Source of the DNA: Acidimicrobiia bacterium
GTDB taxonomy: Bacteria; Actinomycetota; Acidimicrobiia; Spongiisociales; ZC4RG35
Direction of reading: 5' to 3'
Assembly (NCBI GenBank): GCA_965203555.1
Contig: CBDBCY010000004.1
Span: 2,464,001 to 2,528,000 of the forward strand
Length of the DNA: 64,000 nucleotides
Shown: positions 1 to 64,000 of the stretch, in pieces
Layout: each line of letters begins with the position of its first letter
Numbering within the stretch: position 1 is the stretch's first letter
Translations under genes and position numbers: made by a program
The notes under the pieces: generated by a model
The model's input: the letters and a program-made list of their open reading frames with translations, nothing else
Database searches by the model: none
Told to the model about the DNA's origin: nothing

Positions 1-224
1 CCGCCGTTCCAAGGTGAGAGCATCGGTGTAGGTTTATAGCTTTCCAGGAAGAATCCCTGTATGGCGTCGCGGGCTAGGTCACTGTTGATGTGGAGAGTGG
101 AGTCCTTCCAAAAAGACAAAAGCTCAGACGAGCATTGCTTATGGAGAATGCTCAGAATCCCTAATCCTCGTAGGTATGAGAGCAAGGGAGTAGAACGACA
201 ACCGGTCAAGGCGATGAGACTCAA
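1..224 (-). CDS. csx17: Type I-G (I-U) Cascade large subunit Csx17/Cas8g, N-terminal part (runs off the window edge)
   Basis: Not in the ORF track. A TTG start overlaps the cas3 stop (TTGA). It translates MSLIALTGCRSTPLLSYLRGLGIL...FFLESYKPTPMLSPWNGG, matching the Csx17 N-terminal pattern GC.P.PL.SYL..LG...Y.PTP..SPWNGG. Confidence 0.88.
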   Translation of the reverse strand, partial: MSLIALTGCRSTPLLSYLRGLGILSILHKQCSSELLSFWKDSTLHINSDLARDAIQGFFLESYKPTPMLSPWNG

Positions 225-2614
225 GACAGTGCCCTCCCCGGGTTAGCACTGGCTCGCCAATCGGCCATCCTCACCAGCATCTCCAGAAATGCCAGACGGA
301 AGGGTCCCAGATCGGACCGATCGCGGAGTGTGAGCATCCGAGCGGTGTAACTGGGGGCAAGACCATCGCCGTTGCCCAAGCCTACGTCTGCGAGACAAAC
401 CTCGCCCCCGCGGGTCTTCCCGCCGGGTATCTCCACGGCTGGCACGTAGTCGCCATCCACCACCCCGAGCGCGATGTCTCGGGCTCTCTTGTTCGGCGGG
501 GGCCGTTCGTCTTCCAATCGACGGACCCCCAACCGGACTCGGCCATGGTGTCCTGCTGCTAAGAAAACCACTAGGTCAGGTTCAGCTACGTCTTCAAGAA
601 GGAATCGTTCGGGGCCAAGCAGCATCAAGGCGGAGACAAGACCGTGCCGGAAGTGTCTCTGGGAGTATCTCAAGGTCCGTTTGTTTCCTCCTTTGGCGAG
701 CACCGCTTCCTCCTCCGGGAGAGGATCAGAGTCTGCCCGTGTCTTCCTGATAGCGTCTTGGAAAACTTGATGTGCCTTGCCGAGGTCGTGATATCTGGCA
801 GCCAACCGTGCCGCCTGAACGGCATTGGTAGGTACGTCAAGGGATCCGAATTCGTCTATTATTTCTACGAAGGATGATTCGGTGTCCGCCAAATGATCCC
901 GGAGTGTCAACCACGGGACTCGGGAGAAGGCGCTTGCCGGATCATCGCCTATAGCCGAATCATGCTGATCGGCCAACACTTTATCGCCGGAGACCGGCGT
1001 AACAGGTTTGGAGGAACGGTCCCAGCCCAGTTCGGATCCATAACCGCCGGTGGCTACGTCAAGGACAACCGTCAAATTAGGTCGTATGTCACGGGCCAAG
1101 ATTTGCGACCAGCGGCGTTCGCCCCGGGCTAGCGGATCTGCTACAAAGGCACGCGCTTTTTTATTGCTGACGAATCTCCGTAACTCTCCTATAGGTACAC
1201 GGCAGATCTCTGTGGCGGAGGGTCCGGTATCAGGCGACGGATGGTTGTCGTCGGTGACCGTGCGCCAGAGCACCATCACGTCACGATCAGCGGTGTCGCG
1301 AATGAACCGCCCGACGTCAATGTCGTTGCCGGTCAGGTCTGGCAAGGTGTCGAACAACTCAACAAGGTCACGTCTGCGGAGAGTGGGAACCGGATCGAGG
1401 TTCGTTTGGACAGTCTTTGCCGACAGCGATGTCGGTGTAACCGTGTCTGGGAGGCTGGTCAGCACTCTCTCGGCAGTGTCGAGTTCATCTTGGTTGTAGG
1501 GATGAGCAGTCTTAGGTCGCATCCACAACATCTGGGCGTCCACTGTTTCGCCTGTTCTGTTGCAGCGTCCCGCTCTTTGCACGAGGGATGACCAAGGCGC
1601 CAGATCGGTGAGGAGGGTTGCAGATGAGATGTCCAGGCCGGCTTCCACGACCTGGGTGGCAATCACAATGCGTCCCGATAATGGGATATCAGCCAGGATC
1701 CGGCTTAGCGCAGCTTGGCGGTCTCCTTGGCGAAATCGTGAATGAATCAGTACCACCTCAGCGTCTGTCTTCATTCTCCTGAGTGCCTTATAAGAGTCCT
1801 GTGCGCGCCTCACATTGTTCGCAACCACCAGTGTCAAAGTGTCGGGTCGGTGATTGTCATAGGCGAGGCGGGCTACATCTATAGGTTTTGGTGCGTGTCC
1901 AACATCTCGGATTTGACGCGGCGCGTCAGATCGTTTGGTCAATGTCTCCCAGGAGCGATCCTCTTCGCCGAGTTCCACAATGCGGCCTACCTCCGGTGCA
2001 TCAACGGTCTTAAGCGCATTGAAGTTCACTGTTGCCGACATCCACATGGTGCTCGTGGGCTGAGCGGTGCCGAAGATCTCGCGAAAGGCTTGAATTTGAC
2101 GCCCGGTCGACACGGCTGCATCCATCAGTTGGATCTCATCGAATACCCACTGGCACCCGGAGTTGAAGGCGCCGAAAGAGATGGGCCAATTCCATCGGTT
2201 GTCTGCGAATCCGCGGTTGAGAGCCCGTGAGAGAAGCATGTCCATCGTGCCTATGAACACGGCATCACGCTCTGGATTGAGTCTCCACTCTTGATCACTC
2301 CAGGCGGCTCCGCCCATCACGCGGTGGACTCCCAGTTCTTCCTGGCCGAGACCAAGGGCTTCCCGCCACTTGACGAACCGATTGAAGGTTTGGTCGACAA
2401 GTGTGCGCATGGGAAGGGCGTAAACCAGCCATCTAGGGGTTGTCCCCCGGGCGGCGTGCCTCCGGAGCCACAGCCAACTAAGCCCCGCGGCTTCCGTTTT
2501 CCCACATCCCGTATCCACTCGCAACACTTCGGGCAATCCTTCGTGGGCGAGACGCGATTGGTAGGGATAGGGATTGTGGCTTGTCGCCTGCCGGAAAAAA
2601 CCGCTGAAATCCAT
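221..2614 (-). CDS. cas3: Cas3 helicase-nuclease with C-terminal HD domain (type I-G architecture)
   Basis: SF2 motifs: PYPYQ, TGCGKT, LPMRTL, DEIQ, MSAT, HSRF, ATQVVEAGLD, QRAGRCNR. C-terminal HD motifs: DHL, HDLGK, RH, GHHG, MADWRAS. A GGAGG SD precedes the ATG. Confidence 0.95.
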   Translation of the reverse strand: MDFSGFFRQATSHNPYPYQSRLAHEGLPEVLRVDTGCGKTEAAGLSWLWLRRHAARGTTPRWLVYALPMRTLVDQTFNRFVKWREALGLGQEELGVHRVMGGAAWSDQEWRLNPERDAVFIGTMDMLLSRALNRGFADNRWNWPISFGAFNSGCQWVFDEIQLMDAAVSTGRQIQAFREIFGTAQPTSTMWMSATVNFNALKTVDAPEVGRIVELGEEDRSWETLTKRSDAPRQIRDVGHAPKPIDVARLAYDNHRPDTLTLVVANNVRRAQDSYKALRRMKTDAEVVLIHSRFRQGDRQAALSRILADIPLSGRIVIATQVVEAGLDISSATLLTDLAPWSSLVQRAGRCNRTGETVDAQMLWMRPKTAHPYNQDELDTAERVLTSLPDTVTPTSLSAKTVQTNLDPVPTLRRRDLVELFDTLPDLTGNDIDVGRFIRDTADRDVMVLWRTVTDDNHPSPDTGPSATEICRVPIGELRRFVSNKKARAFVADPLARGERRWSQILARDIRPNLTVVLDVATGGYGSELGWDRSSKPVTPVSGDKVLADQHDSAIGDDPASAFSRVPWLTLRDHLADTESSFVEIIDEFGSLDVPTNAVQAARLAARYHDLGKAHQVFQDAIRKTRADSDPLPEEEAVLAKGGNKRTLRYSQRHFRHGLVSALMLLGPERFLLEDVAEPDLVVFLAAGHHGRVRLGVRRLEDERPPPNKRARDIALGVVDGDYVPAVEIPGGKTRGGEVCLADVGLGNGDGLAPSYTARMLTLRDRSDLGPFRLAFLEMLVRMADWRASANPGRALS

Positions 2615-2901
2615 TACTTACCTCCACCAGTGGGAGCAAGGCCCACTTTCTTAGGGACGGGTGTCGTTGGATAGCATCTTCGGGTACGCATTTCTGTCGT
2701 TGGCTTAGTGTAGATAGAGGGGTGTGACACCTTGCCATTGGCGTTTTTAGTTGGAGGTCTCTGACTGAAGCAGATAGAGCACATGGGGACATTCCCGCTG
2801 CCCCAAGCGTCAACGGGTTCTCCTTTGGTCTTGTGAGCGCGCCATTCCCAATAGTCATGTTGCTTTCCTCCAGCGATGATCCACGGTGTGATGAGACCCA
2901 T
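2614..2901 (-). CDS. Hypothetical 95-aa ORF translationally coupled to cas3 (uncertain)
   Basis: ATG at 2901 lies just after the TATAAT box. Its TAA overlaps the cas3 ATG (TAATG). It contains CxxC but no recognisable family motif. Confidence 0.35.
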   Translation of the reverse strand: MGLITPWIIAGGKQHDYWEWRAHKTKGEPVDAWGSGNVPMCSICFSQRPPTKNANGKVSHPSIYTKPTTEMRTRRCYPTTPVPKKVGLAPTGGGK

Positions 2902-2910
2902 GTCGCCTTG

Positions 2911-2940
2911 ATTATAGGCACTCTGGTCCCATACAGCCAA
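2911..2940 (-). promoter_or_regulatory. Predicted sigma70 promoter of the uORF-cas3-csx17 operon
   Basis: Minus strand reads TTGGCT (2940-2935), 18 nt, then a perfect TATAAT (2916-2911), oriented toward cas3. Confidence 0.7.
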
Positions 2941-2968
2941 CTATCAGCAACTGTACTCACGGGAAGCC

Positions 2969-3051
2969 AAAAGAGGCAGGACCTGGCGAGGGTCCCGGCA
3001 GGTTGAGCATACATCCAGCTATCAGGCCGCAATGGAGGCCAGGTCCCGCCT
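2969..3051 (-). CRISPR. Single-spacer crRNA-like element (CreA/CreR-like) with a split I-G repeat
   Basis: Minus strand: AGGCGGGACCTGGC-CTCC-ATTGCGGC (3' half of an actinobacterial I-G-like repeat), then the spacer CTGATAGCTGGATGTATG..., then GCCAGGTCCTGCCT-CTTTT. Spacer nt 1-18 match 2947-2930 at 16/18 with an upstream TTG PAM. Confidence 0.7.
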
Positions 3052-3057
3052 TGTCGG

Positions 3058-3086
3058 AGGATACCGCAATTGCCACTTGACAAGTG
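3058..3086 (-). promoter_or_regulatory. Putative promoter and operator for the crRNA-like RNA
   Basis: A -10-like TATCCT at 3063-3058 places +1 near 3051, the first base of the RNA stem. The palindrome CACTTG-A-CAAGTG lies at 3074-3086. Confidence 0.4.
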
Positions 3087-3212
3087 TCAGGACAGGGAGA
3101 AGCGTGTTGCCTCAGCCTGGAGGCCTTTTGGCAGGTCCAACGCGCACCACCCCGACATTCATCTGCGGGGGAGGGGGAGATTGGTGTGGTGTATTGTTCG
3201 GCGCAAAGCATT

Positions 3213-3434
3213 ATGACCAACGACCTGACCGACGAGGGTGTGGAGGCAATCCTGCAACGTGGTTCCCCTGCCTCATGGCCGGACTCCCACAGTGATGAGT
3301 TGAAGATACCCTTCGGTCGCCACCGGGATAACATCTGGATCATCGGGGATATCGTCTCTCCCATGCCTGTCGAGTGGTTCGAAGGGAGTGTTGATGGGGA
3401 CGAGGACTTGTTTAGCCCACTGACGAGTGGTTAA
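3213..3434 (+). CDS. Small antitoxin-like protein (DUF2281/VapB-type C-terminus), no cognate toxin adjacent
   Basis: 73 aa. PFGRHRDNIWIIGDIVSPMPVEWF resembles the G..kG.iwI..D...P.p tail of VapB-type antitoxins, including the one at 46652. Confidence 0.45.
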   Translation: MTNDLTDEGVEAILQRGSPASWPDSHSDELKIPFGRHRDNIWIIGDIVSPMPVEWFEGSVDGDEDLFSPLTSG

Positions 3435-3467
3435 GTCAAGAGGAATGCCGAGGGATTGCACTATGGA

Positions 3468-3558
3468 GCGTTCGGTGGAGTTGCGCTCCATCGCCTGGGT
3501 TGTTTCACCACTGACACTTCCTCCTGATCCCCTCCTGAGTCGGAGATGGCCAGTGCGC
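3468..3558 (-). pseudogene. Degenerate duplicate of the wecB 3' region
   Basis: Translates ALAISDSGGDQEEVSVVKQP/RNSTER versus wecB ALAVSDSGGVQEEVSVVKRP...RNSTER. An 18-bp stretch is identical at 3468-3485 and 5130-5147. Confidence 0.75.
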
Positions 3559-3694
3559 CTCTGGCGAATGGAGCAAGTGGGATGAACGGGACCGCTGATG
3601 GAGGGCGGCAGGGGGTGGCAAAGAGCCAATCTGTCACAGGGCCAAGGTTATGCTGAGCCTATGGTGTCCAGTCGAGATCAGGAGGGGAAACCGT

Positions 3695-4450
3695 ATGACA
3701 ACTGAAGCCGCTGTCTTTTCTGGAAGTGAGGCGACCCAAGGGGCGACGCGCACCTTGTTCCAATCAAAAAAGCGTGAGGTGCGGAATGGCGCTGCTACGA
3801 ACGAGCTTGTTCTGAGCGCCTATGTGGGTGGGAACGAACATGTCTTTCCTCGAGTGATGGGCTTGTACGTAAGTCCCGGAAGTGTGGTGGCTGATGTCAC
3901 CTACGGCAAGGGTGTGTTCTGGAAGAACATACCGGCCGACCGCTATACGCTCCTGGCCACGGACATCCAGGACGGGGTGGACTGCCGGGATCTCCCTTAT
4001 GCGGATGAAGAGATCGACTGTGTGGTTCTCGATCCCCCTTACATGCACTCACCTGGGGGTACTGCCCATCGCTCTCATACGCCCTTTGAGACCTACTACA
4101 GGAATAACGGGTCGGGAGGACAGACTCGTCGGAAATATCACGAAGCCGTTTTGGACCTGTACCTCGACGCTGCGCGGGAAGCGTATCGTGTGTTGCGCGA
4201 GAGGGGCGTTTTCATCGTCAAGTGCCAAGATCAGGTTTGTTCCAACCGGCAGCGCTTCACCCATGTCGAGATTATGGAGGCGTGTGGCGAGATGGGGTTC
4301 GTCGCGGAAGACCTGTTTGTTGTTGTGCGGAACAATCGACCGGGGGTCAGCCGCGTGGTTCGCCAGGTGCATGCCCGCAAGAACCACTCCTATTTCTTGG
4401 TGTTCTGGAAGCGCGGGGCCAAGGGGTCACTGTGGGAAGCTCCCGGCTGA
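3695..4450 (+). CDS. DNA amino-methyltransferase (m6A/m4C)
   Basis: SAM-binding motif variant DVTYGKG and catalytic DPPY. A GGAGGGG SD precedes ATG 3695. Confidence 0.88.
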   Translation: MTTEAAVFSGSEATQGATRTLFQSKKREVRNGAATNELVLSAYVGGNEHVFPRVMGLYVSPGSVVADVTYGKGVFWKNIPADRYTLLATDIQDGVDCRDLPYADEEIDCVVLDPPYMHSPGGTAHRSHTPFETYYRNNGSGGQTRRKYHEAVLDLYLDAAREAYRVLRERGVFIVKCQDQVCSNRQRFTHVEIMEACGEMGFVAEDLFVVVRNNRPGVSRVVRQVHARKNHSYFLVFWKRGAKGSLWEAPG

Positions 4451-4464
4451 GTCCTGTCGACCTC

Positions 4465-4947
4465 ATGGTGAAGGTCATCAAGGATCACACACCAGAGTCG
4501 ATCTGGACGGATTCGCCTTTCATGGGTTATCGCCTGGTTGGGAACACCAATCGCGGCGAAATCGGAGAGGATTTTATTCGCCGATACTTGAAGGGGGCCG
4601 GTATCGGGGTCGGAAACGGTTCGCGCGTCACTCCAACCGATCTGCGGATCGCCGGAGAGAGGTTTGAGGTAAAGACCGCATCGTTGGGAGCGAACGCGAC
4701 CTTCCAATTCAACCATGTCCGACTCGACAAGCAATACCGATATCTGCTGTGTCTGGGGATTTGCCCTCATCGCATCGTGTTCAACGCATGGCGCAAGGGT
4801 GCTCTTTCAGAAGGAGAGGCCGGGAAGCTCGTCCGTATGGCGGAGGGACAGAGCACTACACACAAACTGACGAAGAAGCTGGCTGATATGAGGCCGATCG
4901 AGGAACTGCCCCTGTGGATTCGGGAAGAAGTAATCGAGAATGGTTAG
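4465..4947 (+). CDS. Putative PD-(D/E)xK type II restriction endonuclease
   Basis: GEIGE...TD-LRIAGERF-EVK...FQFNHVR. It directly follows the MTase; the start may be the CTG at 4447 overlapping the MTase stop. Confidence 0.7.
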   Translation: MVKVIKDHTPESIWTDSPFMGYRLVGNTNRGEIGEDFIRRYLKGAGIGVGNGSRVTPTDLRIAGERFEVKTASLGANATFQFNHVRLDKQYRYLLCLGICPHRIVFNAWRKGALSEGEAGKLVRMAEGQSTTHKLTKKLADMRPIEELPLWIREEVIENG

Positions 4948-6046
4948 CCGGAGACCAGCTTTTCGATGAGGGTGACCGAACGGAGTGAGGCTGTGCCGTC
5001 TCCGTAGGGGGTGGGGGTATTGGCTAAGCGGCGGTGGGTGCAGTCCAGGGTTTCCGTTATCTGGGTGATGGCCTCGTTCACTCCGTCGCCAGGCTTGCGG
5101 AGTATGGCGAAGGTGCCCAGGACTTCGGGGCGTTCGGTGGAGTTGCGGACGACCACCATGGGGCGTTTGACTACTGATACCTCTTCCTGAACTCCGCCCG
5201 AGTCGGAGACTGCCAGGGCGCATTCGGCGAGGAGGGAGAGGAACTCTGGGTAGGGGAGGGGTCCACTACTCGCAGCCGGTCGAGGAGCGGCTGCAGTCCG
5301 AACGAGGCGGCGCGGTGACGGCTGCGCGGGTGGAGCGGCAGCACGACCGGCAGGGAAAGTCCGGCCAGATCGGAGAGGATGGTTTTCCAAGTCCGGGGAT
5401 GGTCGACGTTCTCGGGGCGATGGAAGGTGGAGAGGATGAACCCGTTGGGATTCAGACCGTGGCGGTTCAGGATCCGAGCACGCTGGTCGGGAAGTGGAAG
5501 TAGCGACTCCAGCGCCTCCACCACCGGGTTGCCGGTGACCGCCACCCGGTCGCCCGCTATCCCCTCCCTGGCCAGGTTGGAGGCCGATGTCTCGGTGGGC
5601 GCCAGGCACAGGTCGGAGAGATGGTCGCACACCACCCGGTTGTGTTCTTCGGGCATGGCCCGGTCGTAGCTGCGCAGTCCCGCCTCCACATGCACCAGCA
5701 GAGTCTCGGTGGCGTTGGCGGCCAGTGAGCCGGCCAGCACCGCGTTGGTGTCTCCCTGCACCACCACCGCCCGCGGAGGGTCATTCAGGAAAAGACGGGT
5801 GAGGCGGGAGGTGGCCTCTCCGATCTGGATGCCCCGGGGCTCCCCTCCAACCTCGAGGAAGTGGGTCGGGAGGGGCAGGTCGAAGGCCCTGAAAAACGCC
5901 GCAGAGAGGTTGGCGTCGTAGTGCTGTCCGGTGTGGATCACCCGGGCGGCGGGTCCCAGCAGTTTGATGATGTGGGCCAGCTTGATGATTTCCGGACGGG
6001 TGCCGAGCACGATGGCGACGGCGCCGGGAGGCAGATCAGCGGTCAT
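4944..6046 (-). pseudogene. wecB: UDP-N-acetylglucosamine 2-epimerase, frameshifted near 5260
   Basis: GTRPEIIK, HTGQHY, QGDT, HVEAGLRS and PEEHNR lie in one frame; SDSGGVQEE and RNSTERPE lie in another. One C appears to be missing in a C-run (GAC CCC [C]TC CCC TAC). This could be a sequencing error. Confidence 0.85.
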
Positions 6047-6627
6047 TGCGGATTTCGCGAGATCCATTCGTGTTCAAGCAGCGAAAACACCTCGTGGTCC
6101 ATCCATTTTCCTCTCACCATGATCTCCTCCCGGGCGATCCCCTCATAGGAGAATCCCAGTTTCTCGGCCACCCGGCGGCTGGAGTGATTGCCGACCGCGA
6201 TTCTCATCAGGATACGATGGAGGCCCAATTCCTCGAATCCCAACGGCAGCAGGGCGCCGGCAGCCTCGGTGGCCACCCCCATTCCGGTCAGGTCGCTTCT
6301 TACCCAGTAACCGAGCTCACCGCTTCGCTGAATGCGGGAGGTGTACCAGATCCCCACGCCGCCCACCAGCCTGTCCGGCCGGTCTTTCATACTCACCGAG
6401 AAGTCAAAAGCTCGTCCGCGGCGCCACGACCGGCTGGAACTCCTGATGAATGTGCGGGCCTCCGCAAGTCCGTAGAGTCCCTGGGCCCAGGGCAACCATC
6501 GACTCAGTTCGGGAAGCGATTGCCCCACCGCCTCAGAGAGCGGGCGGGCGTCGCCGGAACGGAACCGGCGCAGCCAGAGTCGCTCAGTGGGGACCGCCGG
6601 AGGCATCGAATGAAAGTAGTTGGTCAA
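6043..6627 (-). CDS. RimJ/RimL-family GNAT acetyltransferase
   Basis: TERLWLR, GELGYW, GMGVATEA, N..SRRVAEKLGF..EG motifs. Confidence 0.9.
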   Translation of the reverse strand: MTNYFHSMPPAVPTERLWLRRFRSGDARPLSEAVGQSLPELSRWLPWAQGLYGLAEARTFIRSSSRSWRRGRAFDFSVSMKDRPDRLVGGVGIWYTSRIQRSGELGYWVRSDLTGMGVATEAAGALLPLGFEELGLHRILMRIAVGNHSSRRVAEKLGFSYEGIAREEIMVRGKWMDHEVFSLLEHEWISRNPQ

Positions 6628-6656
6628 GGGGTTTCGGTTGTCTGTTCCTTCGTGCC

Positions 6657-7232
6657 ATGATGGAGGGCATGTGGGACCGCCTTCACTATTCCATGGCTGA
6701 TCCGATCCTTCCCGAGGGAGACGTGGCGGCGGTGCTGGCTCTTATTTTCGCGGATGAGGAGGGAATTCTACGACTGGTGCTCACCAAGCGGTCCCGCACC
6801 CTCAACAGCCACGCCGGCCAGCTTGCCTTTCCGGGAGGCAAACCCCATCCCGAGGACACCGGTCCGGTGGATACCGCGCTTCGGGAGACCCATGAAGAGG
6901 TGGGTATCCATCCCTCCCAAGTGGAGGTCCTGGGTTTTCTGCCGTTGATTCGCACGGTGCGCTTCGCCCTGCCGATGCTGGGGATGGTGGCCCGGCTTGA
7001 GGAAGAACCGCTGTTTATCCCCTCGCCCGATGAGGTGGAGAAGGTCCTGACTCCATCCCTGGATAGCCTGGCCGATCCCGGCAGTTGGCTCGACCGGAGT
7101 TGGGCCGGCGTGCCGCTTTGGTTCATGGATGTCGACGGCGAGTGGCTGTGGGGCGCCACCGCCTATCTGGTGCGGGTGCTGGTGGGATTGCCCATTGCTC
7201 GGCGACCTGCGGCACGTGACTCGTTGATCTGA
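6657..7232 (+). CDS. Nudix CoA pyrophosphatase
   Basis: LTKRS...HAGQLAFPGG followed by the Nudix box ALRETHEEVG, and a C-terminal WGATA. Confidence 0.9.
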   Translation: MMEGMWDRLHYSMADPILPEGDVAAVLALIFADEEGILRLVLTKRSRTLNSHAGQLAFPGGKPHPEDTGPVDTALRETHEEVGIHPSQVEVLGFLPLIRTVRFALPMLGMVARLEEEPLFIPSPDEVEKVLTPSLDSLADPGSWLDRSWAGVPLWFMDVDGEWLWGATAYLVRVLVGLPIARRPAARDSLI

Positions 7233-7263
7233 GACGGAGTGTCACGAATTCAGTTGTAAATTG

Positions 7264-7293
7264 TTGGTGCATCACCAGAATTCTTGGTACAAT
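7264..7293 (+). promoter_or_regulatory. Promoter for a small non-coding transcript
   Basis: TTGGTG, 18 nt, then TACAAT preceded by TGn (extended -10). No ORF follows before the terminator. Confidence 0.6.
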
Positions 7294-7299
7294 ATCACC

Positions 7300-7365
7300 T
7301 TGAACCGCCTAGATCTCCTGACGGTGACTAGGCCCAGCAAAGACCCGCCTCGAGGCGGGTCTTTG
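7300..7365 (+). ncRNA. Putative ~65-nt structured sRNA convergent on the NYN gene
   Basis: Hairpin GCCTAG...CTAGGC (7307-7333) followed by a terminator hairpin. Confidence 0.5.
7338..7365. terminator. Bidirectional intrinsic terminator
   Basis: Perfect 28-bp palindrome CAAAGACCCGCCTCGAGGCGGGTCTTTG. Confidence 0.8.
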
Positions 7366-7403
7366 TGCATCACGTCCACCGGGTCTTTGTGCATCACGTC
7401 CAC
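7356..7403. repeat. 24-bp tandem duplication
   Basis: CGGGTCTTTGTGCATCACGTCCAC at 7356-7379 and 7380-7403. Confidence 0.95.
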
Positions 7404-8027
7404 TTTTTGGGCTTGGGGATTCGTCCCCCTGATTTGGTGAACACCGGGTCTGGCAGTTGGGATCTCCTCAAGTGTCTGACCTTCAATATGCGCTTGTCTG
7501 AACTGAGAAGACGGCGAGGCTGATCTGATTGCTGATGAGGGTTAACGGTTATTACCTTGACCCCCTCGCCTTCGGCAAAGTCGACAGGCGTCTGGAGATC
7601 GCTGTCGTTGGATAACACGAGGGCAACGTCCATCAGGCGATGGCATGCATCCCGAACCAGATGGGCACCGAGTGAGAAGTCTGAACGCTTTTCCTCGAAT
7701 TGCACCACTTGCACGAATCTATTGAGGTCTTTCGCTAACGGGAGCCGTTTCTTTCGCCGTTTGAACTGCCCGAAGTGCACTTCAACCTCAGAGTGAGCAA
7801 CCAGTGCTCGAATGTAGTCATCCTACCGTTGCGAAAGGCCTGGATTGTCATGTCGACCTTGGACCCGCGAGGTGAAATACTTGACTTATCGATTCTGTGG
7901 CCTCTCAGAAGTATCTCTGCGAGGGCTCTGTGGTCGATCCACTTCAGAGAGGTTCCCTTTACGGCCCCGAGTAGAAGTTGAATCCGTCAACGTATACGAC
8001 AACCCGCGGCTGAGGCTTTTGGGTCAT
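7394..8027 (-). pseudogene. NYN/LabA-DUF88 (PIN-like) RNase pseudogene
   Basis: MTQKPQPRVVVYVDGFNFY / YGAVKGTSLKWID / VKYFTSRV...QR*D...EEKRSD...LSNDSDL...VNP. Frameshifts near 7970 and 7885, and an in-frame TAG at 7825-7823. Confidence 0.85.
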
Positions 8028-8067
8028 GCATGTCGCATCCTTGCCGCCACACCGGTTGAATCTACAG

Positions 8068-9666
8068 TCATCCAGAGTCGAATGCAGCTCCCAATCGCAG
8101 CAGACCCACCGTCAGACCGTCGGAAAGCGCCTCCCAGGAGGCTTCGATCATGTTGGGATGGACCCCTACCGTGCCCCAGGAGGTGGCGCCGTCGGTGGTC
8201 TCGATCAGGACCCGAACCGTGGCGCTGGTGCCGTCGGAGGAGTCAAGTACCCGGACCCGGTAGTCGATGAGGCGGAGCAGTTCCAATTGGGGAAAGGCGG
8301 AGATCAGCGAGGAGCGGAGCGCCAAGTCGAGCGCGTGGACCGGACCCACCCCGGCGCCGGTGGTGCGGTGACGTTCTCCTCCCACTTCCACCACCACTTC
8401 GGCCCGGGAGACAACTTCCCCGTGGCCGTTGTCGCGGTGGATGGAAACCGAGAAACCTCCGGCCGAAAAGAGATCCCGGTGCAAGCCGAGGGTGCGTCTC
8501 ACCAATAACTCGAATGATCCGTCCGCCGCCTCGAACTGGTATCCCCGGTGTTCCATTTCCTTCACCCGTTCCAGCACCTGTGCGGCGGATTCCTGGTCGA
8601 GGGTGAGCCCCAGTGCGGCGGCCCTTCGGATGACCGCCGCTCTTCCCGCCTGCTCGGAGATGACCATCCGTGTGGCGTTGCCGACCAGATCGGGCCGGGT
8701 GTGCTCGTAGGCGTCGGGACGCCGGGCCAGAGCCGAGGTGTGAAGTCCTGCCTTGTGGGTGAAGGCCGACGACCCCACATAGGGCCGATGGGGGTCCAGG
8801 GTGACGTTTACCACCTCGGCGATGTGGTGGGAGATGGAAGAAATCCGGGAAAGCCGCCTGCGGTCCACTACCGGCGCTCCCATCTTCAGAACCAGATCGG
8901 GAATGATCGTGGAGAGGTCGGCGTTGCCAGTCCTCTCTCCGTAGCCGTTGATGCATCCCTGCACCTGTCTGACCCCTAGGGCGGCGGCCCCCAGGGAGGA
9001 AGCGACCGCGCATCCGGCGTCGTTGTGGAAGTGGACGCCCAATGCTTCCACCGGCAAAGACTTGTCGAGTTCGGAGATGATCCGGTTGATCTCGGTGGGC
9101 AATACACCGCCGTTGGTGTCGCACAGGACCAGCCGCTCGGCGCCCGCCTCCCACGCGGTGGTGATCACCGCCAGGGCATAGCGGGGGTTGGCCCGGTAGC
9201 CGTCGAAGAAGTGTTCGGCGTCGAAGAACACCCGGCGTCCTTTCGATTTGAGATACTCCACCGATTCACCGGCCATGCGGATGCCTTCGTCCAGATCGCA
9301 GCGCAACGCCTCCCGGACGTGGTAGTCCCAGGACTTGCCCACGATGCAGATCACTTCGGTCCCGGCTTCCAGCAGGTGACGCAGTTGCGGATCGGATTCC
9401 ACTTGGCGGGAAGGACGGCGGGTCGATCCGAAAGCGGTGAGCCGGCTGTTGGACAGGGACAGTTCGGTTTTGGCCCGGACGAAGAACTCGTTGTCCTTGG
9501 GCAGGGCGCCCGGCCATCCACCCTCTATGTAGTGGACCCCCAGCGAATCGAGGAGCGAGGCGATTCGCAGCTTGTCGGAGACAGTGAGGGAAATACCCTC
9601 CTGCTGGGCGCCGTCGCGCAGAGTGGTGTCGTAGATCTCGAGCTCTGGATGGAGGGTGGGGGCCAT
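8068..9666 (-). CDS. cimA: Citramalate synthase
   Basis: DTTLRDGAQ, IEGGWPG, FDAEHFFDG, HFHND, GYGERTGN, HKAGLH, FEAADGSFEL, plus a LeuA-type allosteric domain. Confidence 0.93.
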   Translation of the reverse strand: MAPTLHPELEIYDTTLRDGAQQEGISLTVSDKLRIASLLDSLGVHYIEGGWPGALPKDNEFFVRAKTELSLSNSRLTAFGSTRRPSRQVESDPQLRHLLEAGTEVICIVGKSWDYHVREALRCDLDEGIRMAGESVEYLKSKGRRVFFDAEHFFDGYRANPRYALAVITTAWEAGAERLVLCDTNGGVLPTEINRIISELDKSLPVEALGVHFHNDAGCAVASSLGAAALGVRQVQGCINGYGERTGNADLSTIIPDLVLKMGAPVVDRRRLSRISSISHHIAEVVNVTLDPHRPYVGSSAFTHKAGLHTSALARRPDAYEHTRPDLVGNATRMVISEQAGRAAVIRRAAALGLTLDQESAAQVLERVKEMEHRGYQFEAADGSFELLVRRTLGLHRDLFSAGGFSVSIHRDNGHGEVVSRAEVVVEVGGERHRTTGAGVGPVHALDLALRSSLISAFPQLELLRLIDYRVRVLDSSDGTSATVRVLIETTDGATSWGTVGVHPNMIEASWEALSDGLTVGLLRLGAAFDSG

Positions 9667-9691
9667 GGGTTCTGTCCTGGTCGGGGCAATG

Positions 9692-9719
9692 AAAAAGCCC
9701 TCTGCCGGGGCAGAGGGCT
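9692..9719 (-). terminator. Attenuator terminator upstream of cimA
   Basis: Minus strand AGCCCTCTGC-CCCG-GCAGAGGGCT followed by TTTT. Confidence 0.8.
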
Positions 9720-9745
9720 GGGGCGCAGGCTTGGGCGGCCGACGC

Positions 9746-9796
9746 CTATGGGTCGATAATGATGGAGTGGATGCCGATCTGTGTCACGGTGTTCAT
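9746..9796 (-). CDS. Ile-rich leader peptide MNTVTQIGIHSIIIDP
   Basis: 16-aa ORF with 5 Ile codons (three consecutive), just upstream of the terminator and cimA. Confidence 0.8.
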   Translation of the reverse strand: MNTVTQIGIHSIIIDP

Positions 9797-9849
9797 TATG
9801 GCAGAACCATATCGGCTCGTCAACTGGTTAGGATGAGCGCTGTTCCGAA

Positions 9850-10836
9850 ATGTTCATAGGCGAAAAGAAGGTTTTTTCGGGTATCCAGCCCACCGGCGAG
9901 CTCCATCTGGGGAATCTGGTTGGCGCATTGCGCAACTGGGCGCAGATGCAGGACGACTACGAGACCTACTACTGCGTGGTGGATCTGCATGCCATGACCA
10001 TCCCCTATGATCCGGCGGCGTTCCATGCCGCCCGCCTGGAGACCGCCAAGCTGGTGATGGCCTCCGGCATAGACCCGAAGCGGTCGGTGTTCTATTTCCA
10101 GTCCCAGGTGCCGCAGCACTCCGAACTGGCCTGGGTGCTCTCCACCATCACGGGGATCGGCCAGTTGAACCGGATGACGCAGTACAAGGAAAAGGCCGAC
10201 CGCAGCGGACAGAATCTGGGTCTGTTGTCCTATCCGGTGCTGATGGCGGCCGACATCCTAATCCACAAGGTACATGCGGTGCCGGTGGGGGAGGACCAGC
10301 GCCAGCACCTCGAGTTGACCCGCGATCTGGTGGAACGGTTCAATCACCGTTTCGGGAGGGTCTTTCCGGTTCCCGAGCGGATCACCCCCCAGGTGGGGGC
10401 GCGGGTGATGTCACTGCAGGACCCCACGTCCAAGATGTCCAAAAGCGATCCCGACGTGCGGTCACGGTTGTTGCTCACTGATTCGGCGGACCAGATCCGG
10501 CGCAAGATCCGATCGGCGGTCACCGATTCGGAGCGGACGGTGGCCTATGAGTGGAAAATCAAGCCGGGGATCTCCAACCTGCTGGAATTGTTCTCGGTCG
10601 CCACCGGCCGTGCGGTGGAGGAACTGGCCGCCGAACACCGGGATGCCGGATACGGTCGGTTCAAGATGGCCGTTGCGGAGGCTCTGGTGGAGTACTTGAC
10701 GCCGGTCAGGGAGCGCTACGAAGGGATGGACAACGCCGAGGTGTCCCGCCTGATGGCGGAAGGAGCGGCGGAGGCCCGCCGCCGCGCCGAGATTTCCATG
10801 GCCACGGTCTGGGAGGCGGTGGGACTGTCCGCCTGA
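9850..10836 (+). CDS. trpS: Tryptophanyl-tRNA synthetase
   Basis: SGIQPTG-LHLGN, YPVLMAADIL, VPVGEDQ, KMSKS. Confidence 0.97.
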   Translation: MFIGEKKVFSGIQPTGELHLGNLVGALRNWAQMQDDYETYYCVVDLHAMTIPYDPAAFHAARLETAKLVMASGIDPKRSVFYFQSQVPQHSELAWVLSTITGIGQLNRMTQYKEKADRSGQNLGLLSYPVLMAADILIHKVHAVPVGEDQRQHLELTRDLVERFNHRFGRVFPVPERITPQVGARVMSLQDPTSKMSKSDPDVRSRLLLTDSADQIRRKIRSAVTDSERTVAYEWKIKPGISNLLELFSVATGRAVEELAAEHRDAGYGRFKMAVAEALVEYLTPVRERYEGMDNAEVSRLMAEGAAEARRRAEISMATVWEAVGLSA

Positions 10837-10951
10837 CGGCGCCAGGGCTTGGACCCACCGATATATGTTGCTATACCGGTGGCGTTGGTTCATTTAGCGG
10901 CGGGCCTGGCCCATCGAAAATCATGGCCCTTGCAGGTTCAACAAGAAACTG

Positions 10952-11176
10952 CTATTCAGATTCGGGACCGCTCCACTCGCTCAAAGCCGGCCACTGCGAC
11001 ACTCTCTCGTAGCCTGCGCGAAGGTCTTCGATCACCATCCTCTGTGCTTGAACTATCTGATAAGTAGCTTCCGCTCTGCGTTGTCCCACCAGAAAGAGGT
11101 TGGCCAGGATAGTTCCGAGAACCCCTAATCCGGCTCCGGCTACCGCGGAGATTCCTAACATCCAGGGCTCATCCAT
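10952..11176 (-). CDS. Small single-TM hypothetical protein
   Basis: N-terminal hydrophobic helix; overlaps the end of the upstream ORF by 8 nt. Confidence 0.5.
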   Translation of the reverse strand: MDEPWMLGISAVAGAGLGVLGTILANLFLVGQRRAEATYQIVQAQRMVIEDLRAGYERVSQWPALSEWSGPESE

Positions 11177-11378
11177 AGGTCAACAAATCCCTCAGAGTGG
11201 GCTTTGGTCGCGGTCGGGGCCGGAGAGGCCTGCCTGATTTGAGGTGCTTTCTCAACATTTCCAGCACCGTCGTGAAGTCCTCCTCGGAAAGCCCCAACTC
11301 CAACCTTGCCTCCTCGTGAGAAATGTAGGGGCGCTGGGAAGCGATGTCAGCCAGGTCGAACATGAGATTGCGGTCCAT
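11169..11378 (-). CDS. Small hypothetical protein, possibly HTH-like
   Basis: Preceded by TTGACC-17-TAGGCT, 8 nt before the ATG (near-leaderless). Confidence 0.55.
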   Translation of the reverse strand: MDRNLMFDLADIASQRPYISHEEARLELGLSEEDFTTVLEMLRKHLKSGRPLRPRPRPKPTLRDLLTYG

Positions 11379-11386
11379 GCTGTGAA

Positions 11387-11415
11387 AGCCTATAACACCG
11401 GGGTGCGTAGGTCAA
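11387..11415 (-). promoter_or_regulatory. Sigma70 promoter
   Basis: TTGACC (11415-11410), 17 nt, TAGGCT (11392-11387). Confidence 0.6.
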
Positions 11416-11539
11416 CCCTCGCGGCTTTCTTTCACAACTCCCTGGAGTCAGACGTTGGTCGGGCTACAGAGGATCTTGGAGGTTTACCAGAAGAAGTGTT
11501 CCCGGTGTTGATTCGGACGTGTCCGGTCCGTGGAGCAAG

Positions 11540-13162
11540 TCATCCGGCAGGTGGAGACCACAGGAGGGTGTCGGGCCAGAACTGGCTCCAGGCGAACCAG
11601 AAGGCTTGATGGGAGGCAATCTCGGACCCGTCGGAGACCGCAACGGCCCGGAGTCCGTCACCGTCCTTGATCAGTTTCACGCCCTCGGCGATCACGTCCC
11701 CGCCGGAGTCGATCACCGACAGGGCGGTCTGGCGGGGAAAGGCGATGGTGGTCCCTTCCCCCAGTTCCACCCCCACCACCAGATCCTGAACGCCCAGGCG
11801 GGTGTCCACGTCGCCGACCGGGAAAATGGGGCCGTGGTCGTCCCTGCCTCTCAGCGGGTCCATGGGGTAGCTTCGTCCCAGCCCGCCGTCCTCCGCCAGG
11901 ATGGTGGTGTCCGGATGCGCCTGCTTCCAGGCGCCCCAGGTGGATGACACGACCGTGGCCTGGGGAAGCCGCACGCCCGCCTCCCGTAACGGTCCGGACA
12001 CGGCCTCGCCGGTGAAGGTGTCGAACACCGACTTGGTGTTGAGGTCGTACATGACTTTGTTGGATCTGCTCAGCAGTCCCGAGGTGCGTAGAACCGGGGT
12101 TTCGACGCCCTCCGGCACCTGGTCGGTGAAGTAGGCCTGCGCCGAGCCGCACAAGGTGCAGTAGGGCATCCCGATTCGCCTACCCCCCAAGGTGTCGTTG
12201 ACCATCTCGTGGATTTCCATCTGGTTCTTGGGATAGGCCCGGGATTCGCCGTTGATGGTGACTCCGAACACCACGCCGTCGTCGGGATACCAACCGCCGT
12301 CCTCGGCAGGGGTCACCGGGGGATCATCCAGGGAGGGGATGCATCCTCTCGGACAGTCGGTGGTCGCTCCCAGGGGCCGATCGTCGATGAATACCCCTCC
12401 CCAACTCAACCACCGCCAGTCGATGGTGGCGTCCGGATCGCTGAAGAAAGGTGCCCAGCCCGGCTCGACCAGTGTGAAGAGGCGTCCTTTGTATTCTCGG
12501 TACTCGGGGAAGTCCGGAAGGTCCCAGGCTATGAGCAGGTCGGTGGCGTCCTTCCACAGGTCCAGGGTTCCCCCACGCAGAACATCGGCGCCCAGCAGGT
12601 CCTGGAGGCGGGCCCCCAGCAATTCGTGGAGTTCCACGCTGTTGGCGAAGCGCAGCACGTCGGAAAGGACCCAGGCACTTCTGATGTCCCCGTGGGAAGC
12701 CACCGCTATCAACTCCTCCCGCCCGATCCTCCGCTCGGCTTCCAGCAAGCCGAAAAACGCTTCGAGATCGGAACGCAGTTCATCGGAGATCGGACCTTGC
12801 GGAAACTCGGGAGGCGGTGGGAAGGTGTCGCCGCTGCTCGACACAAGGGCGGCGGACGGTACCGCTTCGGTGACCCCGGCCGCGCTGGTGGTGGTCGCCG
12901 GTTCTGTTGCAGGGGTGGTGGTCTCCTCCGCGCCTATGGCGGAGACGTCGGGTACGGTGGTTTCAGATAGCGCCTGGGTGGTGGCCTGGGAATATGTAGA
13001 CGTGGTTGCCGCAGTGGTGGTGACTGCGGCTTGGGTGGCGCTGACCTCGGACGTGGTCGGTGGGGTGGCGTCGCCGCCGCATGCCCACAGGATCGGCAGG
13101 ATCAAAGCCAGGGTGATGATTTTTCGATGAATGTTGGCTTCCCGGTATGGGTTTCTTTCCAT
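11540..13162 (-). CDS. DUF3179-domain lipoprotein
   Basis: Lipobox LWAC and Thr-rich linker; IPSLDDP, RAYP...HEMVND, YCTLCGS, SGLL..SN.VMYD, TWGAWK..HPDT, FWFAW. Confidence 0.85.
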   Translation of the reverse strand: MERNPYREANIHRKIITLALILPILWACGGDATPPTTSEVSATQAAVTTTAATTSTYSQATTQALSETTVPDVSAIGAEETTTPATEPATTTSAAGVTEAVPSAALVSSSGDTFPPPPEFPQGPISDELRSDLEAFFGLLEAERRIGREELIAVASHGDIRSAWVLSDVLRFANSVELHELLGARLQDLLGADVLRGGTLDLWKDATDLLIAWDLPDFPEYREYKGRLFTLVEPGWAPFFSDPDATIDWRWLSWGGVFIDDRPLGATTDCPRGCIPSLDDPPVTPAEDGGWYPDDGVVFGVTINGESRAYPKNQMEIHEMVNDTLGGRRIGMPYCTLCGSAQAYFTDQVPEGVETPVLRTSGLLSRSNKVMYDLNTKSVFDTFTGEAVSGPLREAGVRLPQATVVSSTWGAWKQAHPDTTILAEDGGLGRSYPMDPLRGRDDHGPIFPVGDVDTRLGVQDLVVGVELGEGTTIAFPRQTALSVIDSGGDVIAEGVKLIKDGDGLRAVAVSDGSEIASHQAFWFAWSQFWPDTLLWSPPAG

Positions 13163-13364
13163 GCTACGGAGGATTTGAAAGCATAGGATTGGTGTAAAGG
13201 ACAAGCTACCGGCGCCCCGCCTTGTGGGGTGCTCTTGATCGGTGTCGGCTTGATGAGGGAGATGAGTCAACGAATAGAGACTGGGACAGCGACCAACTGT
13301 CCCCTGAGCGCGGTAGGCTGAGAAGGTGGACGTGGAGGTTGACACAACCGGAAGGGAGGTTGCC

Positions 13365-13694
13365 ATGTCGGACTTGGAAAACCAACTTAGTGAGCAGTCG
13401 AAATGGTTGGAGGACCAGTTCCAATTTATCGGCCAGTATTTCGAGTGGTTCGAAACCCAGTTCATCGAGATTCGCAAGGATGTCGGGGGTTTGAAGGAGG
13501 ATGTCGGGGGTTTGAAGGAGGACGTTGGGGGTTTGAAGGAGGATGTCGGGGATCTCAAACAGGACATCAGGGGTTTCGAACAGGAAGTGGACGCTCGATT
13601 CGAGGGCTTGGAGGAACGCCTTACGGAAAGGATCGACAACTTGGAGGCAGGCCTCGACCAGCGACTCCGGGTTGCCGAAGGGATTATCTTGTAG
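13365..13694 (+). CDS. Coiled-coil protein with KEDVGGL heptad repeats
   Basis: GGAGG SD; 21-bp tandem repeats. Confidence 0.75.
   Translation: MSDLENQLSEQSKWLEDQFQFIGQYFEWFETQFIEIRKDVGGLKEDVGGLKEDVGGLKEDVGDLKQDIRGFEQEVDARFEGLEERLTERIDNLEAGLDQRLRVAEGIIL
13477..13578 (+). repeat. 21-bp coding tandem repeat (about 5 copies)
   Basis: AAGGAGGATGTCGGGGGTTTG-like units. Confidence 0.9.
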
Positions 13695-14035
13695 GAAGGC
13701 GCCGGCGGGTCCAGGCGGACCGGGCAGCGCTCCGTTTGATATACCCGGCAACATCATCTGCTCAGAGGGGAGGCCTTTTGTGGCAAATGATGTCAAGCCG
13801 TGCATCTGGCCGGCCGCCATCGTGGCGCCGCCAGTCGGCTCTCCTGCCGGACCGACAGGAACGGCCCACCGGACAACTCTTGAGAAAAGCGAGTGGCGGG
13901 GTTTTGTCACTGTGCCTTGGTAGCCTTCGGGGACAGGCGGATTTTGGGGCAATCTCGATGACCTTCCAGCGTTCAATACGAATAAGAGGCGCGGCGCTCT
14001 CGCGGTGGATGTGCCGCAGGGTGGGCGGAGCGTAG

Positions 14036-15193
14036 ATGGCGGTCGACATCGGCATCGGCAAGACTGCCCGACGGGTTTACGGGCTGGATGAGATAGCGAT
14101 CGTTCCCACTCGCCGCACCAGAGACTCGGACGACGTCGATCTGGGTTGGCAACTGGACGCCTACCCGTTCTCGGTTCCCATGATGGGCGCCGCCATGGAC
14201 TCGACCATGAGTCCGGCGACGGTGATCGAGGTGGGGAGGCTCGGCGGTCTGGGAGTCCTCAACCTCCAGGGGCTTTGGGCCCGCTATCAGGATCCGACCC
14301 CGATCTACGAGGAGATCGTCTCGGTGTCGGCCGATTGCGCCACGGCTTTGCTGCAAGAGGTCTATCGGGAGCCCGTCAAGGGATTTCTCATCGGCGAGCG
14401 TATCCAACAGATCAGGGATTCGGGATTCGTCGCGGCCGCCAGCCTCACGCCGCAGAACACCCTCCAATACGCCCATCTCGCCGCGGAGGCGGGACTTGAT
14501 CTGCTGGTCATCCAGGGGACGGTGGTCTCTGCTGAACACGTCTCGATTCACACCGAGCCGCTGAACCTCAAAAAGTTCATCGCGGAGTACCCGGTCCCCG
14601 TGGTGGTGGGGGGATGCTCGTCGTATTCCATGGCTTTGCATCTGATGCGCACCGGAGCGGTGGGCGTGCTGGTGGGCGTCGGTCCCGGGGCGGCCAGCGT
14701 CACCCGAAAAGTTCTGGGCGTGGGGGTGTCCCAGGCCACCTCCATCGCCGACGCGGCGGGCGCCCGGGTCCATTACCTGCTGGAGACGGGGCGCTACGTG
14801 CACGTCATCGCCGACGGCGGCATGAGGACCGGCGGTGAGATAGCCAAGGCGATCGCCTGCGGGGCCGATGCAGTGATGCTGGGCTCTCCCCTGGCGGCAG
14901 CCGGCGAGGCGCCCGGACGGGGATTCCATTGGGGCATGCACTCCTTCCATCCTTCCCTCCCCCGGGGTGTCCGCATCGAGATCCCCACCCGCGGCAGCCT
15001 GCGGGAGGTCATGTTGGGACCGGCCACGGAAAGCGACGGCTTCACCAATCTGTTCGGGGGGCTTCGTAGGGCGATGTCCACCACCGGATACTCCAACGTC
15101 CTGGAATTCCAGAAGGCAGAGGTGGCGGTGGCGCCTTCCTTTCTTTATGAGGGCAAGCAGATGCAGCGGGCACAACAGGTGGGGATGGATTGA
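14036..15193 (+). CDS. guaB3: GuaB3-family IMP dehydrogenase-related protein
   Basis: [49 protein letters not shown]; lies before guaA. Confidence 0.9.
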
Positions 15194-16728
15194 CCTCTTC
15201 CACCGACAATGTGCTGGTGGTGGATCTGGGGGCCCAGTACGCCCGCTTGATCGCCCGCCGCATCCGGGAGGCGCAGGTTCACTCCGAGATAGTGCCGGCG
15301 CGGATCACCGCATCGGAGGCGATGGCCCGCTCGCCCTCGGGCATCGTATTGTCGGGCGGACCTGCGTCGGTCTATTCTCCGGACGCCGTCTCCATCGATC
15401 CGGGCCTGCTGTCGTTGGGAGTGCCGGTGCTGGGCATCTGCTACGGACACCAACTAATCGCCGATCTGATGGGAGGCAGGGTGGCGGCCACCGGCGGGGG
15501 GGAGTTCGGAAACACCATTATGGAGACCGACTCTCCTTCCCTTCTCCTGGGAGACTTCCCACCGGTCTCCGGTGTCTGGATGAGCCATCGGGATGCGGTG
15601 GTGGCCCCGCCCCCCGGTTTCACGGTGACCGCCCGCACCCCCGGCGCTTCGGTGGCCGCCATGGAGAACCGGGACCTGGATCTGTACGGGGTGCAATTCC
15701 ACCCGGAGGTGACCCATACCCCGATGGGGATGGACGTGTTGCGAAGGTTCCTCCACGGGGCCTGCGGGGCACAGGCCTCCTGGACGGCCGAATCGATCAT
15801 CCGACGAGAAGTAGAGAACATCGGCCGACAGATCGGCGGGTCCCGGGCGGTGTGCGGGCTGTCGGGCGGGGTCGATTCGGCGGTGGCCGCAGCCCTGGTG
15901 CACCGGGCGATCGGCGATCGTCTCACCTGCGTGTTCGTGGATCATGGACTGCTGCGCCAGGGCGAGCCGCAACAGGTGGAAGAAGTGTTCGGCGACAACT
16001 TCTCGACCAACCTGATCCATGTCAAGGCGCAGTCCAGGTTTCTGGACGCCCTGGCGGGAGTGACCGACCCAGAGACCAAACGAAAAATCATCGGGGAGAC
16101 CTTCATCAAGGTATTCGAGGAGGTCTCCGATCGCCTTCCCGAGTGCCGTTTCCTGGTGCAGGGGACCCTTTATCCCGATGTGATCGAATCGGGAGGAGGG
16201 GATGCAGCCGTCATCAAGAGCCATCACAACGTGGGTGGCCTTCCCGAGCACATGCGGCTTGAGCTGGTGGAACCGCTTCGGGACCTCTTCAAAGACGAAG
16301 TGCGGGCGGTGGGAGAACAGTTGGGTCTGCCCGAGGAAATTGTCTGGCGTCATCCGTTCCCGGGGCCGGGGTTGGCAATTCGCATCATCGGTGAGGTGAC
16401 CGCCGAGCGGCTCGACCTGCTCCGCCGGGCCGACACGATCGTCATCGACGAGATACGCCGGGCGGGCCTGTACCGCGACCTGTGGCAGGTGTTCGGGGTC
16501 CTACCGGCCATACGATCGGTGGGTGTCCAGGGGGATGGACGCACCTACGCCTATCCATTGGTGGTGCGGGCGGTGGAAAGCGACGAGGCGATGACCGCCG
16601 ACTGGGCGCGGCTTCCCTACGAGGTGCTTTCGGCCATCTCCCAGCGGGTGATCGGGGAAGTGGAGGGGATCAACCGGGTGCTCTACGATGTCTCGTCCAA
16701 GCCTCCCGCCACCATCGAATGGGAATGA
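15190..16728 (+). CDS. guaA: GMP synthase (glutamine-hydrolysing)
   Basis: [50 protein letters not shown]. Confidence 0.97.
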
Positions 16729-16729
16729 G

Positions 16730-18943
16730 ATGATTGTCTCGCATCCACTGCTTGAGGAACTGAACACCGAACAGCAGGAGGCGGTGGCGATCGCCGGCGG
16801 GCCGGTGATGGTGGTGGCGGGAGCAGGATCGGGCAAGACCCGGGTGCTCACTCATCGCATTGCCTACCTCATCCGGGAAATGGGGGTTCGACCCGAGTCG
16901 ATCCTGGCCATCACTTTCACCAACAAGGCTGCCAGCGAAATGCGGGAGAGAGTAGGGGGACTGTTGGGGGCCACGTTGAACAACATGTGGGTTTCCACCT
17001 TCCATTCGGCCTGTGCCCGCATACTCCGCCGGGAAGCTCACGTGTTCGGCTACCGGTCGAATTTCTCCATATACGATCGCTCGGATTCGTTGCGCCTGGT
17101 CAAGCACTGCCTCAACGACCTGGGACTCGACGCCGGCCGGCTGTCTCCCCGAGGGCTGTTGAACAAGATCAGCGGCGCCAAGAACGACCTGGTGGACTAC
17201 GAGACCTTCCTGGACCGGACAGAAGGTCCCGTCGAGGTGGCGGAGGTCTACAAGCTCTACCAGCAGCGTCTGCTGCAGATGTCGGCAATGGACTTCGACG
17301 ATTTGCTCATGGTGACCGTGGAGTTGTTCGGAGCGGTTCCCGAAGTGCTGGAGAAGTACCGCAACATCTTCCGTCACGTGCTGGTCGACGAGTACCAGGA
17401 CACCAATCGCGCCCAGTATCTGTTGGTCAGGGACCTGGCGAGAGGGCATCGCAGCCTTTTCGTGGTGGGGGACAGCGATCAGTCCATCTATGCCTTCCGA
17501 GGAGCCGACTACCGGAACTTTGACCGCTTTGACGAGGACTTCCCCGAAGCCCGGCGGGTGATCCTCAACCGCAACTACCGGTCCACTTCCACCATCCTGG
17601 ACGCCGCCAACGAGGTGATCAGCGCCAATCTTCGTTCCGATCCCAAGGATCTGTGGTGTGACCAGGGACAGGGAGACCGGATAACAGTTCATCAAGGGGC
17701 CGGAGCAGTCCGAGAGTCGCGTTTTGTCGCCAACCGGGCCAGAGCGTTGATGGCTGAGGGCTACAACCCTGCGGATATGGCGGTTTTCTACCGGACCAAC
17801 GCCCAGTCGCGCGCTTTCGAAGAAGCATTGCGCCGAGCCAAGGTGCCATACCAGGTGGTGGGAGCGGTGGCTTTCTACCAGCGCCGGGAGGTGAAGGACG
17901 TGGTCGCCTACCTGCAGGTGGTGGCCAATCCCGACGACGGGGTGGCCCTGCGACGGATCATCAACACTCCCCGCCGGGGTATTGGCCGGACCTCCCTGGG
18001 ACATATGGAGAGGTTCGTCTCCACGGAAGAGGTGAGTCTGCGGGAGGCCTTGGACAGAGCCGATGAGATAAACGGGATCTCGACCAGGGCGCGGAAGGGA
18101 GTAAAGGAACTGTCCGACCTGTTGGCCCGGATCAGAGACCACCTGGAGTCGCACGGTGTGGGCCGGGCCTCGGAAAGCGCCATTTTCGACACCGGACTGG
18201 CAGAGATGGCCACGGCCGAGGGAGGGATCGAGGCGGAGGCCCGTTCCGACAACCTTGCCGAGCTTTCCCGGGTGGCGTATGAATTCGACGCCAACCTCGA
18301 GGAGGATCTGCTTCCGATGGAGCAGTTGGGTCGCTTCCTGGAAGGTGCCTCACTGGTGTCGGATACCGACAACCTGGATGAGGGCGCCGGGGCCGTGGCG
18401 CTGATGACGGTTCACAGCGCCAAGGGACTGGAGTTCCCGGTGGTGTTCGTGGTCGGTATGCAGGACGGATTGTTTCCCCACGATCGCAGTATTTCGGATC
18501 CCGACCAACTGGAGGAGGAACGGCGACTTTTCTACGTGGCTATCACCCGCTCCATGGAGAGACTTCACCTCAGTTGGGACGACACGCGGATGGTGGGCGG
18601 GTTTCCCTATCCGCAAATCCCGAGCCGGTTCCTGCGCGAGATCCCCGACCACTTGGTGGACAACGTCGGCAGGCCGGTTTTCCGGGCCGGCGGTCGGGCA
18701 AGAGTCGGACCGACAGGTCTGCCAGCCTCCGGGGCAGCGGTCCGATCGACGAGGGGCATCGTCCGACGGTCCGGGTTCGAAGTGGGGGACCGGGTGCGTC
18801 ACCCCGAATGGGGAACGGGTCGAGTGCTGACCATCTCCGGCCGGGGGGCCCGCGCCGCGGCCACCATCTTCTTCCCGGGTCTCAAGGAACGGCGGGAACT
18901 GATGCTCACCGCGGTGGAGAAGGTGAGCGGCTTCGGTCCCTAG
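16730..18943 (+). CDS. pcrA: ATP-dependent DNA helicase PcrA/UvrD
   Basis: AGAGSGKT, TFTNKAA, DEYQD, VGDSDQSIY, NYRS, HSAKGLEF, EERRLFYVA, and a C-terminal Tudor-like domain. Confidence 0.96.
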   Translation: MIVSHPLLEELNTEQQEAVAIAGGPVMVVAGAGSGKTRVLTHRIAYLIREMGVRPESILAITFTNKAASEMRERVGGLLGATLNNMWVSTFHSACARILRREAHVFGYRSNFSIYDRSDSLRLVKHCLNDLGLDAGRLSPRGLLNKISGAKNDLVDYETFLDRTEGPVEVAEVYKLYQQRLLQMSAMDFDDLLMVTVELFGAVPEVLEKYRNIFRHVLVDEYQDTNRAQYLLVRDLARGHRSLFVVGDSDQSIYAFRGADYRNFDRFDEDFPEARRVILNRNYRSTSTILDAANEVISANLRSDPKDLWCDQGQGDRITVHQGAGAVRESRFVANRARALMAEGYNPADMAVFYRTNAQSRAFEEALRRAKVPYQVVGAVAFYQRREVKDVVAYLQVVANPDDGVALRRIINTPRRGIGRTSLGHMERFVSTEEVSLREALDRADEINGISTRARKGVKELSDLLARIRDHLESHGVGRASESAIFDTGLAEMATAEGGIEAEARSDNLAELSRVAYEFDANLEEDLLPMEQLGRFLEGASLVSDTDNLDEGAGAVALMTVHSAKGLEFPVVFVVGMQDGLFPHDRSISDPDQLEEERRLFYVAITRSMERLHLSWDDTRMVGGFPYPQIPSRFLREIPDHLVDNVGRPVFRAGGRARVGPTGLPASGAAVRSTRGIVRRSGFEVGDRVRHPEWGTGRVLTISGRGARAAATIFFPGLKERRELMLTAVEKVSGFGP

Positions 18944-18960
18944 ACCGGCGACTCGGTCAC

Positions 18961-21465
18961 TTACTCTTCACCGGAATTTGACGGGTCCATTATTCTCGCT
19001 CCGGGCACCTCGATCTCGCTGCTGCGGAACCAGACTCCTACCGGGAGGTCAGCCGGCAGGTAGCGAAGGTCGGGGATGATCGCTTCGCCGTCGGCGCCGA
19101 CGAATCCCACTTCGGTCCGGCCACCGGCAACGGGCCGCGCCCGGATCCTCCCGATTGAATCTTCCTGCACCTCGACACCCCCGCTCACGTGCCACCTTCC
19201 CGCAGGTGCGTCGACACGCAGGAATCGCTGGGTCGGCAGGGCTTGCCGGCCGTCGGCAAACTCGACGCCGTGCTCGATGCGGCCGTCCTCGCCCAACCGG
19301 GCGACTATGCGGAGCCGGTGGGACTCGGGGCCGGATACCGGTGCCGGAAGCGTCTCGGGACGCAGCAGCCTGCGAAGTTGGGAACTGTGGTTGATCTGGA
19401 GGCGTTGGAGGAAGCGCAGGTTCGCCGCGCCGGCCTTCTCCACCGCGCACAGTGCACTGTCCACTGCCAACCCGTGAACAGGCCGGATCGTACGCATTTC
19501 GGCGTCGAGAGCGAGCAACTGGTCAACGTCGGCGGCGTCGGCGGCCTGGAGCGCGTCGCGTAGTGCATCGGCTCCCGGGTTGCAGGCCTGGTCTGCCATC
19601 ATCTTCCGGACGTCGGCATCCTTCCATCCCTCATCGGCGGCCCGGGCCGCGGTGACGATCCCTCCAGCCGTCACCGCCGCCGCGACGACGCTTTCGGCAT
19701 AGGAGACCTGGGAGTGTGTTTCGAGTGCTTCCTCGAACGACAGCGTGGCGCCATTGTCGATCCGCTGCTGGAGCGAGCGCCAGGATGAGGCCATCCAGGC
19801 GAACTCGGAAGATGCCGCAGCGGCTACCTGGAGCACGGAGTCCTCGATCGCGATCGGATTGAGCGCCTCGTCGGCGGCCAGGGAATCGATCATCCCCAAT
19901 GCGCGGGCAGCAGAAGCGTATCGCTGTCCGAACGCCTTGAGCAACGTGTTGGTCGACAGGTTCGCCACGGTGACCGGGGCCGGGTCCCCCTCCTCCGACA
20001 GCGCTGCGATCCCCGGCCGCTCGAACACGTCGTCCAAGACCTGGGTTAGCACCCCCGCCGCATAGATCGCTCTAAGCCGAACCTGCGGATCTACGTTTGC
20101 GTCCGGGTCGGTGGCAGTGCTCACCTCTGTCGTAACCTTCCCGTCGCCATCAGCTTTGGCGGCCACTATGTACCTGGCGCCGTCTACGCGTACGTCTACG
20201 GGCTCGAAGGTCGGACCGCTCAGAACAATCAGGTTCTGCCACAGGCCGTGGAACCCGATTTCTTCACCCGTCCTGTCGTAGGTCACGACTGCCACGAACA
20301 GCCACGTGGGGCCGGACCGATGGAAACTGACCTCGAACGGAGCGATGTCGCTGATCAAAGTGCTGCCCGCGCTCGCCGTACCGGACCCGGAGTGATAAGC
20401 GACTCCGGCTTGCCAATGCCCTCCAACAGGGCCGAGGCGCTCGAACACGCGGGGTCCGACCACGTACAGCACGGCGTAGCCGCCCGCGGCGAGATCGCCC
20501 CCAACGTTCCCGGCGCGGTAGTGGACAAGGAAGGGATCGCCCGCGACCACCTCCGCGGGAACCTGCGCCTGCTCGATCTTCAACTGGGCGCGCTTGCGTT
20601 CCGCCTGCTCGTCAACCAGGTGGACAGTGAGGTCGAAGTCGGCTCGCAGGGGTTGGTAATCGCGCTCAAGGTAGGTGGTCGCCTCGATGAAGTAGCCACC
20701 GGCGGGCAGATATTTTTCTATGCGAGAGTTACGGAACTCCCCGCCATCGTCGTTGGCTCCGATTATTCCACCCGATAGTGACGCCAAGGACAACACGGGA
20801 TCGCCGTTCTCCGATGTCAGATCGATACGCACGCGACCGCCCTGCTCAAGGTTGAACGTGTAACCGTGAGCAGGGTGCTCCACGACGAAGCGCGACCCGC
20901 ACGTATCAAGCGTCCAGGATCCGGATGCGGTCAGATCGGCGCCCGCTTCCAGGGTGCCGAGATGCACCGGCTCGCAACCGGAAACGTAGCTGACGGAGAT
21001 GGCGAAGTCCGCAGGTCCCCGGCTCCTGCCGCCGGCAGTCGTTGCCTCGATCACATACGTACCGGGTAGCAGGTCTTGCTCAACGCGGGCATCGATTGTG
21101 GCTCCGCCGTCGTCGTTGTCTGCGAGGCGACTTCCGTCCTCCGCCAGCAGGTAGAGGTATGGATCGCCCCCTGCCGATGTCAGGTCGATCCTGACCCGTC
21201 CTGCCGTAGCGACTCGGAACCGATAAGTGTGGGCGTCACTGTCAGAGCGGAACTGTGAATCGCAGTCTGTGTTCGTCCAACGCCCGATCGCCTCCAACCT
21301 GTTGCTGCTCAGCGTTCCGAGGTCTATGACCTCGCAGTCTGTGGACTCCTGCCCAGACACGGTTCCCGATCCCGGGAGGGCAAATAGACTCGCCATGAGG
21401 GTGAAGGCGATGCACGCCCGGGCCAGTCTGCGCACGCCGGGCCTACCGACGAGGACTCGTCTCAT
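18961..21465 (-). CDS. Secreted protein with two PPC (pre-peptidase C-terminal) domains and an unknown C-terminus
   Basis: Signal peptide; two RVRIDLTS..GDP.L.L....NDDGG...R repeats. Confidence 0.75.
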   Translation of the reverse strand: MRRVLVGRPGVRRLARACIAFTLMASLFALPGSGTVSGQESTDCEVIDLGTLSSNRLEAIGRWTNTDCDSQFRSDSDAHTYRFRVATAGRVRIDLTSAGGDPYLYLLAEDGSRLADNDDGGATIDARVEQDLLPGTYVIEATTAGGRSRGPADFAISVSYVSGCEPVHLGTLEAGADLTASGSWTLDTCGSRFVVEHPAHGYTFNLEQGGRVRIDLTSENGDPVLSLASLSGGIIGANDDGGEFRNSRIEKYLPAGGYFIEATTYLERDYQPLRADFDLTVHLVDEQAERKRAQLKIEQAQVPAEVVAGDPFLVHYRAGNVGGDLAAGGYAVLYVVGPRVFERLGPVGGHWQAGVAYHSGSGTASAGSTLISDIAPFEVSFHRSGPTWLFVAVVTYDRTGEEIGFHGLWQNLIVLSGPTFEPVDVRVDGARYIVAAKADGDGKVTTEVSTATDPDANVDPQVRLRAIYAAGVLTQVLDDVFERPGIAALSEEGDPAPVTVANLSTNTLLKAFGQRYASAARALGMIDSLAADEALNPIAIEDSVLQVAAAASSEFAWMASSWRSLQQRIDNGATLSFEEALETHSQVSYAESVVAAAVTAGGIVTAARAADEGWKDADVRKMMADQACNPGADALRDALQAADAADVDQLLALDAEMRTIRPVHGLAVDSALCAVEKAGAANLRFLQRLQINHSSQLRRLLRPETLPAPVSGPESHRLRIVARLGEDGRIEHGVEFADGRQALPTQRFLRVDAPAGRWHVSGGVEVQEDSIGRIRARPVAGGRTEVGFVGADGEAIIPDLRYLPADLPVGVWFRSSEIEVPGARIMDPSNSGEE

Positions 21466-21902
21466 CTCAAACTCCTCCTGTTTCGGACCGCTGTCAGACA
21501 GGTGCCCTGTGCCGACCGAGAGCCTTGACGATCAGGGCGCTGAGAGCAACCAGCGAAATACTCTGTTCGATCAAAACTAAACACTAGCGCGACTGATTCA
21601 AACTATCTGAACGATACAACCTTGCCGAAAGGTAACGACTCTGCTGACCTCCGGCACCAAATCAAAAGGATTTACATACCAAAGTGGCGGCGCCAAGCCA
21701 TCAGCCCCGGTATCGCCAGTTCTTCTTGGGAGGCGTGGAGAGAACAGCACGGGCGATGTTCTCCGGCGTGTCGGGGATCGGCGGACGCCGCGGTCCAAGC
21801 CAACAATTGGATTACGGAGGAGGCGGCGGGATTCAGGCGCGCTGCTGTGGAAACCGCTTTCCCGTCTACAATTGCTCACTTGTAGCCATCCGACCCCCGA
21901 GG

Positions 21903-23633
<1,731 letters not shown>

Positions 23634-23682
23634 AGTCTGCTCGGACTATCGCCGCCCAACCGATACGAGGAAAGGGTTCAGA

Positions 23683-24795
23683 TCAGGCGAGTTCAACGTA
23701 TTTGGCTCTAATGTGGGTTTGCAGTTCCACGAAGGACTCAGCGAAACTGCGCACTCCCTGTGTTTCCAGGATTTGCACCACGTCCCGGTAGTCGATTCCC
23801 ACTGCCTCCAGTTCCGCCAGCAGACTCCGCGACTGCGCGGTCTCTTCGGGCCCGAAAATTTGGGGCCGCCGGGCGCCGTGGTCGGCATAGGCCTCGATGG
23901 TGGACAGGGGTAGCGTGTTGACGGTGTGGGGGGACACGAGGGTGTCCACGTACAGGGTGTCGGGGTAGGCCGGGTTCTTGGTGGAGGTGGAGGCCCACAG
24001 GGGACGCTGTATTCGTGCGCCACGGGCTGCCAGCCGGTCCCAGCGGTCGCCGGAGAACACCGAGAGGAATTCCCCGTACGCCGCCCGGGCGTTGGCCACC
24101 GCCGCCTTGCCTCGTAAGGCCAGCGCCTTGGGGTCGCCTCGATGTTCCAGGCGCCGGTCCACCTCGGTATCCACCCTGGAGACGAAGAAAGACGCCACCG
24201 AAGAAACCTCCCGCAGGTTCCCACCCACCTGCCAGTAGTCCTCGAGGCCTGCCAGGTAGGCGTCCATAACCTTGCGGTACCTGGCCAGCGAGAAGATCAG
24301 GGTCACGTTCACCGAGATACCCTCGCCGGTCAGTTGGCGGATGGCCGGGATGCCCTCCGGGGTTGCGGGCACCTTCACCAGCAGGTTGGGTCGACTCACC
24401 CGTTTTACCCACTCCCGCGCCTCGGCCACCGTGGCAGGGGTGTCCGCCGCCAATACCGGTGAGACCTCTACGGAGACAAAGCCGTCCGCCCCGCCGGTCG
24501 CGCGGTGAACAGGCCCCAAAACGTCACAGGCGTCGGTGATGTCCCGGGTGATCAATTCGGCGTAGGTTTCGTCGGGATCCGAACCCTGTCGGATCAGACG
24601 AGCCATCTCCCGGTCATAGTCGTTGCTCTTGGTGATCGCCGCGGCGAAGATGGACGGATTGGACGTAACCCCGGTTATATGCTGCTGGCGCACCCGGCGG
24701 GAGAGCTCCCCGCTGTCCAGCATCGCCCGGGAGATCTGATCGGCCCAGATGCTTTGCCCGGCCAGGGTGAGGGCGTGGAGGGGAAGAACTGACAT
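23683..24795 (-). CDS. tal: Transaldolase (actinobacterial type)
   Basis: [44 protein letters not shown]. Confidence 0.95.
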
Positions 24796-24831
24796 GGGAT
24801 TGATGGTAATGGCGGCTCTACCCTTGGACGG

Positions 24832-25215
24832 ATGAGAAGACGCGTCTTGATTGCCAAAGCAGGTCTGGACGGCCATGATCGAGGGGCCAAGGTGGTGGCC
24901 CGCGCTCTTCGCGACGGGGGACACGAGGTGATCTACACGGGACTTCACCAGACCCCCGGGCAAGTGGTGGCGGCGGCTGTCCAGGAGGATGTGGACGCCA
25001 TCGGGCTCTCTGTGATGTCCGGGGCGTACATGTCGATTTTCCCTCCCATTCTCGATTTGCTGGCATCCTCGGGCGCCGACCACATCGTGGTTTTCGGGGG
25101 AGGCGTGATTCCCGCAGAAGATGTGGAACGACTTCTGGACATGGGGGTGGCCCGAATTTTTGCCCCGGGGGCGTCCTTGGGGGAGATCATCGAATGGGTC
25201 GACAATCACCTGTAG
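24832..25215 (+). CDS. Cobalamin-binding subunit of methylmalonyl-CoA mutase-type enzymes
   Basis: [10 protein letters not shown] and GGVIP motifs. Confidence 0.92.
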
Positions 25216-25243
25216 GGGATCTTGAGGACGAGGAACCTGTCAG

Positions 25244-26911
25244 CCTGGATCCACCGGTGGGTTTGGTGGTGTGGGGTGGTGAAATGCTGTGAAGTGCCTC
25301 TCTGACCTGGGAGAATAGCTGTTACCAAACACGGCTATTTGCCCTGGCAGAGGAGGCACTTCTTGTGAAAATGATAACCAGGTTGGACGGGTTGGAGGTG
25401 AGGTTCGACGAGGGGTCGTTGGTGGCCGACGCGGGTCTGCTACTGGCCGGGAGTTTTTTGTCCCGGTTGGGTGTGGAACAGTTGGTGGACGACACCGTGA
25501 ACATTCCCGGCAAACAGGGCGGCGCCCGTCCGGGCCGCAAGATACTGTCGTTGGTGGCGTCGATGCTGCTGGGCGGCACCCATATCGATCATGCCGATCG
25601 GCTGCGGTCTGCAGCCACCCGTAGGGTGCTGCCGTTTCGGGTGATGGCCCCTTTTCACGCTGGGAACGTTTCTTCGTTCTTTCACATGGGGTCATGTCTG
25701 CCAGTTGAACAAAGCCTTGGGACTGCTGCTGGCCCGGGTGTGGTCCCAGCCGGGCATCGGCCCGGGCGACCGTCGGTTGATTATTGATGTGGACTCCACC
25801 ATCTGCGAGGTTCACGGCAAGAAAAAGGAAGGCGCCGTCTACGGTCACACCGGTGTGTTGGGATACCATCCGCTGACGGCGATCGTGTCCGACACCGGCG
25901 AGATTGTTCATCATCGCCTGCGGAAAGGATCCTCGCAGAGAGGAAACACCCGGTTCATAGTCGAGACGGTCAACCGGGTGAGACGGGCCGGAGCGACCGG
26001 TACGATCACCGTCCGGGCGGACAAGGGCTTTTGGTCGGGTAAGACCGTGCAGAAACTGGAGTCCATGGGAGCGGAGTGGTTTATCGGTGTTCGACGATAT
26101 CCCAACGTCAAACGTGCCATAGAGAACATAGACAACGATGATTGGGTGGACATCGGCTACACCCCGGACGGTCAGGCGCAGGTGGCCGAGACCACTATCA
26201 CCACCAAGATCGACAAAGAAGAACACACCCTGCGGGTGGTGGTCAGACGCACCCGCCTCACCGACCGCCAACACCCCCAGTTGCCGATCTGGTCCGACTG
26301 GCGACACCACGCGTTCGCCACCAGCAACCGTGTCCTCGAAGCGGTGGAAGCCGACAGTATGTACCGCCGTCATGCCTGTGTGGAACTGGGCATCCGCGAC
26401 CTCAAACATCACGCCGGACTGGCCCACTGCCCATCAGGGCGGTTCTTCGCCAACGCTGCCTGGACGGCCGCCGCGGTGGCGGCTCACAACCTGTACCGGT
26501 GGATCAACCACCACACCAAAACACCAAAGGGAAAGCTCACCTGCGGTCGCACGGTCCGCACCCGCCTTTTCAACCTGCCCGGAAGAATCGTCAACCACAG
26601 CCACAAACTCCTCCTGCGACTACCCACCCGCTGGCCATGGGCAAACGCCTACCGAACCGCTCTCAACAGCATCCGCACCCTGCCACAACTCTGCTGAACA
26701 ACCCCGCCAGCAACCCAAACCCTCTATCAGGACTGCATCACTCCGGCTGCCGCATACCCCAAAAGCCCCCCACCGGGCCGTTTACACCCCGCAACCCCAC
26801 CGACAGACCCCGACCACCGTCCAAAGAACAAAACCCGCCCGCCAAAACACCAAAAACAAGCCCGATCACACCAACCACACCCACCCAAACCACCCGATCG
26901 GTGGATTGAGG
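25244..26911 (+). mobile_element. IS1380-family insertion sequence
   Basis: Terminal IRs CCTGGATCCACCG / CGGTGGATTGAGG (11 of 13 match). 5-bp target duplication GTCAG at 25239-25243 and 26912-26916. Confidence 0.92.
25365..26697 (+). pseudogene. IS1380 DDE transposase, frameshifted near 25653
   Basis: SLVADAGL...MAP/TLGTFLRSFTWGHV...IDVDST...GYHPL...VRADKGF...YRRHACVELGIRDLK...PSGRFFANAAW. There is one extra T in CCCCTTTTC. Confidence 0.9.
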
Positions 26912-26953
26912 GTCAGAGAACCATCCCCCGGCCGGGGCTACCATATTCGCCTT

Positions 26954-28174
26954 GTGAACATTCATGAGCACCAGGCCAAGGAACTGCTGGCCTCTTACGG
27001 GGTAGCCGTACCTGCGGGCAGGGCGGCCTTCACTCCTCGAGAGGCGGCCGATGCCTCTGTGGCCCTCCTGGAACAGACCGGCGGTCATTTGGTAGTGATC
27101 AAAGCGCAGATCCACGCCGGCGGAAGGGGGAAGGGTAGCTTCAAGGAATATCCTGATGCGGGGATCGGTGGGGTGAATGTCGTGGCCTCGGGGCAGCAAC
27201 ATCTTATGCGCAAGCGGATGCTGGGACTGGCCGAGAAGATGCTGGGATCCACGCTGGTCACCGTACAGACCGGGCCCGCCGGCAAGGTGGTGAACCGCCT
27301 GCTGGTGGAAGCCGGTGTGAGTATCGCCCAAGAGCTTTACCTGGCCGTCCAACTCGACCGCAAGGTCTCCCGCCCGGTCATTCTGGCTTCCACCGAAGGG
27401 GGAGTGGAGATCGAGAAGGTGGCGGCCGAGTCTCCCGAGAAGCTGGTGACCGAGACCATCGATCCAGCGGTGGGGATCCGCCCTTTCCAGTTGCGGCGCC
27501 TCGCCAACCGCCTCGGTCTTTCCGGCAAGGCGGCTTCCTCGTACACCACACTGGTGGCAAAAGTGGTGGAAGCGGCTGCAGATCTGGACACCGAGCTGCT
27601 GGAGATCAACCCCCTGGTGATTACCTCCTCCGGAGAAGCCTTGGCGCTCGATGCCAAAGTGTCCTTCGAGGACAACGCCCTCTACCGCCATCCGAAAGTG
27701 GCACAGATGCGGGACGAGAGCGAGGAGGCGTCTGCGGAGACGACTTCCCGCAAGGCCGGGCTCAACTACGTGAAACTCGATGGGGAGATCGGATGTATGG
27801 TGAACGGCGCGGGACTGGCCATGGCCACCATGGACATCGTCCAACATTACGGTGGCACTCCCGCCAACTTTCTGGATGTGGGGGGTGACACCGACGCCGA
27901 ACGGGTGGCCACCGGGTTCCGGATCATCACCGCTGATCCGAATGTGAAGGGAATCTTTGTCAACATCTTCGGAGGGATCGTCCATTGCGACGTGATAGCC
28001 GAGGGCGTGCTGGCCGCCACGCGGCAGGTGGGGCTCTCGGTGCCGTTGGTGGTGAGGCTCGAGGGAACCAACGTCGATCTGGGACGCAGAATGATCGCCG
28101 AATCGGGGCTGGACGTCATCTCCGCAACCGACATGGCGGATGGGGCTCGCCGGATAGTGGAGTCGTGTCGATGA
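26954..28174 (+). CDS. sucC: Succinyl-CoA ligase beta subunit
   Basis: [48 protein letters not shown]. Confidence 0.97.
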
Positions 28175-29097
28175 GCATTCTTTGCAACCGGGACACGAGA
28201 CTCCTGATCCAGGGCTTGGGCAGAGCCGGACAGTTTCACACCCGGCAGATAATCGCCTACGGAACCCAGGTGGTGGGCGGTGTTCATCCCCGCCGGGCCG
28301 GAGAGACCCACAGTTTCTCCGGAAAGACCGATCACAGCGGGGTTCCGGGGAGACCCGACGCCTTCGAGGTGGACCTGCCCCTCTTCTCGGGGGTGAGCGA
28401 AGCGGTGGACGCCACCGGCGCCAACTCCAGCCTGATATTCGTCCCGCCTCCCTTTGCGGCCGATTCGATCATGGAGGCGGCCGATGCCGGTGTGGAACTG
28501 ATCGTTTGCATCACCGAAGGAGTGCCGGTCAATGACATGGTGACCGTCAAGAGCTACCTGCAGTCGCGAACCTCCCGCTTGCTGGGGCCCAATTGCCCGG
28601 GGGTGATAACTCCGGGAGAGTGCAAGTTGGGGATAATGCCCGGTTACATCCACAACCCCGGAAAAGTGGGGGTGATCAGCCGCTCGGGAACCCTCACCTA
28701 CGAGGCCGTGTATCAGCTCACCAACCTCGGTCTGGGGCAGACCACCGCCCTGGGCATCGGGGGCGATCCGGTGAACGGCACCAGTTTCGTGGACGCCCTG
28801 CGTCTGTTCGAGGCCGACCCGGCCACCGAGGGGGTGCTGATGATCGGTGAAATCGGCGGTCCGGCCGAGGAAGAAGCCGCGGACTTCGTTCGCTCGGAGA
28901 TGACCAAGCCGGTGGCGGGGTTCATCGCCGGGCTCACCGCCCCACCGGGAAAGCGCATGGGCCATGCCGGGGCGATCATCTCCGGCGGGCAGGGGACCGC
29001 GCAGAGCAAAATCGAGGCCTTCCGACGGGCCGGAATCGAGATAGCTCCGACTCCCCCCGACATGGGCTCGGCCATGCTGGCCGCACTCCGCCGGTAG
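28171..29097 (+). CDS. sucD: Succinyl-CoA ligase alpha subunit
   Basis: [29 protein letters not shown]. Confidence 0.97.
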
Positions 29098-29191
29098 TCG
29101 GAACACCCTTCACCCGGCACGCCGCCCTGGGGTTACTCTTGAATGTCATGGCACCCTTGGTCGGGCTTACCGAGCACCGAGAGGTACGGCC

Positions 29192-30619
29192 TTGAAACTG
29201 GTGATGGTGGCGGCGGGAAAGGTGGCCCGCAACGTTCTGGGTCGATTGGGTGACCGCTGGGAGGTCACCCTGATCGACCCCAGGGACTCCGCCCTGCAGA
29301 TGGCGCGCCGCGTCAGAGAGGTCGAGACCGTTCAGGGCGACGGTTCCAGCCGAGTGGTGCTCCGCATGGCCGGTTTGAAGGATGCCGAGGCTCTGATAGC
29401 CGCCAGCAGGGAAGACGAAGTGAACCTGGAGGCATGCCGGTACGCCCGGAAACTGGGTGTTCCCCGAATCATCGCCGTGGCGGACGCCTCCGATCAGATG
29501 TCGTCCTACCGGGAGTTGGGAGCGAAGGTGGTGTGGGCCGACAACCTTACGGCCCGGCACGTTGAAATCAACCTTGACGGTCGCCGTACTCAGTCAGCCG
29601 CTTTCGCCAACGGACTGGCCGAGGCGATGGAGTTTCGCATTTCCCACGATTCTCCGCTGCAAGGGGTGACCGTCCGCTCGCTGGGTCTGCGGTCCTGGCT
29701 GGTGGCGACTGTGCTGAGAGACCAGCGCCTGATCATTCCCCACGGCAACACAGTGCTGGAGGAGGGAGATCTGGTCACAGTGGTGGGCGCATCCGAGGAC
29801 TATGCGGACATGGTGGAGACATTCACCGCCGGACACGCCCGGTTCCCCCTTGATTACGGGCTCTCGGTGGCGGTGGCCCTGGCCGCTACGCCTTCCGATG
29901 ACGCGGTGCTGGCCGAGGCTGCCCACTTCGTGAAATTCACGGCCGCCGACTCCATCCTGGCTTTGTTTCCTCCACTGGACCGCAGGGAGCCCGGGGAGGT
30001 CGAAGCGTTGCGCCGCAGGATGGACCAGTGGCGAGTGCGGCACGAGAGCATCGAGATAACCTTCATGGTCTCACCGGGCGTCGGCCCGGAAGCAGTGTTC
30101 GATGTTGCCTCCTCGGAGTCGGTTGGCGTGGTGGTGGCGCCTCGGCCGCCGAGCCGGCGCAAAGTGGTGAGGCTGGTTGAACTGAGCCGTTCACGAAGAA
30201 CCCCTCTGTTGATAGCCTCAGGACGTTTTCCATATTCGGGTCCCATGGTGCTGCTCAGCGGTGAAGAAGAAGAGGAGTATCTGGGCGCCCGGGAGGCGAT
30301 CGACATGGCCGCTCACTCGGGAACCGCTTTGCAAACCGTGGGGGTCCTGCCTCCCCAATTCCTACCGGGGGAGAAGACGCGTCACGACATCCGGGTACAG
30401 ATCAGTCGGGTCCGGGAGGAAGCTTCCGTACAGGGGGTCACCATCCGTCGTCGTATCCAGCGGGGCAACCCGGTGCGGGTGGTGGATGAACTCTCCAGGA
30501 ATTCACTGGTGGTGATGAGTATTGGAGGTCATCCCTACAGTTATCTTCGTCCGGGGATCGCGGGTCTGATGGCTGCCACTGTGGACTCTTCAGTCATCCT
30601 GGTACCCGCCCGGAACTGA
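29192..30619 (+). CDS. TrkA/RCK regulatory protein fused to USP-like domains
   Basis: RCK-N (GDGS...LRMAGL...EVNLEAC) and RCK-C (IIPHGNTVLEEGD), then a USP-like tail (GNPVR...SSVILVP). Confidence 0.75.
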   Translation: MKLVMVAAGKVARNVLGRLGDRWEVTLIDPRDSALQMARRVREVETVQGDGSSRVVLRMAGLKDAEALIAASREDEVNLEACRYARKLGVPRIIAVADASDQMSSYRELGAKVVWADNLTARHVEINLDGRRTQSAAFANGLAEAMEFRISHDSPLQGVTVRSLGLRSWLVATVLRDQRLIIPHGNTVLEEGDLVTVVGASEDYADMVETFTAGHARFPLDYGLSVAVALAATPSDDAVLAEAAHFVKFTAADSILALFPPLDRREPGEVEALRRRMDQWRVRHESIEITFMVSPGVGPEAVFDVASSESVGVVVAPRPPSRRKVVRLVELSRSRRTPLLIASGRFPYSGPMVLLSGEEEEEYLGAREAIDMAAHSGTALQTVGVLPPQFLPGEKTRHDIRVQISRVREEASVQGVTIRRRIQRGNPVRVVDELSRNSLVVMSIGGHPYSYLRPGIAGLMAATVDSSVILVPARN

Positions 30620-30625
30620 CTTACG

Positions 30626-31804
30626 GTGGAGTCAACCGACGCAACCACCCTGATTCTGGTGGGCTTGGCAGCCCTGGCCCTGCCGTTGGCCGCCCGGCGG
30701 CTGCGCCTGCCCCCGGTGGTGTTGGAGATTCTCTTCGGGGTGCTGGTCGGTCCCGTGCTACAGATCGTTGTCTCGACACCGCTGTTGGAGTCTCTTGCCC
30801 AACTGGGCTTTCTGATGTTGATGCTTCTCACCGGTTTCGAGATCAACGTCGGGTTTTTCCAGCGGCAGGGAATAGGTCCGATCCTGGTGGGTCTGCTGGG
30901 GTTCGCCGCCACCCTCACGGCTTCCTGGTTGGCAAGCAGGATCCTGGGCGTCGAGCCTTTCATGGTCATGGTGCTGGCCACGACCTCCGTTGGCCTGGTG
31001 GTGCCCAGCCTCCGCTCGGCCGGGGTGGCCTCCCGTCCCATCGGCCAGGACATCCTTCTGGGCGCGCTCCTCGCTGACTTCCTGACCTTGCTGGGAGTTA
31101 CCGTGATAGCCCTGCTGGTGATGGGGGACGCCGAATGGCGGTTGTTGGGCATCCCGGGGTTCTTCCTGGTCGCCGCCGTGGTCCTGTTGGGCATCAGGCG
31201 GGCGGCATGGTGGCATCCGGACCGGTTCGCCGCCCTATTCGCCGCCGAGGACACCGAGGAGATGGGTATCCGCGCCACCCTGGCTTTGCTGTTCGTGTTC
31301 GTGGGGGTGGCCAGCCTGCTGGGAATTGAAGCTGTGCTGGCCGCCTTCCTGTCGGGAGGCATCATCGCGGTGGTGTTCCGTGAACGAGGGGCGCTCGACC
31401 GGAAACTGTCGGGATTCTCCTACGGTTTCCTGATTCCGATCTTCTTCATCGACGTGGGCATCCGGTTCGACCTGACGGCGGTCACCGACGTGGAAGCCCT
31501 GCTGTTCACCGCCAAATTGGTGGTCGCAGCCTTTGCGGTGAAAACCGCCTCCGCGCTGGTTCTCTTCCTCCGGGGCCACAAGGTTCGATCGGTTGCCGCG
31601 GCCGCCGCCCTCTTGTCCGCCCGTCTGTCGCTGATCATCGTGGTGGCGGAGATAGGACGCCACCTGGGCCTTCTCACCAGGTCACAGGAGAGCAGCATCA
31701 TCCTGCTGGCCATCGTCACCACCACCGTGGCGCCCACCCTGTTCCGGTGGCTGATGCCGGCCTCCACCGGAGAGACAAGCATTCCTCAGGGGGAGCCCGA
31801 GTAG
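30626..31804 (+). CDS. CPA2 cation:proton antiporter
   Basis: About 12 TM helices; LPPVVLEILFG, TTSVG, LAAFLSG, FLIPIFFIDVG. Confidence 0.88.
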   Translation: MESTDATTLILVGLAALALPLAARRLRLPPVVLEILFGVLVGPVLQIVVSTPLLESLAQLGFLMLMLLTGFEINVGFFQRQGIGPILVGLLGFAATLTASWLASRILGVEPFMVMVLATTSVGLVVPSLRSAGVASRPIGQDILLGALLADFLTLLGVTVIALLVMGDAEWRLLGIPGFFLVAAVVLLGIRRAAWWHPDRFAALFAAEDTEEMGIRATLALLFVFVGVASLLGIEAVLAAFLSGGIIAVVFRERGALDRKLSGFSYGFLIPIFFIDVGIRFDLTAVTDVEALLFTAKLVVAAFAVKTASALVLFLRGHKVRSVAAAAALLSARLSLIIVVAEIGRHLGLLTRSQESSIILLAIVTTTVAPTLFRWLMPASTGETSIPQGEPE

Positions 31805-31902
31805 CCGGATACCAGGCCGCCGTCTCGGGTGTTGCCCGGCTGGGAAGGGGGCGCTTGCGTTCGGTTTCTTGCGGGGAGTCCTCAATAGCCGGGGATGACG
31901 GT

Positions 31903-33096
31903 TTAGTTGCCCGGACCGTACAAGCCGTACTGGAGGCGGGGGTCGCCGGGGATGGCGTCGCACCGAACTTGATATGTTTCCCCGATCCAGCGGGAGCGGG
32001 CGATCAGGTTTCGGCCGACCTCCAGGCGCCCGGGTTCCCAGTGCCGCAGAGCCGCCTTCACGTTGCCCGGCTTCTCGGCAATGCAATCGCGTAGAGCAAA
32101 GGCGTCGTCACAGGCCTTGGCGGTGCCTGCCGCCGCATGGGGGCGTACCGCAAAGGCGGCATCCCCGATCACGCACACCCTTCCGCGGGCCATCCGCGGC
32201 GAGGCCACGTCGAAAATCACCTGGATAAAGAGATCCTCGGCGCCGTCCACCACCTCCCTCACCACCGGCGCCATGGTTTCCAACGCCTCCTGTCGGACCC
32301 GGGACAGAATATCGGGCCGGACGAAGCCGGGGGGCACCGACCAGGGGCGCCTCACGCCTTCGGTATCGGTCAGCAGGTCATCCAGTGCAGCGCCTTCGGG
32401 GCAGTTGTAGTACCAGACCAGGTTCATGAGGCGTTCTCCGGGCGCCAGGCTTCCGGTCTGGCTTGGGATGGCATAAGCCAGGGAGTGCCCGTTGGGCATC
32501 AGGCAGTAGACCATGGCGTTGGTGGTCTCATCGGCGGCCGCCGGACTGAGATCCGTTTCGGGAATGGTCCCTCGCCAGGCGACGTACCCGGCGTAGGAAG
32601 GGGAGACGTTCGGGTTGAGGATCGACCTTGCCAGCGAGTTGATCCCGTCGGCCGCCACCAGCAGATCGGTGACGACTGATTCACCGTCGGCGAACCTCAC
32701 CTGGACCTCGTCCTCGGTCTGAGAGAACCCGGTCACCTCTTTGCGCAGGTGATAGCGATCTTCTCCGAAGTCCGACAGAAGGCCCCGGTAAATGGTGTTC
32801 CAAGAACTGATCAGGGAACCGAGGGGTTTCTTGGACAACACCCGACCGCTTCGGTCAAGGAAGGTCCACCAGTAGGGTGCGATCGAGACTTGCCTGGTAT
32901 CGAGCGGGCTGTGCTCGTCGAAGTATCGATAGGTGTGAGGGAGCAGGATGATGCCTGCTCCCCGATCCTGGAGCGCCTCGGAGGAACGCTCGTAGATGTC
33001 CACCTGGCATCCCAGGTCACGCAGCAGCAAACCGGCGGTCAGCCCGCCGATCGACCCTCCCATGACCGCCACCCTGGGCCATCGGCTGGCGGTCAA
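31903..33096 (-). CDS. FAD-dependent monooxygenase similar to 2,6-dihydroxypyridine 3-hydroxylase
   Basis: GGSIGGL, RGAGI, ADGINS, YAGYVAWRG, NLVWY, IGDAAF.VRPH.AAGTAKA. Confidence 0.8.
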   Translation of the reverse strand: MTASRWPRVAVMGGSIGGLTAGLLLRDLGCQVDIYERSSEALQDRGAGIILLPHTYRYFDEHSPLDTRQVSIAPYWWTFLDRSGRVLSKKPLGSLISSWNTIYRGLLSDFGEDRYHLRKEVTGFSQTEDEVQVRFADGESVVTDLLVAADGINSLARSILNPNVSPSYAGYVAWRGTIPETDLSPAAADETTNAMVYCLMPNGHSLAYAIPSQTGSLAPGERLMNLVWYYNCPEGAALDDLLTDTEGVRRPWSVPPGFVRPDILSRVRQEALETMAPVVREVVDGAEDLFIQVIFDVASPRMARGRVCVIGDAAFAVRPHAAAGTAKACDDAFALRDCIAEKPGNVKAALRHWEPGRLEVGRNLIARSRWIGETYQVRCDAIPGDPRLQYGLYGPGN

Positions 33097-33097
33097 G

Positions 33098-33628
33098 TCA
33101 AGCAGATCTCCCGAAGGTGGCGATCCGGTCCACCTTGCAGATGAACAGAACCCTGCGCTCGTTGATCGACGGGTCACGCAGACCGTAAGGAGGCTCGGCG
33201 CCGGTGTACTTGGTCCAGATCCTGTCCAGTTGAGCGGTGACCATCGCGCCCTCGTCGGGATCGTCCTCGGAGACCTCCCGCTCCACGGTGCACTTCATGC
33301 TCATCCAGTGGTAAGGGTTCGCCGGATTCATCAGCATGACGGTGATCTGGGGGTTGGCCCTGATCCAGGAGGTCTTCTTGCGATGGGCCGCCACGTTGAC
33401 CAGCACCCGACTGGCGTCGCCGTCATAGTCAAACCACATTGCAGACAGGTTGGGACGACCGTCCCCGCCCATCACCGCCATCACCGAGGTGACCTGCCCG
33501 TCCATCAGCTGTTTGTGGTCGGGATCGACATCGTTCAACCCGCCGATCCGGACCCGGTCACCTACTGAAAACTGGTTCGGCTGGAGTCCGTCGGCGACAT
33601 CAAGAAACCTGGCCACGGTTATAGACAT
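33098..33628 (-). CDS. Pyridoxamine 5'-phosphate oxidase-like (possibly F420-binding) protein
   Basis: DGRPNLSAMW, R.K...IRANPQI, NPYHW, KY, ERRVLF. Confidence 0.75.
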   Translation of the reverse strand: MSITVARFLDVADGLQPNQFSVGDRVRIGGLNDVDPDHKQLMDGQVTSVMAVMGGDGRPNLSAMWFDYDGDASRVLVNVAAHRKKTSWIRANPQITVMLMNPANPYHWMSMKCTVEREVSEDDPDEGAMVTAQLDRIWTKYTGAEPPYGLRDPSINERRVLFICKVDRIATFGRSA

Positions 33629-33667
33629 TGGGAGTGCTCCTCTCTGGGGTTTCGGGTTCAGAATACC

Positions 33668-35236
33668 CTAGCCGCGGGTCGTCTCGATCACGGGCCGGTA
33701 GGCGGTGGGATCTATGCGGGCGTCGATCAGGCGAGGCCGGGGTCCATCCAGCGCCGCGGTCAGCTGCGAGTGGTTCTCGGCTACCACGCCTTCCATTCCG
33801 CAGGCGCGGGCGATGGCCGCAAAGTCGCTGGTCAGATAACGTACGGCGTCCCGCCCGCCCTGGCCGGGAAGTTGCTTGAGCTCGATCAGGGTGAGGGCGG
33901 CATCGTTGAAGACCACCACCACTACCTGTGCGTGGGTCCTGGCCAGGGTTTCCAACTCGGACAGCACGTAACCCAGGCCACCGTCGCCGGTGAGACAGAC
34001 CGCTGGTCTCAGAGGATTGGCCATAGCGGCGCCCAGGGCGGCGGGGAGTGCATATCCCATGGTGGACAGTCCGTTGGAGATCAGGACCTGCCGGGGCCTG
34101 GTCGCCGGCAGCAAGGGCATCGCCACCAGAAAGTGGGCGCCGGCGTCCAGGGTAACCGTCGCTCCTCCGTGGCCGGCGGACCACTTCTGAACTTCTTGCA
34201 CCACTTGATGGGGAGTGAATCCGGGCCCGTCCTCCCACAGTGATCGGCGAGCGGCGCGCCACGCCATTTGGCCGGCGCCTTCGTCCCAGGAATTGTCGGC
34301 CAGATGGGCGGCCAGGGACTCCAAAATCGCGCCGACCGGACCCTGGACTTCGGCCTGTCCCGGAAAGAAACGGCGAGGTTGAGGCCAGGGGTTCAATTCA
34401 ATGACCGGCGCATCGTATCGGAAGGGCCGGGGAAGGGGTTCCACCGGGTCCACCCCCACCGCCAGCACCAGGTCGCTTTTTTGCAGGAGGGGCGCCTCCA
34501 GAAGGGAACTGGTGAACAGGCCTCCGAATTCGGGGGTGGTCTCGTCGATCAGGCCCTTGGCATGGTAGGTGGTGAGAGCCGGGCAACCCGTGCCGGCCAC
34601 CACCCGTCGCACCTCTTCGATCCAGGGAAGAGCGCCGGCGCCCACGATCAGCAGGGGATGTTCCGCCATACGGGCCAGGCGCCTTACGGATTCGGGAGGG
34701 GTGAGCCCGGCGGAAAGAGCGGGCGGATCCGGAGGTATGTCTCCGGGGACGGTGCTGTCCATGTCCAGATGAACGGCGCCCTGGGGGTGGGCCGTAGCCA
34801 GCCGCACCGCCGCTTCCGACGCCCGCGCCGTGTTGGAGTGTCCCGCCGTGCCGCTCCATTTGGTGACCGGTCCCATCAGGGCGGGTTGATCGAACTCCTG
34901 GTGCCCGACCCAGGAGCGGTCGGGCGCCGCCACGGTGTCCCCCACCAGCACCAGGGGCTGCTTGTCCAAGGTGGCCTGTGCCATCCCGTTGACGGCCGAA
35001 GCCACCCCCGGGCCCCTGGTCACCACCACCGCTCCCACCGTTTCGGTCAGCAGCCCGTAGGTGGAGGCGGCGATGCAGGCGGCAGTCTCGGTGTGGCAGA
35101 GGACGAAGGGGATGCCTTCTTCCGAGGCGGCGCCCACCTTGTGGAGGTTGGGGCCGCCGCCCGGCACTCCGAACAGTCGCCGGGTTCCTCCTGCTATGAG
35201 GCCGGAGACGATCCGGCGAGCCACTGGCGTGGACAT
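33668..35236 (-). CDS. Thiamine-pyrophosphate-dependent enzyme (acetolactate synthase-like)
   Basis: FGVPGGG, HTE, TRGPG, STMGYALP, GDGG...FND. Confidence 0.88.
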   Translation of the reverse strand: MSTPVARRIVSGLIAGGTRRLFGVPGGGPNLHKVGAASEEGIPFVLCHTETAACIAASTYGLLTETVGAVVVTRGPGVASAVNGMAQATLDKQPLVLVGDTVAAPDRSWVGHQEFDQPALMGPVTKWSGTAGHSNTARASEAAVRLATAHPQGAVHLDMDSTVPGDIPPDPPALSAGLTPPESVRRLARMAEHPLLIVGAGALPWIEEVRRVVAGTGCPALTTYHAKGLIDETTPEFGGLFTSSLLEAPLLQKSDLVLAVGVDPVEPLPRPFRYDAPVIELNPWPQPRRFFPGQAEVQGPVGAILESLAAHLADNSWDEGAGQMAWRAARRSLWEDGPGFTPHQVVQEVQKWSAGHGGATVTLDAGAHFLVAMPLLPATRPRQVLISNGLSTMGYALPAALGAAMANPLRPAVCLTGDGGLGYVLSELETLARTHAQVVVVVFNDAALTLIELKQLPGQGGRDAVRYLTSDFAAIARACGMEGVVAENHSQLTAALDGPRPRLIDARIDPTAYRPVIETTRG

Positions 35237-35239
35237 CGG

Positions 35240-35611
35240 TTAGTCGTACAACTCCACGGTGATGAAGCGGATCTCGGTGTCCCCGGCGTTCTCGAAATCA
35301 TGGATCACCGACTCGGAAGGGGTGTGGGGCAAAAAGCTGGTGTCGCCCTCCTCGTATTGACGGATGTGATACACTCCGTCGGCGGTGCGCTGCTTGCCGA
35401 TGCCACCCTTGACGACCGTCCAGAAATAGTGACGGTCGTGAAGGTGGAACCCGCCCCTCTCCCCGGGCTGGAGGCGCACTTCCCACACCCCCACCTCGTC
35501 GTTGCGGAAGAGAAGCTTGGTTCCGATGTGACGGTTGCCTTCCTCGGCTGCGGTCAGTTCCTCTGAGAAGTCCTGGGTGTGATATTGGCCTTTTTCGATT
35601 ATTTCCACCAT
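35240..35611 (-). CDS. Cupin-domain protein
   Basis: VWEVRLQPGE..FHLH...IHDFENAG..EIRFITVE. Confidence 0.8.
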   Translation of the reverse strand: MVEIIEKGQYHTQDFSEELTAAEEGNRHIGTKLLFRNDEVGVWEVRLQPGERGGFHLHDRHYFWTVVKGGIGKQRTADGVYHIRQYEEGDTSFLPHTPSESVIHDFENAGDTEIRFITVELYD

Positions 35612-35642
35612 GCCGGACAAGGCTAGTTGGTCTTCGAAGAAC

Positions 35643-37241
35643 TCAGGGTCGGAGCAACCGGCGGGCGATGACCTTCAGAGCCAGTACTTCTTCGGCCCCC
35701 TCGAAAATGGAGAGAACCCGGGCGTCGACGAAGAGCCGCGAGACCGGGTATTCCTCGGCGTAACCGTACCCTCCGAACATCTGCATGGCGTCCCGGGTGA
35801 TCTGCTCGGCCGATCGGCAAGCCAGGGCTTTCACCATGGAAGCCTGGGTCTGGCCGCGGGGCTGGTCGAGATACCCGGCTACCTGGTAGGCGAATGCCCG
35901 GTGGGAGGTGATCCGCGCCGCCATCTCCCCCAGGCGTTCCCGGGTGAGCGAGTACCTGTCGAGAGCTTTCCCGAACACCTTCCGACCTGCCGTGTAATTG
36001 CGAGCCTCCTCGAATGCCGCCTCCATCAGACCCAGGGCCCGTCCGGCGGTCTGCAGCCTCCCGGTGGCAAAAGCCTGCATTTGCAGGTGAAACCCCCTTC
36101 CCATGCCTTCCTCCTCTCCGATCAGCGCGGACGAGGGAACCACCCAGTCTTCGAACAGCAACTCGAAGCTGTGCATTCCCCGGTAGCCGATGGTGGGAAT
36201 GGCGCGGCCCGACAAGCGCCCTCCTCCCGGCTGGGTGAGAGTGAAGGAGTGGCCGGAGCGGGCCGGCTTCTCCACCACGAACAGTGAAAGCCCGCGATGG
36301 CCTCGATCCGGATCGGGGTGGGTGCGAACCAACACCATTAGCAGTTCGGCCCGTCCGGCGAAGGTGGACCACATCTTGGCGCCGTTAATCATCCAGGTGG
36401 CGCCGTCCCGCCGGGCGGTGGTGGTAACCGAAGCCACGTCGGATCCGAAGTCGGGTTCGGTGACACAGATCGCCACCATCTTCTCGCCGGAGGCGATGGC
36501 TGGAAGCCAACGTTCTTTCTGTGCCCTGGTCCCGCCTCCGGTCAGCGCCCGGGCCAGCATCTCGGGACGGGTGATGAGTGATCCGCCGATTGCCAGTGAG
36601 GCCCGGCTCAGTTCCTCGGTGGCCACCACCATGGCCAGATGGGGAGGGTGATCTTCATCCAGGGATCCCCCGTAACGTTGTGGAATGGACAAACCGAACA
36701 CCCCCAGATCGGCCAGCCCCGATATCACCTCCTCGGGGACATCCAGGTCTTGGCGGTGGACCTGTTCGGCGTGGGGAACGATGACCTCCCGTCCGAACCG
36801 GCGGAACTCGCGGCGGGCCAGCGTCAACTCCGGCCCGAGGCCCGGATCCGGCGGCTGCTCCGCTTCGGCCAGGGTTGGATCGGAGAGCTCGCCGACGCAG
36901 GTAACCAGTTGCCTGATGTCGGGGTCCGCCAGCCACCGGCCGCGCAGGCCCTCCAATTCCCCGAAACGAGCGATGCGTTCGCGGCCGGAGCGGACCAGCA
37001 GGGCGGCGGCCAGCAGGCCGGTGGCCGGTCCCATCCTTTGCTCGGCTACAGCCCGTTCCACCACTCGCAGCTCGGAGGCTTCCGAAGCCAGGAATGCCAC
37101 CTGGTAGGCGAGGCTCTGGCAGCCGTCCAGACCTTGGGGATGAGCGGCCGAGACGTCTTTCACCGTGGCGACCGCGGCTGCGGTTGTGTTCTCCAGGGCC
37201 TCGGCGGCCGCGGAGATTGCGGAGGTGTTGCGTTCGTTCAA
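35643..37241 (-). CDS. Acyl-CoA dehydrogenase, (2S)-methylsuccinyl-CoA dehydrogenase-like
   Basis: Long N-terminal extension; VVATEELSR, GSLITRPE, TEPDFGSD, IGYRGMHSF, GRLQTAGRALG, DARVLSIFEGAEE. Confidence 0.75.
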   Translation of the reverse strand: MNERNTSAISAAAEALENTTAAAVATVKDVSAAHPQGLDGCQSLAYQVAFLASEASELRVVERAVAEQRMGPATGLLAAALLVRSGRERIARFGELEGLRGRWLADPDIRQLVTCVGELSDPTLAEAEQPPDPGLGPELTLARREFRRFGREVIVPHAEQVHRQDLDVPEEVISGLADLGVFGLSIPQRYGGSLDEDHPPHLAMVVATEELSRASLAIGGSLITRPEMLARALTGGGTRAQKERWLPAIASGEKMVAICVTEPDFGSDVASVTTTARRDGATWMINGAKMWSTFAGRAELLMVLVRTHPDPDRGHRGLSLFVVEKPARSGHSFTLTQPGGGRLSGRAIPTIGYRGMHSFELLFEDWVVPSSALIGEEEGMGRGFHLQMQAFATGRLQTAGRALGLMEAAFEEARNYTAGRKVFGKALDRYSLTRERLGEMAARITSHRAFAYQVAGYLDQPRGQTQASMVKALACRSAEQITRDAMQMFGGYGYAEEYPVSRLFVDARVLSIFEGAEEVLALKVIARRLLRP

Positions 37242-37270
37242 ACCAGGCTAAAAATCGTAGGATGGTGGTA

Positions 37271-38479
37271 ATGGGATCCCAAAAGACCGGCCAGATCGCA
37301 ACGCAGGGGATACTAAACGGAATGCGGGTGGTCGAATTGTCCGCCTTCGTGGCGGTTCCGCTGGCCGGTTTGACCCTGTCGTCCCTGGGCGCCGACGTCA
37401 TCAGGGTCGATCCGCCGGGGGGAGGACTCGATTACGGACGTTGGCCGGTGACCGCCGAGGGAAGGAGTCTCTACTGGGCCGGGCTCAATGCCGGGAAGCG
37501 TTCGGTGAACCTCGACCTGCGATCGGAGCAGGGAAGATCGACATTGATTGAATTGATCACCGCGGCGGGGGAAGATGCGGGGATCTTCATCACCAACCTG
37601 TCACCCCGATGGCTTTCCTACGAGCGGCTCTCCGGCATCCGTCCCGACCTGATCATGGTTGCCCTGCGGGGAAACCCTGACGGGTCGGTGGCGGTGGACT
37701 ACACCGTCAACGCGGCGATGGGGTACCCGGCGGTGACGGGCCCGGCGGACGCCGGACCGGTCAATCATGTGCTGCCGGCATGGGACGTCATCGCCGGGAA
37801 CATGGTGGCCAGTGCCGTATTGGCTGCTGAGCGGAAGCGTTTCCGGACCGGGGAGGGGCAACTGGTGCGGCTCTCCCTGACCGATGTGGCCCTTCACACC
37901 GTTTCTGCCCTGGGACATATCGGGGAGGTAGTGGTCAACCGGGATGATCGAGACTCCCACGGCAATTACGTGTTTGGCGCCTACGGTCGTGACTTTTCCA
38001 CTTCTGACGGCAGAAGGCTCATGGTGGTGGTGATCACGGACCGCCAGTGGCATGACCTGGTCGAAGCCACCGGGTCGAAAGAGCACATGGCGCGGATAGA
38101 GAGCGACGCCGGGCTCGACCTGGGTAAGGAGGGTGACAGGTTCCGGGCCCGCCATGAGATCTCCGCCGTGTTGGAACCCTGGTTCGCTTCCCGGACCCTG
38201 GAGGAAGCGGGGAGATTCCTGACCCGGCGCCGCCTGTGCTGGGGGCCCTACCAGACCTTCCGGCAACTGGTTGACGAAGACCCCCGCTGTTCGTTGCAGA
38301 ATCCTCTGTTCGGGGAGGTCGGCCATGCGGGAGTGGGGGAGTATTTGGCCGCCTCGCATCCCCTGGAGTTCGGAGGATGGAGGGTTCCTCCCCGGCCGGC
38401 GCCCCGGATGGGACAGAACACGGAAGAAGTCCTGTCGGAGATTCTTGGTGAGCCGACGCCACAGAACGTCGAAAGGTAG
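37271..38479 (+). CDS. mct: Family III CoA transferase, mesaconyl-C1-CoA/C4-CoA transferase-like (2-methylfumaryl-CoA isomerase)
   Basis: SAFVA.PL, GGLDY.RWPV, SLYWAGLN.GKRS, VDYTVN, VNHVLPAWD, GNY..GA.GRDF, EGDRFRARHEI; close to Chloroflexus Mct as recalled. Confidence 0.82.
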   Translation: MGSQKTGQIATQGILNGMRVVELSAFVAVPLAGLTLSSLGADVIRVDPPGGGLDYGRWPVTAEGRSLYWAGLNAGKRSVNLDLRSEQGRSTLIELITAAGEDAGIFITNLSPRWLSYERLSGIRPDLIMVALRGNPDGSVAVDYTVNAAMGYPAVTGPADAGPVNHVLPAWDVIAGNMVASAVLAAERKRFRTGEGQLVRLSLTDVALHTVSALGHIGEVVVNRDDRDSHGNYVFGAYGRDFSTSDGRRLMVVVITDRQWHDLVEATGSKEHMARIESDAGLDLGKEGDRFRARHEISAVLEPWFASRTLEEAGRFLTRRRLCWGPYQTFRQLVDEDPRCSLQNPLFGEVGHAGVGEYLAASHPLEFGGWRVPPRPAPRMGQNTEEVLSEILGEPTPQNVER

Positions 38480-38816
38480 CCCCCCACCCAACGTCTCTCC
38501 TGCCCCTTTCTTGACGCCGGGTGATGATCGAACTGTCCCATGGCGTCGACTCGAATAGAAACGTATAAGCCTTTTTCGGTGGCCGCGGTGTAAATTGGTT
38601 TGTAAAACTTCGCGATACATGGCGTTTTTGCCCAACCTGGCCTAAATCTCCTTCGAAACGACGGGGTCTGGCCTGGCGGGTTGCGTTGTGGACCGAAGGG
38701 TGGCGCCGACCTCATCGGGAAACCGGGCCGGACACAACGAAGCGGGCGCTGCTCCACGCCACGCTGCCTACCCTTGGAGCAGGACGGCAAGGACCCTTGC
38801 GGAGGTTGGTCCCATC

Positions 38817-40319
38817 GTGGTCGGATTTCGGCTGGAGAGAGCCCTTCTCTCAGTCTCGGACAAGCGGGGAATCGTTGAATTCGCTCGCGGTCTGGAAGGA
38901 ATGGGAGCGGAGATCGTATCATCAGGGGGGACTGCCGGCGCCCTCAGGACAGCGGGAGTGGAAGTCATTCCAATAGAATGCGTGACCGGATTCCCCGAGA
39001 TGCTGGACGGTCGGGTCAAGACTCTTCATCCCCACATTCACGGGGGAATTCTTGCCGATCCGGATGACCCCGCCCATCGGGACGATTTGCTCCGGTTCGG
39101 AATTGCTCCCTTCCAGTTGGTGGTCTGCAACCTCTATCCCTTTGGCGAGCGTCCCGGGGTGGAGCAGATCGACATCGGAGGCGTGACATTACTGAGGGCC
39201 GCGGCCAAGAACCATGCGCATGTGGCGGTGGTCTCCTCGCCATCCCAATATGGGGAGGTTACGGACGCCTTGAACTCCCAGGGGTTGGATCAGGCGTTCC
39301 GCCGACGGCTGGCAGTGGAGGCTTTCGCTCATACCGCCTCCTACGACGCCGCCATCGCCGGTTGGATCGGGCGTGCCCAAGCCCTTCCGGATCCCCTGGT
39401 GATCACCTTGCGGCGCAAGCAGATGACCCGCTACGGGGAAAACCCCCACCAGCGGGGAGCGTTGTACGTCCCCGAGCGGGGCGGGTTCTGGGGAAGCTCG
39501 GTCCGGCGCATCCAGGGAAAAGCGATGTCCTACAACAATTACGCCGACGCCGAGGCAGCGGTAAGGCTGGCAGCCGATCTGGAGGAGTCGGGTTGTGTGA
39601 TAGTGAAACACGCCAACCCCTGCGGGGTGGGAACCGGCGGCGATGCTGCTGAAGCCTTCGCCCGGGCCTGGGAGGGGGACCCGTTATCGGCCTTCGGTGG
39701 AGTGGTCGCATTCAATCGTCCGGTCGGCGCCGTGGCGGCGCGGGCTTTGATCGAGGTGTTCGTGGAGGTGGTTGCAACCCCCCGGGTGGCGCCGGAGGCC
39801 GCCGAAATACTTTCCCAAAAACCCAACATGCGGGTTCTGGAGATGCCGCTTCGGTGGGAAAACGAGAGAGAGGTGCGGTCTTTGGGACCCGACTTCCTGG
39901 TGCAGACTCCCGACCGGACGGAGGTGTTCTCCGAGGAGTGGCAGGTGGTGTCCCAAGTGGCCCCTGACGCCCGCCGGCGGTCTGATCTTCGCTTGGCCTG
40001 GGTGGTGGCGGCCCATGCAAAGTCGAATGCGGTGGTGCTCTGCAAAGACGGCCGATCGGTGGGGGTGGGCGCCGGCCATCAGAGTCGGGTGGGAGCGGCC
40101 AACCATGCTGTTTTGACCGCCGGAGACCGCGCCGAAGGTGCGGTGGCGGCCTCCGACGGGTTTTTCCCTTTTAGAGACAGTATTGACGCCCTAGCATCTG
40201 TAGGCGTGGTTGCAGTCGTTTCACCCCGAGGATCGATGCGCGACGCGGAGGTAATCGCTTCCGCCGACCAACATGGGATGGCGCTTGTACTTACCGGACG
40301 AAGGCACTTCCGGCACTGA
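38817..40319 (+). CDS. purH: Bifunctional AICAR transformylase/IMP cyclohydrolase
   Basis: ALLSVSDK, GRVKTLHP, NLYPF, IDIGG, RYGENPHQ, KHANPCG, ASDGFFPF, RHFRH. Confidence 0.97.
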   Translation: MVGFRLERALLSVSDKRGIVEFARGLEGMGAEIVSSGGTAGALRTAGVEVIPIECVTGFPEMLDGRVKTLHPHIHGGILADPDDPAHRDDLLRFGIAPFQLVVCNLYPFGERPGVEQIDIGGVTLLRAAAKNHAHVAVVSSPSQYGEVTDALNSQGLDQAFRRRLAVEAFAHTASYDAAIAGWIGRAQALPDPLVITLRRKQMTRYGENPHQRGALYVPERGGFWGSSVRRIQGKAMSYNNYADAEAAVRLAADLEESGCVIVKHANPCGVGTGGDAAEAFARAWEGDPLSAFGGVVAFNRPVGAVAARALIEVFVEVVATPRVAPEAAEILSQKPNMRVLEMPLRWENEREVRSLGPDFLVQTPDRTEVFSEEWQVVSQVAPDARRRSDLRLAWVVAAHAKSNAVVLCKDGRSVGVGAGHQSRVGAANHAVLTAGDRAEGAVAASDGFFPFRDSIDALASVGVVAVVSPRGSMRDAEVIASADQHGMALVLTGRRHFRH

Positions 40320-41191
40320 TGACTGCCTTGGTGCTAAGCGGACGGACCGTGGCTGCGGCGGTGATGGAGGAGGTGGCCGCCGAGGTGGAGGTTTTGGCGG
40401 CTGCAGGCCATGTTCCCGGCCTGGCAACCGTGTTGGTGGGCGACGACCCCGCTTCTCACACCTACGTGCGGGCCAAGCGCCGCGATGCCGCCAAGGTTGG
40501 GATTCGCTCCATCCATCATCAACTGGAAGCGGACTCCTCTCAGAATCAGATAGAGGAACTGGTGAACAGCCTCAGCGCCGATCCGAGAGTGGACGGCATC
40601 CTGGTGCAATTGCCTCTACCCAGGGGATTGGACGAGGGCAGGGTGGTGGGCTGCATCGACCCCCGCAAGGACGTGGATGGGCTTCACAACGAGAATCTGG
40701 GTCGCCTGGTGGCCGAATTGTCCGGTCCCCGGCCCTGTACCCCAGCGGGCGTGATGCGCATTCTCAACCACTACGACCTTCCCGTTTCCGGGCGTCGGGC
40801 AGTGGTAATAGGCCGAAGTTTTCTGGTGGGAAAGCCGTTGGCTCTGCTGATGGCCACCAAGGGCGCCGACGCCACGGTAACCATCGCCCATTCTCGCACC
40901 GTTGAGTTGGAAGCGCTCTCTCGAGAAGCTGACATTCTGGTGGCGGCGGTGGGAAGGCCCAAGATGGTGAAAGCCTCCTGGGTGAAGCCGGGTGCGGTCG
41001 TGATCGACGTGGGTATCAACCGCACCGAGGAGGGGCTGGTGGGGGATGTGGACTTCTCCGAGGTCAGCAAGGTAGCCTCGGCGGTCACCCCGGTGCCGGG
41101 TGGAGTCGGCTTGATGACGAGGGCGATGTTGATGTCCAACACGGTGACGGCTGCCCGTGGGAACATTTCCGGATTGGGCGGGGTTTTATAG
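40319..41191 (+). CDS. folD: Methylene-THF dehydrogenase/cyclohydrolase
   Basis: GILVQLPLP, KDVDG, PCTP, GRS..VGKP, DVGINR, TPVPGGVG. Confidence 0.97.
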   Translation: MTALVLSGRTVAAAVMEEVAAEVEVLAAAGHVPGLATVLVGDDPASHTYVRAKRRDAAKVGIRSIHHQLEADSSQNQIEELVNSLSADPRVDGILVQLPLPRGLDEGRVVGCIDPRKDVDGLHNENLGRLVAELSGPRPCTPAGVMRILNHYDLPVSGRRAVVIGRSFLVGKPLALLMATKGADATVTIAHSRTVELEALSREADILVAAVGRPKMVKASWVKPGAVVIDVGINRTEEGLVGDVDFSEVSKVASAVTPVPGGVGLMTRAMLMSNTVTAARGNISGLGGVL

Positions 41192-41219
41192 AGAAGATAT
41201 TCTTTGAGCCGAGATACAC

Positions 41220-42398
41220 ATGCTGACCTTTAGAGACCTACTGATACGAGCAAAAGCCCAGATCAGGGAAGTGATGCCGGCCGACGTGGAACCGCGGCTG
41301 GGCGATCCGGATTTGCTGCTGCTGGATGTCCGGGAGCATGAAGAGTACGAGCAGGGCGCCATCCCCGGCGCCCATCTGATCCCCAGGGGACTGCTGGAGT
41401 CTTCCATTCCCATGCAGGCGCCCGATCCCGACACCGAAATAGTGGTGTATTGCGCAGGAGGCGCCCGATCAGCGCTGGCCGCGCTGTCGTTGCAGCAGTT
41501 GGGGTACAGCAACGTCGTCTCCATGGACGGAGGGTTCGGGCTGTGGAAGGCCGAGGGCCGTCCGTGGTCGGAGCCGGTGACGCTGTCGTCGGATCAAAAG
41601 GTGCGGTACAGCCGTCACACCATGTTGCCGGAAGTCGGGGAGGAAGGCCAGGCCAGGCTGTTGAGTTCCCGGGTGCTCATGGTGGGCGCCGGTGGCCTGG
41701 GTTCTCCCGCCGCTCTGTATCTGGCGGCGGCCGGGGTGGGGACGCTGGGGGTGGTCGACTTCGATGTGGTGGACGCCTCCAATCTCCAGCGACAGATTCT
41801 GCACAACATGGACCGGCTCGGCCATCCCAAGGTGGAGTCGGCGAGAGAGACCCTCACCGCACTTAATCCGGATGTCAAAGTCGAGCCGTACGGGCAGCGC
41901 CTCGCCGCTCAGAATGTACTGGAAATCATGTCCGGATACGATCTGGTGGTGGACGGAGGGGACAATTTTCCCACTCGGTACCTGGTGAACGATGCTTCGC
42001 TTCACCTCCGTGTCCCGGTCGTCCACGGCGCCATCTTCCGCTTCGAGGGGCAGACCAGTGTCTTTTACCCCTATCAGGGCCCCTGCTACCGTTGCCTGTT
42101 CCCGCAGCCTCCCCCGCCCGAACTCGCCCCATCGTGCGCGGAAGCGGGTGTGCTGGGTGTATTGCCGGGGATCATCGGTTCCATCGAGGCGATGGAGGCC
42201 ATCAAGATACTGTTGGGCATCGGTGAGCCGCTGGTCGGAAAGCTTCTCACCTACGATGCTCTCACAGAGGATTTCCGAACGTTGAAACTGCGCCGCAACC
42301 CCGACTGTGTGGCATGCGCCGACGAGAGTCGCCCCCCGGCGATCGTCGAGTACGACCAGTACTGTATGCCCGCCGGGTCGGTGTCCAGGACCGTCTGA
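41220..42398 (+). CDS. moeZ: Rhodanese-MoeB fusion adenylyltransferase/sulfurtransferase (MoeZ-type)
   Basis: N-terminal rhodanese (YCAGGARS); RYSRH, GAGGLGSP, SNLQRQ, CYRC and CVAC. Confidence 0.9.
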   Translation: MLTFRDLLIRAKAQIREVMPADVEPRLGDPDLLLLDVREHEEYEQGAIPGAHLIPRGLLESSIPMQAPDPDTEIVVYCAGGARSALAALSLQQLGYSNVVSMDGGFGLWKAEGRPWSEPVTLSSDQKVRYSRHTMLPEVGEEGQARLLSSRVLMVGAGGLGSPAALYLAAAGVGTLGVVDFDVVDASNLQRQILHNMDRLGHPKVESARETLTALNPDVKVEPYGQRLAAQNVLEIMSGYDLVVDGGDNFPTRYLVNDASLHLRVPVVHGAIFRFEGQTSVFYPYQGPCYRCLFPQPPPPELAPSCAEAGVLGVLPGIIGSIEAMEAIKILLGIGEPLVGKLLTYDALTEDFRTLKLRRNPDCVACADESRPPAIVEYDQYCMPAGSVSRTV

Positions 42399-42432
42399 CC
42401 GACTCGGCCTCCCGCCCTGCGGGATATTTCCA

Positions 42433-42861
42433 ATGTCTGACGAGCATTCAACGATCCATGTTCCCGAATCCATCCACCAGGTGATGGTCTCCCATGCCCG
42501 CCGGTGTTACCCCGAGGAAGCTTGCGGATTGTTGGCCGCAGACCCCGACGGTCGGTTGACGAAGGCCTATCCTCTCACCAACATCGCCCATTCCCCGATC
42601 AACTATGTAATAGATCCGGCCGAGCACTTCGGGGCGCTGCGCCATGCGGAGTCGAAGGGATGGGAGTTGGTGGGTGTGTTCCACTCCCACACCCATTCGC
42701 CCGCCTATCCATCTCCCACCGACGTGGCCCTGGCGGTCGAGCCGGACTGGTTGTACGTGCTGGTTGGGATGGAGAGGATGGATACCCTTTCGGTCCGGGG
42801 ATTTCGAATCCGGGACCACCAGATTGCCGAGACCACCCTCAGCTTCAACTCCCGCCCCTAG
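42433..42861 (+). CDS. mec: JAMM/M67 metallopeptidase (CysO-cysteine peptidase)
   Basis: PEEACG, FHSHTHSPAYPSPTD. Confidence 0.9.
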   Translation: MSDEHSTIHVPESIHQVMVSHARRCYPEEACGLLAADPDGRLTKAYPLTNIAHSPINYVIDPAEHFGALRHAESKGWELVGVFHSHTHSPAYPSPTDVALAVEPDWLYVLVGMERMDTLSVRGFRIRDHQIAETTLSFNSRP

Positions 42862-42873
42862 GAGGAAAGTCAC

Positions 42874-43149
42874 ATGACGCACACCATTCGCCTGCCCACC
42901 ATTCTTCGCGTTCACGCCGGAGGGGACGCTTCCGTGAGCGCCCGCGGCGCCACAGTGGGAGAAGCCTTCGCCGATGTGGGTAAGCGGTACCCGGGTCTGG
43001 CCCGTCAACTCCTGGATCCGGACGGTTCGGTGCCGGTATTCGTCAATGTCTTTCTCAACGACGAAGACATCCGGTACCTGCAGGGTCTGAACACCCCTAC
43101 CCTGCAACCCTCGGAGATCATCATCCTTCCCTCGGTGGCGGGTGGTTGA
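42874..43149 (+). CDS. cysO: MoaD/ThiS-family sulfur carrier
   Basis: IRLPTILR, FVNVFLNDEDIR, C-terminal VAGG. Confidence 0.9.
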   Translation: MTHTIRLPTILRVHAGGDASVSARGATVGEAFADVGKRYPGLARQLLDPDGSVPVFVNVFLNDEDIRYLQGLNTPTLQPSEIIILPSVAGG

Positions 43150-44077
43150 CGTCCTGGCGCCGGTGTCGCCGGGCCTTTCCCGTACTCCCCTGGTCCGTCT
43201 GGAGGCGCTCTCCCCTCCGGGGGTCGATATCTTTGCCAAGTTGGAGTGGGCCTCGCCGACGGGCTCCATAAAGGACCGGATTGCAGTGGCCATGTTGGAA
43301 AGGGCTCGTTCCGAGGGACGGCTGACCTCCCGAACACGCCTCTTGGAGCCCTCCTCGGGTAACACCGGAATCGCCCTGGCGCGACTGGCCTTCATGTGGA
43401 AGATTCCGTTCACGGTGGTCATGGCGGAAGGGGCCAGCGAAGAGCGGATCCAAACCTTGCGGACCTTCGGAGCAGAGATTGTTTTTTCACCCGGTGAGGA
43501 AGGATCCAACGGGGCTGTGCGAAGGGCCGGGGAGATCGCGGCCTCGGGCGATTATTTGATGCTGAACCAGTACGAGAATCCGGCCAATGCGGAGGCGCAC
43601 TATCGGGGAACCGGCCGGGAGATAGTGGAGGAACTAGACCGGGTGGACGCCTTCGTGGCAGGGCTGGGAACCGGGGGGACCCTGATGGGCGCAGGAGAAG
43701 CCATCAGGGAATCCTTCCCCCGTGCTCAGGTGGCGGCGGCCGAGCCGCCCATGGGAGAGTTGATCACCGGCCTCCGCTCGATCGACGCCGGTTACATACC
43801 CCCGATCTTCGATCCCGACCGGATCGATCGGCGGATCCTGGTACGCCTCGCCCCAACTATCGAGCACACCCGCATGCTGCTGTCCGCCGAGGGAATGTTC
43901 GCAGGTCCCTCCTGCGGGGCAGCCCTGGCGGTGGCGTTGCGCATAGCCAGAGAGATCCGCTCCGGGACGGTGGTAACAGTTTTCCCCGACGCCGGTTGGA
44001 AATACCTCTCCACCGGCATCTACACCGGATCCATCGGAGAGGCAGTGGAGAGGGCCACCAACCAGATTCTCTGGTAG
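43142..44077 (+). CDS. cysM: PLP-dependent cysteine synthase (CysO-dependent)
   Basis: PTGSIKDR, SSGNTG, QYEN..N, GLGTGGT, DAGWKYLSTG. Confidence 0.9.
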   Translation: MVDVLAPVSPGLSRTPLVRLEALSPPGVDIFAKLEWASPTGSIKDRIAVAMLERARSEGRLTSRTRLLEPSSGNTGIALARLAFMWKIPFTVVMAEGASEERIQTLRTFGAEIVFSPGEEGSNGAVRRAGEIAASGDYLMLNQYENPANAEAHYRGTGREIVEELDRVDAFVAGLGTGGTLMGAGEAIRESFPRAQVAAAEPPMGELITGLRSIDAGYIPPIFDPDRIDRRILVRLAPTIEHTRMLLSAEGMFAGPSCGAALAVALRIAREIRSGTVVTVFPDAGWKYLSTGIYTGSIGEAVERATNQILW

Positions 44078-44284
44078 TTAAGGGTTCGTGGCCACACTGG
44101 ACCCTGGTCCGGCCTCGTCGCGGTAGCCGTGATTACGATCTGCAACGCCGGGGGTGGCTCTTCATAGGAACCTGTCACACCGCACGATTACGACGTTCAC
44201 GGTTATTGGTAGACAGCTTCGTGTTGCCGGGGCTGACTTGGTCTATCCTTTCGCATTGGCTGACACAGCTGGAAGATCACTCAA

Positions 44285-45256
44285 ATGAGCAACGAGGACT
44301 CTCTCGCCACGATCCTGCTCGTGAGCCGGATTCACGCCGAAGGGATGCGGCCCCTGACGGCAGCCGAGTACTGGAGACTCTTGGATACCGACTTACGGCC
44401 GGGCATTCTCTTAGGTCAGACCGAGGCGGAGTTGGTGGACAATCACGGCCTATCCAGGGATCTGGCGGCCAGGATCGTTGCTCTGTTGGATCGGGTCAGG
44501 GCCATCGCTTTCGAATTGGAGCAACTCGAACATGCCGGCATCTGGACGGTGACGCGCTTTGATGATCATTATCCGCGGCGCCTGCTTGATCGACTCCGTT
44601 CCAAGGCACCCGCCCTTCTTCATGCCGCCGGTGCCCTCGAGTTACTCGATCAGCCCGGGATTGGAGTGGTGGGTAGCCGCGATGTATCCCAGGAGGGAGC
44701 GGAAGTGGCCGAGGATGTTGCTGCCAGGGCGGTTGAGTTGGGACTATCGATGATCTCGGGCGGAGCGCGTGGGGTGGATCAACTGGCTATGAACGCGGCG
44801 TTCCAAGCTGGCGGAAATGTGATCGGCGTCCTTGCAGACTCACTCGTGCGCAAGCTGAGAAGTCGAGATGTACGAATAGCGATTCACGACGACCGCGCGG
44901 TCATGTGCACCCCTTACAGTCCCAGGGCGCCGTTTCGGGTTTGGAACGCCATGGGGCGCAACAAGATCATTTACGCGTTGTCCGAGATCACATTGGTGGT
45001 GACGAGCGTGCCTGAAAAGGGAGGTACGTGGTCGGGTGCGACCGAAGCTCTGAAGAAAGGGTTTGGCCGGGTGGGCGTCTGGAGGGGACCCGGGGAAGGT
45101 CCTGGAAATGCCAGGCTGCAGGAGTTGGGCGCTGAGCCCCTCAGGGCTATAGATGACCTCCAGGAGATGATCGAGCAGCCGGACGATGCTGCTGAGGAGG
45201 GTGTGGAAACCCTCGGTAGGGCGGAGTCGCAAGGACGGCTGTTCTCCCCGTCCTGA
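44285..45256 (+). CDS. Stand-alone DprA/SLOG-family protein (non-canonical copy)
   Basis: YPRRL, VVGSR, SGGARGVD, AMGRNKIIY, KGGTWSGA.EAL. Confidence 0.85.
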   Translation: MSNEDSLATILLVSRIHAEGMRPLTAAEYWRLLDTDLRPGILLGQTEAELVDNHGLSRDLAARIVALLDRVRAIAFELEQLEHAGIWTVTRFDDHYPRRLLDRLRSKAPALLHAAGALELLDQPGIGVVGSRDVSQEGAEVAEDVAARAVELGLSMISGGARGVDQLAMNAAFQAGGNVIGVLADSLVRKLRSRDVRIAIHDDRAVMCTPYSPRAPFRVWNAMGRNKIIYALSEITLVVTSVPEKGGTWSGATEALKKGFGRVGVWRGPGEGPGNARLQELGAEPLRAIDDLQEMIEQPDDAAEEGVETLGRAESQGRLFSPS

Positions 45257-45329
45257 GCAGGGGTCGCCCACACAACCATCTGCCGAGCCAACCGGGAGTA
45301 TTACTTCCGGTAAACGGCTGGAAGGAGTT

Positions 45330-46577
45330 TCAGATCGCCGCCAGCAGACCGCCGCCGGCCGCGGTGAGAAGTACCACCATCCAGGAGGGGACTTTCCAGA
45401 AAGCCAGTAGAGCGAAGGCGACCAGGGCAAGGCCAAGATCCGGCGGCTCACGGATGGCGTTGGTCCACAGGGGATCGTAGAGAGCCATCAGCAGAATTCC
45501 GATGACCGCGGCGTTCACGCCGCGCAAGGCCGCCTGGATTCCGGCATGCTTCCGTAGCGCGGCGAAGAAGGGCAGGGTGGCCAGAACCATCAAAAGGGAT
45601 GGGAGGTATAGAGCCACCAATGCCAGGGCGGCGCCCCCTATTCCGTTGGGCTGGGGGGTCATCACCGCACCCAAATATGATGAGAACGTGAACACCGGAC
45701 CGGGGATCGCCTGTGCTGCGCCGAACCCGGCGATGAAGAGATCCTCCTCCACCCAGCCCGGCGCCACCACTTCCGCTTCCAGCAGGGGCAGGACCACCGG
45801 ACCCCCGCCGAACACCAGTGCCCCGGCGCCGTAGAAGGCGTCGGTGACATCGACGAACTCGGCTTCGGTTGCCTGGCGGGCGATCGGAAGAGCTGCGAGC
45901 AGACCGAAGAAGACGGCGGCGGCCGCCAGGCCCGAGCGCCTGCTGAAGGCGGGAAGGCGAGTCCGGTCTCCAGCCGCGCCCTGATCTCGACAGAATCGCC
46001 AGCCCAGGATTGCTCCCGCCACGATCACCAACAGGGCGGTGATTCGGGTTGAGGAGGGGAAGGCTATCAGAGCCACGGCCGCGGCAACGGCCAGGGAACT
46101 GCGAAAAGGGTCGGGGGCCAGCTTGGACCACAACTTCCACACCGCCAGCGCCACCACCGGCACGGCTACCACCACTAGACCGTGAATCCACCCCTCCGCC
46201 CGGTCGCCGATGGTGGCGGCGCCCAGGCCCACGGAGGTGAGAAGGATCGCCGAGGGGAGGGTGAATCCCAGCCACGCGGCAAGGCCTCCGCCCAGCCCTC
46301 CCCGCACCATGCCGATGGCGAATCCCAGCTGGGAGCTGGCTGCCCCGGGGAAGGCCTGGGAGAGAGCCAGGAGGTCGGCAAAGGTACCTTCGTCCACCCA
46401 ACGCCGTCGCTGCACGTACTCGTCGTGGAAATACCCGAAATGCGCCACCGGTCCCCCGAAGGAGGTGAGACCCAGGCGCAGCGCCACCCAAAAGACCTCC
46501 CAGAACCTGCCCTTGCCGGGTGGGGCATTGCTGCGTTCGCTGCTCACCGGCTTCCAAGTTACCAGCCGCGAACCCAT
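45330..46577 (-). CDS. chrA: Chromate transporter (long-chain CHR)
   Basis: LGLTSFGGP, PGAASSQ, FTLPS, VFGGG.VVLPLL, AQAIPGP. Confidence 0.93.
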   Translation of the reverse strand: MGSRLVTWKPVSSERSNAPPGKGRFWEVFWVALRLGLTSFGGPVAHFGYFHDEYVQRRRWVDEGTFADLLALSQAFPGAASSQLGFAIGMVRGGLGGGLAAWLGFTLPSAILLTSVGLGAATIGDRAEGWIHGLVVVAVPVVALAVWKLWSKLAPDPFRSSLAVAAAVALIAFPSSTRITALLVIVAGAILGWRFCRDQGAAGDRTRLPAFSRRSGLAAAAVFFGLLAALPIARQATEAEFVDVTDAFYGAGALVFGGGPVVLPLLEAEVVAPGWVEEDLFIAGFGAAQAIPGPVFTFSSYLGAVMTPQPNGIGGAALALVALYLPSLLMVLATLPFFAALRKHAGIQAALRGVNAAVIGILLMALYDPLWTNAIREPPDLGLALVAFALLAFWKVPSWMVVLLTAAGGGLLAAI

Positions 46578-46651
46578 TGCGCTCGGAAGGGAATAGCTAA
46601 TATCCTTAGCTAAGCCTGTGAAGGGTCGATCCGGACAGGGAGGTTACGGCC

Positions 46652-46894
46652 GTGCGGGTGAATATGCATGAAGCGAAATCGCAGTTGTCGCGGTTGGGAC
46701 GGTTGGTGTGGGCCGGAGAGGAAGTAGTGATCTGTCGAGACGGCAAACCGTACCTGCGTCTGACGGTTTATGAACCGGCTTCCCGGGTTCCCGGCCTATG
46801 GAAGGGCAAGGTGTGGATAGCGCCCGACTTTGACGAAACGCCGCCCGAGGTGATCGATGCCTTCGAAGGAGTTGAAGAAACGGGCACGAGGTGA
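46652..46894 (+). CDS. vapB: Phd/YefM-family antitoxin (VapB)
   Basis: VNMHEAKSQLSRL, GEEVVI.RDGKP; GTGA overlap with the toxin. Confidence 0.92.
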   Translation: MRVNMHEAKSQLSRLGRLVWAGEEVVICRDGKPYLRLTVYEPASRVPGLWKGKVWIAPDFDETPPEVIDAFEGVEETGTR

Positions 46895-47271
46895 GGCGAC
46901 TTCTACTGGACACCCATGTGGTGTTGTGGTGGCTGTCCGACGATCGGAGGCTCGGTGCGCAGGCGCGCCGTTTGATCGCGAATGCGGGCAACCATGTGGC
47001 GGTAAGCGCGGCGAGCGTATGGGAGATGGCCATCAAAAGCTGCATCGGAAAACTGTCCGTGCCCGACGATGTAACAGGGGCGGTCGTGGATTGTGGTTTT
47101 GCGCCCCTGGCGATCACCATGGAGCATGCGGCCCGGGTAGGAGAACTTCCATTGGTCCATCGGGATCCCTTTGATCGGATGCTGATCGCGCAGGCGCAGG
47201 TGGAAAGACTCGAATTGATTACCCGTGACGCCGGCCTGGGTGAATACCAGGTGAACCTCACAATCGTGTAG
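46891..47271 (+). CDS. vapC: PIN-domain toxin VapC
   Basis: LLLDTH, SVWEMAIK, HRDPFDRMLIAQA, ITRD. Confidence 0.94.
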   Translation: MRRLLLDTHVVLWWLSDDRRLGAQARRLIANAGNHVAVSAASVWEMAIKSCIGKLSVPDDVTGAVVDCGFAPLAITMEHAARVGELPLVHRDPFDRMLIAQAQVERLELITRDAGLGEYQVNLTIV

Positions 47272-47297
47272 GGTGCTTCGACCAGGTGGGAGACTCT

Positions 47298-48320
47298 TCA
47301 GAACTCCCTGTTCACCACAAAATGCGCCAGATCCAGCATCTCCTGGGCAGGGCCGGGCTCGATTGCCGCATTTGACAATGCCTGAGCGGCGCTGTGCAGG
47401 CGCTGTTGGGCGGCAGCGGCGGTGGCTTCCCTTCCTCCAGCCTGTTCGACCAGATTGGCGGCCCTGGCCAGATCCGCCTCGTCCAGATGGTCTGTGGCGT
47501 ACAGCGTCGCAAGTTCTTCTCCGGCCGGGGTCCCCGAACAGAGGGCAACCGTCACCGGAATCGACATCTTGCGCTCTCGCAGATCGTTGCCGGCTGGTTT
47601 GCCGGTCACCGCCGGATCGCCCCAGATGCCCAGCAGGTCGTCCAAGGCCTGAAAGCCCAGTCCCAGTTCCATTCCGAAACTGCGCAGCGCCTCGACGGTC
47701 TGTTCCGGGGCGCCTGCCAGAATAGCCCCCACCGCCCCTGCATGGGCCAGGAGAGCTCCCGTCTTGCGTGACACCATCTCCCAGCAGTCCTGCACGCTGA
47801 GGTTGTCTCCCACCGCGAAAGACATGTCCATGTACTGCCCTGCGATCATCGCCATGGTCGCCCGGGTCAGATCGGCCGCCGCGGCGGAGCGAGCAGCAGT
47901 GGGGTCGTCCAGCAACACCTCCAGAGCCAGACCCATCATGGCGTCGCCCACGATGATGGCGTCGCCGACCCCGAATACCTTCCACATCGTGGCGCGGTGC
48001 CTGCGCTCCGCATCATCATCTACGATGTCGTCGTGGACTAGGGAGAAATTGTGGACCAGTTCCACCGCCACCGCTCCGGGGAGGGCGATTTCCGCCGCGG
48101 CGCCCACCGCCTCGCCGGACAGGAGAGCCAGGGTGGGTCGTACCCCCTTGCCGGAACGCCCCGGCGAGAGGATGCGGCCTTTGGCGTCAACCCAGCCGAA
48201 GTGATAGCGGGCGGGCATCGCTAGGCCCGGCGAGAGACGGTCGACGGCGGCCTGCAGGGCGGGCTGTACCAGGATGGCGGTCCTTTCCAGGACTTGCGGT
48301 ATGCCTCGCTTCCGGTTCAT
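47298..48320 (-). CDS. Polyprenyl diphosphate synthase
   Basis: GKGVRP, HDDIVD, KTG, FQALDDLL, DLRERK. Confidence 0.92.
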   Translation of the reverse strand: MNRKRGIPQVLERTAILVQPALQAAVDRLSPGLAMPARYHFGWVDAKGRILSPGRSGKGVRPTLALLSGEAVGAAAEIALPGAVAVELVHNFSLVHDDIVDDDAERRHRATMWKVFGVGDAIIVGDAMMGLALEVLLDDPTAARSAAAADLTRATMAMIAGQYMDMSFAVGDNLSVQDCWEMVSRKTGALLAHAGAVGAILAGAPEQTVEALRSFGMELGLGFQALDDLLGIWGDPAVTGKPAGNDLRERKMSIPVTVALCSGTPAGEELATLYATDHLDEADLARAANLVEQAGGREATAAAAQQRLHSAAQALSNAAIEPGPAQEMLDLAHFVVNREF

Positions 48321-49669
48321 GCGGCGGCTCGGGCGCCCGCGGCGAAGGCCGCCGCCAAACGACCCGCCCTGGTACCGCTGCGCACCGCCCCCTCCATGGT
48401 GGCCGGCCAACCGGTGTCGCACCAGGCGCCTGCCAGAAATATCCCCTCGACAGCGCAGCGGGCACCGGCCCGTAGTCGATGGGTGCCCGGACCGCCGTAG
48501 AAGGTCGCCTTGTGCTCCCGGGTGACGATCGACTCGGTCACGGTGGCATCGGCCGCGGCAGGTAACAGGCGGGCGACTTCCCCGCTGAAGTGCGCCACCA
48601 ACTCCGCCGAGTTCCGTCCTATGTATGACCGGGCCGCCGACAGGGAGATGGACAGGCACTGGCGGCCGTCGTCCAGACCGGCGCCTTCAGTGCGGTCGAA
48701 CACATACTGAACGTCGCTTCCCACCGCTGCGAACATAGACAAACCAGTCACCGGGCGATCATAGACCAGGTGCACGTTGACGATCGGTGACACGCCCAGT
48801 TCCGGCAGCCGGTCCTGCTGGTGGATGCTACGGGGCGGTAACAGGGCGCCAACTGCATCATGGGGCACCGCCACCACCACCGAGTCGGCCTCCATGTCGT
48901 GGCCGTTCACCTGTACTTCCAATCGTCCCGAAGGGCCGGTCAGCACCCCGGTGACGGCGGCGCCCGTCCTCACCTCGGCGCCGGTTTTCTCCAGGGTCCG
49001 TCGAGCGGCGTCGCCGTGCAGAGCGGAGAGCGGTACTCTTGCCCAGCCGATGTCGGCTGCCGCCGCCCCGGTGAGGAGTCCGGTCACGAATACCTTGGCA
49101 GCCAGTTTCAGAGATGCCTGAGCGGCTGTCACGTTGACCGTGGGCAGCACCACCAGGTTCCAGAAGGTGTCGACAGCGGTGGTGTCCTGCCCGTGGGCGG
49201 CCAGCCATTCACCGAAACCGACTTCATCCAGGGAGGGATCGTCGGGATCCAGTCGGCGGAGTGCCCATCCGGCCCGCAACACCCCCAGTCTTTGGCGGAG
49301 GGCCAAATGAGGATAGGTGAGAAGCGCCGGGGCCAGATGCAGAGGAGCGGGACCGGCGGTCCGCCGGATGGAGCCGGGTCGTCCGTCGGGGCGCAGCACG
49401 GGAATGTCGAGCCGTCTCTGCAAAAAGACATCCTCCGCTGAGCCGATCCGTTCCAGAAAGGCCAGGTAGGCGGTGCAGCAGCGCAGGAAAACATGCTGAC
49501 CGTTGTCGAACCATATGCCCCTGCGCCGAAATGACCAGGTGGCGCCGCCCAGGCGGGGACGTCGCTCCAGTACAGTGACCGCCGCCCCTTGATCGGCTGC
49601 CTCCAAGCCGGCCGCCAACCCGGCCAGGCCCCCTCCCACCACCACTACCTGTTTCGGATTGCCGCTCAA
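48317..49669 (-). CDS. hpnE: Hydroxysqualene dehydroxylase
   Basis: GGGLAGL, DNGQHVFLRCC, SPIVNVH, GWPATMEGAVRSG. Confidence 0.92.
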   Translation of the reverse strand: MSGNPKQVVVVGGGLAGLAAGLEAADQGAAVTVLERRPRLGGATWSFRRRGIWFDNGQHVFLRCCTAYLAFLERIGSAEDVFLQRRLDIPVLRPDGRPGSIRRTAGPAPLHLAPALLTYPHLALRQRLGVLRAGWALRRLDPDDPSLDEVGFGEWLAAHGQDTTAVDTFWNLVVLPTVNVTAAQASLKLAAKVFVTGLLTGAAAADIGWARVPLSALHGDAARRTLEKTGAEVRTGAAVTGVLTGPSGRLEVQVNGHDMEADSVVVAVPHDAVGALLPPRSIHQQDRLPELGVSPIVNVHLVYDRPVTGLSMFAAVGSDVQYVFDRTEGAGLDDGRQCLSISLSAARSYIGRNSAELVAHFSGEVARLLPAAADATVTESIVTREHKATFYGGPGTHRLRAGARCAVEGIFLAGAWCDTGWPATMEGAVRSGTRAGRLAAAFAAGARAAA

Positions 49670-50550
49670 GGTCTCAGTCCGGACAGGCTGCGCGCCACCA
49701 CCAGGGCTTTTTCCCAGACGGGAAGACTGACTCGCCCCGTCAAGGGTCGGGTGGGTTGGGAGACGATGCGTTGCAGCACCCGTCGGTAGATCCCCGCCAT
49801 CGCGGCGGTACAGGCGCGGCTGCGGTGATCGAGGTATTCCAGGAGAACCAGCCCTCGATCAAACCAGGTGGCAGCCTGTACCCCCACTTGTTGGACCAGT
49901 TCCCCGACCTTCTCGGGAGGGGCCCATTGGCCGGGAGTGATGCCGAAGCGGTCTCTTTCCTGCTCGGGGAGGTAGATGCGTCCCATCTGTTGGTCCTCCA
50001 CTATGTCACGCAGCATGTTGGTTAGTTGGAGAGCCACTCCCAGGTCGTCGGCCATTCGCCGGGTCTCGTCATCGGCCGCAGGGCCGCCACGGCCTTCCTT
50101 GGTCCCGAAGACTCCCAGCGAAAGACGACCCACCGACCCTGCCACCAGCCGGCAGTAATGCACCGTGTCGTTCATTGTCGCGTACGTCACGCCTCTCACG
50201 TCCTGCTCGCACCCTTCCACTATTTCGTGCAAGGCGGCCAAGGGAATGGGATAACGGCCGGCGGCGTGGGCTATGGCCACCGTCACCGGATCGGCGGGTT
50301 TGGGAATCGCGCCCGTTTCCAGCTCGTCGATGGTGGAGTGAACCTGTGCCAGGGCCCTCAGTTTGCGGTCGGCGGGCCAGCCGCCGTCTCCAATGTCATC
50401 TATGCGGCGGGACATGGCGTAAAGGGCCGCCATCGCCCGGCGCTTGGGGCGTGGGAGCAGCCGGATGCCATAGGAGAAGTTGCGGGCGTTTACCCAGGTG
50501 ATCCGCTCGCATTCCCGGTAGGCGGACTCGGGGTTGATCATCTCAACCAT
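49666..50550 (-). CDS. hpnD: Presqualene diphosphate synthase
   Basis: NFSYGIRLL, DDIGD, YCRLVAGSVG, LQLTNMLRD, GRIYLP. Confidence 0.9.
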   Translation of the reverse strand: MVEMINPESAYRECERITWVNARNFSYGIRLLPRPKRRAMAALYAMSRRIDDIGDGGWPADRKLRALAQVHSTIDELETGAIPKPADPVTVAIAHAAGRYPIPLAALHEIVEGCEQDVRGVTYATMNDTVHYCRLVAGSVGRLSLGVFGTKEGRGGPAADDETRRMADDLGVALQLTNMLRDIVEDQQMGRIYLPEQERDRFGITPGQWAPPEKVGELVQQVGVQAATWFDRGLVLLEYLDHRSRACTAAMAGIYRRVLQRIVSQPTRPLTGRVSLPVWEKALVVARSLSGLRP

Positions 50551-51475
50551 TCCGCCCCCGAGTGACGGCTTTGAGGTACAGGTGGACGTAACGGCGCAGC
50601 AATCTCATTGATCCGGCCTTTCGCGTCCCGCCGAGTATCTCGAAGCCGGCCGCTCCGATGGCGTCAAGTCCCGCCAGGCCTCCCGCTACGAAGCCGGCGA
50701 CGGCAAGACGAGCATATCCGCGAAGCGACGCCGCCAACCACCGTCCCCTTTCAAGCATCTCTCGGGCGCGGGCTGCCTCGTACTCCACCAGGCGCCTGAG
50801 GTCAGGTCCCGCCTCCGGGGCCGTCAGATCCTCGAACGTGCACCCAAATCGATTCATATCGTCGGCCGGCAGGTAGACCCGGCCGGCACGGGCGTCTTCG
50901 CCCACATCCTGGAGGTGCTCCAGCACCTGTAACCCACTGCACACGGCGTCGGAAGCAGCCAGACGATCGGGCGTGGCCGACTCGAAGACCGCCAGCACCA
51001 GTTGGCCCACCGGATTGGCGGACAGTTCGCAGTACTCCATCAATTCTTCCCAGTTGGCATAGGCTGCCTTGTGCTGATCCAAGCGGTTCGCAGCCAGCAA
51101 TCTGTCAAACGGCGTTCGGGGCAATCCGAAACGGGACACCGTGGGCGCCAGTCGGCGGAAGACCGGATGGGCGGGCGCCCCGGCGAACAGAGCGTCCAAC
51201 TCGCCCTCCAGCCAGTCCAGCGCCGCCGAGCGATCTCCGGGATACTCGTCTCCGAGGTTGTCGGCGAGTCGCGCATAGCCGTAGATGGCCCTCAGGTGAC
51301 CTTGGAGGTGGGTCGGCAGCACTCTCAGGGCAACCGGAAAATTCTCCAGTGCCGCGCGGGCCATGACGACGTCCGGTTCTGCAGTGTCGGCAAGAGTCTC
51401 GACGGGCGCGCCCGGGTCTTCTGCCGAGGGAGTTTCCACCGCGGGATTTAGATTGGCTGGTCTCTGATTGAACAC
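50543..51475 (-). CDS. hpnC: Squalene synthase HpnC (start uncertain)
   Basis: ENFPVA, YGYARLAD, YC.LSANPVG, LEHLQD, GRVYLP. Confidence 0.9.
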   Translation of the reverse strand: MFNQRPANLNPAVETPSAEDPGAPVETLADTAEPDVVMARAALENFPVALRVLPTHLQGHLRAIYGYARLADNLGDEYPGDRSAALDWLEGELDALFAGAPAHPVFRRLAPTVSRFGLPRTPFDRLLAANRLDQHKAAYANWEELMEYCELSANPVGQLVLAVFESATPDRLAASDAVCSGLQVLEHLQDVGEDARAGRVYLPADDMNRFGCTFEDLTAPEAGPDLRRLVEYEAARAREMLERGRWLAASLRGYARLAVAGFVAGGLAGLDAIGAAGFEILGGTRKAGSMRLLRRYVHLYLKAVTRGRNG

Positions 51476-51767
51476 CGCACCCCTCACCCTGGCAGATGCT
51501 GTGGGCTGTATCGAAGGTCGCTCTCTGAGAGCACCAACAACAATAGTGGAAGGGGCGGCCGGGCCAGGGCCTGGCGAGATCTCCGGCAGTGGAGGGCGCC
51601 TCCTTGCGCCAAGGCTGCGTTACTTTGCCGGCGTTCCTCCGGTCGGCAAGCTTCGACAGTCCCGCCGGTCCATATATTCTGAGCCGAAAGGTTCGGCGCA
51701 TCGGGGGTCACGGCGGCTTCGAGGTTTTGTTTTGACGGTTCACCGGGCGCCTGACCCAAAGGTTGAA

Positions 51768-52436
51768 ATGAAGATCTCGATCATCACCATCTTTCCCGGC
51801 TACTTTCCACAGGCTCTTGAGGTGGGGATCCTGGGCCGGGCGCGGGGGTCTGGGCTGCTGGAGGTGAATCTGATCGACCTGAGGGACTACGCGGAGGGGG
51901 GACACCGGGCGGTGGACGACGCTCCCTTCGGCGGCGGGCCGGGGATGGTGATGATGCCTGCGCCGTTGGCTCGGGCGCTGGATCCGTTGGAAGGCGCCCA
52001 CCGAGTGCTGTTTGCCCCCGTGGGTAAGCGTCTGGACCAGTCCATGTTGGACCGGTGGTCGAAGCTGGAGCATCTCGTTTTGGTCTGCGGACGCTACGAG
52101 GGAGTGGACGAGCGGATTGCCGAACACTTCATCGATGAGGAGGTGTCGGTGGGTGACGTCGTGCTGGCGGGAGGAGAGGTGGCGGCTCTGCTGGTGTTGG
52201 AAGGCGTCGTGCGTTTGCTGCCCGAGGCAGTGGGTAATCCCTGCTCGGTGGTGTTCGAGTCTTTCCGGGGCGGTCTGCTGGAAGAACCGGTTTACACTCG
52301 GCCGGCGACCTTCAGGGGATGGTCGGTTCCTCATGTGCTTCTCTCGGGGGACCACCAGCGAATAGCCGATTGGAGGCAGGCTCAGCGGGAGGAGCGTACC
52401 CGCACCCGGCGTCCCGACTTGTGGCAAGGGAAATAA
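51768..52436 (+). CDS. trmD: tRNA (guanine-N1)-methyltransferase
   Basis: [38 protein letters not shown]. Confidence 0.97.
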
Positions 52437-52513
52437 GCCTACGAAATGGTGATAGAATGGTGTTTGACGGTACGTCCCCACTTTCTCTTCACCCAGATAT
52501 CACAGGTTGCACC

Positions 52514-52858
52514 ATGAATGACATCCAGATGCTTGAACAAGAATATCTTCGGGAGGATGTACCCGAATTCAGGCCGGGAGACACGGTAAGGGTTCATGTG
52601 AGGGTGATGGAAGCCGGCCGGGAGAGAATCCAGGTCTTCGAGGGAGTGGTGATGGGACGAAGCGGAGGAGGACTGCAGGAGACCTTCACGGTTCGCAAGA
52701 TCAGTTTCGGGATAGGGGTGGAGCGCATCTTCCCGATTCACGCCCCAATCGTCAGCAGGATCGAAGTACGCCGCAAGGGACTGGTCCGCAGAGCAAAACT
52801 GCATTACCTGCGGGGTCGTTCCGGCAAGTCGGCGCGTATCAAAGAGAGACGCGACTGA
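52514..52858 (+). CDS. rplS: 50S ribosomal protein L19
   Basis: [32 protein letters not shown]. Confidence 0.97.
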
Positions 52859-52977
52859 CCAACCTTCCACCTGAGAGTCCTCTCACAACTCCGGGAAAGG
52901 GACCGTCGGAGGGGCAGTCCGCCAGCGATGGTCTTCCAGTTTCGACACGGCGCCGGAGGCGTCCGCTGCGGTCGGCG

Positions 52978-53541
52978 GTGGTGGAGATGGCCGTTTTGCT
53001 GGTGGGGGCGGTCATTCTGGCGGTGTTGATCAAGTCTCTGCTGATCCAACCTTTCGAAATCCCTTCCTCGTCCATGCACCCCACCCTCCAGGTGGGAGAT
53101 CGGGTTATGGTCTCCAAAATAAGCTATCTGTTCGGCGAACCCGGTCGGGGAGACGTGGTGGTTTTCTCGCCCCCGGGCCGTTTCCAACCAGATCGCAATG
53201 TCTTTGAAGTTGTCTGGCACGAGGTCCGGGAGGCGTTTGGCTGGTACGACATTTCCGAGGCGGATCTAATCAAAAGGGTTGTTGCCACGGGAGGGGATCG
53301 AGTCGAGATTCGCAGGGACGAGGTTTGGGTCAACGGTGACCTCTTGCATGAACCTTACCTGGGATCCTCCACCCAGGAGGAGATGTTCACCTTGGAAGTA
53401 GAGGAGGACCATCTTTTTCTGATGGGGGACCACCGCAGCAAATCCTCGGACAGCAGGGTCTTTGGAACGGTTCCCGAGGACAATGTGGTGGGCAAGGCCG
53501 TCTTCCGAATCTGGCCGTTTAATCGTCTGGGCGGTATCTAA
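52978..53541 (+). CDS. lepB: Signal peptidase I
   Basis: IPSSSM.PTL, IKRVV, MGD.R..S.DSR. Confidence 0.94.
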   Translation: MVEMAVLLVGAVILAVLIKSLLIQPFEIPSSSMHPTLQVGDRVMVSKISYLFGEPGRGDVVVFSPPGRFQPDRNVFEVVWHEVREAFGWYDISEADLIKRVVATGGDRVEIRRDEVWVNGDLLHEPYLGSSTQEEMFTLEVEEDHLFLMGDHRSKSSDSRVFGTVPEDNVVGKAVFRIWPFNRLGGI

Positions 53542-53627
53542 GAGAGTTCCCTGGGCAAGGCTCCGGCGAGCCGGATGCCACGTGGGAGAAGGGTCGCCGG
53601 AAGTTCGTTCTCGTAAACTACCTGTCC

Positions 53628-56114
53628 ATGGCCCTTCCGATAAGACGAGCTTGTCGGCGCAGGCCCGTGAGAGTCCGCCGGATCCTGTCGGTCGCCATGG
53701 TCTTCGCAGTGGCTACAGTGGTTGCTTTCGCCGTCTCCCCCGGCTCCGCCCGGGCTCGGTCTGACGCGAGTGGTGCGGTTGCGGGGTCAGCGGAGCACAT
53801 CGTTGTTCAGAACGTCGGTACGAGGACGACCTGCCAGGCATCGACTTTGGGGGCCTTCAAGCTGCTGTGTGACCTCTATGACCTGATAACCAGTCACTAC
53901 TTAGGTACCGACACAGCCGCGCAGATGGCCTCGGACGCCGCCAAGGCCGTTCGCAACGCGGGGTTGGCGGCAATCACCGGGCCTCCTCCTGCCTGCCCGC
54001 TTCCGTCTTCGGAGTTCGAACAGGTTTGCAAGGAGATCGACAAAGCCGCCGACACGGCCGCCGCCGTGTGGGCTGCCGCCAAGGGAATCGTGAACGGGCT
54101 GAACCTGGGTTCCAACTTTTGGTTCACTCCCGCGGAATACCAGGTCTGGCGCGAGGGACGACAAGGCAAGCAGTCCAGATTCGGATTCGAGGCCGGTCTT
54201 CTGGACGGCGATGTTCCCTGCACCGCGCTATCTAACACGTGCCGACCGGTCGTTTTCGAGGTCCATCCAGGGAGCCCGGCCGAGACTGGAGGGCTGATGG
54301 TGGGCGACGTTCTGGTGGGGTGGAGCGCGCCGCTCTCGTCGTCGCTGAGTTGCTCGCGTTTGTTCACCATGGACCGAGTTGCGGTCGGCGCCACGGTGGA
54401 CTTCCAGGTCAAAAGGGGTTCCACCACCTCGACCGTTACGCTCCAAGCGGCCACTGTCTCGGCGCCGGTCGCCCGGGGCCATGTCGTCGACTCGAAAATC
54501 GGTTACTTGCGACTGGATGCCTTCTCCGACCCCGCGCCCGCTCAAGTCGAGTCGGTGTTGCAAGATCTGCTCAATGGAGGCGTCACCAGGTTGGTCTTGG
54601 ACCTGCGCGACAATCCGGGAGGGCTGGTGAGCGCATCGGTTCGAGTCGCCAACTTCTTCCTGGACGCCGACACGGTGGTGGCGAGATTTTATAGGGAAGG
54701 CAGTCAGAATGATCAGAGAACCACCGAACCCCCACTGGCGGCCGATCCCGATCTTCTGCAGATGGTGGTGGTAGCGAATGGGAGGAGCGCGTCCGGTTCG
54801 GAAGTAGTGATAGGCGCCCTGTCGGATCACGATCGGGCGACCTTGGTGGGAAAGGCGACTTACGGCAAGTTCACCGGTCAGGTGGATGTCCAACTCAAGG
54901 ACGAGAACAACAACCCGGTGGGGGTGGTGTTTCTGACGACGTCCCGATGGACGACTCCACTGGGGCGAAGCGCGCAGGGAGGACTTCGCCCCGATGCGGA
55001 TTTGGATCTGCCCCTGTGCCTGCATCCCGACGAGGTGGCCCGGCGGGCGGTGAGGGTCGCCGACCGGCCACCGGTGATAAGCGGTCCGGGCAACCTGGCC
55101 TATGTGCAGGGCCGAACCGACGCCGTTGCCGCCTACACGGCGCGGGATCCGGAAGGGCGATCGGTCGTATGGTCCCTGGGAGGTCCGGATGTGGATGATC
55201 TCAGCATTACGCAGACGGGTGTTTTGACTTTCGTCTACCCGCCCGACCGGGATTACCCCGACGATGCCGACGGGGACAATGTCTATCGGGTGACGTTGCA
55301 GGTCTCGGACGGTTTCAACGTCGCCACCCGGGATGTGACGGTCAGGGTCACCACCCGACCTCCCCCTCCGCCGACCAACAATGGCGGCGGCGGAGGCAAT
55401 GGCGGCGGCGGAGGCAATGGCGGCGGAGGCAATGGCGGTGGTGGTGGGCCTGGTGATGGTGGTGGCGGGCCTGGTGATGGTGGTGGCGGGGTGGATGTGG
55501 CGCCTGTGCGTGCTTCTGATCTGTTCGAGGATGTCCGGTCGGGGGTGTGGTACGAGTCGGCGGTGTCGTGGATGATCTCCCAGGAGATCACCCGCGGTTG
55601 TTCTGCGACCATGTTCTGTCCCGACGAGAACCTCACCCGTGAACAGTTCGTGACGTTTTTGTGGAGAGCGGCCGGTCAGCCGGCGTCCGAGTATTCGGGT
55701 TCCGATGCGTTTGCCGACGTCGAGGAGGGGGTCTATTCCGATCAGGCGATCGGATGGGCGGTTTCTGCGGGGGTGACCAGGGGATGCACGGAGGGATCTC
55801 TTGGTGACGAGGGCTGGAAGTTCTGCCCCGGGCAGTCGGTTACCCGTGGTCAGATGGCCGCCTTGCTGTACCGGCACACCGAGGCCGTGTATGTGGCGCC
55901 GGTCAGGTACGAGGACGTGGATCCGGACAGCTTCTACGCGGACGGCGTGGCGTGGTTGCACGATTTTGAGGTGGTGTCGGGTTGTGGGAGTAATGTTTTC
56001 TGTCCCGACCGGGACGCCACCCGGGCGGAGGCGGCGGCGTTCATCAACGGGGTGGCGATCCGTCCCTACATTTGGGGCCCGGGCAACCAATCATTCATAC
56101 CCTCCCTCAGCTGA
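53628..56114 (+). CDS. Secreted S41 peptidase with PDZ, cadherin-like, Gly-rich linker and SLH-like domains
   Basis: GSPAE.GGL..GD, IGYLRL, LDLRDNPGG, SASGSE, TYGK; DPEG...PDDADGDNVY; three F/Y.DV...W...GC...FCP...TR repeats. Confidence 0.82.
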   Translation: MALPIRRACRRRPVRVRRILSVAMVFAVATVVAFAVSPGSARARSDASGAVAGSAEHIVVQNVGTRTTCQASTLGAFKLLCDLYDLITSHYLGTDTAAQMASDAAKAVRNAGLAAITGPPPACPLPSSEFEQVCKEIDKAADTAAAVWAAAKGIVNGLNLGSNFWFTPAEYQVWREGRQGKQSRFGFEAGLLDGDVPCTALSNTCRPVVFEVHPGSPAETGGLMVGDVLVGWSAPLSSSLSCSRLFTMDRVAVGATVDFQVKRGSTTSTVTLQAATVSAPVARGHVVDSKIGYLRLDAFSDPAPAQVESVLQDLLNGGVTRLVLDLRDNPGGLVSASVRVANFFLDADTVVARFYREGSQNDQRTTEPPLAADPDLLQMVVVANGRSASGSEVVIGALSDHDRATLVGKATYGKFTGQVDVQLKDENNNPVGVVFLTTSRWTTPLGRSAQGGLRPDADLDLPLCLHPDEVARRAVRVADRPPVISGPGNLAYVQGRTDAVAAYTARDPEGRSVVWSLGGPDVDDLSITQTGVLTFVYPPDRDYPDDADGDNVYRVTLQVSDGFNVATRDVTVRVTTRPPPPPTNNGGGGGNGGGGGNGGGGNGGGGGPGDGGGGPGDGGGGVDVAPVRASDLFEDVRSGVWYESAVSWMISQEITRGCSATMFCPDENLTREQFVTFLWRAAGQPASEYSGSDAFADVEEGVYSDQAIGWAVSAGVTRGCTEGSLGDEGWKFCPGQSVTRGQMAALLYRHTEAVYVAPVRYEDVDPDSFYADGVAWLHDFEVVSGCGSNVFCPDRDATRAEAAAFINGVAIRPYIWGPGNQSFIPSLS
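55378..55490 (+). repeat. Low-complexity Gly-rich coding repeats (NGGGGG, PGDGGGG)
   Basis: AATGGCGGCGGCGGAGGC units and CCTGGTGATGGTGGTGGCGGG x2. Confidence 0.85.
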
Positions 56115-56207
56115 AACGGGGCGAAGGTACGGGGGGCTGACAGCCGTCCCGTCAAACCCCAAAAGGATTCCGGCTGCTTGTCACACGGACGCCGCATCCT
56201 GGTGAAG

Positions 56208-56570
56208 ATGATCAGTGCAAAGGGCCGTCCGCCTCGCAAAACAACCGGCGAGATGGCCGAGACCCTGGCGGTCCGCTTCCTGGAAGGCAGGGGGTATCCG
56301 GTGCTCGCCCGTAATCTGAGGGTCGGCAGGGGGGAGATAGATATCCTGGCCCGGATCGACGGCGAGAGGACGGTTGTGGAAGTGAGGAGTCGATGGGCGT
56401 TGGGCGTGAAGTGGCCCACCGATCCGCTGGAGGCCTTCGACGCGGCCAAGGCGCAGCAGGTCAAAAGACTTGCTTCCCTGCCTCCGGCCCGGACATCAAG
56501 GGTCGACCTGATCGCGGTCCGCTTCCACGATCGGGGGGTGGAGCTTCACTGGACGCCGCGGGTGGTTTGA
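56208..56570 (+). CDS. yraN: YraN-family endonuclease
   Basis: GEMAE..A..FL..RGY..LARN, GEIDI, VEVR, RVDLIAV. Confidence 0.88.
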   Translation: MISAKGRPPRKTTGEMAETLAVRFLEGRGYPVLARNLRVGRGEIDILARIDGERTVVEVRSRWALGVKWPTDPLEAFDAAKAQQVKRLASLPPARTSRVDLIAVRFHDRGVELHWTPRVV

Positions 56571-56719
56571 CTTTAGCCGGCGAACAACGCCCACAGAACC
56601 GCCGCGATTATCACCGCCAAGGCGGCGGCCACCATAACGATGTCAGCGGTGGTCTTGCGGTGAGGTCGGAAAGGATTGAAGCCCATCTTTGTTCCCAAGG
56701 TAGCGCCGCCCTTTACTCT

Positions 56720-57505
56720 ATGGGAGTTATGTGGCTGGAAATTGAAGATCGGGGACCGGTGCGGTGGCTATGGCTGAATCGGCCTCATCGCCGCAACGCC
56801 ATACCTCCGCAGGGATGGAGAGAGTTGCAGCAGGCATTCGGGGAATTCGAGCGGTCGGCGCAGCGGGTGCTGGTGATATCGGGACGAGATGGGGACTTTT
56901 GCGCCGGCGCCGATCTCGACCCTTCGGCCGGTCCTCGTTTCAGGGGAGTGGTGAACGCCCGGAGCCGCATGAAGGTGGTGGGGGAGACCGCGCTGGCTTT
57001 GCACAGGTTGAGCAAGCCCACGGTGGCGGCGGTGGACGGGGTGGCGGTCGGCGCCGGGATGAGTCTTGCCCTGGGATGCGACGTGGTGGTCGCCACCCAT
57101 AGGGCCCGGTTCTCGGCCATCTTCGCCCGGAGGGGACTTTCCTTGGACATGGGGCTTAGTTGGCTGCTTCCCCGGTTGGCCGGCGTCCAGTTCGCCAAGG
57201 AGGTGGCGCTGTCCGCACGGATGGTCTCCGCCGCCGAAGCGAAGGCGAGGAATCTGGTTTGGGATGTCGTTGATGAAGAACATCTTGAGGGGCGCGCATC
57301 GCTTTTGGCGGAAGGCTTTGCCCGGGGGGCGCCCGTGGCGCAGATGTTCATCAAACAGGGATTGAATCGATCCTGGGAACTCTCTTTGGAGGAGGCGACG
57401 GCCTGGGAGGGACAGGCCCAGTCGATCTGTCTGGGCACCGACGATCACCGGGAAGGGGTGGAAGCCTTCCTGGAGAAGCGGCCTCCCCGTTTCAGAGGTT
57501 GTTGA
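56720..57505 (+). CDS. Enoyl-CoA hydratase/isomerase
   Basis: LNRP..RNA, FCAGADL, KPTVAAVDG.AVGAG, AFLEKRPP. Confidence 0.92.
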   Translation: MGVMWLEIEDRGPVRWLWLNRPHRRNAIPPQGWRELQQAFGEFERSAQRVLVISGRDGDFCAGADLDPSAGPRFRGVVNARSRMKVVGETALALHRLSKPTVAAVDGVAVGAGMSLALGCDVVVATHRARFSAIFARRGLSLDMGLSWLLPRLAGVQFAKEVALSARMVSAAEAKARNLVWDVVDEEHLEGRASLLAEGFARGAPVAQMFIKQGLNRSWELSLEEATAWEGQAQSICLGTDDHREGVEAFLEKRPPRFRGC

Positions 57506-57613
57506 CCAGGCCGGCCTGGATCTGCGGCGGCCTGTGATTTAAGCTGCTGACTCGCGCAAAAACCCTATCCAGCCACATTGACAATTGTGCAGAGCCCTGC
57601 GCAAGGTGGGGTG

Positions 57614-59080
57614 ATGAACACCATGATTCTCTCGGCGGCGATGATCGGGGTGGCGCCACGACCGGTGAGCGTGGAAGTGCACTTGGGCAGGACGAATTCC
57701 AAGTTCGGTCTGGTGGGCCTGCCTGACACGGCGGTGAGAGAGGCCCAATTCCGGGTAAAGGCGGCCATGGCGTCATCGGGATACGAGATGCCCCGCAGCG
57801 AAGTGACAGTGAACCTGGCGCCTGCGGATCTCCCAAAGGCCGGCTCAGCCTTTGATCTGCCCATTGCGCTGGGAGTGCTGCTGGCCGACGGGAAGACTTC
57901 GATGGGACATCCGGGGGTGGTGGCGGTGGGCGAGTTGGCCCTGGACGGTCGGGTACGACCCTCCAGGGGCGTCCTGGCGGCTGCCATGGTGGCCGGCCGG
58001 AGAGGTATACCCTGCCTGGTTCCCCGAGAAGTCATGTCGGAGGCGGCCCTGGTGCCCGAGGTGGAATTGTTCGGGGTGGAAAGGCTGTCAGACGCCTTGC
58101 GAGCCCTGGAGGGGAGCGTCGAACCGGCCGCGCCTTTATCGAGCAAGGTTCAGGTTGCGCCACTCCAGGACATGGCGGATGTCCGCGGGCAGGAACTGGC
58201 GAGGCGGGGGCTGGAGATCGCCGCGGCCGGTCGTCACCATCTGCTCATGTCGGGTCCTCCCGGCATGGGAAAGACGATGTTGGCCAAGCGACTGCCGGGA
58301 ATTCTTCCTCCGATGACCAAGTCCGAGGAGTTGGAGTCGGCTTGCGTGTGGGCGGCCGGTCACCGCGGACGACCGGTCTCGGTCCGACCTTTCCGGGCGC
58401 CCCATCACACCATCTCGCTGGTGGGACTTCTGGGAGGCGGCAGCGGCATTCCGGTGCCGGGAGATTTGTCGCTGGCCCACCATGGCGTGCTCTTTCTGGA
58501 TGAATTGGGGGAATATCCCGGCCATCTCATCGATGCTCTCCGCCAGCCTCTGGAGGAGGGGACGGTGACCATCACTCGCCGGGGGATTTCCACCACGTTT
58601 CCATGCCGGACCCTGGTGGTGGCGGCAACCAATCCATGTCCCTGTGGGTGGAAGAACGACACAGTCAAGCAGTGTCGGTGCTCACCGGCGGCGGCGGGGC
58701 GCTACCGGCGGCGTCTGTCGGGACCCTTGCTGGACCGCTTCGACATCCGGGTGTTCCTGGGACGAATCGAAACCGAAGAATTGACCGGTGCGCCCGGTGA
58801 AAGCAGCGCAGCAGTGAGGGATCGGGTGGAAAAGGCGCGGAAGATGCAGTACCCCCGAGGTGTGCTCAACGGAGATCTGTCCTCATCCGATCTTGATGCC
58901 CTGCCGTGGGAAAAGGGCGCCCGACGGGTGCTCTCCCATAACCTCGACCGGGGCAATCTCACCGGAAGGGGCTACGACCGGGTCCGACGGGTTTCGAGGA
59001 CACTTGCCGACCTGGAAGGATCCGAACAGGTACGAGATGTCCATGTTCTGGAAGCCCTTTCCTATCGGGCAAGCATTTGA
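57614..59080 (+). CDS. comM: YifB/ComM Mg-chelatase-like AAA+ ATPase
   Basis: VGLPD..VRE, NLAPADL.K.G..FDL, GPPGMGKTM, PFRAPHH, LFLDE, NPCPCG, SGPLLDRFD. Confidence 0.95.
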   Translation: MNTMILSAAMIGVAPRPVSVEVHLGRTNSKFGLVGLPDTAVREAQFRVKAAMASSGYEMPRSEVTVNLAPADLPKAGSAFDLPIALGVLLADGKTSMGHPGVVAVGELALDGRVRPSRGVLAAAMVAGRRGIPCLVPREVMSEAALVPEVELFGVERLSDALRALEGSVEPAAPLSSKVQVAPLQDMADVRGQELARRGLEIAAAGRHHLLMSGPPGMGKTMLAKRLPGILPPMTKSEELESACVWAAGHRGRPVSVRPFRAPHHTISLVGLLGGGSGIPVPGDLSLAHHGVLFLDELGEYPGHLIDALRQPLEEGTVTITRRGISTTFPCRTLVVAATNPCPCGWKNDTVKQCRCSPAAAGRYRRRLSGPLLDRFDIRVFLGRIETEELTGAPGESSAAVRDRVEKARKMQYPRGVLNGDLSSSDLDALPWEKGARRVLSHNLDRGNLTGRGYDRVRRVSRTLADLEGSEQVRDVHVLEALSYRASI

Positions 59081-60162
59081 GCGTGCCGCCGGGTCCCGGG
59101 CCCTACTTTCACCACCGTCTGCGGCTGGCCTATTCAGGTTTGCACCCCCAGAGAATCCACGCGCTGGTGGAAAGGACCGGTGACCCGGCAGGAGCAGTAC
59201 GGATGATCGAAACCGGGCGGGTCAAAACCAAACCGGCCGCTCAACAAGCGGTGAGTGTCCCTGCCGAGCAGCGCATCGAAGAACTGCAGTCGGCTGATGT
59301 GAGGGTGGTTCTGTTGGGCGCCGAGGAGTATCCGCCCTGGCTGGCCACCATCCCGGACCCGCCTGATTTGTTGTTTGTCAGAGGAAGGCTGCCGGTGCGG
59401 GCGGCAGTTGCGGTGGTGGGATCGCGGCGGGCCACCCGCTACGGACTGAATCTGGCCAAAACGATGGGCGCCGCGATGGGACGGCGAGGAGTGACAGTGG
59501 TGAGTGGATTGGCCCGAGGGATAGACGGAGCGGTTCACAGGGGAGTAGTGGATGCCGGCGGATGGGCAGTGGCGGTCTTGGGTTCGGGTCCCGACCGATG
59601 GTATCCGGTCAGCAATCGAAACCTGGGGGAGGCGTTGCTGGAAGGCGGCGGTGGGGTGGTTACCGAATACCCTCCCGGAACAGTCCCCGCGCCATGGCGA
59701 TTCCCGGTCCGCAACCGGATCATCACCGGCATGTCGCGGGTGGTGTTGGTGGTGGAGGCGGCCGTCGGGGGCGGGGCCCTGATCAGTGCGCGGTTGGGGC
59801 TGGAACAGGGCCGGGACGTGTTGGCTGTCCCGGGCGATATCGACCGGGCGACGTCCCGGGGTTGCAACGAACTGATCCGCGACGGCGCCATGCCGGTGCT
59901 GGGGACTGCGGAACTGCTGGAATTCCTGGAGATGGAAGGACTCCTCGGCGTCGCCGACCAGGATGTCGGGCGACTGCCTCTCGCCTCCGGGGAGCGCAAG
60001 GGCGATGAGCTGGAAGAGTCCATCGGGGAGTCGGGCGCCACCGTGGAGACATTGATCGAGCGGCTGGGGTGGCCCCTGTCCCAATTGCTGGTGAAAATCG
60101 GCCAACTGGAGTCCGAGGGCCGGGTGGTCAGGGAAGGTGGGACGATTCGCCTCAATGGTTGA
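59077..60162 (+). CDS. dprA: DNA-processing protein DprA (canonical, with C-terminal winged helix)
   Basis: DPP.LLFVRG, VVGSR.AT.YG, VSGLARGID, FPVRNRII, GCN.LIRDGA; located between comM and xerC. Confidence 0.95.
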   Translation: MSVPPGPGPYFHHRLRLAYSGLHPQRIHALVERTGDPAGAVRMIETGRVKTKPAAQQAVSVPAEQRIEELQSADVRVVLLGAEEYPPWLATIPDPPDLLFVRGRLPVRAAVAVVGSRRATRYGLNLAKTMGAAMGRRGVTVVSGLARGIDGAVHRGVVDAGGWAVAVLGSGPDRWYPVSNRNLGEALLEGGGGVVTEYPPGTVPAPWRFPVRNRIITGMSRVVLVVEAAVGGGALISARLGLEQGRDVLAVPGDIDRATSRGCNELIRDGAMPVLGTAELLEFLEMEGLLGVADQDVGRLPLASGERKGDELEESIGESGATVETLIERLGWPLSQLLVKIGQLESEGRVVREGGTIRLNG

Positions 60163-60272
60163 ATGACAGGCCGAGTAGCTTGGCCTCGCTTCCGCCTAAC
60201 TGGTCGGTGGCAATCGGCGCCACGACCGGAAAATCCCTGCCTGAGGACACCGGGATTTCATAGCATGAGAGA

Positions 60273-61166
60273 ATGGCCCCGATCCCATCCCTTCCCCAGT
60301 GGGCGGAGGACGCCGCCCGGCGCTACCTGAGTTGGCTACGCATGGGTCGGCGACTGTCCTCTCACACCGTGAACGCCTATCGGAGGGATATCACCCAGTT
60401 CCTGGCCTTCTGCGACAAGCTGGGACGGGGCTCGGTGGGTGAGATAGATCGGGGTGACCTTCGTCGGTTCTTCGCATCATTACACACTCGGGGCTATTCC
60501 CGATCAACGGTGGTCCGCAAAGGGTCATCGCTTCGTTCCTTCTTCGGCCATCTCCACCAGCAGGGAGATATCCCGGCCAACCCGGTGGGTGCTCTGCCGT
60601 CTCCCAAGGCTCAGAACCGTCTGCCCGTAGCCCTTCCTCAAAGCCAACTGGCGCAGGCTATCGAATCAGTGGATGGGACCGCCCCGGTCGACCTGCGAGA
60701 CCGGGCTCTCTTGGAACTGGCTTACGGAGCGGGGCTGCGGGTGTCCGAATTGGCTGCCCTCACCGTTTCCGGGGTGCAGGGGAGGGACCTGGTCCTGGTT
60801 TCGGGAAAGGGAGACAAGGATAGGACGGCGCCGATCGGCATCCCGGCGCAGCGAGCTATAGAGAGGTGGCTGACGGAGGGTCGCCCGGCCTTGGCGGGCG
60901 AGTCTGCCGGGGAGGCGCTTTTTGTCGGAGTGCGAGGGGGCCGGATGGATCCCCGGCAAATCCGGCGGGTGGTGCGTTCTCGATTGGGTAGCTTCCCCCA
61001 CGCTCTCCGCCATTCGTTCGCAACCCATCTTCTTGAGGGGGGCGCCGACCTGCGCAGCGTCCAGGAACTGCTGGGACACGCCAATCTGGGGACCACCCAG
61101 ATCTATACCAGCGTCAGTCATCGCCACCTGCGAGCCACTCATCACCGCACTCATCCCCGGGCCTGA
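60273..61166 (+). CDS. xerC: Tyrosine recombinase XerC
   Basis: [35 protein letters not shown]. Confidence 0.93.
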
Positions 61167-61232
61167 AAAGAGCGAGAAGGTAGCTTTTCCGGTGGTAGTA
61201 TGCCCTGGTTTCTTTGGACTTATCCCCTTCCC

Positions 61233-61381
61233 TAAACTTGGTGCTCAACGTCACAGGCCCGTTCCGTCCACTGGTCGGGAAAGGTCCAGCCGACCTTCCT
61301 GTGGGGCGGGCGCTCCTATTTGGGCGCAGAGCGGAGGAAAACCGGTCAACGGGTCGAGGAAAAACCAGGAAGGAGCTCTCT
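61233..61381 (+). promoter_or_regulatory. rpsB promoter and S2 autoregulatory leader (putative)
   Basis: -10-like TAAACT; long-range stem GGCCCGTT...AACGGGTC followed by GAGGAAAAACC, resembling rpsB leaders. Confidence 0.45.
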
Positions 61382-62137
61382 ATGACATCTACCACGATGC
61401 GGGACCTGATTGACGCGGGTCTCCATTTCGGCCACGAGACACGCCGGTGGAACCCGAAGATGAAACCCTATCTTTACACCCAGTCCAACGGCATCCACAT
61501 CATCGATCTTCGGCAAACGGTCGTCTTATTGGATGAGGCCCTTGTCTTCGTGCGGAACGCAGTGGCCAACGGAGGGAAGATACTCTTCATAGGCACGAAG
61601 AAGCAGGCCAGGAACAGCATTGCCCAGCACGCCGAGTCAGTAGAGATGCCATATGTCAACTTTCGGTGGCTGGGAGGCATGTTGACCAATTTCCAGACCA
61701 TCCGCCAACGCATTTCCTACATGAAGGAACTGGAGGCGGAGGAGAACAGTGGTGAGATGCAATCACGTCCCAAGAAGGAACGCCTTCGCCTCAGAAGGGA
61801 CCTGCAGAAGCTCCGCCAAAGCCTGGGAGGGGTGCGCGATCTCGATGAGCTTCCCGCCGGGGTCTTCGTGATAGATGTCAACGCCGAGGAAACTGCTGTA
61901 CGCGAAGCCACCCGGCTGGGGATTCCGATTGTGGCGCTGGTGGACTCCAACTGCAATCCCGAACCCATAACCCATGTGATCCCGGGCAACGATGACGCCA
62001 TTCGAGCGGCCGAACTGATCTGTTCCATGGTCTCCAACGCCTGTTCGGAGGGACGAGAGATGGAGAAGAAAAAGAAGAAAAAGAAGAAGGGTGGTTCACC
62101 GGCAACGTCGGGTTCCCGGACTCCGAGAGGCAGGTAA
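61382..62137 (+). CDS. rpsB: 30S ribosomal protein S2
   Basis: AGLHFGH, WNPKM, GTKKQA, RWLGGMLTN, PGNDDAIR. Confidence 0.97.
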   Translation: MTSTTMRDLIDAGLHFGHETRRWNPKMKPYLYTQSNGIHIIDLRQTVVLLDEALVFVRNAVANGGKILFIGTKKQARNSIAQHAESVEMPYVNFRWLGGMLTNFQTIRQRISYMKELEAEENSGEMQSRPKKERLRLRRDLQKLRQSLGGVRDLDELPAGVFVIDVNAEETAVREATRLGIPIVALVDSNCNPEPITHVIPGNDDAIRAAELICSMVSNACSEGREMEKKKKKKKKGGSPATSGSRTPRGR

Positions 62138-62139
62138 AT

Positions 62140-62760
62140 ATGGCGAACTTCACAGCTAAGGACGTCCAACGCCTGCGCCGGCGCGCCGGAGTTGGAATGA
62201 TGGATGCCAAGAAGGCTCTGGTGGAGACGGACGGGGACATGGACAAGGCCCATGATCTTCTTCGGGAGAGAGGTTTGGCCCAAGCGGCCAAACGGTCGGG
62301 TCGGGAAGCCAACGAAGGGACCATCGGTAATTACCTGCACCATCAATCGGGCCATCCGGTGATGGGTGTGCTGGTCGAGTTGGCCTGCGAAACCGACTTC
62401 GTCGCCAAGAGCCCCGAATTCAATGAGGTGGCCAACGACATCGCCATGCACGTTTCCTGGGCGGCGCCCCGTTGGATTACCAGGGAAGAAGTTCCCGAAG
62501 ACGTCCTGGCTCATGAGAGTGACCTGATCGCCAGGGCGGCCCGGACCGAAGGCAAACCGGACCGGATCATTCCCAGGATCGTGCAGGGACGCATGGAGAA
62601 GTTCTTCGTTGAAAACGTCCTGAACGACCAGGTGTTCGTCAATGCCCAGAAGTTCGAGGGAACGGTGGGCGCTCTCGTGACCGGCTTGGCGGCCAAGATG
62701 GGCGAGAATATCCAGATACGCCGGGTGTCTCGGGTAGCGGTGGGCGAGCAGGACTCCTAG
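62140..62760 (+). CDS. tsf: Elongation factor Ts (short, ~200-aa form)
   Basis: GMMDAKKAL, ETDFV, KMGENIQIRR. Confidence 0.96.
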   Translation: MANFTAKDVQRLRRRAGVGMMDAKKALVETDGDMDKAHDLLRERGLAQAAKRSGREANEGTIGNYLHHQSGHPVMGVLVELACETDFVAKSPEFNEVANDIAMHVSWAAPRWITREEVPEDVLAHESDLIARAARTEGKPDRIIPRIVQGRMEKFFVENVLNDQVFVNAQKFEGTVGALVTGLAAKMGENIQIRRVSRVAVGEQDS

Positions 62761-63468
62761 ATGTCTTCCCGTAGGGTTCTCCTCAAGCTTTCGGGGGAGG
62801 CCTTTTGCGAACGAGGAGGCGGGTTCGGGATCGATCCGAGCAGGGTTGCCGATGTCGCCCGGGAGATCAGCCAGGCTCGGGCGGAAGGGATCCAAGTCTC
62901 GGTGGTGGTGGGCGGCGGCAACATTTTCAGGGGTACTGCCCTGGCGGCCCGCGGTCTGGATCCGGCCACCGCAGACTACATGGGGATGCTTGCCACGGTG
63001 ATGAACGGGTTGGCGCTCCGGGACGCCCTGGAAAAGTGTGGTATGACCACACGCGTGATGAGCGCCATCGCTATGCGGCAGGTGAGCGAGCCTTATATTC
63101 GTCTCCGGGCGGTTCGCCACTTGGAGAAAGGGCGCATAGTGGTGTTCGTGGCCGGAACCGGCAACCCGTTCTTTACCACCGACACCACCGCCGCGCTGCG
63201 GGCGGTGGAGATCGGAGCTGAGGTGGTCCTGAAAGCAAGCAAGGTCGAGGGGGTGTACAGCGCCGATCCCAATATGGATGATTCCGCGCGCCTTCTGGAG
63301 TCCGCCTCTTACATGGATGTCATCTCCGAGGACCTCAGAGTCATGGATATGACCGCCATTACCCTGTGTCGGGAGCATCAACTGCCTATTGTGGTATTTG
63401 ACATGACCAGGCCGGGCAATGTGTATCGAGCATTGATGGGAGAACGGCTCGGCACCGAGGTGAGTTAG
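62761..63468 (+). CDS. pyrH: UMP kinase
   Basis: LLKLSGEA, GGGNIFRG, DYMGMLAT, PFFTTDT. Confidence 0.97.
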   Translation: MSSRRVLLKLSGEAFCERGGGFGIDPSRVADVAREISQARAEGIQVSVVVGGGNIFRGTALAARGLDPATADYMGMLATVMNGLALRDALEKCGMTTRVMSAIAMRQVSEPYIRLRAVRHLEKGRIVVFVAGTGNPFFTTDTTAALRAVEIGAEVVLKASKVEGVYSADPNMDDSARLLESASYMDVISEDLRVMDMTAITLCREHQLPIVVFDMTRPGNVYRALMGERLGTEVS

Positions 63469-63477
63469 GGAAGAACG

Positions 63478-64000
63478 ATGATTGAAGAGGTCTTGGAAGA
63501 AGCCGGACTGATGATGGAAGACTCGGTGGAGTACGTTACCGGGCAGTTCGCCATCGTCCGGACCGGCCGGGCCAACCCTCAGATCGTGCAGAACCTGCGA
63601 GTCAATTACTACGGGGCCTCCCTTCCCCTTCAGCAGTTGGCCAATTTCACAGTGCCCGACCCGCGCCTTCTGGTCATCCATCCCTATGACCGAAGCGCCA
63701 TCGCCGATATAGAAAAGGCGCTGCACGCTTCGGATCTGGGGATAAATCCATCCAACGACGGCGCGGTGATCCGGCTGGCCTTCCCTCCCCTCACCGAGGA
63801 GCGCCGGATCGAGTTGATTCGTATTGTCAGACGGCAGGCCGAGGACGGCAGGGTGTCGGTCAGGAACGCCAGGCGCAGGGCGAAGTCGGACCTCGAAGCC
63901 CTCAAGGGGTTATGCTCCGATGATGACCTGCGGCGCGCCGAGAAAGTGCTGCAGGATTTGACCGACCGGACCATAAAACAGGTGGACACATTGCTCAAGC
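63478..64000 (+). CDS. frr: Ribosome recycling factor (3'-truncated by the window edge)
   Basis: VRTGRANP, YYG, LGINPSNDG..IRL.FPPLTEERR. Confidence 0.95.
   Translation, partial: MIEEVLEEAGLMMEDSVEYVTGQFAIVRTGRANPQIVQNLRVNYYGASLPLQQLANFTVPDPRLLVIHPYDRSAIADIEKALHASDLGINPSNDGAVIRLAFPPLTEERRIELIRIVRRQAEDGRVSVRNARRRAKSDLEALKGLCSDDDLRRAEKVLQDLTDRTIKQVDTLLK

Follow-up and report, generated by a model that had tools for sequence, protein, structure and literature searches.

Guide-RNA autoregulation of cas genes has been demonstrated at the bench for types I-B, I-E, I-F1, V-A and II-A. Type I-G, formerly named I-U, is to our knowledge the least studied of the type I subtypes. Among the described systems, the CreR RNAs derive from degenerate mini-CRISPRs, and their autorepression was shown experimentally for I-B, I-E and V-A, while creA-like elements were found manually for I-D, I-C, I-E, I-F and I-U (10.1101/2023.03.10.532045, Figure S7). 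The regulatory mini-arrays and cr-like RNAs of Shmakov et al. (PMC10120712) consist of a standalone repeat and a short-matching spacer at cas promoters, with a correct PAM. The text of that study details I-E, I-F1, I-D and I-B, and mismatches at positions 6 and 12 were noted for the I-F1 mini-arrays; I-G is given there as a row of Table 1 (235 loci, 46% with a repeat-like sequence and 4% with a mini-array). The CreA RNAs of CreTA (PMC9458426, PMC8501985) share a psiR-psiS(-psiR) organization, a partial match, a PAM and the use of Cascade as a repressor. Finally, tracr-L of type II-A (PMC10120712) is likewise a guide of natural origin, which through a short match of 11 bp causes the effector to repress its own promoter. 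Our literature search for type I-G in combination with a regulatory mini-array or CreR-type RNA yielded no paper, and the running text of the sources contains no I-G case; supplements may list some. The design is already known from CreR and CreA and, as far as these texts go, hardly described for I-G.

The window considered here is the whole stretch of 64,000 nucleotides that was analyzed (C4:2464001-2528000); minus-strand features are given from the higher to the lower position. The gene cas3g (2614-221, minus strand) is a 797-aa ORF and the first gene of an operon with the order cas3g-cas8g-csb1-csb2-cas4g/cas1g-cas2-array, the rest of which lies to the left of the window. Between the window and the array are thus found cas8g/csx17, csb1/cas7g, csb2, cas4g/cas1g and cas2, with Csb2 being a Cas5-Cas6 fusion and Cas3g presenting the helicase domain at its N-terminus and the HD domain at its C-terminus. 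All six of the six NCBIfam models for I-G scored above their cut-offs (TIGR02621, 689 bits; TIGR04113, 488; TIGR02570, 88; TIGR02165, 189; NF049935, 769; TIGR01573, 43). The system is a complete, intact type I-G operon headed by cas3g. As the genes behind cas3g overlap or abut, all in one direction, in a tightly packed operon, the promoter serving cas3g probably serves Cascade too.

A whole-genome k-mer scan revealed a sole CRISPR array, at C4:2457100-2457510 on the minus strand, 6.7 kb beyond the left window edge, with 6 repeats and 5 spacers of 35-37 nt on the cas3 strand. The initial annotation, made from the window alone, had predicted an I-G repeat in this direction; the array is indeed present there, and its repeat ends in CTCCATTGCGGC, the string that ends at 3026 on the minus strand of the window. 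The repeat, CTCCGAGGGCCGAATTCGGCCCTCCTCCATTGCGGC, is 36 nt long, has CCTCCATTGCGGC as its 3' end and forms a stem of 8 bp, after which come CUCC and then AUUGCGGC, presenting the layout of palindromic repeat, 4 nt and 8-nt handle. This fits the cleavage rule measured for an I-G Csb2, by which the cut falls 4 nt past the stem base on the 3' side, giving a handle of 8 nt (PMC9638904). In a search of the 13-kb locus against Rfam, no real match was found; two sub-threshold miRNA matches both fell on the array. For most of the arrays found in other I-G loci (see below), the repeat on the cas3 strand ends in CATTG and then CGGC, AAGC or similar.

Upstream of cas3g, the minus strand reads ...CCTCCGACAAGGCGGGACCTGGCCTCC ATTGCGGC CTGATAGCTGGATGTATG... 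and, 78 nt on, TTG CTGATAGTTGGCTGTATG ggaccagagtgcc TATAAT, and all of the strings and coordinates previously annotated on this strand proved right. The 13-mer CCTCCATTGCGGC is found in 7 copies in the 3.4-Mb genome when both strands are considered. Six of these are in the array, while the seventh (3038-3026), the only copy outside the array, has the same strand as the array and precedes cas3g by 412 nt. This copy is part of a degenerate repeat, psiR1 (3059-3026), that keeps the first 6 nt of the array repeat (CTCCGA, 3059-3054) and its last 13 nt but differs in the middle. The linker and handle are intact, with 13/13 of the 3'-terminal repeat nucleotides being kept: the 4-nt linker CTCC (3037-3034) lies between the helix base discussed below and the predicted Csb2 cut, and the predicted 8-nt 5' handle, ATTGCGGC (3033-3026), agrees at every base with the handle of the array repeat. 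Local alignment of psiR1 to the whole repeat scored 29.5, with shuffled sequences averaging 20.3 (sd 3.0, max 33); the case for a repeat thus rests on the exact 13-mer and 6-mer and not on overall similarity. When folded alone, psiR1 showed no stable hairpin of its own. A second handle-like octamer, ATTGCGGT (3070-3063), abuts psiR1 and may have been left behind by an additional repeat. A candidate for a downstream repeat, psiR2, is a weak match (GGTCCTGCCTCTTTTG vs. GGCCCT-CCTCCATTG) with a score of 15.5, below the shuffle mean of 20, and keeps one helix arm.

The guide, psiS (3025-2988), directly follows the handle and has a length of 38 nt according to the assembly and of 37 nt according to the short-read contigs; the contigs of runs X1 and X2 confirm the DNA except for one base absent at 3003, in the non-pairing part of the guide. 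The contig of run X3 covers only 3304-3481, and among the runs listed as containing 2300-3700, none is recorded as RNA. The first 18 nt of the guide, CTGATAGCTGGATGTATG (3025-3008), are its only target-matching part. The target, a predicted protospacer that reads CTGATAGTTGGCTGTATG (2947-2930), is identical at 16/18 positions, with mismatches at guide positions 8 and 12, and the repeat search lists the two as a direct pair of 18 nt, 89% identity and a spacing of 78. The homology begins at the base after the handle and ends at position 18, such that the 16/18 identities are followed by only 2/18 over positions 19-36. Genome-wide, the sole other match of at least 16/18 to the guide 18-mer is this site 78 nt away, with the next best match being 15/18. 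The target is directly flanked by TTG (2950-2948), in agreement with the TTN PAM reported for I-G (PMC9638904), while the guide's own locus has GGC at the corresponding position. The combined observation of repeat, guide and target is real and far beyond chance.

A consensus scan of both strands over 2500-3700 yielded a sole site, TTGGCT-18-TATAAT, scoring 10/12 (shuffles: mean 0.7). This predicted sigma-70-like promoter (2940-2911) faces cas3, with TTGGCT as the -35 element (2940-2935), an 18-nt spacer and TATAAT as the -10 element (2916-2911); TATAAT has 65 copies in the whole genome, both strands included. The target at 2947-2930 covers the predicted -35 element, as the initial annotation had proposed. 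Upstream of 3060, the same scan found no promoter that could drive the guide RNA, and when the hexamers there were examined by eye, the only candidates were spaced by 14 or 21 nt. Downstream of the predicted promoter, a GGAGGA Shine-Dalgarno sequence and an ATG (2870-2856, with the ATG at 2858-2856) are found at ideal spacing (GGAGGA-N7-ATG), some 46 nt downstream of the start predicted near 2904. The frame that they open extends to 2478 and comprises 126 codons, running out of frame into cas3; it shows no coding signal and no Pfam match, with a GC3 of 0.49 vs. 0.61 for cas3. Judging from these sequence features, we provisionally read the frame as a leader and not as a gene. Closer to cas3, the block GTGTCACAC...TACACT (2727-2700) is common to L007-L010, relatives that do not have the guide element, and may be a proximal promoter or operator. 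Transcription of cas3 may even start mainly from this block, and Cascade bound at 2947-2930 would then leave it unhindered; in that case, the guide would control only an extra distal promoter.

We consider it probable that the element is a degenerate mini-CRISPR and that the RNA it encodes is a crRNA-like regulator of the CreR/CreA type serving a type I-G system. On sequence-level tests, the reading of the initial annotation, namely that this RNA would guide I-G Cascade to repress the cas operon or the uORF, is the best supported of those considered. In this mechanism, the minus strand would be transcribed across 3059-2974 and Csb2 would cut 4 nt past the helix base, leaving the canonical 8-nt handle AUUGCGGC on the guide. 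Guide-loaded I-G Cascade would then recognize the TTG PAM at 2950-2948 and pair with 2947-2930, over the -35 element of the cas3g promoter, in three 5-nt segments (1-5, 7-11 and 13-17). As pairing would end at position 18, Cas3 would not be licensed and the complex would serve as a repressor. Given that cas3g heads the operon that encodes Cascade, such repression would be autorepression, to be relieved when other crRNAs titrate Cascade or when Cascade is blocked. Transcription, processing, binding without cleavage and the identity of the controlled transcript are what we infer from the locus, while the proposed role in sensing crRNA load or anti-CRISPR proteins would follow by analogy with CreR work in other subtypes, as presented in the text of 10.1101/2023.03.10.532045. 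As psiR1 has no hairpin of its own, processing would depend on the long-range helix described below or on another nuclease.

When compared with the described systems, the element resembles CreR in several respects: it is located in the cas locus, its canonical 5' handle would come from a repeat-like sequence, its guide has only partial complementarity to a site that is flanked by a PAM and situated at the predicted -35 element or promoter of the effector genes, and the expected outcome is autorepression without cleavage. It differs from CreR in being I-G and known here from sequence alone, in having its promoter before cas3 rather than cas8, and in having its second repeat reduced to one helix arm. 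While the I-F1 mini-arrays, as described in the text of PMC10120712, keep an upstream and a downstream stem-loop, the window has one predicted helix joining both sides. Unlike the case of CreA of CreTA, no CreT-like toxin features were found downstream of the targeted promoter in the window. The tracr-L RNA belongs to class 2, works with Cas9 and has a different RNA architecture (PMC10120712).

To see whether the element is seen elsewhere, an alignment of 28 Cas3g proteins served to find 267 relatives in species-representative genomes, the best 80 of which were used; with the window, this gives 81 I-G loci. A repeat could be called in 54 of the 80 loci and none in 26. The 1.5 kb upstream of cas3 was scanned on both strands for handle-like 12-mers outside arrays, sites with at least 3 handle-like motifs within ±260 nt being excluded as arrays, a criterion that also removed L057 (earlier scored as 16/18 with TTA). 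For each site, the best 18-nt guide match within ±700 nt was scored by identities only, such that neither the PAM nor periodicity was used in the choice. Among the 81 loci, 27 standalone handle-like sites were found upstream of cas3, and TTN lies beside the best local guide match in 15 of them (the window, L023, L027, L034, L041, L045, L046, L048, L050, L052, L059, L064, L075, L081 and L085). For random control 18-mers from the same regions, TTN was found at the best match in 203/6400 cases (3.2%) and the mismatches were evenly spread; relative to this control, 15/27 corresponds to a binomial P of 4e-16.

In these 15 loci, the matches are distributed in a distinct manner along the guide. Positions 1-5 match in 14, 15, 14, 14 and 15 loci, respectively, positions 7-11 in 15, 14, 13, 14 and 14, and positions 13-17 in 13, 12, 12, 10 and 9, while position 6 matches in only 3/15 loci, position 12 in 3/15 and position 18 in 4/15; each of positions 19-36 matches in 0-7 of the 15. 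Positions 6, 12 and 18 thus behave as unconstrained, in line with the every-sixth-base pattern of the I-G Cascade structure (PMC9638904). This signature of Cascade pairing, together with the TTN PAMs, is thus seen in 14 I-G loci other than the window. Position 8, in the seed, is mismatched in the window's guide alone and matched in the other 14 of the 15 loci; the window's copy may accordingly be weakened or partly decayed. As the guides of the 15 loci are mutually unrelated, each locus presents a separate guide/target pair. In the window, L046 and L075, the element precedes the target on the same strand. In L034, L041, L045, L052 and L085, the element is found 87-215 nt before cas3, with the target just upstream on the other strand, an arrangement in which the guide would have to be excised from the leader of cas3. 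The targets of several loci overlap with, or border on, -35/-10-like hexamers (TTGACA/TAnnnT-like) that face cas3. The window and the 14 other loci offer sequence evidence that I-G Cascade may be its own repressor, and they suggest a simple rule for I-G, namely a TTN PAM, three paired 5-nt segments and nothing beyond position 18. Such a rule is directly testable with reconstituted I-G Cascade and would help in the design of CRISPRi guides for I-G that allow binding but no Cas3 recruitment.

Around the guide, the window presents a predicted 14-bp long-range helix, the 5' arm of which, AGGCGGGACCTGGC (3051-3038), ends at the base before the linker, and the 3' arm of which, GCCAGGTCCTGCCT (2987-2974), directly follows the guide. 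In the repeat search, the arms have a length of 14 nt, a complementarity of 93% and a separation of 50 nt, and they form the core of the MFE fold. The z-score of the 121-nt fold is only -1.68, and the helix claim thus rests on arm complementarity and on duplex energies compared across loci. In an alternative fold, the 3' arm takes part in a local 7-bp hairpin (2997-2977) followed by CCTCTTTTGG, which is terminator-like; in these modeled folds, the long-range helix and the local hairpin may alternate. When 130-nt stretches from the 15 elements were folded, about half paired the bases 5' of CUCC|AUUGCGGC with a stretch 3' of the guide. We then used RNAduplex to pair the 16 nt before the linker with the region from +18 to +100, with 210 cross-locus pairings as a control (mean -14.7 kcal/mol, sd 3.3, minimum -24.0). 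Seven of the 15 loci each fell below all 210 controls: the window (-30.8 kcal/mol), L027 (-31.3), L034 (-26.6), L041 (-24.2), L046 (-24.4), L050 (-33.5) and L081 (-32.1). The base of the helix directly adjoins the 4-nt linker in each of these seven loci. For L045, a 10-bp helix rich in A and U is seen whose energy is not significant, while L048, L059 and L075 keep ordinary local repeat hairpins. It should be noted that in a base-anchored helix table, the register was optimized only for each locus's own pairs, which makes for a lenient cross control, and that the 210-pair RNAduplex control is the fair one.

Across nine loci, the helix sequences are unrelated and differ at every position. In six loci, the 3' arm begins 37-40 nt after the first guide base, that is, one spacer length away, at the place of the next repeat's 5' arm. 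We also performed a structure-only scan for an 11-bp arm, 4 nt, ATTG and 4 nt, 30-47 nt and a complementary arm. Arrays were matched, as expected for palindromic repeats. Outside arrays, the scan returned the window, L027, L039, L041, L050 and L081, all no more than 700 nt upstream of cas3, plus two doubtful matches, while eleven control 4-mers gave 0-9 matches each. L039, found by the structure scan only, has a 12/18 site with TTT and is not one of the 15 loci. Overall, handle and guide lie in the loop of a 10-14-bp helix that ends 4 nt before the handle in the window and in about 8 other loci.

One can thus tentatively propose, as an idea with somewhat less than even prospects, that many I-G regulatory guides are 'inside-out' single-helix mini-CRISPRs. 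The helix would replace the repeat hairpin, the 3' arm of the decayed first repeat having its partner at the position expected for the 5' arm of a following repeat. One Csb2 cut would then yield an 8-nt 5' handle and a two-stranded 3' 'hairpin' that holds Csb2, i.e., a two-piece crRNA from one repeat-equivalent. The passages on hairpins and stems in the text of four papers (10.1101/2023.03.10.532045, PMC10120712, PMC9458426 and PMC8501985) present either distinct stem-loops on the upstream and downstream sides or the lack of a conserved hairpin, and contain no description of an inter-repeat helix. The single-helix architecture is thus possibly new and, if real, would provide new information on substrate recognition and cutting by Csb2.

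Other explanations for the element need to be considered. It might be a non-functional relic, for which a spacer was acquired from neighboring DNA into a small or terminal array that then decayed to a repeat end and a partial match. The degenerate middle of psiR1 and its missing hairpin, the seed mismatch at position 8, the lack of a predicted promoter for the guide RNA in the region scanned and the absence of the element from the closest accessible relatives would all be in accord with such decay. Nonetheless, had a full self match of 35-37 nt decayed at random, the mismatches would be scattered, whereas here 16 matches are found in positions 1-18 and 2 in positions 19-36. Moreover, the 13/13 handle and linker nucleotides are intact, a 14-bp helix was kept or built around the guide, and the same truncated three-segment design is found in 14 other loci, and we thus regard a relic as unlikely. 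That the direct repeat simply reflects two copies of a transcription-factor site, with the repeat-like 13-mer being coincidental, is highly improbable. Direct repeats near promoters are often operators, and in the same-genus genome G008, the region upstream of cas3 contains a palindrome, GTGACCATGGTCAC, in place of the element. An operator, however, offers no reason for the 18-nt homology to begin at the very base after the handle, for a TTN PAM to be present at the downstream copy and absent from the upstream one, or for the 13-mer to be otherwise confined to the array, and the every-sixth-position pattern across loci is a property of Cascade that one would not expect of an operator.

The guide might instead belong to a CreTA-like addiction module, where it would repress the TATAAT promoter so as to silence a toxic small RNA or peptide expressed from the Shine-Dalgarno sequence and the ATG at 2858, rather than the cas genes, with the loss of Cascade freeing the toxin. 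CreA RNAs share the guide design (PMC9458426, PMC8501985), the GGAGGA and ATG are ideally spaced and lie shortly after the predicted start, and cas3 may in reality be transcribed from the conserved block closer to it. As described in the text of PMC8501985, CreT is marked by a strong Shine-Dalgarno sequence with a start codon, a tandem pair of identical rare codons immediately behind it and a stable stem-loop. In the window, the Shine-Dalgarno sequence and ATG are present, but the codons that follow ATG 2858 are ACT ATT GGG AAT, with no tandem rare codon, and a stable stem-loop is absent as well. The 126-codon frame, moreover, shows neither the codon usage nor the Pfam match of a gene, and in several other I-G loci the element lies so close to cas3 (87-215 nt) that no room is left for a toxin gene. 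An addiction module is thus quite unlikely, and the data are better read in terms of the crRNA-like regulatory RNA directed at the cas promoter.

The distribution of the element among close relatives of the window's genome should be considered as well. The Cas3 of the window is found in 3 of 61 related genomes, the window's own included. In G008, with a Cas3 64% identical, no ectopic handle was found upstream of cas3, despite a 74-repeat array with the same handle; the palindrome mentioned above is found in this region. The element is absent from six accessible loci with Cas3 proteins 64-67% identical (L006-L010 and L082), with the L082 flank being only 311 nt long. Within this 311-nt flank, a handle-like CTCCATTGCGGT is seen. 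A metagenome Cas3 scan gave 8 loci, seven of them full-length and 39-43% identical and one a 46-residue fragment at 59%, none of which were used. Closer relatives of this Cas3 are found among ENA proteins, namely P0002 (85%), P0003 (72%) and P0004 (70%).

In L034, L041, L045, L052 and L085, which are among the 15 I-G loci whose guide match carries a TTN PAM, the guide element lies within the cas3 leader and its target is found just upstream of the element, on the opposite strand. Given this arrangement, a single promoter would yield both the guide that acts as repressor and the mRNA of the cas genes.

In the same-genus relative G008, the place of the window genome's guide element is occupied by a perfect palindrome, GTGACCATGGTCAC, accompanied by further GTGACC copies (L004 5100-5170, upstream of cas3). 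The palindrome and these copies suggest control by a protein in G008. The block GTGTCACAC...(T)TACACT, which in the window lies between the target and cas3, is kept upstream of cas3 both in the window genome (2700-2727, minus strand) and in relatives that have no guide element and whose Cas3 is 64-67% identical (L004 5350-5385; about 120 nt upstream of cas3 in L007, L009 and L010). Within it lies a small palindrome, GTGT-C-ACAC, and the block may serve as a proximal promoter of cas3 or as an operator for a protein. In the final ~75 nt ahead of cas3, L007, L009 and L010 also present a conserved GGAGGA and a GTG/ATG mini-ORF of ~16-24 codons that terminates in an ATGA overlapping the cas3 start, an overlap that may reflect translational coupling.

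As for the guide element itself, one base at window position 3003 is absent from the short-read contigs of two sequencing runs, X1 and X2. This difference may be an indel error of the assembly; if the base is absent, the guide is 37 nt rather than 38 nt long. A second handle-like octamer, ATTGCGGT (3063-3070, minus strand), ends 2 nt ahead of the start of the degenerate repeat psiR1 and may be the remnant of an additional repeat.

Just past the array, a plus-strand ORF (L086 140-1165, G000:C4:2455140-2456165) shows weak nucleotidyltransferase matches, with the MntA antitoxin and HalB models both matching far under their cut-offs. Divergent from cas3, a 74-aa ORF (window 3210-3434, plus strand) has gene-like codon-position GC and no match in a Pfam search, and is followed by a DNA methylase gene (3650-4450, plus strand; PF01555, E 4.9e-08).

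Follow-up and report, generated by a model that had tools for sequence, protein, structure and literature searches.

A putative solitary guide RNA with a split, permuted repeat stem beside the type I-G cas operon of an Acidimicrobiia bacterium

Can a CRISPR-Cas system of type I-G obtain a guide RNA from a site that holds only a fragment of one repeat? This question is raised by a short minus-strand region (positions 2969-3051) within a 64,000-nucleotide stretch of the genome of an Acidimicrobiia bacterium, the whole of which is referred to below as the window (C4:2464001-2528000 of the 3.4-Mb genome). The element is followed by a complete type I-G operon composed of cas3g, cas8g1/csx17, cas7g, csb2, cas4g/cas1g and cas2, and then by a six-repeat array. 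All six cas genes match NCBIfam models above the cut-off (e.g. NF049935, E = 2.3e-231); those from cas8g1/csx17 to cas2 sit beyond the window start. Among 61 genomes searched, the Cas3g gene was identified in G000, G008 and G039 only. The answer that we consider likely is that the region specifies a solitary autorepressor RNA of the CreR/crlRNA type, about 80-85 nt long, belonging to the type I-G system and carrying a split, permuted Csb2-binding stem.

The native array contains six 36-nt repeats (C4:2457111-2457500) and lies 6.9 kb from the element. Read on the cas strand, its repeat is composed of CTCC, an 8-bp hairpin (GAGGGCCG-AATT-CGGCCCTC), a second CTCC and ATTGCGGC; the spacers are 35-37 nt long (read from the array by eye). 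In the I-G loci fetched for comparison (see below), native repeats are built of 4 nt, a G+C-rich stem of 7-8 bp, a loop of 4-6 nt, the motif C(C/T)(C/T/A)C, and ATTG followed by 4 nt. Their stems vary between genomes, and the 4-nt linker and the handle are kept. The element holds the last 12 nt of the native repeat, CTCCATTGCGGC, at 12/12 identity. This exact 12-mer is present in seven copies in the genome, six in the array and one in the element. The latter, which would supply the 5′ handle, is the only non-array copy and lies 412 nt upstream of where cas3 begins. At the 32 sites elsewhere in the genome that differ from the 12-mer by one mismatch, in-register stems do not exceed 8 bp.

In agreement with a preliminary description of this DNA, which denied the presence of two direct repeats, none was found at or near 2969-3051, where the 12-nt repeat fragment occurs once; the region thus falls outside the definition of a CRISPR array (at least two direct repeats separated by spacers). 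Screening of positions 2500-3500 against Rfam gave 0 matches at E values up to 1. Direct reading of the sequence revealed that minus-strand positions 3051-3038 pair with 2987-2974 over 14 bp, including one G-U pair. The enclosed loop of 50 nt is composed of CTCC, ATTGCGGC and a 38-nt segment (3025-2988, minus strand) that comprises the pseudo-spacer and the 3′ linker (Table 1). The stem, its loop and the CTTTT that follows are exactly as had been described, and the -10-like TATCCT reported with them is present. Neither arm has a local pairing partner, and no local hairpin precedes the linker. The element is covered in one (X2) of four contig sets, where it is identical save for one base left out at 3003.

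Table 1. Positions of the features of the cas3g end of the operon and of the upstream element within the window.
Feature	Position	Strand	Remarks
cas3g, type I-G helicase-nuclease with C-terminal HD domain	221..2614	-	Pfam; TIGR02621, E = 1.1e-206
Small conserved ORF, 95 aa, operon head	2614..2901	-	Stop codon overlaps the cas3 start
Promoter-like TTGGCT-18-TATAAT of the small ORF + cas3 operon	2911..2940	-	10/12 matches
Partial target CTGATAGTTGGCTGTATG	2930..2947	-	16/18 pseudo-spacer matches; overlaps the -35 hexamer
TTG in PAM position beside the target	2948..2950	-	The published I-G PAM is TTN
CTTTT tract after the stem	2969..2973	-	Possible transcript end
3′ arm of the long-range stem, GCCAGGTCCTGCCT	2974..2987	-	Would stand in for the 5′ strand of the repeat hairpin
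Alternative local hairpin CGGGACC-CTCGCCA-GGTCCTG	2977..2997	-	Terminator-like; mutually exclusive with the long-range stem
3′ linker CCTC	2988..2991	-	Native repeat begins with CTCC
Pseudo-spacer, 34 nt	2992..3025	-	First 18 nt match a nearby target at 16/18
8-nt 5′ handle ATTGCGGC	3026..3033	-	Same as the final 8 nt of the 36-nt native repeat
4-nt linker CTCC, stem base to handle	3034..3037	-	Same as in the native repeat
5′ arm of the long-range stem, AGGCGGGACCTGGC	3038..3051	-	Would stand in for the 3′ strand of the repeat hairpin
-10-like hexamer TATCCT (TANNNT)	3058..3063	-	Presumed element promoter, 6 nt upstream of where pairing begins

The arm order claimed in the preliminary description, with the 3′-strand arm first and the 5′-strand arm last, holds as well. 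It is the order expected of a crRNA that has been circularised and then reopened in its hairpin loop, and the layout may best be read as a circular permutation of one mature crRNA, opened at that point. Folding of positions 3055-2965 with RNAfold, a check that had been suggested for the region, returned the 14-bp stem as the minimum-energy and the centroid structure alike. The fold energy (-40.5 kcal/mol, z = -2.44, 4 of 200 shuffles equal or better) is by itself only moderately unusual; what sets the element apart is its register. The native hairpin folds at -17.2 kcal/mol, versus -31.0 kcal/mol for the split duplex. The greater length of the element stems compared with native hairpins fits a helix that closes a 50-nt loop or holds two pieces together. 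A native hairpin unrelated to the arms had been named beforehand as evidence against the split-stem interpretation. The two are indeed unrelated in sequence, but we do not take this as a refutation, because I-G repeat stems differ freely while linker and handle are kept. We assume that the Csb2 of this genome accepts the arms, unlike the native hairpin as they are.

Loci of type I-G were fetched via Cas3 (8), Cas4g/Cas1g (56) and metagenome Cas3 (8); an alignment of nine Cas4g/Cas1g proteins, for which 80 of more than 567 matches were fetched, gave 62 new loci. The pattern sought was a solitary linker-plus-handle with an in-register distant partner. It was defined first and then searched for, so the resulting counts are not blind, a concern that the controls described below limit and do not remove. 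The split-stem kind is rare (8 of 135 loci). The eight elements, i.e. those of the window, L035, L019, L089, L028, L029, L094 and L092, have a common layout of 5′ arm, 4-nt linker, 8-nt handle, 37-42 nt and 3′ arm, the distance from handle to 3′ arm having been measured in seven of them. The element lies upstream of the operon in L035 (14-bp stem) and L019 (10-bp stem), both Acidimicrobiia MAGs, upstream of cas3 in L092 (Iamiaceae MAG; 10-bp stem), and divergent from the operon in L089 (Acidimicrobiales MAG; 11 contiguous bp). In L094 (Actinomycetes MAG; bulged stem of 8 + 3 bp) it is located ~1.8 kb beyond cas1, in L029 (Candidatus Spongiisociaceae MAG; bulged stem of 7 + 7 bp) it occupies the opposite strand to cas1, and in L028 (Candidatus Aldehydirespiratoraceae MAG; 20-bp stem) it is found ~3 kb beyond the array, on the opposite strand. 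These hosts are named after the record titles, by which the related records are mostly sponge-associated Acidimicrobiia assemblies.

The linker and handle of the elements are identical or nearly identical to the repeat of the respective genome. The arms are unrelated in sequence between loci and pair with their own partner within each locus. In the seven elements other than that of L092, own-arm duplexes have a mean energy of -28.7 kcal/mol (range -15.2 to -37.8); when arms of different loci are paired, the 42 combinations have a mean of -11.5 kcal/mol, the best reaching -19.6. In the same seven elements, 66 of 70 cells in the first 10 stem positions are standard pairs, with 2-4 pair types per position. 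The non-Watson-Crick pairs of the stems are G-U on the handle strand, the only such pairs that the scan admitted. The pairs were counted in a table made by script and not in two MAFFT alignments (A1 and A2), in which three of the five 3′ arms were shifted by one column. When segments of 122 nt were folded, the minimum-energy structure contained the long-range stem for seven of the eight elements, the exception being L019 with its 10-bp stem.

Among 4,722 non-array ATTG sites in 67 loci, seven have in-register stems of at least 13 bp: three split-stem elements, two array edges and two unexplained 13-bp sites. With seven control tetramers (1,672-5,343 sites each), in-register stems were never longer than 13 bp. 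When 75 solitary linker-plus-handle-like sites (135 loci, 1.99 Mb) were compared, the seven best long-range duplexes were all of the split-stem kind. The local fold at these seven sites is weak (-4 to -11 kcal/mol); at ordinary repeat-like units (L013, L061 at 15905, L079) it amounts to -16 to -18 kcal/mol. A looser motif gave 288 solitary handle-like sites in 75 type I-G loci, mostly of proteobacteria and 1.02 Mb in total, and no split-stem element among them; nor was one found in the eight metagenome loci obtained with Cas3 or in the scanned G039 locus (L004). A covariance model, as suggested in the preliminary description, was also used. This model (R1), built from the window and L035, matched L019 (46.6 bits) and L029 (18.9 bits); it did not list L028 and also matched ordinary CRISPR arrays, because in these a repeat's 3′ half pairs, in that very register, with the 5′ half of the repeat that follows. 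For this reason R1 was not used for a genome survey.

In all seven elements tested, the 5′ arm is preceded by a TANNNT hexamer whose end lies 4-11 nt upstream. The background in the fetched loci, for hexamers ending 2-12 nt upstream, is 3,082 of 108,120 positions (2.9%), and the range of this test was picked after seeing the data. If the hexamers are promoters, a local 5′ partner strand cannot belong to the RNA. A T-rich tract follows the stem in the window, L035, L028 and L094, and is absent in L029, L019 and L089. Ordinary units with local hairpins were distinguished in L013, L100, L112 and L061. In L013, a full repeat and a spacer are followed by half a repeat that retains the 5′ strand only. 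By inference alone, an L013-like form that also lost the outer strand of its first repeat would yield the split-stem layout, which might thus have originated in this way.

What might such a guide recognize? The homologues of the small ORF at the operon head hold the same position in L019, L035 and L053. This ORF has no match to a Pfam or NCBIfam family, and no word-sharing homologue was found among proteins of 52-167 residues. TTGGCT-18-TATAAT is the sole promoter-like site in positions 2700-3400, and the 95-aa ORF starts within ~10 nt of it. The -35 hexamer of this promoter is overlapped by the partial target of the pseudo-spacer, which lies beside a TTN trinucleotide, the type I-G PAM according to the available text of 10.1101/2022.08.08.503147. 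The last 16 nt of the pseudo-spacer match at two positions only (counted by eye).

Partial matches to a nearby TTN-flanked site were identified for the pseudo-spacers of six of the eight elements. In L035 the target (PAM TTA, 17/20) starts at the TTGACA -35 hexamer of a 10/12 promoter. That of L019 (PAM TTC; 18/23 by eye, 15 of the first 20 by script) lies downstream, where no consensus promoter was found, and that of L089 (PAM TTC; 14/17 by eye, 15/22 by script) is located in the divergent intergenic region. The L094 target (PAM TTA, 15/20) is on the opposite strand over the element's own -10 region; the L092 target (PAM TTC; 14/17 by eye, 14/20 by script) is on the opposite strand, 66 nt upstream. 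Rough estimates of the probability of such matches by chance are 8e-6 to 4e-5 for the window, L035 and L019, and 0.017 for L089. PAM-proximal mismatches, which can weaken binding in other type I systems, are present at position 8 in the window, 6 in L035, and 3 and 8 in L019. For L028 and L029 no target was found within their 21-kb loci; these two elements could act on other genes.

The available text of a preprint on a type I-G system describes Csb2 as recognising a repeat hairpin of 7 bp and cutting 4 nt 3′ of its base, which gives an 8-nt 5′ handle, and as staying on the hairpin (10.1101/2022.08.08.503147). The stem of the element ends exactly 4 nt before the handle, which matches this cut. 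We propose that transcription would start a few nucleotides after TATCCT and end near CTTTT, and that the 14-bp pairing of the arms would rebuild, beside the linker and handle, the stem normally formed locally by the repeat. Csb2 would bind this long-range stem and cut 4 nt from its base, between CTCC and ATTGCGGC, and the 18-nt 5′ piece would remain annealed to the 3′ arm. The guide would therefore consist of two pieces, its 5′ handle being normal and its 3′ end a duplex with Csb2 bound to it. Once loaded with it, Cascade would bind the TTG-flanked site over the -35 hexamer of the small ORF/cas3 promoter, and it would repress the promoter and not cut the DNA, because the match is confined to the first 18 nt. 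We thus infer where the transcript begins and ends, how it is cleaved, that the guide is in two pieces and that it represses; the element probably switches the cas genes off. The comparative evidence supports the preliminary interpretation, in which the Csb2 recognition stem would be rebuilt by long-range pairing.

A broader proposal goes beyond this locus, and we advance it tentatively, at somewhat less than even confidence. Type I-G systems of Actinomycetota may use a natural two-piece guide made with one Csb2 cut, its 5′ piece staying annealed as a trans strand of the 3′ handle. Such guides, made from a circularly permuted crRNA gene, may form a small family whose members repress cas promoters, with other genes as possible targets in L028 and L029. 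No earlier bimolecular type I crRNA would then be known from nature. Different rules have been put forward for the Csb2 of B. animalis: the available part of the preprint describes cleavage 5 nt from the repeat 5′ end and a dispensable stem-loop. These rules conflict with the cleavage model used here.

The proposed function has clear relatives. CreR, an RNA that resembles crRNAs and comes from degenerated mini-CRISPRs, turns Cascade into a repressor of its own promoter (PMC12737573; 10.1101/2023.03.10.532045). The accessible text of the second source gives this type of autorepression as established for types I-B, I-E and V-A, and notes creA-like elements for I-U, the old name of I-G (10.1101/2023.03.10.532045). 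With CreR as described in the texts available, the element has several traits in common: it is a lone crRNA-like gene between cas genes, its 5′ handle is identical to the repeat tail, its pseudo-spacer shows partial complementarity, starting at the PAM-proximal end, to a cas promoter site that is flanked by a PAM, and autorepression would be the expected outcome. CreR as described there, however, has one or two repeat-like units with an internal inverted repeat, whereas the element has one stem formed from the two ends of the RNA.

CreA (CreTA/CrePA) and the I-C crlRNA are likewise repeat-derived guides that make Cascade a repressor via partial complementarity, as presented in the available texts of PMC9458426, 10.1101/2024.01.05.574328 and 10.1101/2024.12.27.630466. 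They differ from the element in the palindromic hairpins predicted and mapped inside each unit (10.1101/2024.01.05.574328; 10.1101/2024.12.27.630466), and the accessible parts of these sources describe no spacer-enclosing stem for them (PMC9458426; 10.1101/2024.01.05.574328; 10.1101/2024.12.27.630466). Haloarchaeal I-B repeat-like units are characterized in the corresponding part of PMC9458426 by the lack of a conserved hairpin. The elements of L028 and L029 could be of the CreA/single-repeat-unit kind. The mini-arrays and single repeat units of Shmakov et al. resemble the element in that repeat-like sequences stand alone in cas loci and their spacers match cas promoters in part (10.1101/2023.03.03.530964). 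According to the main text, though, they were sought by repeat similarity, and an element retaining 12 nt only would probably score poorly; the terms 'I-G' and 'I-U' are absent from that main text (10.1101/2023.03.03.530964).

With the canonical I-G crRNA, as far as the available text of 10.1101/2022.08.08.503147 describes it, the element shares the succession of stem, 4-nt linker, cut and 8-nt handle, a spacer of ~36 nt and a TTN PAM. The canonical stem, however, is a local hairpin of 7-8 bp with a 4-6 nt loop, and two cuts are made at two repeats; in the split-stem element both ends would rely on a single long-range stem, 10-20 bp long, and on one cut. A literature search for circularly permuted crRNAs found nothing relevant. 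The preliminary description did not recognise the topology as described, and we likewise found no spacer-enclosing or permuted repeat stem in the main-text passages covered. The split-stem topology therefore appears undescribed, and the I-U elements in Figure S7 of the CreR preprint might already show one. In two-piece RNAs encoded by permuted genes, such as two-piece tmRNA, and in the type II tracrRNA:crRNA duplex, a helix joins two RNA pieces after processing; their molecules and enzymes are unrelated to those considered here, and the likeness is one of analogy only.

Other explanations of the window element deserve comparison with the split-stem guide. One of them, which we regard as unlikely, holds that it is a degenerate mini-array, in which the alternative local hairpin with CCTC would be the second repeat and the spacer would be ~28 nt long. 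The 5′ arm would then be a leftover, its pairing a by-product of common descent, and the 5′ handle would be made otherwise. The local hairpin does exist: its seven pairs (CGGGACC/GGTCCTG) are followed by CCTCTTTT, i.e. CCTC and a T-run, it is the predicted fold of the window element once the 5′ piece is removed, and ordinary local-hairpin units occur in four of the loci named above. In the fold of the whole transcript, however, the 14-bp long-range stem wins, and the 5′ arm, placed 6 nt after a -10-like hexamer, is without a local partner. Common descent would not give arms of 10-20 bp that exceed the native 7-8 bp and differ in every locus. The alternative hairpin had also been noted in the preliminary description as a structure that could form after cleavage. 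It is present in the window, and the other six elements examined have no equivalent; refolding into a local 3′ hairpin after cleavage was therefore rejected as a general mechanism.

The long stem could also be cut by RNase III or another host double-strand RNase, or it could merely stabilise or terminate the transcript, the handle end being produced by trimming. Type II systems use a host RNase on their repeat duplex, which offers a parallel, the stems of 10-20 bp are longer than native repeat stems, and the T-rich tracts listed above would suit a terminator. The stem nevertheless always ends exactly 4 nt before the handle, in the Csb2 register, and near-identity of linker and handle to the genome's own repeat would be needless unless Csb2 and Cascade read them. 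The three elements lacking a T-tract after the stem speak against termination, and we hold this explanation to be quite improbable. Highly improbable, in our judgement, is an inverted repeat acting at the DNA level (a regulator site or a cruciform), or a chance palindrome beside a chance repeat fragment, with no RNA function. The modest z score of the fold and the two unrelated in-register stems of 13 bp found in the scan are what such an account would lead one to expect. It does not explain why arms, the 12-nt tail of a repeat and a gap as long as a spacer recur in exact register at eight loci, or why six of the eight pseudo-spacers match a TTN-flanked site in their own locus. The G-U pairs on the handle strand also count against it, within the limits of a scan that allowed these only.

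If the split-stem guide is real, a repeat stem put together from both ends of one RNA is acceptable to a Cas6-type enzyme and to Cascade, and a single guide needs one stem and one cut, not two repeats. This suggests a compact design for single-guide expression in type I-G tools. The element also constitutes a natural test of whether Csb2 reads structure or sequence, a point on which the available texts of the two Csb2 preprints disagree. With no more than 12 nt of the repeat retained, split-stem elements are likely to escape array finders and searches by repeat similarity, and the autoregulation of cas genes in type I-G systems may be under-counted.

A possible intermediate on the way to the split-stem layout of the crRNA-like RNA gene was distinguished, by its sequence, in the type I-G locus L013. 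This unit consists of a full repeat, followed by a low-complexity spacer (three copies of GTCCCGGTT) and then a half repeat, whose hairpin is reduced to its 5′ strand. A handle-like sequence was identified upstream of the element in the window, adjoining its −10-like hexamer TATCCT; the real 8-nt 5′ handle lies 37 nt further downstream. The handle-like sequence may be what remains of an earlier repeat, or may have arisen by chance. Beyond the divergent gene that adjoins the element there is an ORF whose 266-aa product carries part of an N6/N4 DNA methylase domain. Coordinates of these and other features, including two tandem repeats found elsewhere in the window, are summarized in the table.

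Features distinguished in the window and in related type I-G loci
Feature	Location	Strand	Remarks
Repeat-spacer-half-repeat unit	L013, about 2267-2370	+	
Split-stem element	L028, 18006-18082	−	
Split-stem element	L029, 3223-3304	−	
95-aa ORF	window, 2614-2901	−	first in cas operon
Handle-like ATTGCGGT	window, 3063-3070	−	7/8 positions as in handle
266-aa ORF	window, 3650-4450	+	
Tandem duplication, 24 nt, exact	window, 7356-7403		
Tandem repeat, 21-nt unit, five copies	window, 13456-13588		within gene for DUF3179 protein

The rules of repeat cleavage by Csb2 conflict between two preprints. The Csb2 of T. sulfidiphilus is reported to bind the hairpin tightly and to cut 4 nt 3′ of it (10.1101/2022.08.08.503147), whereas that of B. 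animalis is reported to cut 5 nt away from the repeat's 5′ end, the stem-loop being dispensable.

Among the close relatives (loci L013-L068), type I-G genes are arranged in two different orders. The cas3-first order is present in the window, L014, L018, L032 and L053; a weaker match to cas3, with about 27-30% identity, directly precedes cas4/cas1 in L013, L022, L035 and others. The start of the 95-aa ORF in the window is placed only ~10 nt downstream of TATAAT, the −10 hexamer of a promoter-like site, so this ORF is nearly leaderless, and its stop codon overlaps the cas3 ATG. Homologues occupy the equivalent position in L019, L035 and L053, and the N-terminal half, which includes one CxxC motif, is conserved among them. 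The 95-aa ORF had no matches in Pfam or NCBIfam, and no word-sharing homologue was found among proteins of 52-167 residues.

The split-stem elements of L028 and L029 are located on the strand opposite to cas1, that of L028 ~3 kb past the array. A search of their own 21-kb loci revealed no targets flanked by TTN (the published type I-G PAM). Genes elsewhere may be their regulatory targets. In L089, L092 and L094, the TTN-flanked target partly matched by the pseudo-spacer overlaps the promoter region of the element itself, being situated upstream of it on the opposite strand. The L092 element is followed by cas3 on the same strand. Because the targets cover the element promoter, and cas3 of L092 lies downstream in the same orientation, the guide and the cas genes may share a single promoter.
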